Source: Trichoplax adhaerens (taxonomy: Eukaryota; Animalia; Placozoa). Taken from it: a stretch of DNA of 64,000 nt. The stretch covers positions 1,798,001-1,862,000 of the forward strand of contig NW_002060954.1 of NCBI RefSeq assembly GCF_000150275.1, in the 5' to 3' direction. The position numbers and the translations under genes are program-made. Shown here in pieces: positions 1-64,000 of the stretch. Positions within the stretch are counted from its first letter, which is position 1. Every line of letters begins with the position of its first letter. Under the pieces are notes generated by a model. It was not told the DNA's origin. It ran no database searches and worked only from the letters and a program-made list of their open reading frames with translations.

Positions 1-232
1 ATCGTGCTAATGTCAAAGTTTGTTGTTTGCTAAGTGATTTTCTGCGATCTACTGGCAAGAAAGACAACTTTAAACGCAACTGATCAAAAGCTTCATTTAA
101 ATAATGCATTCGAATTCTCTCTCGTTCCGTAGCTCGGTGACGGCGTTTCATTAGGCGTTCTTGCTGATGACCTTGATTAAATTCAAGCTGCATCTGCGTT
201 GGTGTATCTTCAATACTTCGATTTCTCCGCAT
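1..232 (-). CDS. Class A bHLH transcription factor, Atonal/Neurogenin-related (partial; runs off the left edge)
   Basis: Missing from the ORF track. ATG at 232 with an in-frame TAA upstream gives MRRNRSIEDTPTQMQLEFNQGHQQERLMKRRHRATERERIRMHYLNEAFDQLRLKLSFLPVDRRKSLSKQQTLTLAR. This contains the basic region (RERxRM), helix 1 (LNEAFDQLR) and helix 2 (LSKxxTL). Confidence 0.9.
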   Translation of the reverse strand, partial: MRRNRSIEDTPTQMQLEFNQGHQQERLMKRRHRATERERIRMHYLNEAFDQLRLKLSFLPVDRRKSLSKQQTLTLAR

Positions 233-2476
233 AGTGTTTCTATTCGCTTTCTTAGTAGGTACGGAATCTCGTTTTAGTTATTTTCGAACTGCTAAAAAAG
301 TTGATGAGTGTTGATAAATTTAGCAGTGTTCCATCTTTTATAAGGCGTGACTATGAAGATCTGCTATCAAAAATTTAAGACTACCTGTACGCCTGTTGAT
401 TTATAGGTTACTTGAATTCTTTCTCAGTCATATAGATATGGGGAATATTCCGAATAGCTACAGGGTGTTAAATTATAATAATTATTTATTAAAATAAATA
501 TAAGATAAAATATCTCCTTACAACATTTTCAGAATGTATCACAAAGCGACAGCCTGCAATCAGCAAATTCAGTAACACAAACAATATACCGTATGAATGA
601 CTTATCTTCAGCATGTGTCTAGATTTAACAGTACACACTCTAAAATTCGTAGATACAACAGCATGGACGATTACATTGCAGTTGAATATGTAGTATATGG
701 TTTATTAACGCTAATTTCGTAATGTATACACATTGTTTACTGTAATAGATTAATGAGATATAAGCAATTGAAGTTCTTAACAAATTCTGGGATTAGTCCA
801 TATCATGTTGTTATATAAATACTGTAAATAGTAAGAAGCTACAGCTATTTCACACAAGGAATTGCTTACGTTAATTAATTATCAGTAAAACTCTGTAGAG
901 CCAAAGCAGTTGCATACATACAGTATATGCACGTGTATATTAGCATTAATGACATTCGCACGTTCGGTTCAGTATCACTAAATTATTATAACTAGCGATT
1001 GCCTCACGCACAATGAAAAGACTCGCTTGTACAAGCGACTAGTTTTCTATTCCCTTTTTTTATCAATATTTTAAATTGAAAGGTGATCGAGGAGTCTGTA
1101 GTTGTGTTTCAATTTACGCCTTAGGTTGCTAACGACTACGTTCAAAATTTATTCTTGCTTGCTACTGTTATGCAAATTAAACAGTCCAGGCAGCTGCTTG
1201 CAAAAATTACTCTTACTTGACTTCAATCACCTAGACGTCAAATATTAATGAATTTATGACTATGGAATACGCAACTGAGGTCCATGACTACCTTCCAGTC
1301 ACTCTTTGCTTAATTCGTTATCCACTTCTGTAGCATCATTAACGACTCGCAATGTTTCCGTATTTCATTAATCAGTGCTAAATGCAATGTTTATCATTTA
1401 ATTTTAACAACTTCTTATTCTTTGCATTTTGTTGTTTCTTGTGCAGCACGCGCTTAACGCCTGTTAACATCTTATTAGACACGCGTACAACTGTCGACAT
1501 TGAATTTATTTACCTACCAAAGGAATCACTTAAGATTAGGCGTAAATTGATGATCAACACGAAAGATTCATATTATTGCGAGAAACATAGTTGCAACAAC
1601 CATTCTTCCTCAAGCAGAAGGCATGCTATGCTAATATTTAACAAATCTGTTACCAACTATTTCAAACACAATCAACAGCATTAGCCTTAACATCGTTATT
1701 AGCGTCATTGCTTAAAATCATGTAGTAACAATTGTAATCGGAGCGTTTCGATTGCTAAAGAATAGGTTGTAATCTTACAGTTATTTGAATACATCTAACA
1801 ATTTTGATCTTTCCATTACTCACTAGAACCATCGCTTCTATTCAAGATCACAATATGGAATTTCAATAAAAGACATTGATGCGATTTCACATTGCCACAA
1901 ATTTTCGTGTCAACGAAGCGTTCATAAATAAATTGTTTGGATTTCATTTCATACTAACTAAAGCAGTAATACTGTAATAGGAATGTGATACTTTATAGAA
2001 AGTTTCCCATACAGTTATATCATACAAGGTTCGAATTAAAAGCTAATAATTTTTATAACGGCTATCTGTAAACACACCATACGTAGCTAGTCATGTGAAT
2101 AACGGTAACACCTAACATAAAAGAATAACTACTGTTCGAACTTGCTTAGCAATGCAAATGGTACATCAATATTTCATTTTTTAATATCAACCATTCTTTG
2201 GCACTAAAGTTTTCTGAATTTCAGACGTTTTGCACGTGGTATAACAAATTACGTAACAGTTCCAAAAAGTAATAAAAGCCGTTACTACAACTATCTCTAA
2301 GATACTAACATATAAATGTAACGGCATAACGGACTCTACTAACGTTATCTCGTTCAGTGACTGCGTTTATATAGGAATAGAATCTATCGTTGTTTAAATG
2401 CAGTCAAATAAATTTGACTACAACCATAGTTGATGCTATTAGTTAAAAAATGTTTCGGATTGGCCGTACTCATTTC

Positions 2477-7409
<4,933 letters not shown>

Positions 7410-8060
7410 GGTCGCTGAGGTATTAAGGTAGAATAAAATTAATTTATCACCATTACGATAAAAATAACTACGAGGATCTATGGGCAGGAAACTTCTCCAG
7501 TAGGGAGCGCTGTTTGAAAGGAACATTGAAAATATGGGCCCAGCACATCAGCGCCTGCGTACGTTACAGTACTGCCTTAAAACCCCCCCCCGTTTTTGTC
7601 CCAATCTACAGTCTCAACGGTCATGGCGGTACTGTGACAGTATATACTGTACACTGTACAAATCATGTCCATACACAACGCATTACCACCTGCGTCGTAG
7701 CAAAATACATGACCGAAATCAGCTTAAAATCATAGATGTAAGAAAATCCTCCTCCCCTCCAAAAACATGCCACTGATTTAGACTACTTATAGTATTCAAA
7801 TATTGTACAGTAAGGTATACAGTATAGTATACTATGATGGACTACTAAGAATGGTAATAGTCGTAGTATTCTAGTCGTCTATGATGAACAGATACTACGT
7901 AGTAGGTAGTATTGGACATTGCGTAAACGCTGTTGTGCAGCATGTTGACTGGTACAGTACTTGCATTGAACGTTCCAGTGGGCAGAAGCGATTACTCTGA
8001 TGTATCTAGCGTGAAAATATTCGTAGATGCAGGAACTTTATTATACATACAAATTAATTA

Positions 8061-10332
8061 ATGCTACGAATTTGCAGCATGGTAGTAATCACTTCCAATT
8101 TTTTATACGTTGCAATATTTATTATTTTAGTCCTTTATCTTAACAGCATCATAGTCAATTACAATTATGGTTGGCCTACGTCGCCGCCTTTTAAGCGTCC
8201 TTACTTACGAGCCTTAAACCCAATCAAGATCTTACAAATTAACAGAGAAATTCTTTACTACATCCTATCTTTTCGCCATATTAATTTATATTTTATGTGG
8301 AAAAAGTTATATAATACGGCCAAGCCACCACATTTATATAAGGTTGGTAGGTTGCTATAGACATGATAGAAAAATTTAAAATGTGCAGGTCATCTTAATT
8401 AAGCAACATACGGTAGTGAGTGGCAATATGATCGGCGCCATAAGTGATAAATAGAAGAGTTATACTGTATAGTGTAATAGCTTAGCATTACACTGCAATA
8501 ACCAAAATAATGCTAGAAGTTACTATTACTTCAAGGTAGACTTGTACCTAGGGTCAAATAGAAATTGTAATTATGACTAAAAAAGTGGAACTACCTATCC
8601 ATCTATAGGATATACCATATTCACTTAATGGATGCCGATTAGATATTCATCGTTCGGAAGAGAGTGTTCAAAATAACAATACGTTACGCCCAATAGTCAT
8701 CTATATATATGGTGGAGCATGGATGTTTGGCTCGAAGCAAATGTATTGTGTATTAGCTGCGAATTTAGCTAATTTAACAGGCTGCGTCGTTTGTTGTCCA
8801 AATTACCTACTGGTTAATAAGGTAAATTTGATGATCGATATGCAATAAAGCTACTGCTACTGTATACCCATGATGCGTTAGTAACCTTTTAATATTTCGG
8901 CCGATAACCTGATGTATAATTTATATAATTGATGATGTATGTTCTTGTACTAGTATATTCCAACACAAACATAGTCTAATGTCTTTTTTATTATGCAAAA
9001 TGTGCAATAGGGTAATGTAGTTCATATGCTACAAGATTTAAAGGATTGTACTCGATGGCTTATCGATCATGGGAAAGAATATGGAGGAGATCCTGTAATT
9101 AAATTAGAATTTATCGCAGTTGTCAATACCTTAATACGTCTAAATTTTACAAATAATTCAGGATAATCATCCTTTATTGTTCAATTTTTATTCCTAAATT
9201 TATCGTTAATCCTGCATTCAAAATTGATATTTACAGACTTGCACGTACAGTTACGCGTATTACTGAACTGGTTATAATTTAATCGATAGGAAAACATATT
9301 ATTCGTTGGACACTCTTCAGGAGCCCACTTATCCATTTTAAATTTGATAGAATTGATCAGCCAAAGTTATTGGAATACTGAAAGTAACAATATTGTACGC
9401 AAAATTAAAGGTATTACCTCAATCAATTCAAGTAGAGAGTTCATTCATTTTTAGTAAAATTGTTATTGAACTGCAATGTTTTTAGACGAGTAAGGCATAT
9501 ATTTTTTATACAGAAATAAAAATGTTTTATTCCAAGATCCAAGTGACATGCTGTAGATTATGTACATCAAGTAAATTGTTAATGTGAAGGCGCATACGAT
9601 ATTGCTACTCTATATGTCAATGATTGTAGTGTCATACACTGCACTATAATGGTTAAGTTATTAATAATGTGTAATAGACAACTGATGATATCTAGAATCT
9701 ACTGAAACTAAGAAAGTAATTCCAAAATCTTTTAGATATAACATCCTTTTTATTGTTAATTAGGCGTTATTGCACTAGCTGGCGTTTACGATATTCCACA
9801 ACACTTATTATATGAGATAGGGAGAGGTGTCGAAGATGTATCCGGTATGTATAGAGCTATGCTCGGTGTTACCGGTTTAAAGCGCTATTCTCCCTACTAT
9901 CTAGTTCAAGATATGCTATCAAGAAGTGAAAATACAAGCAGGTTTGATTTCACCTCGTGTGCTAGTTATTAAACGCAAATATCTCGTTAGCTGACTTTAT
10001 AAGATTTTCGATATCTTAAAACTTTATATTTATCTAGAATATGCAATATTTTTGGAATTTCTAATTTTAGTAGTCAAGAAAAAGACAGTAGTCTGTGGCC
10101 GCATATCATATTACTTCATGGAGAGAACGATACTACTGTCCCAGTCCAGCAATCTGAAAAATTTTATCAAGTCGTTAAGGAATTAGATGTTACCATTGAA
10201 TATTGCGAATTAAAGCACTTGGATCATACAAACTACATTATTGATATGATGAATGCCAACTATCAAATTCACAAGATTATCTCTGAAATAATCACGCCCA
10301 ATGTTCAGAAAATTATTCTTCGTGAACGCTAG
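8061..10332 (+). CDS. Membrane-anchored alpha/beta-hydrolase, prenylcysteine methylesterase (ICME/PCME)-like
   Basis: N-terminal hydrophobic helix. Exons give RPIVIYIYGGAWMFGSK (oxyanion loop), EYGGDP|ENILFVGHSSGAHL (GxSxG nucleophile), LAGVYDI, LLHGENDTTVP (Asp) and LDHTNYI (His). TAG at 10330-10332; AATAAA at 10421. Confidence 0.85.
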
Positions 10333-10601
10333 ATCTAAGATTAATTTTCATTGGACGTACCATATGAAATCTTTTAATTGTTTAAATGGCAATGTATTAC
10401 ATTAATACCAGATTTTTAGTAATAAATTAAAGTATTCTACACTTGCACCTAAAATATATGTGTACACGTGTATTTGCAATCGGTTACTGTAACAAGAATT
10501 TTTTATTCGCATTAATTGGATGTCCAAAATTATAATCAATAATCACATTAAATTACAAAATAATGGTAAAGCTGTTTCAAGTAGCCATAATTATTATACA
10601 G

Positions 10602-17648
<7,047 letters not shown>

Positions 17649-17964
17649 AATTTCAACACGACCGCAAGTCTAGTGTCCTAACTTCCGAGTATAATTAATC
17701 CAGGAGCTGCTCTTATTAATGATGCTGCGGTGCTTAATTAAGTAGCATTGGATGTTTAGTGCACTAATTCTTGAACGCCACAACAATATAACTAAGAATG
17801 AAAATGATTCTCGCTCGATTTCGCCATTTGCAGTAAAAAAATGTTCTAGAATTCACCATGTAAAGATAAGATAAATAGCGAAAGATGTGTGAATCTTTCA
17901 GTCAACACCCAAAAGTCTGAAACTAGTGTGCGTCACCCCCAAAATTATACCTTAATTGAATAAT

Positions 17965-18280
17965 AAATACTGTACACTGTATCATGTCTGTGCTGTTCTA
18001 CAGTATACAAATGTGTACAGTACGCTCCTGCAGTACAGTACATTTTGCGGGTCTCTACAGTTGTACAGTACTGTACTACTGTACTGTACTGTACAGTGTA
18101 CAGTACAGTATAGTACGGACAAATGCTGGACAGGGGTACCGTATTGTACTGTCTTAGAGGTCTGGTAGAGTGACACTCACTCGTTGACGTGTACAATAAA
18201 TGACTCTACAATGTACAGCACAGTTCAATACAGCATGTGGTTCAACCACTGACTCAATACAGTACTGTAGACTGTACCGC
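17965..18280. promoter_or_regulatory. Low-complexity TACAGTA/TACTGTA-rich tract upstream of HERC4
   Basis: Dense runs of tacag/tactg/gtaca pentamers 300-600 bp 5' of the HERC4 ATG. The same motif recurs near other gene 5' ends. A regulatory role is inferred. Confidence 0.5.
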
Positions 18281-18521
18281 CAACACGAGTGATGATGTCA
18301 CCAACTGGAATCATGATCACCGGTAGGATATCATTCCGGTACAGCTAGTTCTACGTAAAACGAAAGGCAAAATAACATGAAGAGGATTTTGCAGATCTGT
18401 GATGCCGACTGTATTATAATATACAGTATAATAATCATGTATATTGTACAGTATAGTACTAGGTAAGGATACAAGAATATCATAAACCAAATCTCCGCAA
18501 ACAATCGTCAAAACTATTTCT

Positions 18522-18716
18522 AGTACAGTAAAAGAGTAAAATCCTCAAGCTTTAAGCTTTACGGTGATGTCACCGATTACAAGGACGACACATCATGTTT
18601 GCGTCATCATATTTGTCAAGCAGCTTGTGTGACACAAGTATGATCCCATTCCGGCCCATGCACACTTGTACAGTATGGCAAAAGAGTAAAACTCTCAAGT
18701 TTGAGTTTTGCAGTGA
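18522..18716. repeat. Imperfect ~45-bp direct repeat pair
   Basis: gtacagta-aaagagtaaaatcctcaagctttaagctttacggtga (about 18523) versus gtacagtatggcaaaagagtaaaactctcaagtttgagttttgcagtga (about 18668). Confidence 0.7.
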
Positions 18717-19173
18717 AGGCAGGGGGAAATGAATGATTTATTAATGTATACCTTGATATCTTGATGATTTGCCATTTTGAGTTTGTGCAACGTTTTGAAG
18801 GATAAGATTAATAACCGTTATGCATGTACTGTAAATGCTCGCACACAGATTAGTGCGCAATAGAATAGTATTGACAGTAAATGACTTAAAATGAACTAGT
18901 TAAACATTTGAGTTCCGTCACTGGATCATGTTGAAGCTGAGAAGAGAGCTCGAAATAGTAAAGTATTGTTTTTCATTAGCTTTTGAGCACAACTGCGGCA
19001 TCACCTTAATGATCATATTCTGAGTATCCATGTTATCCAAGCATAGCAATATAGGGTTCTTAGTACGCAAGCTAACAAGAAAGTCTCAAACAGAGCTTCG
19101 CAATAGACATCGCGAACTCTATTACTTTTTAATCCATTCAATGTCGGCACTAGCTGAACGGTAATTAATGAAT

Positions 19174-19507
19174 TGATGAATCAGTCGTCTCTGAGGATTG
19201 AGTCTGATGCTTAAATTAACTTGACGCTGATATTACTATAAGAATAAAAAACCACAACACCCAATATACTTTTAAATCTGATGACGTTAGCCCAAAGGCT
19301 AGCGATGATCTCAGAAATACAAGCCAGTCCTGATATAATTGAGGGAATAACTAGCGATTCTCTGATGAAGAAACTCCAGCATGATTATGACTGATTCACC
19401 GATGATATAATTGAATTAATCAATTAATTTAAATGATTCTCAGCGGATAGTCTCTAATTTAAAGCGTGACACTACTCAATTTTCAACTCTTGACTGCTAA
19501 ATTCTGA
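19174..19507 (+). ncRNA. Candidate cluster of compact box C/D snoRNA-like units
   Basis: TGATGA at 19174, 19279 and 19363, paired with downstream CTGA/ATGA at 19227, 19330 and 19402 (another CTGA at 19504). One D-adjacent segment, ACAAGCCAGT, is antisense to the conserved LSU rRNA sequence ACUGGCUUGU. Decayed coding DNA is an alternative explanation. Confidence 0.3.
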
Positions 19508-19847
19508 TATATGGATTCAAATTAGTCCTACGTTTCAAGTCTGCATACTGTTTTTTTCAGCTTTGATTTTTTCTGAGTCGGTATGACGGTAGATAACTTG
19601 CGAAATATTAAATTTGAAAACCCTTTTTTTAATCTACAGTAAAATATATCAATTTCGAAAAGATAATGATTCATCGGTACATACAATCACAGTATACCTG
19701 TAAGTACGCGCAACGTATAAACTGATGAAAATTGTTTTATTCAAGCATACTGATCAGGCTAGAGTTTTACAGTTACGTTTTGATTTAATTGAGTTCATTC
19801 GAAATTTTAATTGATTTCAAACGCTGGATTATACATATGAACAGGAG

Positions 19848-20806
19848 CTACAACTTATCTTCCTCATGGATTACTGGAAGAAAATGTTTTCTTCTAGTAG
19901 TCCATGTCTTCCCCTACGAGGATCAAGTATAAGGTAACGATAATACGAGTAAGTAAGTATATGCAAATATCGAATCTACTGCATAAAGGTCCACAATAAG
20001 TAATATCGTTGTTACAAAGATAAAAAAACGAGAAATTTATTAATTGGTTACAATCTTGAAAGCGAATACATGTTTAATGGACAATCTCTATTTACGTCTA
20101 ATTTAAGACTAAACTGTTTCATGAAGTAATCGAAAAATATATATTCACACTTGTGAAGTCGACATTCGAGCAGGCATGATCTGATAAAATTTGCCCAGAT
20201 CAGGACGGGTTGAGTATTCATAGGCCTAATCATTCCCAGCTTAAAATGGCTTACAATCATAATGCTTTCTATTTTTTGCCTAATACCCACCAATGGCGTC
20301 GTCGAGAAAGTGGTCGATAATTTTTGTTTTCTCTAGATGAAGATGCTCCCCATAAAATCTGAAAATACGGATGAAATTGAAACCGGTAAAACATTGATAT
20401 GCAGTATAAGATATACCTATTAATAACTGTATGATCATACAATCGTTCAAAATTCTATATGTCGCTGGCTCACCTTATTGATGAATCTATGAATGCTCTG
20501 ATCATGTGTAGCCTTCGGATTAGACTCATCAGCAACGATATAATCACGATCATTATTTATATCCTCCGAATCGATGGACGCTTTAAGATTAATTCCGTCG
20601 TTGATTTGTTGATCTAATATATCTTCATCGCTATCTTTACGTTGTGTTTCCGATTCGTTGTCGTCACCGGCTTCGTTTACTTCTAATGCTCTATCGGCGT
20701 CTTCGTCATTTTCGTGATCACGATAATTAGGGTAAACAGGATCGCTACAGGATAGCGCAATCAAAGCGATCACACTCAGGACGACAACTGCATTTATTGT
20801 AACCAT
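19848..20806 (-). CDS. Secreted prepropeptide (signal peptide, acidic pro-region, basic/Gly-Lys cleavage sites), about 181 aa
   Basis: Exons 20806-20474, 20358-20287, 20225-20151 and 19913-19848, all joined by phase-0 GT-AG introns. Signal peptide MVTINAVVVLSVIALIALSCS. Probable 5'UTR intron 20970-20813; AATAAA on the minus strand at 19741-19736. Exons 3 and 4 are less certain than exons 1 and 2. Confidence 0.75.
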
Positions 20807-23143
20807 CTTATCCTTTAAGAGGCAACAAGAATCACTACATGATTATACAATATTTCATGCTATAGCTACATTTATAAATATCTAGTTTCTACTTATAGTA
20901 AATATTTATTTATATAAATGGTTAAACTAATAATCGAAATCAAAAAGCTTCGTTTAATACGGAAGATTACCTCTTTCTTGCTTTAACTTTTATCGTTCGA
21001 AATCGTAGTAATACGTATATAGAATAGCGAAGCCGAGACTACAACCGGCATTTATATCTTTTTAGGCCATATTTCATGAATATTACCTAGTATGAACCTT
21101 TCCCTAAAATTTCTAAAGAAAATGGCTTACAACGTGTTTGCCATTGTATTTAGTTTCGAAACCTCGTAAATTCTTCGAAAATAATCTATTCATGTAGAAT
21201 TATGTATTTAAATAAGTAAACAAGTTCATATTTACTATTTAAATTATAGAAAATTAATGAGATATCATTAATTCTGGCTTCCGATTATTAATCTATCACC
21301 GAAAATGAACAACCACATTTTTCTATGTTATTTTATTCTGAAAAGTGGCGTCTATTATAATTATGAATAAATTAATAGCTGATCATTCACTGGACTAAGT
21401 ACATTCGGTACTTTATTCTTTTGATGCATTCTATAGAAGAAATTTAAGTTCACTATAAATGTAAACTTGACTTGGCGCCATTAATAGCGATACATAGAAT
21501 GTAATTATACGTGTATGTAAACTAAAAGTGCTTTCGCTCGAAATGCATTTACAGTGTGTCATCTTAAAATTGCATGGTCTGTTTGCATGCCCTACTGCTG
21601 ATTATGTAAATATACAAATTTATCGCTGTTTAATAATTATAGTGGCATGGAAATTGCTCTATGGCTCACTATCGATAATAATTTCGATAAATATATTCAC
21701 TTGCTACTCGGACTATTGTGTTGATAAGAACGAAATGATGCATTAGCCTACAATATGCATGTCCCATGAATACTATGTTCTACATGCATATTTGACACTG
21801 ATCAAAATATGAGATTAAAATCTCTTCCTTTTTAGAATACTATACGTACTATATAATTATCAAGAAATTATTGATGTCAACGGTTATACTGGTACAATAC
21901 CTACACTATGCATGAAATATTAATGTTATCATAAACTTTTCTTGATTTCAGGCACAAGAAGGAAATAAGCCTATTTGATAAGATTATTCTTTGTTCCTTC
22001 ACTGAAATCATCTATACTTATCGACGGTTCCTATTTTTACGTATAAATTAATGCCCAATAAATACTATCGTATAGTAATAAGGCGTTTGCATACTCCCCT
22101 GTGGTTATTAATACAATTAATAATAGCATCGATGAATCTATCACGTAACAATAAATCTTTCGCTGGCCTAATTATAATTGCATTATAATTATCGTAGTTA
22201 TAAAAACATAGAAAGGTTGCTTTCGAAATCGTGTCAGGCTTAACAGGTAGCTTCTTGCTAATTCATTTATTGTCTAACATAACATAAGTATAGCACGGTC
22301 ACAATTGATTTAATATGAAGTTCTGATCACGCTAATCTTTACTCATTTCAGTAATTCGTATTTACTCATGAAATCGTATCTGTCGCAACCTGCAGCAGCA
22401 TCAAACTACAATGCTTGTATCCTGAATACCTTATCAAGCTGAATTTTTATAGGCCAATTTCTATAGCTGGAATATTATAAACCTGATACAGTAAGCAAGT
22501 TATTCGAATCTCATGTGCTATTGCTAAATAGCAGAATTATCGTAATTTATGTCCTCTATCCTTTCCGTATAGACAAAGGGCCTACTGTTGAGTATCGCAT
22601 TGTAGTTATTGTCTTTCGTACTAAAAATAGTAAGAATAATATATAGAGCTTTCCCATTTGACTACATTCTTCTGAAAATCAAAATACTCACAGGTAGTTA
22701 ACAATGAAATATTTTTACATGAGGCATAATCTATCCAATTTAGTCTTCAGGTGAATTTAAGAATAGTTTGTAAAAGTGACGATTACTATTACCGCCATAC
22801 CGGAATAATTTCAAAATTTTATCGAAATCAACTGAACGCAGGAGAACTTCTATAAAGATATCGCATTCATGCACATAGTTTTTATCCGCTGTAAAGCTAA
22901 TAGTGTTTCTTCTGATGGATTGCAATATTTATTCAGAGTTTATTGAAGACTGCTTGTATCAATTTTCGATTTATGTATTGTCTATTTCAGGGAAGTAGTA
23001 CATTAGTAAAATGATAATACTGTATATCTACGAAATTTAATAAAAATGAATTACTAATGTTAAATAATTACAGTTTTTAGTCCAGTAAAATGTAAGCTAA
23101 AAGTCATCGATTATTATAATTGGTACAATCTGATAATATTATC

Positions 23144-23164
23144 TGGCTGAAACCGTTTCAGCCA
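23144..23164. repeat. Palindrome/hairpin
   Basis: TGGCTGAAAC-C-GTTTCAGCCA. Confidence 0.85.
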
Positions 23165-23355
23165 AATATCATCGTGATAATACTCTACTTACTTGTACCT
23201 ACTACTGTACTGTACTGTAGTAGTTCTTTGTCCCTTGATAAAGTTCTCAATGTTTATTTTTATAAAACCTTATAATCGTAAAATGATAAAATAAATTCAT
23301 TCCTTAATTGCAAGGATATCGTGGCCCAACAAGTTATGAAAATGATATGAATGTA

Positions 23356-23637
23356 AGCATGGATTGCAATAAGTATGGCTATGGAATGCAAGAAATTAAG
23401 CAAATCTGTTGATTAATTACAGTTCATTCGTTTATCAGCATGGATTACAATAAGGATGGAATACATGCAATTAAGCTGAGTCGAATATTACGCCGTTAAG
23501 ACAAATCTGTTGATTAATTTCAGTCCATTCGTTCATAAGTATGGATTACAATAAGTATAGAATACAAGCAATTAAGCTGAGTCGAATACTACACCGTTAA
23601 GACAAATCTGTTGATTAATTTCAGTCCATTCGTTCAG
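23356..23637. repeat. Tandem repeat, 101-bp period, about 3 copies
   Basis: CAAATCTGTTGATTAATT recurs at 23401, 23502 and 23603; copies 2 and 3 are nearly identical. Confidence 0.92.
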
Positions 23638-23649
23638 GCAATAGCTATA

Positions 23650-24320
23650 ATCACAGTGGACATCATACCTAGGATAGTACACAGAAGGTATACAGAAGAG
23701 TATCAGATGTCCCTTGATCGTACAGAACAGTATAACCCTTGACTAATGTATAATACACTATCATCTTGAACTCGTCAATGGACTGAATTAGTTAGCAAGC
23801 GCAGTAGGGAAGCCTGACTAAAAATATCGCCAACTACTGGTGTTGTATTATAGAGGAGTAGACGATGCGTAGTTGCCCCTTAGATCCAGTTTGGATAGAA
23901 TTAATTTACTGCCGATGATGGTAGGGGAAAGTAAGGAAGGAAGTGATTGCCTACAGTAGTTGAAAGAAGATCATGGCGTAGAAACGTATGAAATTATATT
24001 AATGTAAGTATGACTGTAAGATATAGAAGATATCAACCAGGGGCTAATGGGATACTCTGGTGATTCATCCATGGACAACCTGCATGCAAAGAGTAGAATA
24101 CCAAGGACATTCAAAAACATCATTGGATATAGTGATGGACTTTTGTTATTTTAATAGGCCACCATGGAGTAAAACCAAGATAAATCCAATGATTAACAGT
24201 ATGACCGAGAGTAGATGATGTCTTGGTATTTGGATATTCAAAGCAATAGATAATAGAACCGTCATGCTATGAAGATTGTTCGGATCAGTTGAACGCACAT
24301 ACCGTTAAATCTATTTTCCC
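23650..24320 (+). mobile_element. Possible highly decayed retroelement fragment
   Basis: More G/purine-rich than its flanks. One frame near 24208-24245 reads RVDDVLVFGYSKQ*, resembling the Ty3/Gypsy reverse transcriptase YxDDILVFG motif. No intact ORF or LTRs are visible. Confidence 0.25.
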
Positions 24321-25567
24321 TTAGACTAACTCCAATTATTATGAGTAATTATTTATTCATTTAATCTATCTTATTACATTACTGTAACAAATGGCATGAT
24401 CTGTTGTGAAATTAGTTTAGTGGGATAAGATAGACATAGAGTTAATCTATTAGACCAGCAACTCATGGAGATAATATCTGGAATGAGTACGTCCTTAAAA
24501 CTGCAATCTCAATATCTCAACCCTCAACGGACTAAACTGGACGTGATACGGTGCTATTTGCATTTTCCAGTCAATACAGTACTGTACTCTAGAAGATAAA
24601 CGAATAGGCAAGGATAAAGTGTCGGTCTCTTCTTTAAATGCCCTATCCTGATCAAACATTTTATTTTCGGACATTGCATGCTTAAAAAGAATTTCTTACG
24701 TACCATTGTTATTCCTTTTCTACTTGCTTGGGATAACTCAATTCTAACTTGGGTACAGAAGTGAAAAAAATGATCAGAGATCGAATGGACTGTTTAGAAT
24801 GATTGGATAGACGTAATACGTACAATAAATATGTTCGCATAGAAGTAAATGTTCAGTACTGAGTGATTATAGATCAATACAATTAATATTTTCCCAGTTA
24901 AACTGTTAATTAACTATCTATTTACAGTCGTAGGAGTATATTGAATCGTCATGCCGTATTTCCGTGACCAATGTAGTAAATTAACAGCTACAGATACGCC
25001 TATAACATGTATATGAATACACTTCTAATTCGTTCATGTTTTGATCAGCGATAGACGATATCAAGATCGAAAAGTAAAACAAAAAAGTGCCTCCTATAGC
25101 CTCGTCCATGGTATCACTTTGAAAAATTATTGGGTACTGTGGTTACAAGACTTGAAATTGATCGCTTAAAGATTATAGTTTTATTTTGGCTTAGTAATAA
25201 CGATAATTGAAATTTATCTATCAAACGAATTTCGAAAACACTCGAAAAAGTGGCTATATTTTTCATTTCTTTTTACGCTGTCAAAAGTAATCTATCATCA
25301 ATAGGCTTTCTGTCTGAAAAATAATTTAAAAATTGCCGGATTTAACAAGTTTTCCATAAGCTAGGTACTATAAATCGAAATAGAATCACTACAGATTCTT
25401 ACTACCTTTCCGAATTGAACACTACTGATAATAATTAGTCAATTTTATTGATATCGACTGCGCACTGAGTTTTAGCAAGCAAAACGTCCCTTTTTATTCA
25501 CGCTAGGATCTTGTCTAGATCTTATAACAGTGCCTAAAAGGTATCATTACTACGGCCATTATTAACG

Positions 25568-28500
25568 ATGGACCTAGTTAGGCAGTTACTTTCTGCGACA
25601 GAACAAGGCAATATTTCCACTGTAACTTCTATGTTGGATTTATCAGACAATGTGGATATAACTGACGAAGAAGGCACAACTGCACTGCAGGTAGCTTGCG
25701 CTAACGGTCACGAAAATGTAGCTCGTTTATTAGTGGTACGAGGCGCTGACTTAAATCGTAGCAATTATTATGGTTGGACGGGGTTAATGCAAGCAGCGTC
25801 CTATGGCCATGTTGGTATGGTTAACTTACTCTTACAAAATAAGATAGAAGTAAATGCGGTTAATGAATTTGGTACTTCAGCGCTAGTATTGGCTTCTTAT
25901 ATTGGTTGTTTTGAAATTGTTAAATATTTAATTGATGCTGGTGCCGAGGTCGATGGTTGCAGTGATGATATGACACCTTTAATGGCGGCATCACAACATG
26001 GTCATGAGGAAATTGCTCGATTACTAATTGATAAAGGTGCCTCAGTTAACAAACGTATGCTACCGATCAATTGGAATGCTTTAATGTTCGCTACTTTAAA
26101 CAGCCATATGAAAATTGTCGAGCTATTACTTGATCGCCGTACCGATGTAGCTGCTATTAATCAAGCCAGTGACACTATTATTGATGTTGCTGTATCAAGT
26201 AAAAATGAAGCTATTTTAGAATATTTATTACGAAGAACACATTTAAAACCTAGAATTCAAAGTAAGATTGTCATTCTTATATACGTATATAAATTTATAC
26301 AAGTCCCAAATAGTGATTTTATAGTACTAGACTGTAATGACCAGTACCGGGTAGACTCACTTTCTCCTAAATTTATCTATCTGATCTTACTATATAACCA
26401 TTAAGTAAACCTTTTACCTACTAATCTTCCTTTAAATTTACTGAATTTTTAGAAATTCAAATTTCCCAGTCAGATATCTTCGAAGCTGTAAAATATGGTT
26501 AGTTAAACAATATTCTTATATGATATTATTTTGCACCTTTATTTCTATTTGATTTTAGTCAATTTCTTAGCATTTCTAATAATGGAGAGTTAAAAAAAAT
26601 TTTTTAAATTAAGATGGTATAAATAAGTAAAATTAGACTAAATGCAAAGTCAGTAGCAAATGGTGACTTTAGCTGTCAAACAGATACCATCATTTCGATG
26701 AATCCGCTTCTTGAATGTATGTTCATATTATATTTAGGCAATTTGCGTAGAGTGAAAGAATTAATAGCGAGTAATATTAATGCCGCAAATAGTTCGGATA
26801 AAGATGGTGCTACCCCATTAATGTTCGCTGCTATGCGAGGTCACACCGACATAGTCGATTTTTTAATTGAAAAGCACGCAAATGTTAATGCTCAAGATAA
26901 GATTAGTGGATGGACTTCTCTTATGCAAGCCACTTATTATGGGTATATTTACATTACTTAATGAGTAACCTGATATAGTTTAATTGATTTGGCCATTTTA
27001 ATAACGAACTTAGTCACTGTTGCTGTTTTACTGTAAATTGTATTTTCTGATCGTTCAAAATTAGTTATATATGAGATTGTTTAATTCTTCAACAGGCACA
27101 GAGGTTGTGTTCGTCGGTTAATAGATGCTGGAGCAGATGTTACTTTAAAGGCTACAAATGATTACACCGCATTCGATATGGCCTCTATAATAGGTACGAT
27201 ACGACTGTCCTGCACAGCAAAATTTTATCGATGTAATTAGTGAGAAATATCAGTTAATGAAGGGAATTTTAATTCTATCTTGAAAGTTTCAAATGATGCG
27301 TTTCTTATTGTAGGAGATACCGAAATTGTTCGAATGCTAGCTGCGGTTAGTTTAAAGGTACAAACCGGCAGAGAAAAGGAAGGTATATAAATATCGGTCC
27401 AATGCACTTAAGACTGCAGCGTGTAAAATCAAATACTGAATGATAATAACAAAACCTTTTAAATGCCATACAATCAAGCGAAGGTATCAATTTTTGTATT
27501 ATTATCCTGATCCGTAACTAATTCATAGGTCACAACGTTAATGCTTGGTCGGGAAATAAACATGATCGAAGTCCAGGATCTCCGAACGATAGCAATAATA
27601 GGTTAGTTTTGTATAACTGGAGCGGGCATAAAACCGTCACGAATGAATGTCTAGTGATATTAGATAAGGACTATTAGAAAAAATCATCTTTTGTAGTAAT
27701 CCTTGTACGTACATTACAGAATTCATTAATATTATCTTCCTTTTGATATAGGCAATTCGATGTTGAATCGAAGGGGGGTTTGAAAGTTAGTGTTACTGCG
27801 CAATAATTAGCTCTAAATCATTATTAGTAACTTTATTATTACAAAAATTCCGGTTGCAATTCTTTTTTCTACTGAGATTAAAAATCCTTTTTCTTGGAAA
27901 TAATTCGTACACTTCTAGACTTGGTGGATGCGAATGTCTAATCGATTTCGAAATTTAAAAATTGGTCGAACATCTCGTGTTGAAAGTGCTAATAACTCTT
28001 TGGTAACCAACAGTGGGATTTTACATCCTAGCGTCAGGATCAATAATAATGAAAATCACAGCGCATCAGGTAAAGGTTACAAGCTAAATCTTATATTACA
28101 ATACAGTTAAGACAGTATAGTACATAGACTGCACAGTTCTTCCATCTGTGAGATAAAAGTGCGCAGTTACACCCACTCAAAGTATAATATTGCATATTTA
28201 GATATTAGTGGAAGTGAAGTTAACAAAGAAGCGAAGCGTCCTCAAGTCTTGGTAAGGCTTACACCAGCGATAACCAAATTTCGATTTTCTGTGTTGGTAT
28301 CGCAATCAATGCTTCTTTAAAGATGTAACTTCTATTATCCTTGTATTTGTTGGCCTATACACATATAGGCTCTAGCATCAGTTCCTAAAAAGGGTCAGAA
28401 GCTACCTGCCAACGTATTAGCTCCAATTGTGCCACCGTTTTTACCGGCACCAACGTTCGACCTCATGAGTCGTAACGCCGACCGTGCTAAAGGAAATAGT

Positions 28501-29841
28501 AGATCCCCGGTTGGATTTCCCGCTGAATCTCCGCAGGTAAGGAGTGCATATATGTGCCTATATTATTGCTAACAATACAAGCTAAATTACAAAGTCATTC
28601 AATAACTATTGCTGAAGCAGTGTTAATTGATTCTGAAATTTTGATAGACTATTGGACATTCAGTCGTTCCTACATCACCCACTTCTCCATCTCCTCAGGC
28701 TATAACGCTACCTAATTTTTCATCGAGGGATAACAGTGCGCTATCTAGTAGACCTAATTCAACCACTTATATGAATTCTGGACCAAGTAAATGTGAGCAT
28801 CAGCATTAAGCATTCTATCCTGACCACAATTGATTTTATTATCATTGTAGAAATGAAATAAAATGTCATGTTAGAATGAACAGTTATTTTTAAAATATGA
28901 TTCATTCTAAAAATTTTGCATCAACCTCTGCTGTAATTTTGTTTAATACCCAGCGCCAAATGAGATAAGTGGCAGCAGTAAATCACCAATATATCCGGAT
29001 TCAGCCTTCTTGCCGTTCTCTAGTAATTCGCGCAGGCGGGAACGAGATTCAAATGTTATTAGACCAATAAACAGTAGTGATAAGACTGCAAAACGGCCTG
29101 GAAGTGTTACATCAGCGTCGGGAGCGAATGTTACAACTACATCAATAAGAAAGTCAACGCCGGTTTTAAGACCAAGTTCAGGTCCAGTAACCAGAGTTGC
29201 ATCCTGGAATATGGATGATAGTGGTAGTAGTATATCATTTAGTAATATAAGATCACGACAGAAATCAACGCAATCTTCCGATGAAGGTACGATATTTTTT
29301 CATATATTTTTAGTTAGAGACTAAAAAATCAGTTAATTACTTGATATAAACGTTAAATATATTTTTTTTTTGATGCAGATGAAGTGAGTAGCTTACTAAA
29401 GAAGTTATCGTTAGAAAAGTATACATCAGTATTTGAAGAGCAGGAGGTATTTCATAATTACTTTAATTTTCCTTTTATCATCAAACATAACATTTTATAA
29501 CGATCTTAAATTTCGTATTTCTATCTTAATTATTAAATCACTCTAAAGGTGGATATGGAAGCTTTCCTATCTTTAGATGACTTTGATTTGAAAGATTTAG
29601 GCATAAATCATGATCAATCTAGAAAGCAAATACTTGCAGCTATTACAGAACTCAATAGTAATAAGGTAAGATTTTCTTAATTTTGTAACAGGAATATTAT
29701 CATAAAGTGTGTTGTAATGTACGGCTCATAGGACTTACACTTTCTACTTCCATTATATCATTAAATTTAAAATTTATTTAGGATCGACAAAGGCAAAATC
29801 TGCTTGCTTCGTTTCAATTACCTGGATCAGTTAAAAAATAA
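25568..29841 (+). CDS. ANKS6: Ankyrin repeat and SAM domain protein 6
   Basis: About 10-11 ankyrin repeats; ANKS6-type GGLK|[14 protein letters not shown] motif; Ser-rich linker; SAM domain [23 protein letters not shown]|[36 protein letters not shown]; TAA at 29839-29841. Confidence 0.93.
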
Positions 29842-31651
29842 ATGGAAATGATCTGAATGTATTAAAATTAAATTTTTACGCTTTAATGTTATAGTTGTAA
29901 CAAGATCGAAAGTTTTATAATTTCGATCATATAAATATAAATAGTAGGTCCTTATATTTTTGACATAAAACGTGGTCAAATAGTGTCCTAAATGTTAGTT
30001 GTGGATGAATTTTGATTTCAATATTATTTCAATTTTACAACGACGAAAAAAGATTATTTTTGAAGCAAACATTAACTACTACATATATTTATATAGAGAG
30101 ACTACAGCTAATATCCAGATCGGTTTGCTACTGCAAAGTTTTGATACAGCATACTTTTGCAAGTGTAGCGTATACTTAATTCGCATGTACGCCAACATGT
30201 GCATGGTTTGCGTACTGTGCTTTTTGTTAGATGTTACAAAGTGTAATACTTACTGCTTTAACTTAATACGCGTGCTCAATCTTCGATTGATCTTTATTTT
30301 ATATTTTTATTTATACTTAAATAAAATTACCATCATTTTTTACTAATATAATCTTCGATTCTTGATGTCAGTAAGGTGTAGTACATGACTTTATAACTGA
30401 ATTAAATTCTTGCTTTAGACTGCGAAAAATTTCCGTCTCTTAGTATCTTCTATCATTTTTTTCTCCTCTTTAAAATTGATAACTTAAAAGGAGCAACCTT
30501 TTTACTAAATATCGTGCAAAAATAAATGCCATCATCATAGTATTTGAAATCTGATACTGATGAACTGTAACTTCAGTAATTATGAAATTTAGATTCATTG
30601 ATTAATGATTGATTACATGTTTGTAAAAAGATATGCAAGCAAGATGTTTTCTTGAGATACGGTAAACTACACGTATTACTTTTATTAAATATCGTACTTC
30701 TACTTTTATATCAAGTTAAATTCTTTCGTATAGTAATACTCTAGCTATCGCCAGTTATAACAAAATATGTAAGAAATATTTTTGCGTTGGAGTAGGCTGC
30801 TTTGAAGTACGAGTACAAAAAATGTGCCTATTAGAAATATTTATAAAAAATTTTCAAACTTTAGGTCGTTGCTTCAACATGATTATACTAGGTTTAACGC
30901 ATCCTACAGCTCATCGCTTTTAGCCCAATATACTATAATATAATTGATGATTGCAACCGAAATGGCGATAATTAATACAATACTATGCACGGTTTACACA
31001 AAGTTATAATATGATCTGATTCAATAATTACAATACACGTAGAAACTTGGGCTATCTGAAAGCTTTGTATATATCTTACCCTGGTTAAATCCAATTAAGT
31101 GATCCAAAAATGGAAGTAAACGCAACGTAGCTACTGTACAACAAACTTGTGCAACAGTCATGAGTATTTTTAAATGTTCTACTGTTGCATTTCGAAAGTT
31201 AATATAAAATTTTAATTGAGTAGCACCAAGTTACCGATCTGAGACTAACTCCTGACTAATTATCCTTTGTTGAAATCTAAATTTAACAAGCAGTTTAAAT
31301 ACTAAGAAATTTGGTAGAACTCATCTTTATTAATATCAATATAACTATAAATAACAATAAATCGATGTTTCGGATCAATGTTGATCTGAATTTCTACTAA
31401 ATTATGATTAATAGCTTTTAAGTACAAACTATCCTATGAAATAGCGAAGCCGTTAACCCTGAAAAGAATACGGTTAATATGTGCTAGCATCAAATTATCT
31501 ATTTTTATACACTAGATTAAGAAATTACAGTACTGTATGAGGACATTTTTATACATAAATGGGAGTTTTTCTTGTTTCTTGTTATGATCATTATACCTTA
31601 TAATTCTACAATTGATATCTTGTAAAAATAGCAATTTAATGTGTATTGGTA

Positions 31652-33598
<1,947 letters not shown>

Positions 33599-33871
33599 TT
33601 TAGGTTAGACCTGAATCAATCTACTCGACTATAGAAGCTCGTCGTCTAGCAAAGTTGGCAATCGAGTGTTTGATCTTTTTCAAGTGTACCCAAAGGGCGT
33701 CACTGTCGTTATGAGCGCTTTTCGCCTTGGCGTACCTTATATTAGCGTGAGGGTACATATCAGTATATTAAACGGTCGATTCAGCTGATATGGTACCCTA
33801 CAGTGTCTACCGGTGTATGGGTGTACTCATAGAAAGTGGTAGCAGGCTCGGAAAAAAGCTCTTCGGAACCA

Positions 33872-33998
33872 TGGACAGTGGGACATTAGGTGAACAATGG
33901 ACATGGACATTGGACACTGGACAGTGGGCAGGACAGTGAGTACAGTACAGTACAATACTGTACTGCACGTACTGTAGTGTCTATTGTACTGTTACAGT
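33872..33998. repeat. TGGACA(N) and TACAG/TACTG short degenerate repeats upstream of PDCD6
   Basis: tggacagtgggacatt...tggacatggacattggacactggacagtg followed by gagtacagtacagtacaatactgtactg. Confidence 0.7.
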
Positions 33999-34274
33999 AG
34001 CAACGGAGTCATTCGTTCATTAAACGTTTAACTTAATGGGCCGACATCAATTAATTAATTTATTTATTTATTTACTGTAAATTTATTACACATGCAGTAT
34101 TATGAATATTTATCATGCAGATCCGATAGACTATGAATTACGCTAATAAAGCTGCATTAAGCTATACAATCTATTTTTATCTCACATTCACTATTTTGGG
34201 TGTGTAACATGACGTAGCCTTTGGTCATTTGAAAGTAAGATTGTAGGAATAGTAGTATTNTCCTGCAAGCTTTA

Positions 34275-34597
34275 NNNNNNNNNNNNNNNNNNNNNNNNNN
34301 NNNNNNNNNNNNNNNNNNNNNNNNNNNNNNNNNNNNNNNNNNNNNNNNNNNNNNNNNNNNNNNNNNNNNNNNNNNNNNNNNNNNNNNNNNNNNNNNNNNN
34401 NNNNNNNNNNNNNNNNNNNNNNNNNNNNNNNNNNNNNNNNNNNNNNNNNNNNNNNNNNNNNNNNNNNNNNNNNNNNNNNNNNNNNNNNNNNNNNNNNNNN
34501 NNNNNNNNNNNNNNNNNNNNNNNNNNNNNNNNNNNNNNNNNNNNNNNNNNNNNNNNNNNNNNNNNNNNNNNNNNNNNNNNNNNNNNNNNNNNNNNNN
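34275..34597. other. Assembly gap (run of N)
   Basis: 323 consecutive n, plus a single n at 34260. Confidence 1.
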
Positions 34598-35760
34598 CTT
34601 GATAAAGTCGTATAGACAACCTGTAATGACAGACATTTAGCAATAAATGAATAAAAATGGTATATTTTCTCATCCTTGAGCTAGTTACTAGCATCATTTG
34701 TCTTGCTTTTTGATGACAAGTCCAATATTAAGGATTACAATACGTTTATGCAATCTTTCTTTCCTAACTCTACAGTTCAAAGTGTTGTCCTATAGCATTA
34801 AGTGCTTTTATTCCTTCTTAAATTTGAAGTTAAAGGAAAATATTCTGAACTTGTGGGCTCAAAACAGCAACCACTTCGCTATACAATAGTACAGTTCGTA
34901 CTGTGTCAGTGTGTATACGGTATACCAGTACACCACTGAACTACATTATATACGGAAGTACCATATGAACTAGCTAAAGTAAACAGCAATCCGGCCCAAC
35001 GCTCTAAAAGTGAACATTATTGTAATTATAAAAATAGTATCTAGTAAAATGAATGCAATCCTATTGCGATAATCTCGATCTATCCTACTGTTTGGCGTTC
35101 GTGGATCAACTTACCAGAAATTAAAGAATAATGCAGGCATTAATAAAAGTGTGTACTCTTTCACAATGTACGGTACGCGGACACTACTCTTTACGGCCTG
35201 ATCATTCTATAACGTAGTATAATACGCGAACTAGTGCATAGTGATACTGGCGAATGTGAGCTAAGATACACCTACTACTTATATTAGAAATGAATTAAAT
35301 GCTAAATTAATTAACTGTAATTTATTATTGATAATGGCCATGAAATGACGAGTGTGTAGATAACATTAACATCAAAAGTAGCTTTATTTGCATCAGGATT
35401 TTAATCAACTCAATGACTACTCCTATGTTTATAGAAATACCGTTTACATTATAATAAATATTTTACTAATACATTAACTAATGATGTACTTCTTTAATAA
35501 GAGGCATTTCGACTGATTAATTATTATTTCACTGAATACGCTCTAGGCATGATTACTCGATTCTCGAAGATGAGTCGTTTAAAGATAACAATCAGCAAAT
35601 ACTGCATCATTAATTAGACGTTTCAGCTTAGCATTAACGAAGGTGACTATTGTTTTTCTATAGTTATAGTTCGTGCAGACTAAAACTTACTATTCACTAA
35701 TAGATATGAGCACTTTTAACGCAGTAACGAAAGCTGCACAATTATAGGTTAATCGTTTCA

Positions 35761-38144
35761 TTACTTCTTTGTAGTCTTATTTCGAAACCGATCGCAAAGC
35801 CCAGTCCAAAGAAAATTGAAGAAGTTTCCATAATCCTTTGAAGCAAAAAGTTTTATTATTAAAATGCAGTTTAGTTAGAAAAATCTATCGTCTTGAGACA
35901 ATTCTAGAACAGAAATAGTAAAACCTACAAGTTTGCCAGAAGCCATTGCCTTCAATCTTGGACCGGTTGTTAGATTCAAGAGCCTACACAAAATTATGAT
36001 TAATAATAGCAAAAGAAGTAGCAAGCGCAGTGGAATTATCTGACAATCTAAAGTGTCTAGCATGATATCGTTAATGGGACTTACCATTTACCCACAGATG
36101 GGGTATACTGCATTAAATATGTCATAAGTAATGGCAAATGGTTAGAGATCCATACTTCATCAATTTCATTAGCAATCGCTACCGACATTAAATGCGCAAA
36201 GCGATCCGTTGGCATTTTTTTCGAATTATCCATCCCACTTTCTCCTACTTTCTGCATTAAGGAAAATACCGAAATTATAGAGTTGTTAATTGTGACAATT
36301 TTTTAGGCGTAATTTTCCTATCTAGCTAAACTTGAGCACGAAAAAAAGTACATCTACCGCTACAGTAACATGTTAACTACTTAAAAAGACCTTACATCAA
36401 GATGTTGGTTACCTTATCAGCATTATCTGACAATGCATTTTTGCCCACATTTGACACAACTGCTCCAGGACATATTATGCTAGTTTTGATGCCAGGATTT
36501 GTGGCAAAAAGTTCAAAATTTAATGCTTCAAAGAAGCCCTAAAAGTACCAAATTACATGATTAGATCGCAAAGCAAGTAATAGTTGTATTAAATTAGCGC
36601 TGAGCTATTACAGAAGATTTTAAGGATGCTTTTGGTAATCTAAAGCTAATTATCGTAATATACGCAATTGTGAAGAATCACAAAATCAATAGCGCATTAC
36701 GCTATATACATACATGAAGTGCAAATTTACTGGCACTGTACCCACTGCTACCTGGAACGCCTATATAGAAATTGATATACATTAGAGAACAGAAGCACGC
36801 AATGACCGGTTTATTTTAATATACATATGGTATGATAGGCAACACCGTATAGTGATGTGCATTTGCAAAGATAAGCGCATCTTAAAATTTTTTAAATGAT
36901 TTACTCGAAAATGTAAAGATACATGCAATCATGGTTTATCACTACAACTATTATAGCGTTATCTTACTTACCGAATTTACCAGCAAGACTGGATATAACT
37001 ACTAAGAGGCCTTTACCTCTTGCATACATATGATTGTGAAGGATAGATTTAGTTAAAGAAATTGTACCAATGACATTTAATTGGCATAGATACTGGTCAA
37101 CACTGATATCTGCCTGCATTGCCAAAGAGCGTTGTGATCTTCCGGCATTATTTATAAGGATATCAACCTGAAAAGTGAATGATTACACTTTTTAGGTAAT
37201 GACAAAAGTAAAATAGCAGATATATGTATTAAAAGAATAGCAATAAATACATTAAATAGTAAGATCTATGAAATCTAAATAAGTTACATAGGCATTCCAT
37301 TGGTTTATAATTAATAAATCGTTTTATCAGATAGATAACTGTACGATTTAAATGTACTTAATAATACGTATCTTCAATTACATTGCTAACTTCGTCAGTA
37401 ATAACATTACTGCGTAAAAGGTGAGCTATTGGAATACTTACAACTCCAAAACACTGAACAGCCTCCGCAACGACGTCATTATGTTTTTGAATATCGGCGA
37501 GATCCAAAATTACAATTTTGACAGCTGATTCCTTTAATCCATACCCTAAATGTTCATTGTAATTGAGATACATGTATAACTGGACAAATGTACAAATGTT
37601 GCAATTGTTGCATGGAACATAGAGGCTCTAGTTCATTAGTACATACTATTATGAGTTCATATTTTGTAAATATAAATTCTTTATTAACTGTAAAGTAATT
37701 ACAGTAAATTCTAGTTTCAATGCATAACGGCAACTAAGCTTGCACATACGCAGGAATCACTGATAATACTTTACTTGTACACTATACTTTCGATAGTTTC
37801 CTAATAGCAACTCCCAGCTAAGAACAGAAAGTGGTAAATATCTAACCTATACAAGCTTGTTTGACACGCTTTAATTCATCTTCTCTTCTAGCCGACAAAA
37901 TTAGCCGAATGTCCTTGCAATTTTGCGCCAAATTATAAGCCGCATACTCCCCAATCCCGCTACTAGCACCAGTAATCCAAACGACTTTGCCATTTAATGA
38001 AGAGATTGGTCGACCAAACTTTTCTTTGTATAAAACCGTTAAGTCAGCATCGGCTAAGCAAAATCGAATAAACTGCACTACCAATATTAGTGGTAAAATG
38101 TAGTAAAACATTATTTCAAATAGGAAACATATAAGCCACATCAT
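35761..38144 (-). CDS. DHRS7: Short-chain dehydrogenase/reductase DHRS7-like
   Basis: N-terminal TM segment plus DADLTVL; KVVWITGASSGIG; LILSARREDELKRVK; VDILINNAGRSQR; GYSASKFALHGFFEAL (YxxxK); ends RFRNKTTKK*. Confidence 0.92.
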
Positions 38145-40047
38145 TTTTCCTTCCGTATTTTGGTAACGACAGATGAAATGGAATGTTGATGAAAAGTTTG
38201 CCTCTAATCTTTGTTAACCTAACCGTAATGATGAGTAACAGTAGTTCCAATTACATATAGAAATGTAGACGTAGAATTCAATTAAGCTGTGCAAAGTATT
38301 TTGTATCCAGTTGTCTACTATAGAATCATAACTGCAATCGACATACACATCTTTCACTCTTTCAGTTTTATAGGAGAATCTTAATTGATTGTACTCATCA
38401 TGCTGAACAGTGACTAAAAATACAGGTAATCATCTGCAATAAGAATGATAGTGTATGTACAGTTATCAACTGACAGAAACGATTCATTCTAATTATCGGA
38501 AAGCAGAAACTACCATTAAGACGAACTGATCGTTGGTTTATATATAACCTTATACTTTATGTTGATTTAATTTCAATGCTCGTACTCTATTTTTTCTCCC
38601 TCTCTTACCCTAGTGTAGTCTGCATTAATTAAGCAGTACAGCATTTATTTATAATTGAATAATAATTAATTATTATAGTATGTCTGTGCACTAGTCAGTG
38701 GATATCTTAAAGCTATATTGATTATTCACTAATTCATTGATGCTTAATACTTCACCTCGACAGTACAAGCCAAATTATGACAGAATTAGTTTAAACTGTT
38801 GATTTCGATGATATCTTACAATGATGATTAATTTATCTACGACGTTATCATGAGCATAAGATAATTAATTGTAGACGTAATAGATACAGTAACACTCGTA
38901 CAGTACAGTAGATCTTATAAGATACAGACAGTGTGCACGACTATGCAAGCTGCAATTCTGACGTTACTCTACCTGAGTTTTTCCACAATCGCTACAAGCC
39001 AGTATCGCCAAATTATGATTAATTAATTAATCTAGTAGCAAAGAGAAGCACTGCACAACAATACGTCTACACGTAGGTTGCACTTGAATGACAGCCAATG
39101 CTAGGAAAGCTCAATTAGAATTCTGAAAAACTGTTTTCCCTTGCCTAATGTACACATGTACATCTACTCCGGTAAAACACCTACAGGTCGCATATACGAT
39201 TACTGTTATTGTGAACATGCGTATAGATGTTCAGTATTATACTGTACTGTTGAATAACGACTATAGCGACGAAAGTCCAAATATTATGCAGGCCATACAA
39301 GATTAGCTAATCGAGTCAAAATGTCGTCATTCGTAGTCGATAACTGCATGCCTATGTGCCTTTTGTCAGCAATGTGAGCAGCAATAAATCAGCTATGCAG
39401 TATAATTGTATAATGGTCTAAGCGGACTAGGCTTAGAAGGATTTTCTAGAGAAATTAAAAAGTGTAAATCCATGATGAGATCGTATAGCGGACCTCTGCA
39501 AATGATGCCAAAATTAAGGCTGATGGGCTGCTACAGTAGTGACTGGTGTAATAGACTTCAGTTTACAGTCATGTAATGTTGATCTGTATCGCTGCAAAGG
39601 ATGCCAAAAAATCAAGCTGGTCTGCCGTATTGACTGATGATAGATGTAGTATTATGTACAGTATTACTAGTAGGTTTTTCCTTGATCTCGATGAGTCTAG
39701 GAAAAGAAAGTAATTTAATGTTGCACCTTGCCGCAGTATGTAGCGCTCCATTCGTACATTATATTGCATTGCATCAACCAGGATGATTCGTATGCGATGC
39801 TGTTGATTTTGAAGCCATAGTGTATCCTATACTGTACAGTATAGGCAATATCTGCTATACTATACATACAATGTATTCTAGTTGACTGTATTGTGTATCC
39901 TCGCTCTATCGTATAGTAGTTATAGGATAACAGTGCTGTCATAAAGATCTCTGCAGCTTAATAAACTCCCATGGTGCAGCTGATCAACGATGTTAAAGGA
40001 CTTGATTCAATTACAAACTTAATTTATCAATTCTACTGCGTATTCCA

Positions 40048-43000
40048 ATGGGACTGCTAACTGATTCAACTAGCCGTAAGAGGCTACATAATCTCCTTTT
40101 CGCCAATTGGCCAATATTAAGGTATGTAGCAACCAACTGCATAGTATAAAACTATCAACCATAATCGTCCATAGTCACGACAGTAGTGTTATGAGTATTT
40201 AGGCTTCCACTTGCTTAATCATCGTTCCTAAATGAAAAGCTTGGCAATTTTGGATCATGAAGTTATAAATTGCAATCAATATTCTTATCTCACTAGCCAG
40301 TTCTAAACTGTCTTGAGTTCTACGAGTGTTTAACCATGGTATGGTGTACACGCATAGCGGTAAATGGCTGAATGTAGCAAAAAGAAAAGTTGATATACGT
40401 ATTACACAGTGACATGATACCATAATTAAAATGTCAACCCTCAAACTAAATTCTATTATACTATCTTCATTTTAGCATGGAACGTAATGTCAAATATGTT
40501 TGTTTTTTGCGACATAATCAGTCAGCTTGGCTGTATGCATGAATACCTTGAACTGAGTACATTCTGTATTTTATTAACTAGAAATTCTATTATTTTATGA
40601 TTAGCATTTTGCTCTACGTTATTGGAATGATTTGGTTGCTAGCATTGGCTCTTGATGACTTCAACGATAGATGTTACATATCGGAAAATGCTTTGATGCC
40701 AGCCATGACGCATACGCACTATACCAATGCCAGAGACGTAACAAGTATGACTAGTGAATTAACAGAGATGTCGTCGAGGTAATCGTATACTAGTTTATTG
40801 CTAAAAATTATTTTATTGTACATAAAGTTTTAGCTGTGTCGACCGATTGACTTTGCTAGTCGTATTTATTGACTAACAACTCTATATACTTGAATATCAT
40901 ACGACAACATAGCCAAATTAATAACACGCATTAGTACTTTGATTTGTTGCATTTTTTATACTTTACCTAAAAATGAAGTATCCATTGCATTATAGTTGAT
41001 TGATTATTATAATACATGAGAAGATATACAATGTTATATTTAATATACCCAAGCTGATAGTATAGTGGACTCAGGAGTAATTTGAGTTCTTATTTTATAG
41101 GACCGTGCCTGCTAACTGGATACTTGAGCATTTTAAGAAATCAGGATTCGATACATTTACGCAAAATTTTACTTACCAGCGGCCATTTAATTATGTCAAA
41201 AACAAGGTTTAGGCCTACCTGCTATCACCATATAACATTTTACTTGTGCTACTGTAAATTACAGTTTTAAGACATATATAGTTATTATACTAGTACAGTA
41301 TCACTAAGTGCTATATGTTGCGTTTATCACAGACTATTACTGGTATGAATGTATATGGAATACTCAGAGCACCCCGTAAAGCTGGAACAGAGGCAATTGT
41401 CTTAAATGTTCCTTATCGCCCTATACATCAAATCAAGCAAGAAGCAACTCATGCTGGACTTGCATTGATGATATCATTAGCTTCTTACTTTCAAGGTGCA
41501 ATTTTACATATTTTGTGTCTCTGATGTATATCATGTATTGCTTATCATTATCTAAGCCACTATGAATTTCATTGAAGTAATACATTCGAATTAATCTATC
41601 TTTATGGCTTAGAAAAAACGTACTGGTCCAAGGATATCATCTTTTTGGTAACAGAGAGGGAATATTATGGATTGCAGGCATGGCTGGACAGCTACTATGA
41701 TACCCATATACCTGGTAGTTATGACATACGAGTATCTCTTTATGTAATAAACATACAGTATGCGAATAATAGAAAAACTAATACCTGGATAGTTTATTTA
41801 AAATTTATAAGCAAACAATTGTTTTTAATAATAATAATATACGTAGTATACGAGTTGTTATATTAAATCCAGCCTAATATATGTTGTTATGGCAGGTATT
41901 GAGAGGGAAGAACTAGGCGGCAGAGGTGGATCGATTCAGTCTGCTATTACATTAGAAATACCATCTGAATATGTTGAAAGTCTCAACTTGAAACTTGGTT
42001 GGTAACTTTATAGTCAGAATTTTTTAAAATTGCGCTTTTTCTGTATTATAGGATAAATTTCATGAAGAACATCATTTTTAACTTTGTAACAATGGTACAT
42101 CACTTTATATCTTTGCTAATACTATATTTTGATGCAAATGTGTAAATATGATAGAAGGGGTAAATGGTCAGCTACCCAATCTAGATGTATTCAACATGGC
42201 TGTGAGAATATGTGACAGAGAAGGAATCACTCCTACACTTCCAAGGCCTGTAAGCATAAGTACAGCATAGCTGCAAGCGATAATTTGTGACTCAATATAG
42301 CTCAGTAACTATTTATGGCTCATTTCAGAGTTACAAGAGTTCAACTTCTTACTTGAAATCCTTGATGACAATGCTAACCATGATGTCAAAGCATGCTCTA
42401 GGAATTCCCACTGGCAACCACGGACTATTCTTAAAGTACTAAATGCTTATCAGACACATTAAATTGAATTTATAATAATCTAGAATAGGAGTAACGTAAC
42501 TAGTTCTCACACCAGGAAGATTAAAGCATCAAAATTTATTGCTTACATTTGAACCCTTTATTTGAATTCTATTATTTTAGATATCATATTGAAGCTATTA
42601 CCCTGCAGGGTGTACTATCTGATCACTCCTATATTTCGAAAATGCCCAACATTGGCAGGTAAATATCATTATTCATCTGTTAGGAGGAAAGAATGTTCTC
42701 ATGCACATATGACTCACGAGAAAGTAACACATTATTTTATATTTTCGTATTATTGATACAATATTTATGAACTAAATTTTTTTATTCAGAGCTGTAGAAG
42801 GAATTTTTAGAAGTCTGAATAATCTATTGGAAAGATTTCATGCTTCATACTTTTTCTACGTGTTGCCTTCTGAACATCGATATGTATCGATTGGCCTCTA
42901 CATGCCGCCATTTTTTTGCTTGATCATACCTTTATTGATTAAAATATCCAAACCTTAGGAAATTATTCAATTTCAAATATTGTATATTTATATTTATCAA

Positions 43001-44154
43001 AGTAGTATCGTTCTCATTGTAATTATTAGGACGCTCACTTGCAACACTAAGCTAAAAATCGTTTCCCTTAACGTTAAGTAAGCTATTTTTCTATGGAATG
43101 CAGCTGCAGATACTCAATTTTTGAAGAAAATTTGTGAAGATGCAATCAATGATGATAAGAACGTAGATAATAATCAAGGATCCTCAAAAGCGAATATGGA
43201 GGTCTTAATTTAATCTAATTACGATAAAATTGTCCTGTAATACGGTAAATTAATTATATCCGAAAAGTGATGCATGGTAATAACTCGTATAATTATCTAT
43301 TACGTATAGGTCGCTTTTTATAGTCACCAGCACGATTTTAAGTATTTACTGGCTTTGGTTACACTAGTTTACTTTTCTGGTATTATATTATACATTTTAC
43401 CTAATACTGTCTGGGAACAATCAATACGTTATGATGTTAATCCAATGGTTGCAATGTACGTTGCATATTTTAATATTATCCTAATATCCGTATGTGTCCC
43501 GTTCTTTCTTCGAAGGTACAGTACTTCAGTATAGAACTCTAAACTTAACTTTTGATAACGCGTGTTCTAATTCTGACCTTTAACTTAATTATGGAAATGT
43601 AGCCAATTGACGAAATATATTTCTGCATGTACTAAAATGGACTATACCAGTAATTGGGTCACCGTACTTTGCGGTTCCTATACTTTACTAGCAATATCCT
43701 TGATTGCTTTATCAAATATAAACTTTTCTCTGGCGGTATCATTTGCAGTATTCATGACGCCCATAGTACTACTAGTGCAGCTGAAAAAAGATGGGTAAGA
43801 TTTACAGTATCACTGCATAATGTATGCGACATATAATGAAACTATTTCATATTTCGTCCTACATCGTTAATGTTTCCTAGGCTATACAAACAATTTCAGA
43901 GAATCCTCCTTTTATTGATATTTCCTCCGATCCTGGTTTCTGGATTTATCGCTCTATTTCAATTGATAAATTCAGGAATGGAATCTACCGGAAGCTTAAA
44001 GATTGTGACCAAGTTTCATAGTGTATTACTTACCGCATTAACCGAACAACAATTAATAGGTGTATCAAACTATCCAATTCTATGTTTAGTATTTTGGCCG
44101 GTATGGCTTATGTTTTGGGCAGTTGTGAATTTTAGCCCAGCTACGAATAGATGA
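40048..44154 (+). CDS. GPAA1: GPI transamidase subunit GAA1
   Basis: Starts MGLLTD; YISENALMP; [19 protein letters not shown]; [12 protein letters not shown]; [14 protein letters not shown]; [21 protein letters not shown]; [10 protein letters not shown]; C-terminal TM helices including NFSLA. Confidence 0.96.
42944..43081 (+). other. U12-type intron with AT-AA termini in GPAA1
   Basis: 5' end ATATCC after ...LLIK; branch site TTTCCCTTAAC at 43062-43072. The frame (K|AIFLWN) is kept only if the intron ends ...GTAA at 43081. Confidence 0.8.
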
Positions 44155-44631
44155 TCATAAAATTGTCTTAAGCAATGCTTTTAAGGCTAAATTGGACGAA
44201 GAAGTGATTGTACAATGCGTATATTTTTACATTACGAATGTTATTTAAATTTCTATCAAATAGATAAATCGTTGTGTGAGATATCATGAACTAGAGGCTC
44301 ATATTTCTTCCGTAGATCGTAAATATAGCAAAGGAACAATTTTACATGCTATACCAATACATCGCCCTACACAGCCTGATGATGATTGTTGTCAAAACAA
44401 TTTATGAATACAATCGCAGTAAACTTACACAATAAAATTCCGATTTCTTGTTCAAAATGTACATGTTGAAGCTGTTAAATTAGTTCCAATAGTAAAGTAC
44501 TTGACGTGAATAACTACTCAATTTCTTAGAAATACTAGTTCTATCTTCATAAAGGTTGGATTAAGACTAGCAAGTTAATTGAGAATAGTTTAGAATCACC
44601 CTTATATTTAATGAACATTTCCTAGTTTTTA

Positions 44632-47122
44632 CTATGCATCTTTTACAGCCATCTTATTGACAACGGCATCTACTAGGTCTGTTGTGTTCAGTTCGGCATC
44701 GGTAATACTATAAATCTAAATAAAACATGTAACGCTAAGAATTTGCGTTATTATACTCACAAAGTAGGCTTGAACTTGGATTATTTTGAAATACTGTATT
44801 ATGCATAAAGGTTGCTGCTGAAAAGGGATTTACCTTTTTAATATCTTCATATTTTGAGAAATCATTTATCTTTTCTATTCCAATGCGTTCACCTTTAACA
44901 GCCTGAATTGCCATCTGAAACTTGAATAAATACAATCGTTTTTCAGTATACATATACCGTAGTGTAGTACTTCACGATACATATTAGCCACCCACGTATA
45001 TAGTCAAAAACAAGAGTTTACTTGCATCATAAGACTATTTGCTTACTTTACTACTATTTTCTTCGCTATCAGTATCAATGACAGCAACAATGACTGCATT
45101 TGAATCATTAGATAGTCCAAATTTTTTGAATGAGCCAGCAATCTTACAATAATAAAATAGTATGCATTACAACACTTCAATTCCATTATGGCTTAGTGTA
45201 TAACGGTAAATAAGATCACAATAAACTGATTCTAAGCTGTACAATTTTACATTTTTAGACGGTGATAGACTATAAAGTAGTTCACTGTGAACATTGCGTG
45301 TCTTCATTTTATTAATATCTTGCAAGTGTGCGGCTTTAAAGGCTGCAACCGATAATTGAAAGATTCCAACAATCTAAATGGGTAAATAGATAAAATAACA
45401 GTAGGTCGACATTAGTGATAACATTGTGAACTTTCGTATTGAAGTCTATGGTTAGCTACAAATACATATAAAGTTCCAACTGATGTTTACTCGTCTATAC
45501 GTTTAGGCTGGTCATCCGTATACTACTATACGTATATTGATAAGGCTGCAAGAAATTTTTGACAATTATATTGTCCTAGTATGTATTGTAATGACATACA
45601 CGTTCAGCTACCGTATATTGTAAAATGTGATTAAAACAAGTTAACCACGTACTCGAATGCATTTACAGTATTGAAAGCAACTATGGTAATAACAAACAGC
45701 TACAACGAGCTAGGCATCATGCTTGGTCACTATAACATTTAAGTTTACAGCAGAAGAATATTTCTATTGTTAAGCATAGAATGATCAAGTACTTTGATCA
45801 AGACTCTATTGTCATCAATGGTGGGCAATTTCAATTAGTATTTTTAGTCCAGCAGCTGCAATGCATAAGGCAACATACTTTATCATTTAACAATTGAGGT
45901 ACAGCTGAAGGATACTTTTGTTAGTGAGGATAAAATGAGCAAGGAAGCATTTCGATCAAGACCATATAGCAATTATTAGTACACTTTTCTGTTTAGCATT
46001 TTCGCGTATCAGCTACCATTGCAGTACTTCAGGAATCTTGCTTTGTCATTTTAGCATTTAAGAGTGCAGCTGAGGCACACTATATTATTGGAGAGGATAA
46101 AGTGAGCAAGGAAATTGTTTCGATGAAGACTACGCGTGCATAGCAAAATTATTTGTGTGTCTATAGTATTATTATTATCAGCTAGCATTTTGGTGTGCTC
46201 GTATGACTAAAGGATAGTTTGATTGATGAAGATAAAAACAGCGAAACAAGCGTTGCAGGCCTATGGTACTACTAGTTATTGTAATTTGCGCATTGACGTC
46301 GATAAAATGTGTAAGACAGTACTGTTGCAGACCTAATTCATGCATTAATTCATGTGTAACTATTATTATTTTAAGTCAACATGGAAAACAGAAAGAGGTC
46401 ATTTACCATTGACTAGTAGTGTAGTGTCTACGGAGTGTAAGCAATCAAGGATTACCTTGTTGCAGACCTCATACATGCATTAATTCATGTGTGACTATTA
46501 TTTTAAGTCAACATGGAAAACAGAAAGAGATCATTTACCATTTACTAGTAGTGTAGTGTCTACGGAGTGTAAGCAATCAAGGATTACCTTGTTGCAGACC
46601 TCATACATGCATTAATTCATGTGTGACTATTATTTTAAGTCAACATGGAAAACAGAAAGAAGTCATTTACCATTTACTAGTAGTGTAGTGTCTACGGAGT
46701 GTCAGCAATCAAAGATTACCTTGTGGCAGACCTAATGCATGCATTAATTCATGTGTGACTATTATTTGAACTCAATATGGAAAACAGAACGAGGTCATTT
46801 ACCATTTACTAGTAGTGCAGTAGCAGTGTAGTGTATGCTGAGTGTAAGCAATCAAGGATTATCTTGTTGCACTAGCAAAGTATCTGCAAATGATTCGTAT
46901 ATTGCACATACGCGTATTATTATTATTGTCATCGATGCTTATCAATTGAATTTATTTATGCCAAGGTTGCGTAATCCATGCTCTACTACTCACCAAAGCA
47001 GGATTGATGAAAGCAGCTGATATTTTATTGTCGATAAGGCCTTGCTTTAACTCTTCCAGGTTGGTAACTTGACAAAATAAGGCTATATGCAGCCAGTATT
47101 TGCCATTCAATTTTAGCGACAT
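44632..47122 (-). CDS. TPRKB: KEOPS/EKC subunit TPRKB (Cgi121)
   Basis: Exon 1 (47122-46994) MSLKLNGKYWLHIALFCQVTNLEELKQGLIDNKISAAFINPAL, then IVGIFQLSVAAFKAAH...MKTRNVHSELLYSLSPSKN|IAGSFKKFGLS and ...LVDAVVNKMAVKDA*. Confidence 0.93.
45770..46255. repeat. Old degenerate tandem repeat (~140-165 bp) in TPRKB intron 1
   Basis: gaggataaaatgagcaaggaagcatttcgatcaagac (45927) versus gaggataaagtgagcaaggaaattgtttcgatgaagac (46093), with weaker copies on either side. Confidence 0.6.
46323..46871. repeat. Tandem repeat, 132-bp period, about 4 copies, in TPRKB intron 1
   Basis: TGTTGCAGACC-type unit starts at 46323, 46458, 46590 and 46722; a partial unit starts at 46865. Confidence 0.96.
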
Positions 47123-47637
47123 CCTTGGTGAATTTCCAATTGCAGACCACTGCGGCAGAGGTGTCGTGCCGGTAGGTAAGTGTTCGCTACCCAACACGGG
47201 CTAATATGATACACAGCATTGAAAGCTTGACGACGTGTCATGTAAGAAGGGCGTAATGCTTATAGTAACACATAGCGACGGCAGTATAGATTGAGTTGTT
47301 GAGTAGCAATAGAGACTTTATTTCTGCACCCGGCGATACGGGATAGTATTCCAGGCTAGTCAGAACTGCAGTAGTAGCCCAGGATTGTGCGCGTGCGCTA
47401 CTAGACCGTCATTGTATCTGTTTCACTTTGCACTTTTGCACTTTACAGGTAGAATTTACTATAATTCATTCTAATTAAATCAATTCTAATCCATTATTGA
47501 AGAAGTTGATACACCATCTGAGTAAAGTTCTATTCTTATTTTACGGTAGCGATGATGAAAAAGATGCTTACTATCGGACTAGACTCACGTGCTGCGTAGA
47601 GGATGTAGTAATGTACAAAAAAGATGTCACCTGTCGG

Positions 47638-49005
47638 CTAGAGTGGTTGAGTACCTACTGTGGGAACACGATGAAGTCACGGTGGCATCGATTTTGCTAG
47701 TCAGTTTACACCATTAGTGCTAACTGCATCGAGTATCGAAAGTAATGTGTATAGCGCCATAAGAATCATTGATTTATCCGTATGTAGAGTACATACAGTA
47801 CACTACAAGTTGCTAGCAAAAATAATGTCACTAATCGTGTATGAAGTATACTGTCCTATACAGTACTGATGCATCATTTCTATACGAGTACAGACTAGCA
47901 CTGGTTGGATTCTGCTCGAAGCGTCCATAAAGTAAGACATTTCTTTTGCACAGTCTTATCCCACTTTATCGGTATACTGCACTATCAAGAAGGCGCTTGG
48001 TCAAAGAGTAGCGTTCGACCTTGATCGCCTACTCAATCTAGAGTGGTTGAGTACCTACTGTGGGAAGACGATGAAGTCATGGTGACATCAATTTTGCTAG
48101 TCAGTTTACGCTATTAGTGCTAACCGCATCGAGTATCGAAACTACTGTATAGTGCCATAAGAATCGCTGACTTCTCCATATGTACGTCCACTATAAATCG
48201 CTAGCAAAATAATGTCCCTAATCATGTGTCAGTTCATTAGACTCTTAACAAGGGTCTCTATATTGCACTATCAAGGAGGCGCTTGGTCAAAGAGTAGCGT
48301 TCGACCTTGATCGCCTACTCATCTAGAATGGTTGAGTACCTACTGGGGAAGACGATGAAGTCATGGTGACATCGATTTTGCTAGTCAGTTTACGCCATTA
48401 GCACTAACCGCATCGAGTATCGAAACTACTGTATAGTGCCATAAGAATTGCTGACTTATCCATATGTACGTCCACTACAAATCGCTAGCAAAAATAATGT
48501 CACTAATCATGTGTCAGTTTAGAGACCCTTAATTAGACTCTTAACAGGGGTCTCTATACTGCACTATCAAGCAGGCGCTTGGTCAAAGAGTAGCGTTCGA
48601 CCTCGATCGCCTACTCATCTAGAGTGGTTGAGTACCTACTGGGGAAGACGATGAAGTCATGGTGACATCGATTTTGCTAGTCATTTTACGCCATTAGTGC
48701 TAACCGCATCCGAGTATCGAAAGTACTGTATACTGCCATAAGAATCGCTGACTTCTCCATATGTACGTCCACTACAAATCGCTAGCAAAAATAATGTCAC
48801 TAATCATGTGTCGAGTAAGTTGTCCTATACAGTGCTGATACAACATTTCTATACGAGTACAGACTAGTACCAGTAGGATTCTACTTGAAGCGTCTATGAA
48901 GCTTACATTAGTTTTGCACAATCTCATCCCTCTGTATCGGTATACTGCACTATCAAGGAGGCGCTTGGTGAAATCGTAAACGCTCGACCTTGATCGCCTA
49001 CTCAA
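47638..49005. repeat. Four-unit tandem array (~285-400 bp units) between the divergent TPRKB and EDC4 genes
   Basis: CTAGAGTGGTTGAGTACCTAC-type unit starts at about 47638, 48038, 48323 and 48620. Units 1 and 4 are long; units 2 and 3 are short. Confidence 0.95.
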
Positions 49006-49446
49006 TCGTCAATACTCGCCTACTGTACTCCACACTACCCTAAAAGCGTGCAAGCACTCTCTTACGGTCTTATCCACGATTGATCATACCGTGCTATGGT
49101 TCTTGAGTGAAAAAAACCCGATCGCTTCTCTTATTAGGTAAAATTAATTAGCCAAGGGATAGTGCTTTTAACTTCAACGTGCTATCAATTAACCCTCTGT
49201 ACGAAAGAGAATACCAAGTGATAATTAGTTGGTATACAGTAAAATGTATCTTCGTGATGACTAGAATAACGATCGAGCGACTGTACAGTATATTGAAAGT
49301 AAGGAATTGAATTTGATTGTAGGGTCCCATCGAGCCAATTTGGAACGCCTTGTCAAAGTACCATCTTCATTAATTAAGCGCCTATATTAATCTTTCGAAG
49401 AGCTTGAATCCGACGATCAAGTACAGCCTTATTCTATGTTGCAATC

Positions 49447-52400
49447 ATGAGTGATACAAGTCATCCACCTTTACAAGAATCTGGGCATGAAATAGACGAT
49501 GTTGGTAAGTTAAATACCATTCTTAGTATGGCATTGGTAGCCATCTCGTTTGCAGATAGACGAGTGCTGTCATGACTACAGACATACAAATTCATCTTCC
49601 ATAATATATATCAACTGTATTCACCTTGCTACTATATTTTGCTGGACTTGAAAAAAATAGCAACATGAACTTCTAAAACTGCCAAGAATCTACAAATTCA
49701 TCCATGCTGTAGCGTAGGTGAAAGACCCATGTGCAATATTACCCTACGATACAGTGTACAGTATACTGTCATAATGAATGATATCATGAAAGGATAATCT
49801 TCAAAAAGTTGATAAAATGAAATAGATCGACTACGGACGATGCCAATAAAAATATGCGTACAAAGGGATCGGATATGATCCAATATCGATTAGTACGTAT
49901 TGCTGTCATGGCTACTTTAAAAGCCTGTCGTTGTCAACGGCTGCACAATCATGGAGTGGGCCACTGGCTACGAGTTGCAATAATACCAGTTGTACAACTG
50001 GTGTGTTATCACTTGGTGCTTGCTCATGAATTGAAATCACGAAAGATTCATCAAAATTTGCTCTTTGCATAGAAAATATGACGCAGTACTGGAGTACTAT
50101 AGAATCCATCCAGTTCTTACGTTGATTTAGTAAAAGCCACACAACTATAGTACTGTACTGTACTTTTCTCGACTGCATGAAAATAATTTGCAATACAAAG
50201 CAACATACTCTTCTCTTGCTGGAATGGATACTGCTGTAATATGCACTATAACTTTGTCATTTTCGTAATAAAAATATCGATTAATGACACCGTAGAGCTT
50301 TACTGTACTGACTATGCTCTAAAAGTAATATAACACAAGAATATTTGCCCAAGGCAAAATATTCCTGCATTGGCCTTACAGTGATCTACTGCATTAGTCG
50401 TAATTAATGAACTTCGGATTCATAACGTTAAATTAATGATGCATCGGGATTGGCTACTTTGACTAAAATATGTCATACTTATCTAGTACGATAGATGGAA
50501 TTGACCATGGTAGTTAAACATCTTGATAATACGCACCATTTTTTACACACAGTTATAAAATTTGAAGTTGACTACTATGATAATAATAATAATATTAATT
50601 AGCTACATTATTCTTGGTTACATAATACTGTAGATTTGACTGAATAAACCCAAACTACAGCCGATATGTGGAAAAGTACGAGAATATTAGAAATAATCTA
50701 CTTGTATAGTTGTGTGCTCTATCTCCCCGATGTGTGAATTAAGATTACTGTTGATAAGCTATGTAGTATGCCCCACAGCATTTGTATAGCTGTTTGCATA
50801 TCCAGAGGCGGTAATTATTAGAAACTATTATCGGCTTCCATTTATAATTATTGACAGCTAACCATTGTTAGTACAGTTTCATACATATTTTACAATAACA
50901 AACTTCGGAAATATCTCAATATCATTACGTAGAGTACGATCTGAAATCAACATTTCTCCCGTTCTTTTCTTTTAATTGTGCACCCATGGAGAATATACAT
51001 GTACGCGTACGTTACTGTTCATACGCGTATAGAAAGCATAACTAATTGATTTAATCATTATTCATATTTCAGAAGACAAAAGTGGCGAAGTCTTAAGTCA
51101 ATCCAGTTTGAGGTAGAAATTAAAAATTTTTAACGTATTCTCACGTATTCTTTATCACAAATGTATTTGATACAATATTTATATCCTTAAAATTTCTCTT
51201 CTTTCTCACTTTGCTAAATTAAAGCTTTAGCAACATCGAGCCTCCGTTACCTACGGTAAGCAAGAATTTCGATTTTCATTCGATTCATGGTGTTTGTAGA
51301 CATTTTGCATGCTTCAACCTCAAGCTGTACATAGTTATCTGTACTAAATCATATTGTAATAGAAACACATACTGTATATTGTACAACTGTCAATTTCATA
51401 CTCAATTTAACGTATTCAATATTATTTAGACCTCGATACAATCATTTCAACTATCGCAATTTCTTATGGAAAAAGACTTATTTTCGAACTCAGACAGCAA
51501 TAATGTTCGCCAAACAATGTACTTGCCCTATGTATTTTAATGACTTGTATGCTATCTCATTGATATAGCTTTCAGTTGCACAAAAATGACTACTACAACT
51601 TTCTCGAAATTTCTTAGACATTTGGGCGGTGAAGAGAAATGCTATAGCATTTACGGTAATGAGATCAAGATCATTACAAAAGAGTCTTCTTCCTGTAGTA
51701 ACAAGGTATTCAAAAATTAAATTAATAATATAATGTCTTTCTAGCTTGCTTCCTTATCTGACCGATATTATCGCATTACTTTCATCAATCAAATTGCTAG
51801 ATATGTTGTAATTGACTCATTGTTTTTGCTCATAAATATGATTAAATGACTGCAGAATGCACCTGGAATAATTTGATTGCTTTATTTACAAAATAGGTTA
51901 AGTTTAAAACTATTGTTGATTACAACTGGGAACAGGGCTATTATTATAGCAATACCATTGCTGTCAATGAGAACTTCGTTTCTTACGGATTGAAAGGTAC
52001 AGTATCATCAAATGTCTAAATTTACTTCGTCTTAAAAATAATAATATTTGAGCCAGCTTTTCAGCAATCGCTGCTTAAGGTTAACGTTGCCTGACAAAAG
52101 TATTAAATTTTTTACATTTTTATCTATTAGGTCGTAATGGATTTCTAGTTAGGGTTATAAATCGAAATGACAAAAATATTACATTGTTACTAAAAGGAGC
52201 AAAAGCAGCAATTGATGAGTTAGCATTTGCTAATTATTTTTCGAATAAGTTAGCTTTCATCGATAAAGCCGGAAATTTATTCGTAAGATTAATTACTTTG
52301 GAAGATGGATCACTAAAGTATGTAATAGATTTGAAACTGAAATCAGTTACTTCGCAGCAATGAGCGATGTTACTGCAAGTAGGACCTAATTTCAAATTGT

Positions 52401-55400
52401 CATAACAGGGAAACATCGTTGTTGCATATCGAAGGCTGGAATACTTCTAAATCTAGCATTAATCGTCTAATTTGGAATCAATCACTGTATGAAAATACTT
52501 GCACGGAAGTCGACAAGCCAGGCGAAATATCAGCCCCATACTATGTAGCTATTGCTAGCGGCAATCAGGTGCAGGCTCAACTTAGACTAATCTCGATGAT
52601 GTTGCAATTATTTTTTGTAATCACTAATTTATATCTTGTTTCGGCAGGTCAAAGTATTTGATATCACAGCTCTGATATCGAACAATGTATCTTCGATAAA
52701 TATAGCAGATTTACGGAAGCACTATGCGTGTATTAGTGACGACAGTTGCGCAGTAAGTAGATTAACCTCGAACTTAAAATTATCAGTAGCGATAAAAAAT
52801 TCTCTAACGTAGAATGTAGGAATAAATATTACTATTCATAATAAAACTATTTAGACAATTTACGATCTGGCGTTAACTGCCGGAGGAGATACGTTGGCTA
52901 CTGCTGGCAATGATGGCACTTTGAAATTTTGGAAAATAAGCACATCTAATCCAAAAGAACAAATGTAAGTGTTAGCGTCTTTGTTTTCATGACTTGTCTA
53001 ATAGGCGAGAATAAAACTCAGTCTCTTCTCTCTTAAAGGTGCGTTCATTTGCTTAGTAAACCGCACGATGGTGCTCCTATACATACGCTAAAATTTTGCG
53101 ATGATATTACCACTCGGGACGATAGGTATATCTCTGTGGCTCGTTAAGGTTAACATGACAATTGAAGACAAATTTAAAAAATTCCCCAATTTTTCGATCT
53201 TAGTGAAGCTTTTTGGCGTTTTTTGATAACTGCGTCAAAATTTAACCATGAAATAAAGATCTGGTGCACAGTAGATTGGACATGCTTGCAAACTATTCGG
53301 TACGAAATTTGTATCCAACTTCCATGAAAGTTCAATATTGATTAAATTATTTGTGTCTTACAGATTTACCTACCCTCCTGAAGAATCTAATGATGGTCAA
53401 TTGTATGTGCAAATTATTATAGTTTACGCTACGATCGTAGGCCATTTTTAATATCTGTTATCATCAATCATGCAGATCACCCATTCTGCAAGTAGCACTG
53501 GATAGGACAGCATCATACTTAACTCTATCCGATATCAATCGGAAGGTTTGCACTGACTTGTAGTATCGTTTTATATTCGTACGGAGACCTAACGTTCGAA
53601 TAATTTCCATCATTACTTTTTCTCTTTACATGGTAGATGCTCTACATTCTTAAGTTACATCAAAATGTAGAAGAGAATCTAGCATCAGCAACATCTATTT
53701 CTGAATTTTCGTTAGCACGATCGATTTTGCAGTTTTCCATCACTAGAGCAAAGCGCCTTACTTCTGTTGAAATGAGAGCTGAATTAACAGAAAGTGACGA
53801 GGATGACCTGGAAGATGATTTCAGAAACACTTCATCCGTTGATGACTTGCATATTCAGTCGTTAGGTAGCGTCATAGAGATGACGACAGTCGATACTAGG
53901 TTGGAAACATGAAGTATTTTTTATGTGAACTCTTTCGAATCTTTTGATGTATACCGTTGATTAATGTGTTGGTAATATTGCAGATCTATCCAAGACGTGA
54001 AAATACGTTTTCAGCCTAATCCGACGGAGCCTACTCCTTTGTCTTCCGTTACATCAGGTACATTTAGTGCAGTATTTCGATTAACGGCCATGAAACGATT
54101 TTGTACTTTATTTATTACTCAACTTTTATTTTTGCTATATCAAGCTATGCAATCAATCGCCTCAAATCTGGCAAACTCGACGACATCTAATGAATTTTTG
54201 CCTAATCTTGAAGACAGTATCTCGATGTTATCTACCCAGAATTCTAGCATGGGTACCGTTACGCCATTGCAAGTAATGTCTCCTGATGCGTTCGAACTGC
54301 CAAAGTCAGCGAATACTATTGATGACAACATAGATAGTATCGCTTCGTTATCCAAGGCTCCAAATATAGCTACGGAGCCAAAATCTTATGACACATTAGA
54401 TAGTCAATTTGTACCCAAGGAACAACTGTCACACGGTTTAAATGTCGATGAAATCTCTCGGGAAAAGGAACTTGAAACCCCTACTTCAACTCATGATAGT
54501 GCTAAAAAAGATTTAATCGATAGTAACATTTCAGAATCCACAGTTAATGATAACGATGAAGAAGATGTAATCATAGAAGATGACGAAATTGGTGTTGACT
54601 ATGGAAGCGCTATCGATGAGCAACCATTGACTTGCCATGTTGCGACAAATGCTACTACTGATTCCATCAAAGGTACAATTTTGGTTCATAATCATGACAC
54701 AATCAGAGATATTCATTATATAATTGCATTAATTTTGATGTATGATGTATCTCTACCAGCCGCCACAAATGAGGAACTAGCAGATAGAATCAGTAGTACT
54801 ACTAGTAGCAACAGCGAGGGGTTACCATCTGCAGAGCATGATCACGCTATTCACGTGCCTCCCGCAACTTCAGATGCTACTATGACCCCAGATGTATCTT
54901 TTACGCAAAGGTCTATAAATATTTCAATATAGAATAATGTTTTATGATTTTATAATCCTTTGCCGTTAGCTTTAATAACTGTATTGAAATACGTTTGCAA
55001 TGTAGGGCATCCGAAGTTGATAATCTTGCATCTGATGGCAAGCAGGTTGAAACTTATTAACTTGCAAGCTAGTTACCGCTAACATTGATGGCTGGATAAT
55101 TAAAAGCATTTATCCTATATTTCAGGTGGTAGAACAATTAAAAAGCATTATTATAATGTTGAACGCCCAGAAGTCTGAAATAAATGACTTGAAAAAGCAG
55201 CTGAAAGATTCTACAAGATCCGTAGTTACTAAAACTTCCTCTACTGCAAATAATATCAATAACCGATTAAGCAGTTTGCAAAACACTTTACGTCAAGACC
55301 GTAAGTCCATAGCATTCATAATTTAATAAGAACTAATTCATCAGTGTTTATCTTCTACAGTAAATTATCTTATACATTGATTTTAGGCCAACGATTTGAT

Positions 55401-57229
55401 CAATCACAACGTACTCAGCAACAGCAAGAGTATCAACAACTCGATAAAATTCAAGTCAGCGTAAATCAAGCACAATCTAACACTGTCGGTCGAATTGAAA
55501 AAATTATTAAAAATGAAATTAAAACGACCATTATTCCTAGTAAGTCATTATTATCCTGCACTTATTTCCACATATTAATCAACACTGCATGAACAGTTTA
55601 CGAAATCTGTATTATTAGGCATCGTATCAAACGTCTCATTAATTAAAGGACAATTGCCACGAGATAACGTAAGATATTTTGGTGGAGAGTACATTTAAAT
55701 TTGTCCTTTTATTCAGATGTTCGCATAACACTAATCACTTGCTTTTTTAAACTTTACTAACACGGACGTTAGAAACCTTCGGATGCTGTAGTAAAGCAAT
55801 CTATTCGTGATTTATTTCTGGACAAGGTGTGTGTGCATGCTGATAAAATTCTTTCTACACTAACGCTAATATAAAAGGACGTTTTACCAGTTTGATTTCT
55901 TATGATTATTTTATAAGGCTGTCATGCAGAGCGTCGGCGATAGATTGATATCGTCTTTAAAGCCCAATCTTATTAGTGCTTGCCGTGAAAGTTTTGTGAA
56001 CAATTTAGTACCAGCATTTGAGAAATCTTGTATGGAAATGATAAAGCAGTTTGATGTTAGCATTCAGAAAGGAATTCAAGACTGTAAGCCTAACTATATT
56101 ACCTAGTTAGCGTAGTTATATTGTGCTTACATTGATACGAGTATCTCTATATGTTCTTCAGATTTAAAACAGACAGAAACATATTTAGAAAAGAGCATAC
56201 TACAACAGCAAGAGAGCACCAAAGCTGTGTTTGTAAACGAATTTAAGAATATTGAGTTGAGTCTAAGTCAGAATCAAGATGTTAATAGACATAAGCAGCT
56301 ATTACAAACCATGTCTACTATGCATCAAACTTTAGCGGATGAATTTCAGAAGCGCCTAGATAAGTGAGTGAGATAAACAAATTGAATGAGATTATTTTTT
56401 ATTATAACCATACATATTTTTGAAATTAACTTAAAAATCGTATATTGGCAGCTTTAAAGCAGAGATTGCAGAATCGGTAAAGCATATTGTTAACGAACAA
56501 CTCAAGAATGCAGGTAGCGCTACTAACACTGCTAGTAGTACACCAACTTTGAGCCGAACAGATATTATCAAGGTAGGCCACTATCGGTACTCTAATAAGG
56601 TTGAATGTTGAGCTACAATGATTACTTTTCAAATTCACTTATAGAAGGAAGTAAAGGCTTTATGCGATCAAGGAAAAGTTGTGGAAGCTTTCCATAAAGT
56701 AATAATCTAACTCTGCTCTAAAGATTATCTTGTACGCTAATTGATGTACTGATATTAGTTCTTCTATTTGCCTAGGCATTACATACTTCTAATGTTAGCA
56801 TCGTAACGGAGCTTTGTCGAAATGTTTCCTCATCTGTTATTTTCACCGGAAATGTTTGTCTTTTATCCCAAGCTATGCTACTATCACTAATACAGTATTT
56901 ATCTGTGGAGATGACGAACGATATTGAATTAAAGATTGGGTAAATATCAAAGATAACAGTTATAGGAAGGATTATCAATCAACGAATATAAAACGTAACA
57001 GTATTTATGATAATGATTGCCATCTTTTCGTTGCAGTTACTTGGAAGATTGTATAATGGCTCTTGACTTTACCGATGGAGTTACAAAAATGCATGGTGCT
57101 AAGATACTGCAAAGTTTATTGGACCACATCAATCGCATCTTGTTGATGTCAAATGAGTATAAAATATCGTCAACCATTGTAAAAAAGTTGAAAGTTTTAA
57201 AGTCTTTGTCGACGTCACATTTAAAGTAG
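49447..57229 (+). CDS. EDC4: Enhancer of mRNA decapping 4 (Ge-1/Hedls)
   Basis: Exon 1 MSDTSHPPLQESGHEIDDV (49447-49504, phase 1) joins in frame to 51073. Then SNK|VKFKTIVDYNWEQGYYYSNTIAV, a WD40 region (PHDGAPI, FWRFLITASKFNHEIKIWCTVDWTCLQTI), an acidic/Ser linker, a coiled coil (LVPAFEKSC) and C-terminal LSQAMLLSLIQYL. The start exon is inferred. Confidence 0.92.
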
Positions 57230-59063
57230 ACGTTAATCTATAAGCATTTTCTGTGGATCTTTACGGTTTTCGTTATTCTATTGATTTTAAGTTAAGACGT
57301 TTACTTAACTTAAATCCCCAAGTATTACTGAAATTTGTACGATAATTGTTACTTGGAATTACAGTAATTCATTTAATAAACTTTCTTTAACGTATTAATG
57401 TCAGCGGCAATGTATACTCCGGATTGGCAGGTTTCACATAATTTTTCATAGTAATACAATTGCTGTATAAACCTTCAAAGTTTTGTTCCTTATTATTTGA
57501 TGAATACTTCTACGGTATCTTTGCACTGTACTGTAAAAAAGGGAACTTCAGTGAAAGTTTTATACGTTTATACAGCAATCACTCTAAAAAAATATTGTAA
57601 AACTTTTCATTCAACTTATTACATTGTATATATATATATATACAACACGTTTCTATGAAGCTTGTCTATGCATAATTTATATACCGTGTTAAAGCGTAGA
57701 ACTGCTTTGCTTCTATGTAGATGGTTCAAGTCTCGAATTTCAAGATAGTTGAACATGTAGGTTAAATTCTAGTATATCTTAATTTGTTGATGTTGCCTAT
57801 TAACAGAAATATGTTAAATTTTAACTGCTTGGTAGTACGCATCAATTTTATGTTATTTAAGTTATGTGATGGTGAAAGATAAATACCTAGCCGATTGCTG
57901 CACTGTCTTTGATAACTTTATAGTTACAATTTTAATTCAACCGAACAAATGACCTTTATCGAATTTTTGTTATACTCATGATAATACCCTTTTTAGTATT
58001 GGAGCAATATATGCGACATGTGAGTACAGTAAATCGGTGTTTAAATCCTAATTAACAGTTGAGATATTATGTAGCAAATAAACGAACAGCAAATGCGATA
58101 CGACGACTGAGAGATAGCTTAATTTCATATTGAAGGTGAAAAGTGTCTTAGAAAATGTATAGTTAAATGAAAGTATTATAATGTAGCAGCCTTGTGCCTT
58201 AAAAGGTAGTCTGAATACCATAGAATGTGAAAAGTGTCTTAGATAAAGTAGCCGAGTATGTGGCTAATAAATAATGCATTGTAAAGTCATTACTTTGTGC
58301 AGTTATAATTTAGCTATTGTTACTGATATACAAAATTTCTAATCCTTATATTAGTGACTAATGAAATCCAGTGATAAACTGTATAACAGAAGTCGTGCTA
58401 TCTCCGATAGCTGCAACAGTTAGCTGGCTAAGTGGTCAGACATAGAACTTTTACTTTCAAATCTATCCTACTGTACTATTAGTGACTGAAATGTTGTTAA
58501 AAAAAAATAACTTGATACTATTTCAACCCATCTAAAGTAAGTAAGAAAAGCCTCATTCCTTTTCCTTAGCCTGCTAGCGACCCCCCCCCCCTACTGTTGG
58601 TACAAATGAATGCATAGGCTAGAAAATGCTCTTACAGTCGTATACGAGACCTTACACATAGATGGATTTGTTGATTTAAAGAACACGTATACCTACGCTA
58701 GAATTTATGCATCAAAGCTTGATAAAATTAATTGATAGATGAGATAATCATACAATATACGATTAACTAAAATTTGTAGTATGGAATGAATTAATTAGTA
58801 GCCGCCAACATAACCAATCCTGTACCACCCTTGCAGCTATAACTGCTTCCGCTGTCACTTTACTTGTGATATACAGTAAAACACCTTGAAAGCATTCCTT
58901 GAAATCTTTCCTACTCATCTAAGTAAACTTAAAATGCCTTATTGGCCGTTTTAACCTTTACTTGTCAAGTACATTATCGCATAGAAAGCTTTCATCATAA
59001 CGTATATCATGCTCAGAGTTGCAACTGTACTGCAGAGCTCAATAAAATTAATCGAACAATGGC

Positions 59064-59077
59064 GTCGCCAAGGCGAC
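59064..59077. promoter_or_regulatory. RFX X-box-like palindrome upstream of WDR88
   Basis: GTCGCC-AA-GGCGAC, about 200 bp before the ATG; one mismatch to GTNRCC(N0-3)RGYAAC. Confidence 0.5.
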
Positions 59078-59277
59078 TAATTATAATCGTTAATTAGGGA
59101 CTAGCCCTATTATTATACATGGTTCCAAACACTTTACTAATGTATACTAGCAGAACAAATTTTTATCTATCAGAATTGGTATAGAATTACTAACTTTATC
59201 CATGTGATTCTAGCCAGAAGAGGAAAGACTGTTATTATCACTATCTTATTTCATTCTTATTCGTACTCAAGAGTAAA

Positions 59278-62200
59278 ATGGGCGATTCAGAAACACCGAT
59301 TAGCACTGGGAATTGGGAGCATTCCAAGTTAGCCCAAGTAAGCTGATAAAAATTAATATAAGTAGAATAACATTGCAATAGCTACGATATTTGTTCATGA
59401 TGACTTTTCGTTATGAGATGAATCCAAATGTCCTTTTTCAATATCTTAACTTCTTGGTCTAAACATTATACGTACGATGGATGGTTGATAAGATCTTCAA
59501 GTTATTAATCTTGGTGATGATTTTATCTGATAAATATTATCAAAAATATTTACTCTATAGCATAGATGATAGCAATATTCTATTACCTGTTAATACATTT
59601 ATTATTATCATATTGAACCAGATATGAACTAATGATAGTTATTGTGATTATAATGAAGAGCCACTAGGGTGCAACTAGCCAATAACTGTAACTTAACTTC
59701 TCCATCCATATTCAATATCGAGCACCTACTGTTTTTCCACGCCTTTACGCCAATTACTTTCTAGTAATTATTATGAACGTCGGTCTCAATTCACTTTTAC
59801 GACTGATCTACCTATCGCAGATTATTGAAGAATCGGTAGTAGTCGTTCCTTACACTTGCAAGTCCTTGTTTCCTATCTGATTCCTGACTGCACTAATGTT
59901 AAGCTTCAAAGTTGCTCTTATTGGTTTCCTCTACTTACTATCGACTGACTTACTTTCCTACTGACTTAATGATATTTATGCTTGCTTATTTAACTACTAT
60001 CTCATTTTTTATAAGTTTAAATTAGATTTTAGTACCAATTAGTACTTTTTCTTACTTATACATCTACCATACTGCACTAAAAATTGCTACCAATTCTTCT
60101 TAGCTAACACCTAATTCCTTACTACGCTGAAGCCAAACTTTTAAGCTTATTGGCTGTTACTACTTTAAATTCGCTATTACTCCTTCCCCTTTCTCACTTA
60201 AGATATTTATTTATTTACTTGTCAGGGTCTTTACTGCGTCAAGTTGTAGAACCTGTTGTTTGTTTTCTATCTAATTTTTGACCAGACTTATTTTTAACTT
60301 TAAAATAGCGCCTGCTCCACCTTTCTGTTTACTTACTTTACCATATGGTTCTATATTGAAGCAAGTTTCAAAGTAGAGTTATTATTATTCCTACCTTTGA
60401 CTTATTTTATTAGCATTCGGCTCTTAACTTCACTAAATTCTAGACTAATCCTGACCTAAAGTCCGTCTTATTCCTTTCCTTTACTTACTGGCTTTGATAG
60501 CTACCCTATACGGATCAAATACTAGTTTATAAATCCTGTTGCTATTTTCCTCGACTTAATTACTTCAATAGCTAGTTTAGTAGTAGTAAGCTCAATATTA
60601 ACTTCAAAAGCCGCGTAACTAGCTAATCTTCAAATTGCAGTCACTTTATCACTTGTTTTACATACTCGTTTACCGTACTGTATAATAATTCTCCACCACG
60701 CCAAATTCTAGCTTTATCGTCAATCATCACTAATTGTAGCCGCCTTATAATAGCGGCGATTTCATAATCGGAATAGACAGTAGTCGCATCAATATATATT
60801 GTTATATGATCGACTATTTTTTAAGCAACTGCATTTGAAGGCCCACGAAAGCTACATAATCCAACTTTGATCTTATAATGAATAAACAACAACTAAGATT
60901 AGTCAGTACATGCAGCAATGTCAGTGACAAATCTGAGGTATCAGTCTTATGCGATTCCTCTGGAGAGGTATAATTTGTAGACTTAATAACGTAGTAATCA
61001 GTTGCTATAGAGTATTCAGTATTGAATAATATGTTTTATTTTCTCTGTTTTAATGAGAGTTAATCTTGGCTGTTTTTATCCGCATTTCTAGGTTCGAATG
61101 AAAGTTTTTCGTGGTCATTTCGATGCTATTAATTCATGCCAATTTTGCAATCGAGATTCACTAATTTTATCCGCATCGAATGATAAAACAATTCGATTTT
61201 GGGTAAGATTAATCTCTAAAAAGATAGTGCAAAACCTGAATATGCAAGTGGTATACCAGAACAACTTTACCTAGGATCTTTAAATGTCACTAAATTTAGC
61301 AGGTAGCATCAATTACTTACCGTAACGAAATATTAATTTTTTAAGGAAAGCGATGGTGGAAGCCAATTGCAAAGTTTAAACTTACATACAGATATAATTT
61401 CTTGTTGTCGTGTAAACTCAAAAACGGACCCGTAAGTTATTTTAAATTCAGACTGCTTTCGTACCGGTATTAAGTAATTTGTAAGTAATGGCTAGCAGTA
61501 TTTCCAGATTTCTTTTCAATTTTCCTAACTTTCCTAGTAAATTTTCATTTGTTACATCGAGTTGGGATAAATCGGTAGCAAAATGGGATGGAGAAACCGG
61601 TCAAAATCTGGTAAGAATAAAACTGGAATAGTTTTAACTTTGTGTCTGCGATATCATGCCATGACTACATAGATCTTAGAAGCCATTCACTATTACTTAT
61701 ATGGATTATTTATTACGATATATGCAGTGGAGAGGCTTTCATGATGGTATTGTTACTACTTGTGCAATATCATCTGATGCCCATGTCATAGTGTCAGCAT
61801 CCGATGGCGACTATGTCATAAAAGTATGGGATACAAGAACCGACGAAAATGCAGTCCATACTATTAAAAGTAATTATAGACAATCAATATTGGCATAGCT
61901 AAGAATTAATATTAGATTTTTAATCATAGATGATCAAGATACTAACCTTTAAAATTAGATATCTTACAAGACAAGTTCTTGAACTAAATGCATTAGCAAT
62001 TACAACTTCAATCTGCATATTACTCCTATCTTCAGTCATACAGGGTTTTGATCTAGATACATTTCTTGAAGAATTAGACAACTTCCTGGGATATAGTAAA
62101 TTGCTAAATTAGATACGTTATCAATAAATACGATCTATGTATTACTGAATTTTCAGTTACAAAGCATCGGATTTAAAAGCAAAGTACTAAAAATTAGATT

Positions 62201-63867
62201 TTTCTATGATAACTATTGAACTAAAGATATAATTAAAAATGACTCGGCTTGTCTTTACCGGACTTTTAGTTTTGAAGCATCTGACTTATATACCAGTTAC
62301 AGAATTAGATATTTCCTATATCTATTAGCCTCAAATTAGATCGATATATCACCACATCTTTAATCATGTTTGACTACGTGCTAAATCTTTAAAATTAGAT
62401 GCCTTATACATTGACCTTTACACCTAAATATCTTATATACTGTACTAAAGAGTTAATAAATATTTTGAAGTAGGCTCAACTTGTATTCATTATTACCGTA
62501 CATTTTTAATTATATCAGTATATCATCTCCTAAAATTTATCGGATATACCTTACAGTAGATTCTTATGTAGATTCTTAGGTAAAAAATAAATAAATTATG
62601 AATAAGATACTGATAACCATTAACTTGATCTGCATATGAAAAGATTTTCATCGTGGATCCGTTACTAGTATCGCCTTCCATCCGGATAATTCAAGGATTT
62701 GCACGACATCATCAGATATGACAGCAAGAATATGGGATTTTAACTCTACATCAACAACAGCTCAATTAAGGTTAAGATAATAGCAGCAAATTGTTCTTAG
62801 AGCTATTCTAGAATATTAGTGTTTGTTGTTAATTACAATCAAAATGCAGCTGGAAACTGAATTTGTCTTATTAACAGTAAAATAAATTTTCTCGTAAATT
62901 AGTGGGCACAAAAATATTGTTAGCTGCTGTGCGTTCTCCAACAATGGACGCATGTTATGTACTGGCTCTTGGGATAAATCTCTGCATCTTTGGGATATTG
63001 CCACTGGTTCATATAGGTATTAATAGTTCAGATTAAGCAATAAATATTCTCGATAATTGTATCTGGTTCTATCAAGACCTTAACCTCGCGTCTGTTCTAG
63101 ACGTACTGGACCGAAAACTATTGAGAGAGGCCATGAAGGATCAATTAGTTCATGCTGTTATTCGCCCGATGGTTAGTTGTCATGTAAATTCTGTATACTG
63201 ATACCTATATACCCATATAGCTTCGAAATTTGTAGCTTTGTCAACAGATAGTCGTAAATAACTTTAAAATTCAATACTATATGTTATTGCGCTTATATGA
63301 TTACTTAATAGATTAGTGCTATCGTCTTTACTTCGTATCAACAGAAGAAATGTACACTCATTCAACCAAAGAAACCTAGCAAATTGTCAAATCTATCAAT
63401 TCTCGATTTATATCAAATATTTAGATACTATGCTAGCCTCAGCTTCTTACGATCAAAATGTCATTATCTGGGATACTAAGTATAACTTACAGAAATTCAG
63501 CTTAAAGGTAAAAATGGTGAAAATAATCTTTATTCTAAAGGGAATATCATTCTAGTTCTAAAGCTATAACGAAAATTTCTTACGTGCATTCAGGGTCATA
63601 ATGGCTGGGTAAACGATGTATGTTTTAGTCAAGATCAAAAGTGGGCACTAACGTGTTCATCGGTAAGTACAAGGAAGGAAATCTTGAAAAACTGACATCA
63701 ATTATTAGGAGATATTGCATATTACAGTTAAATTTGTTACTTTTAAAGAGTAATACAACTTAAATTGCGATTAGGATATGACTATAAGAATGTGGAATAT
63801 TGAATCTGAGGAGAAGATGCCTATATTTTTGGCCAACAAGATTAGTCTTGGTTTAAAGCTTATTGAG
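59278..63867 (+). CDS. WDR88: WD40-repeat protein WDR88-like (partial; continues past the right edge)
   Basis: [20 protein letters not shown]|[19 protein letters not shown]...; [17 protein letters not shown]; [10 protein letters not shown]; KFSLK|GHNGWVNDV...QKWALTCSS|[10 protein letters not shown]...LGLKLIE, matching the remembered WDR88 repeat order and tail. Confidence 0.85.
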
Positions 63868-64000
63868 GTAATTTATGACCGTTTCAGCTAATATTTTATC
63901 CTTTACATGACTCCAACACATTACGTATGCCTTTATAAATTTTGCAGTACATATGTGTAAGTATCGATTGAATCTTTAAAACAGTTCTTCTAGTTTTCGC

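What the first reader, a model, noticed from the sequence alone, without database searches (positions are those of the whole stretch)
19848..20806. Unannotated peptide precursor with predicted amidated products and an intron-retention switch
Seen: a signal peptide, a ~75-aa Asp/Glu-rich spacer ending ...ADESNPKA, then IHRFINK|ILWGASSSRENKNYRPLS-RRR-HWW|AYEYSTRPDL-GK-FYQIMPARMSTSQ|-GK-TWTT-RRK-HFLPVIHEEDKL*, using three phase-0 introns. Known: prohormone convertases cut at basic residues, and PAM amidates peptides ending in Gly. Inference: the products would be HWWAYEYSTRPDL-amide, FYQIMPARMSTSQ-amide, HFLPVIHEEDKL and a cationic amphipathic peptide (antimicrobial-precursor-like layout). Retaining the 61-nt intron 20286-20226 gives RRR-HWWVL-GKK*, a clean HWWVL-amide, so splicing could switch the peptide output. 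The sequences do not match the repetitive placozoan peptide families I recall. This could be a new signalling or defence peptide system.
Basis: partly seen in the sequence, partly recalled or inferred. Interest (0 to 1): 0.85.

Follow-up and report, generated by a model that had tools for sequence, protein, structure and literature searches.

The report
Annotated Trichoplax secreted peptide precursor, over-spliced
This is a real, expressed and already annotated Trichoplax gene for a small secreted protein ending in ...RRR-HWWVL-GKK.

Summary
The four open pieces and their GT..AG borders are in the sequence as described. Transcript contigs from three studies splice out only the first coding intron (20473-20359). 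They then run unbroken from 20358 to about 19718.

The mRNA therefore encodes a 140-aa protein ending ...RRRHWWVLGKK*. It is already annotated as TRIADDRAFT_64229 / XP_002115961.1 ("expressed protein"), and as RDD40062.1 in Trichoplax sp. H2.

- They carry natural 1-nt deletions, one of them also in the H2 assembly, that break the proposed frame.
- Frame-extending GT..AG pairs here are no more frequent than in shuffled sequence.

The real product has three parts:
- a signal peptide;
- an 81-aa acidic propiece (net -19);
- a 35-aa cationic, Trp/Arg-rich C-terminus (net +7) that starts at a D|Q site, contains RRR and ends in the amidation signal GKK.

This layout matches the "arminin-like" putative antimicrobial precursors described in Trichoplax in 2025. 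It also fits a published neuropeptide signature (RR-x5-GK).

The protein has no homologue outside Trichoplax H1/H2, no Pfam domain and no paralogue. Processing and function are untested. It is a modestly interesting new member of a known kind.

The parts
21051..21056 (-). TATAAA box, 26-31 nt upstream of the 5' end of the longest transcript contig
   Evidence: Sequence. X10 contig starts at 21025. Its role as a promoter element is inferred.
20971..21025 (-). Exon 0, non-coding 5'UTR with no ATG
   Evidence: X10 record 5 joins 20971|20812 and skips 158 nt with GT..AG ends. Identical in the H2 assembly.
20813..20970 (-). 5'UTR intron (158 nt, GT..AG)
   Evidence: Joint in X10. Donor GAG|GTAATC, acceptor ...CTCTTAAAG|G.
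20474..20812 (-). Exon 1: 6 nt of 5'UTR plus codons 1-111. ATG at 20806 in the context GATAAGATGG, the first AUG of the transcript.
   Evidence: 100% match to P0001 residues 1-111.
20744..20806 (-). Signal peptide, residues 1 to about 21 (MVTINAVVVLSVIALIALSCS)
   Evidence: Hydrophobic core 6-16 with mean Kyte-Doolittle 3.3, and small residues at -3/-1 for cleavage after 19, 20 or 21. Helix 2-19 in the AF2 model. No SignalP tool was available.
20501..20743 (-). Acidic propiece, residues 22-102 (about 26 D/E against 7 K/R, net about -19)
   Evidence: Disordered in the AF2 model. Both H1/H2 amino-acid differences (L74H, A92V) lie here.
20359..20473 (-). Intron 1 (115 nt, phase 0, AAG|GTGAGC ... 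TATTTTCAG|A). The only coding-region intron removed in transcripts.
   Evidence: Joint 20358/20474 in X4, X5 and X10, three different studies.
20474..20500 (-). Start of the cationic C-terminal peptide region, Q103-K111 (QSIHRFINK), directly after D102. A D|Q site of the kind used for N-terminal processing and pyroGlu in placozoan and cnidarian precursors.
   Evidence: Sequence. Highest hydrophobic moment of the protein at 103-113, uH 0.84. Helix 102-114 in the AF2 model, pLDDT about 60. D/E-Q processing rule from PMC9545775. Cleavage here is inferred.
20269..20358 (-). Coding part of exon 2: I112...S129, RRR130-132 (20304-20296), HWWVL133-137 (20295-20281), GKK138-140 (20280-20272), stop TAG (20271-20269)
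   Evidence: No difference between H1 and H2.
19718..20268 (-). 3'UTR (about 551 nt).
   Evidence: Unbroken in X5 record 12 (19762-20358), X10 record 5 (19788-20358) and X4 records 6-9. Contig breaks occur only at the allelic bubble 20106-20216. Indels at about 20186-20189, at 19948 in X10 / 19956-19959 in H2 (probably one event) and at 19887.
19736..19741 (-). AATAAA polyadenylation signal, 18 nt before the end of the X4 contig at 19718
   Evidence: Sequence. Contig end. Its use is inferred.

Best explanation
The locus is the single-copy Trichoplax gene TRIADDRAFT_64229. It has three exons: one non-coding exon and two coding exons split by one phase-0 intron. Its mRNA encodes a 140-aa prepropeptide, and everything downstream of the TAG at 20271-20269 is 3'UTR. 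Shown: the gene structure, its transcription, the protein sequence and its restriction to Trichoplax H1/H2. Inferred: the signal peptide (about 1-21) sends the protein into the secretory pathway. The acidic propiece (22-102) neutralises the cationic tail and is removed, most likely at D102|Q103, so that Q103 can cyclise to pyroGlu. Carboxypeptidase removes K139-K140, and peptidylglycine alpha-amidating monooxygenase turns G138 into a C-terminal amide on L137. The result would be a 35-aa cationic (+7), Trp/Arg-rich peptide ending in HWWVL-amide with an amphipathic helix at its N-terminus. I think this is most likely a secreted defence peptide of the arminin-like kind. If prohormone convertase also cuts after RRR132, the products are a 27-aa N-terminal peptide (Q103-S129) and the pentapeptide HWWVL-amide.
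For: Gene structure:
- Intron 1 is removed and the contigs run unbroken from 20358 to 19762/19718 in X4, X5 and X10, three studies. X10 also shows the 5'UTR intron.
- The 140-aa protein is the only database protein matching exon 1 within the 61-194 aa range, so no 180-aa model exists. It is annotated in H1 and H2.
- The CDS has no indels in any run or in H2, while the 3'UTR has three.

Layout:
- Hydrophobic N-terminus, net -19 propiece, +6/+7 tail, single RRR, terminal GKK.
- Predicted helices only at 2-19 and 102-114.

Precedent:
- Trichoplax arminin-like putative AMP precursors have a signal peptide, an acidic N-terminal region, a basic C-terminal region, D/E cleavage motifs and a C-terminal Gly for amidation (PMC12013895).
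- Hydra arminin 1a-C also ends ...GKK (PMC6217004).
- D/E-Q N-terminal processing occurs in Placozoa (PMC9545775).
Against: - No peptide from this gene appears in the held part of the mass-spectrometry table of Najle et al. 2023. The TrispH2_007607 id and 'WWVL' are both absent.
- The gene is not named among AMP1-4 in PMC12013895.
- The expressing cell type is unknown.
- No orthologue is detectable outside Trichoplax H1/H2, so conservation of the cleavage and amidation sites cannot be tested.
- The tail's net charge (+7 over 35 aa) and hydrophobicity are lower than arminin 1a-C (+13 over 31 aa).
- The signal peptide was not scored with a dedicated predictor.
- The AF2 model has low confidence (mean pLDDT 57).
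Confidence: 0.6

Rival explanations
1. The same gene model, but the product is a signalling peptide. Convertase cleavage after RRR132 plus amidation releases HWWVL-amide, a single-copy neuropeptide-like messenger made by a peptidergic cell type.
For: RR-HWWVL-GK fits the signature used by Najle et al. 2023: 3-10 residues between a K/R pair and a G-K/R pair. Feature-based look-alikes in the ESM Atlas include several vertebrate and insect prohormones (DH2-like, UTS2B, osteocrin, 26RFa, NPFF), but all score 0.85 or less, which is only a lead.
Against: Known placozoan preprohormones are mostly multi-copy, and their peptides' N-termini are flanked by acidic rather than basic residues. No peptide was detected in the held part of Table S5. 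There is no conservation outside Trichoplax.
Confidence: 0.25
2. The reader's four-exon model exists as a regulated minor isoform, so splicing switches the peptide output.
For: GT..AG borders in phase 0 are present. Contigs drop rare variants, so absence is not proven. Real micro-exon peptide genes are reported elsewhere in this genome (unchecked notes).
Against: No joint at 20286/20226 or 20150/19914 appears in four runs, and the contigs do not branch at those sites. The acceptor of 'intron 2' is purine-rich, with 33% pyrimidines in its last 15 nt against 73-80% for the two used introns. Frame-shifting 1-nt deletion alleles lie in 'exon 3' (also in H2) and 'exon 4'. The frame extension is at chance level. 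No database protein carries the extension.
Confidence: 0.05
3. The gene is a young orphan whose secreted product is not processed, or has no specific function.
For: Restricted to Trichoplax H1/H2, with no domain and no paralogue. The only two amino-acid differences between H1 and H2 are non-synonymous, against one synonymous change. The protein is predicted to be disordered.
Against: It is transcribed in every RNA-type run examined, and both alleles appear in the transcript contigs of X4. The open frame and the complete C-terminal motif are identical in H1 and H2. The tripartite layout with a terminal GKK is unlikely to be accidental, although this was not quantified.
Confidence: 0.15

Closest known systems
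Trichoplax 'arminin-like' putative antimicrobial peptide precursors AMP1-4 (Ta 55945, 56030, 60631, 64402; Mayorova et al. 2025, PMC12013895)
   Same: Same species. Signal peptide, highly acidic N-terminal region, basic C-terminal region with aliphatic residues, a D/E cleavage motif, and a C-terminal Gly signal for amidation. Lineage-restricted: AMP1 and AMP4 also lack orthologues in Hoilungia and Cladtertia.
   Different: Ta 64229 is not named in that paper's text. It is 140 aa, slightly below the stated 150-250 aa. I could not fetch the AMP1-4 sequences to test similarity. The cell type is unknown, and the internal RRR allows a pentapeptide product.
Hydra arminin 1a (Augustin et al. 2009; arminin 1a-C sequence in PMC6217004)
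   Same: Tripartite precursor with a cationic C-terminal peptide containing Trp and Arg and ending ...GKK.
   Different: No sequence homology was detected. Arminin 1a-C has +13 over 31 aa, against +7 over 35 aa here. The phylum is different. Arminin's activity is measured, whereas nothing is measured here.
Placozoan preprohormones (SIFGamide, FFNPamide, PRWamide and others; Nikitin 2015, Varoqueaux 2018, Hauser 2022)
   Same: Secreted precursor, a D|Q site before a candidate peptide, and a Gly plus basic amidation signal.
   Different: Those precursors carry many tandem copies of short peptides, while this one has a single C-terminal candidate. There is no sequence similarity to any listed peptide.
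Trichoplaxin-1 and trichoplaxin-2 (Simunic 2014; PMC7436000)
   Same: Trichoplax peptides predicted from cDNA with the layout signal peptide, acidic propiece, C-terminal cationic amidated peptide.
   Different: The sequence is different. Trichoplaxin-2 follows a run of 13 Arg and reads HHWRRYARIGFRAVRTVIGK-amide.

Membership tests
Arminin-like putative AMP precursors of Trichoplax (definition in PMC12013895) | N-terminal signal peptide | tested here: met
   Hydrophobic core 6-16 and -3/-1 small residues at 19-21. Helix 2-19. No dedicated predictor was run.
Arminin-like putative AMP precursors of Trichoplax (definition in PMC12013895) | Highly acidic N-terminal region followed by an alkaline C-terminal region with aliphatic residues | tested here: met
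   Residues 21-101 have net -19. Residues 103-137 have 8 K/R against 1 D/E and contain I, L and V.
Arminin-like putative AMP precursors of Trichoplax (definition in PMC12013895) | Length about 150-250 aa | tested here: not met
   140 aa. This is marginally below a loosely stated range.
Arminin-like putative AMP precursors of Trichoplax (definition in PMC12013895) | C-terminal Gly as amidation signal and D/E cleavage motif | tested here: met
   The protein ends ...VL-G-K-K-stop, and D102|Q103 lies at the acid/base boundary.
Arminin-like putative AMP precursors of Trichoplax (definition in PMC12013895) | High expression in lower-epithelial (peripheral ventral) or gland cells | not testable with these tools
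   The cell atlas cannot be reached. The gene id is absent from the held supplementary tables.
Arminin-like putative AMP precursors of Trichoplax (definition in PMC12013895) | Sequence relatedness to AMP1-4 or to Hydra arminins | tested here: not met
   phmmer against 1.84 billion representatives finds only the protein itself. There is no paralogue in the genome. The class is defined by layout, not homology.
Neuropeptide-like propeptide (signature of Najle et al. 2023) | Signal peptide, no transmembrane domain, and 3-10 residues between a K/R pair and a G-K/R pair | tested here: met
   RR-HWWVL-GK at 131-139. The only hydrophobic stretch is the N-terminal one.
Neuropeptide-like propeptide (signature of Najle et al. 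2023) | Peptide detected by mass spectrometry, or expression in peptidergic cell types | tested here: inconclusive
   The gene id and 'WWVL' do not occur in the held, truncated text of Table S5. Cell-type data were not available.
   Only the joints 20358|20474 and 20812|20971 were seen in four runs. Rare isoforms are not excluded.

The most novel reading that the evidence does not exclude
TRIADDRAFT_64229 yields a previously undescribed, genus-restricted amidated peptide. It would be either HWWVL-amide acting as a single-copy signalling peptide, or a 35-aa pyroGlu...HWWVL-amide Trp/Arg-rich defence peptide. This would add a member to the small set of placozoan bioactive peptides that repeat-based prediction scripts miss.
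Probability: 0.4. Interest if true: 0.5.

Novelty: new member of a known kind. Interest (0 to 1): 0.3.

Why it matters
Placozoans coordinate behaviour and defend their feeding epithelium with secreted peptides and have no neurons, so each additional precursor helps to complete that catalogue. This gene has sat in the databases since 2008 as an 'expressed protein' with no function. I found no paper that mentions it in main text, nor in the supplementary files of the two placozoan papers I searched.

Its layout makes a concrete, cheap prediction: an amidated ...HWWVL C-terminus that mass spectrometry and synthetic-peptide assays can test. The value of this follow-up is mostly corrective. It removes three predicted peptides and a 'splicing switch' that are not supported, and it shows that in this AT-rich genome in-frame GT..AG continuations past a stop codon arise by chance.

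Tried and rejected
- **Four-exon model.** Rejected on transcript contigs, indel alleles and a shuffle control.
- **Alternative donor at 20290.** No joint was seen there.
- **Homologues.** Exon 1 by reference found only the H1/H2 cluster. Full-length phmmer against 1.84 billion representatives found only the protein itself. The six-frame search of the own genome found no paralogue. Pfam gave nothing. I could not confirm that the Hoilungia and Cladtertia proteomes are in those libraries, so 'absent from other placozoan genera' is not shown.
- **ESM Atlas.** Scores were 0.85 or less and the structure matches were meaningless. These are leads only.
- **AF2 single-sequence model.** Mean pLDDT was 57, too low for a fold search, so none was run.
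- **Literature.** No paper's main text holds the gene ids or 'HWWVL'/'WWVL'. Neither do the held supplements of Najle 2023, and the held supplement of Mayorova 2025 lacks the gene ids and 'WWVL'. Sebe-Pedros 2018 and Augustin 2009 are not held.
- **Trichoplaxin-2.** It is a different sequence.
- **Synteny route to a Hoilungia orthologue.** I gave this up. The neighbouring genes, a UDP-glycosyltransferase and a HERC-like gene, are made of small exons, and the protein search cannot reach their long products from single exons.
- **Joined sequences.** Exons were translated and searched by reference, and the real two-exon product was used through its database id P0001. The only joining was inside script 46, to count open frames and to read the H2 frame.

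Full report
**What is in the sequence.** On the minus strand an ATG at 20806 opens a 111-codon exon ending ...HRFINK at 20474, followed by GTGAGC.
- 20358-20287
- 20225-20151
- 19913-19848

Reading on from 20287 without splicing gives V-L-G-K-K and a TAG at 20271-20269. The letters are as described.

**What the transcripts show.** I laid four public runs on 18300-22300.
- X1 covers everything, including intergenic DNA, at uniform depth. It behaves as genomic DNA.
- X4, X5 and X10 come from three different studies, and X10 is an RNA library on record. They cover only about 19718-20814 (X10 up to 21025).
- All three contain the joint 20358|20474, so intron 1 is removed.
- From 20358 the contigs run unbroken to 19762 (X5), 19788 (X10) and, in pieces, 19718 (X4).
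The contigs do not branch at those sites.
- The only contig breaks, in X1 and X4, are at 20135/20106 and 20216/20187. They coincide exactly with an allelic bubble of five substitutions and one 1-nt deletion.
- X10 adds a 5'UTR intron (20970-20813, GT..AG) and a non-coding exon 0 (21025-20971). A TATAAA box lies 26-31 nt upstream of it. An AATAAA at 19741-19736 lies 18 nt before the end of the X4 contig.

The mRNA seen is therefore exon 0 / 20812-20474 / 20358 to about 19718. Its first AUG, in a good context, opens a 140-codon frame ending ...RRRHWWVLGKK*. Contigs cannot exclude rare isoforms, and I had no raw reads.

**The protein is annotated.** Searching exon 1 by reference returns a single cluster:
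- P0001, 140 aa: XP_002115961.1 / EDV21813.1 / TRIADDRAFT_64229 / UniProt B3S6T3, "expressed protein", Trichoplax adhaerens.
- P0002, 140 aa: RDD40062.1, TrispH2_007607, Trichoplax sp. H2.

Both end in HWWVLGKK. The H2 gene call spans 538 nt, which is 333 + 115 + 90.

I aligned the window with the H2 locus.
- The 423-nt CDS has three substitutions: one synonymous (V8) and two non-synonymous (L74H, A92V). It has no indels.
- The 3'UTR has a 1-nt deletion inside 'exon 3' (about 20186-20189) and a 4-nt deletion in 'intron 3'.
- The same 1-nt deletion is one of the two alleles in X1 and X4, and is the form assembled in X5 and X10. It is therefore a haplotype carried by the sequenced animals themselves.
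- A second 1-nt deletion at 19887 lies in 'exon 4' in X4 and X10.

Two further points argue against the extension:
- The acceptor of 'intron 2' has 33% pyrimidines in the 15 nt before the AG. The two introns actually used have 73% and 80%.
- From donors in the last 60 nt of the ORF, 10 GT..AG pairs extend the frame by at least 20 codons. Shuffled 3'UTRs give 7.6 +/- 3.6, 99.8% of them have at least one such pair, and 25% reach the observed number. The extension is what chance provides.

**What the real product looks like**.
- Residues 1 to about 21 form a typical signal sequence, with the hydrophobic core AVVVLSVIALI and small residues at -3/-1 for cleavage after 19-21.
- Residues 22-102 are strongly acidic (about 26 D/E against 7 K/R, net about -19) and are predicted to be disordered.
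- At D102|Q103 the character flips. Q103-L137 has 8 K/R against 1 D/E, three Trp and two His.
- The highest helical hydrophobic moment of the protein is at 103-113 (uH 0.84). A low-confidence AF2 helix covers 102-114.
- The tail contains the protein's only tribasic site (RRR130-132), then HWWVL, then G-K-K-stop.

There is no Pfam domain, no paralogue in the genome and no homologue among 1.84 billion representative proteins.

**How it most likely works.** The steps below are inferred from established prohormone biochemistry and from placozoan precedents:
1. Co-translational removal of the signal peptide.
2. Removal of the acidic propiece. In placozoan and cnidarian precursors the N-termini of peptides are typically preceded by D/E and begin with Q, which becomes pyroGlu (PMC9545775). 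D102-Q103 fits this.
3. Trimming of K139-K140 by carboxypeptidase.
4. Amidation of L137 from G138.

The product would be a 35-aa peptide, pyroGlu-SIHRF...RRRHWWVL-amide. If a convertase also cuts after RRR, the products would be a 27-aa peptide (Q103-S129) plus HWWVL-amide.

**Comparison with what is known.**
- Mayorova et al. 2025 (PMC12013895) describe five Trichoplax genes as resembling Hydra arminins, four of them named AMP1-4. Their criteria are a signal peptide, an acidic N-terminal region, an alkaline C-terminal region, D/E motifs and a C-terminal Gly for amidation.
- Ta 64229 meets every layout criterion except the loosely stated length (140 aa against 150-250 aa). It is not named in that paper's text.
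- Hydra arminin 1a-C itself ends ...GKK (PMC6217004).
- RR-HWWVL-GK also satisfies the neuropeptide signature of Najle et al. 2023. However, neither the gene id nor the peptide occurs in the held part of their mass-spectrometry table.

I therefore favour a defence-type cationic peptide over a signalling pentapeptide, but only moderately. The cell type and the processed products are unknown.

**Novelty and verdict.**
- The gene is known to the databases but has no function assigned. I found no paper that mentions it in main text, nor in the two papers' supplements I searched.
- What remains is a new, uncharacterised member of a known kind of tripartite secreted peptide precursor, restricted to Trichoplax as far as these libraries show.

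Noticed in passing
window 20106-20216: Two haplotypes (five substitutions plus a 1-nt deletion within about 50 nt of the 3'UTR) are present at roughly equal depth in the DNA-like run X1 (68 vs 57). Both also appear in the RNA-type run X4 (151 vs 121). The animals are heterozygous here, and both forms appear in X4's transcript contigs.
   Followed up: partly
In X4 the contig depth falls along the UTR (409, 272, 110). This could reflect alternative polyadenylation, but contig depth cannot show it.
   Followed up: no
window 18300-19640 (includes 18930-19580, another first-stage note about a possible snoRNA cluster): None of the three RNA-type runs (X4, X5, X10) has a contig here. Only the DNA-like run X1 covers it. 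Small RNAs would be missed by such libraries, so this is weak evidence.
   Followed up: no
window 21179-21337 and 21401-21613: Two short low-depth (3.5-4) contigs in X4 lie upstream of the gene's promoter, with no convincing ORF nearby. They may be background or an unannotated low-level transcript.
   Followed up: no
run X10: A metatranscriptome labelled with a different organism (organism B) contains the fully spliced Trichoplax transcript. It carries one of the two H2-type amino-acid variants (A92V) plus two indels in the 3'UTR, so a placozoan was present in that sample.
   Followed up: no
L003 (Trichoplax sp. H2, NOWV01000113.1) and window about 17648 and about 23700: The gene sits alone in an interval of about 6 kb between a UDP-glycosyltransferase gene and a HERC-like (RCC1+HECT) gene. 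All three are in the same orientation, and the arrangement is the same in H1 and H2.
   Followed up: partly
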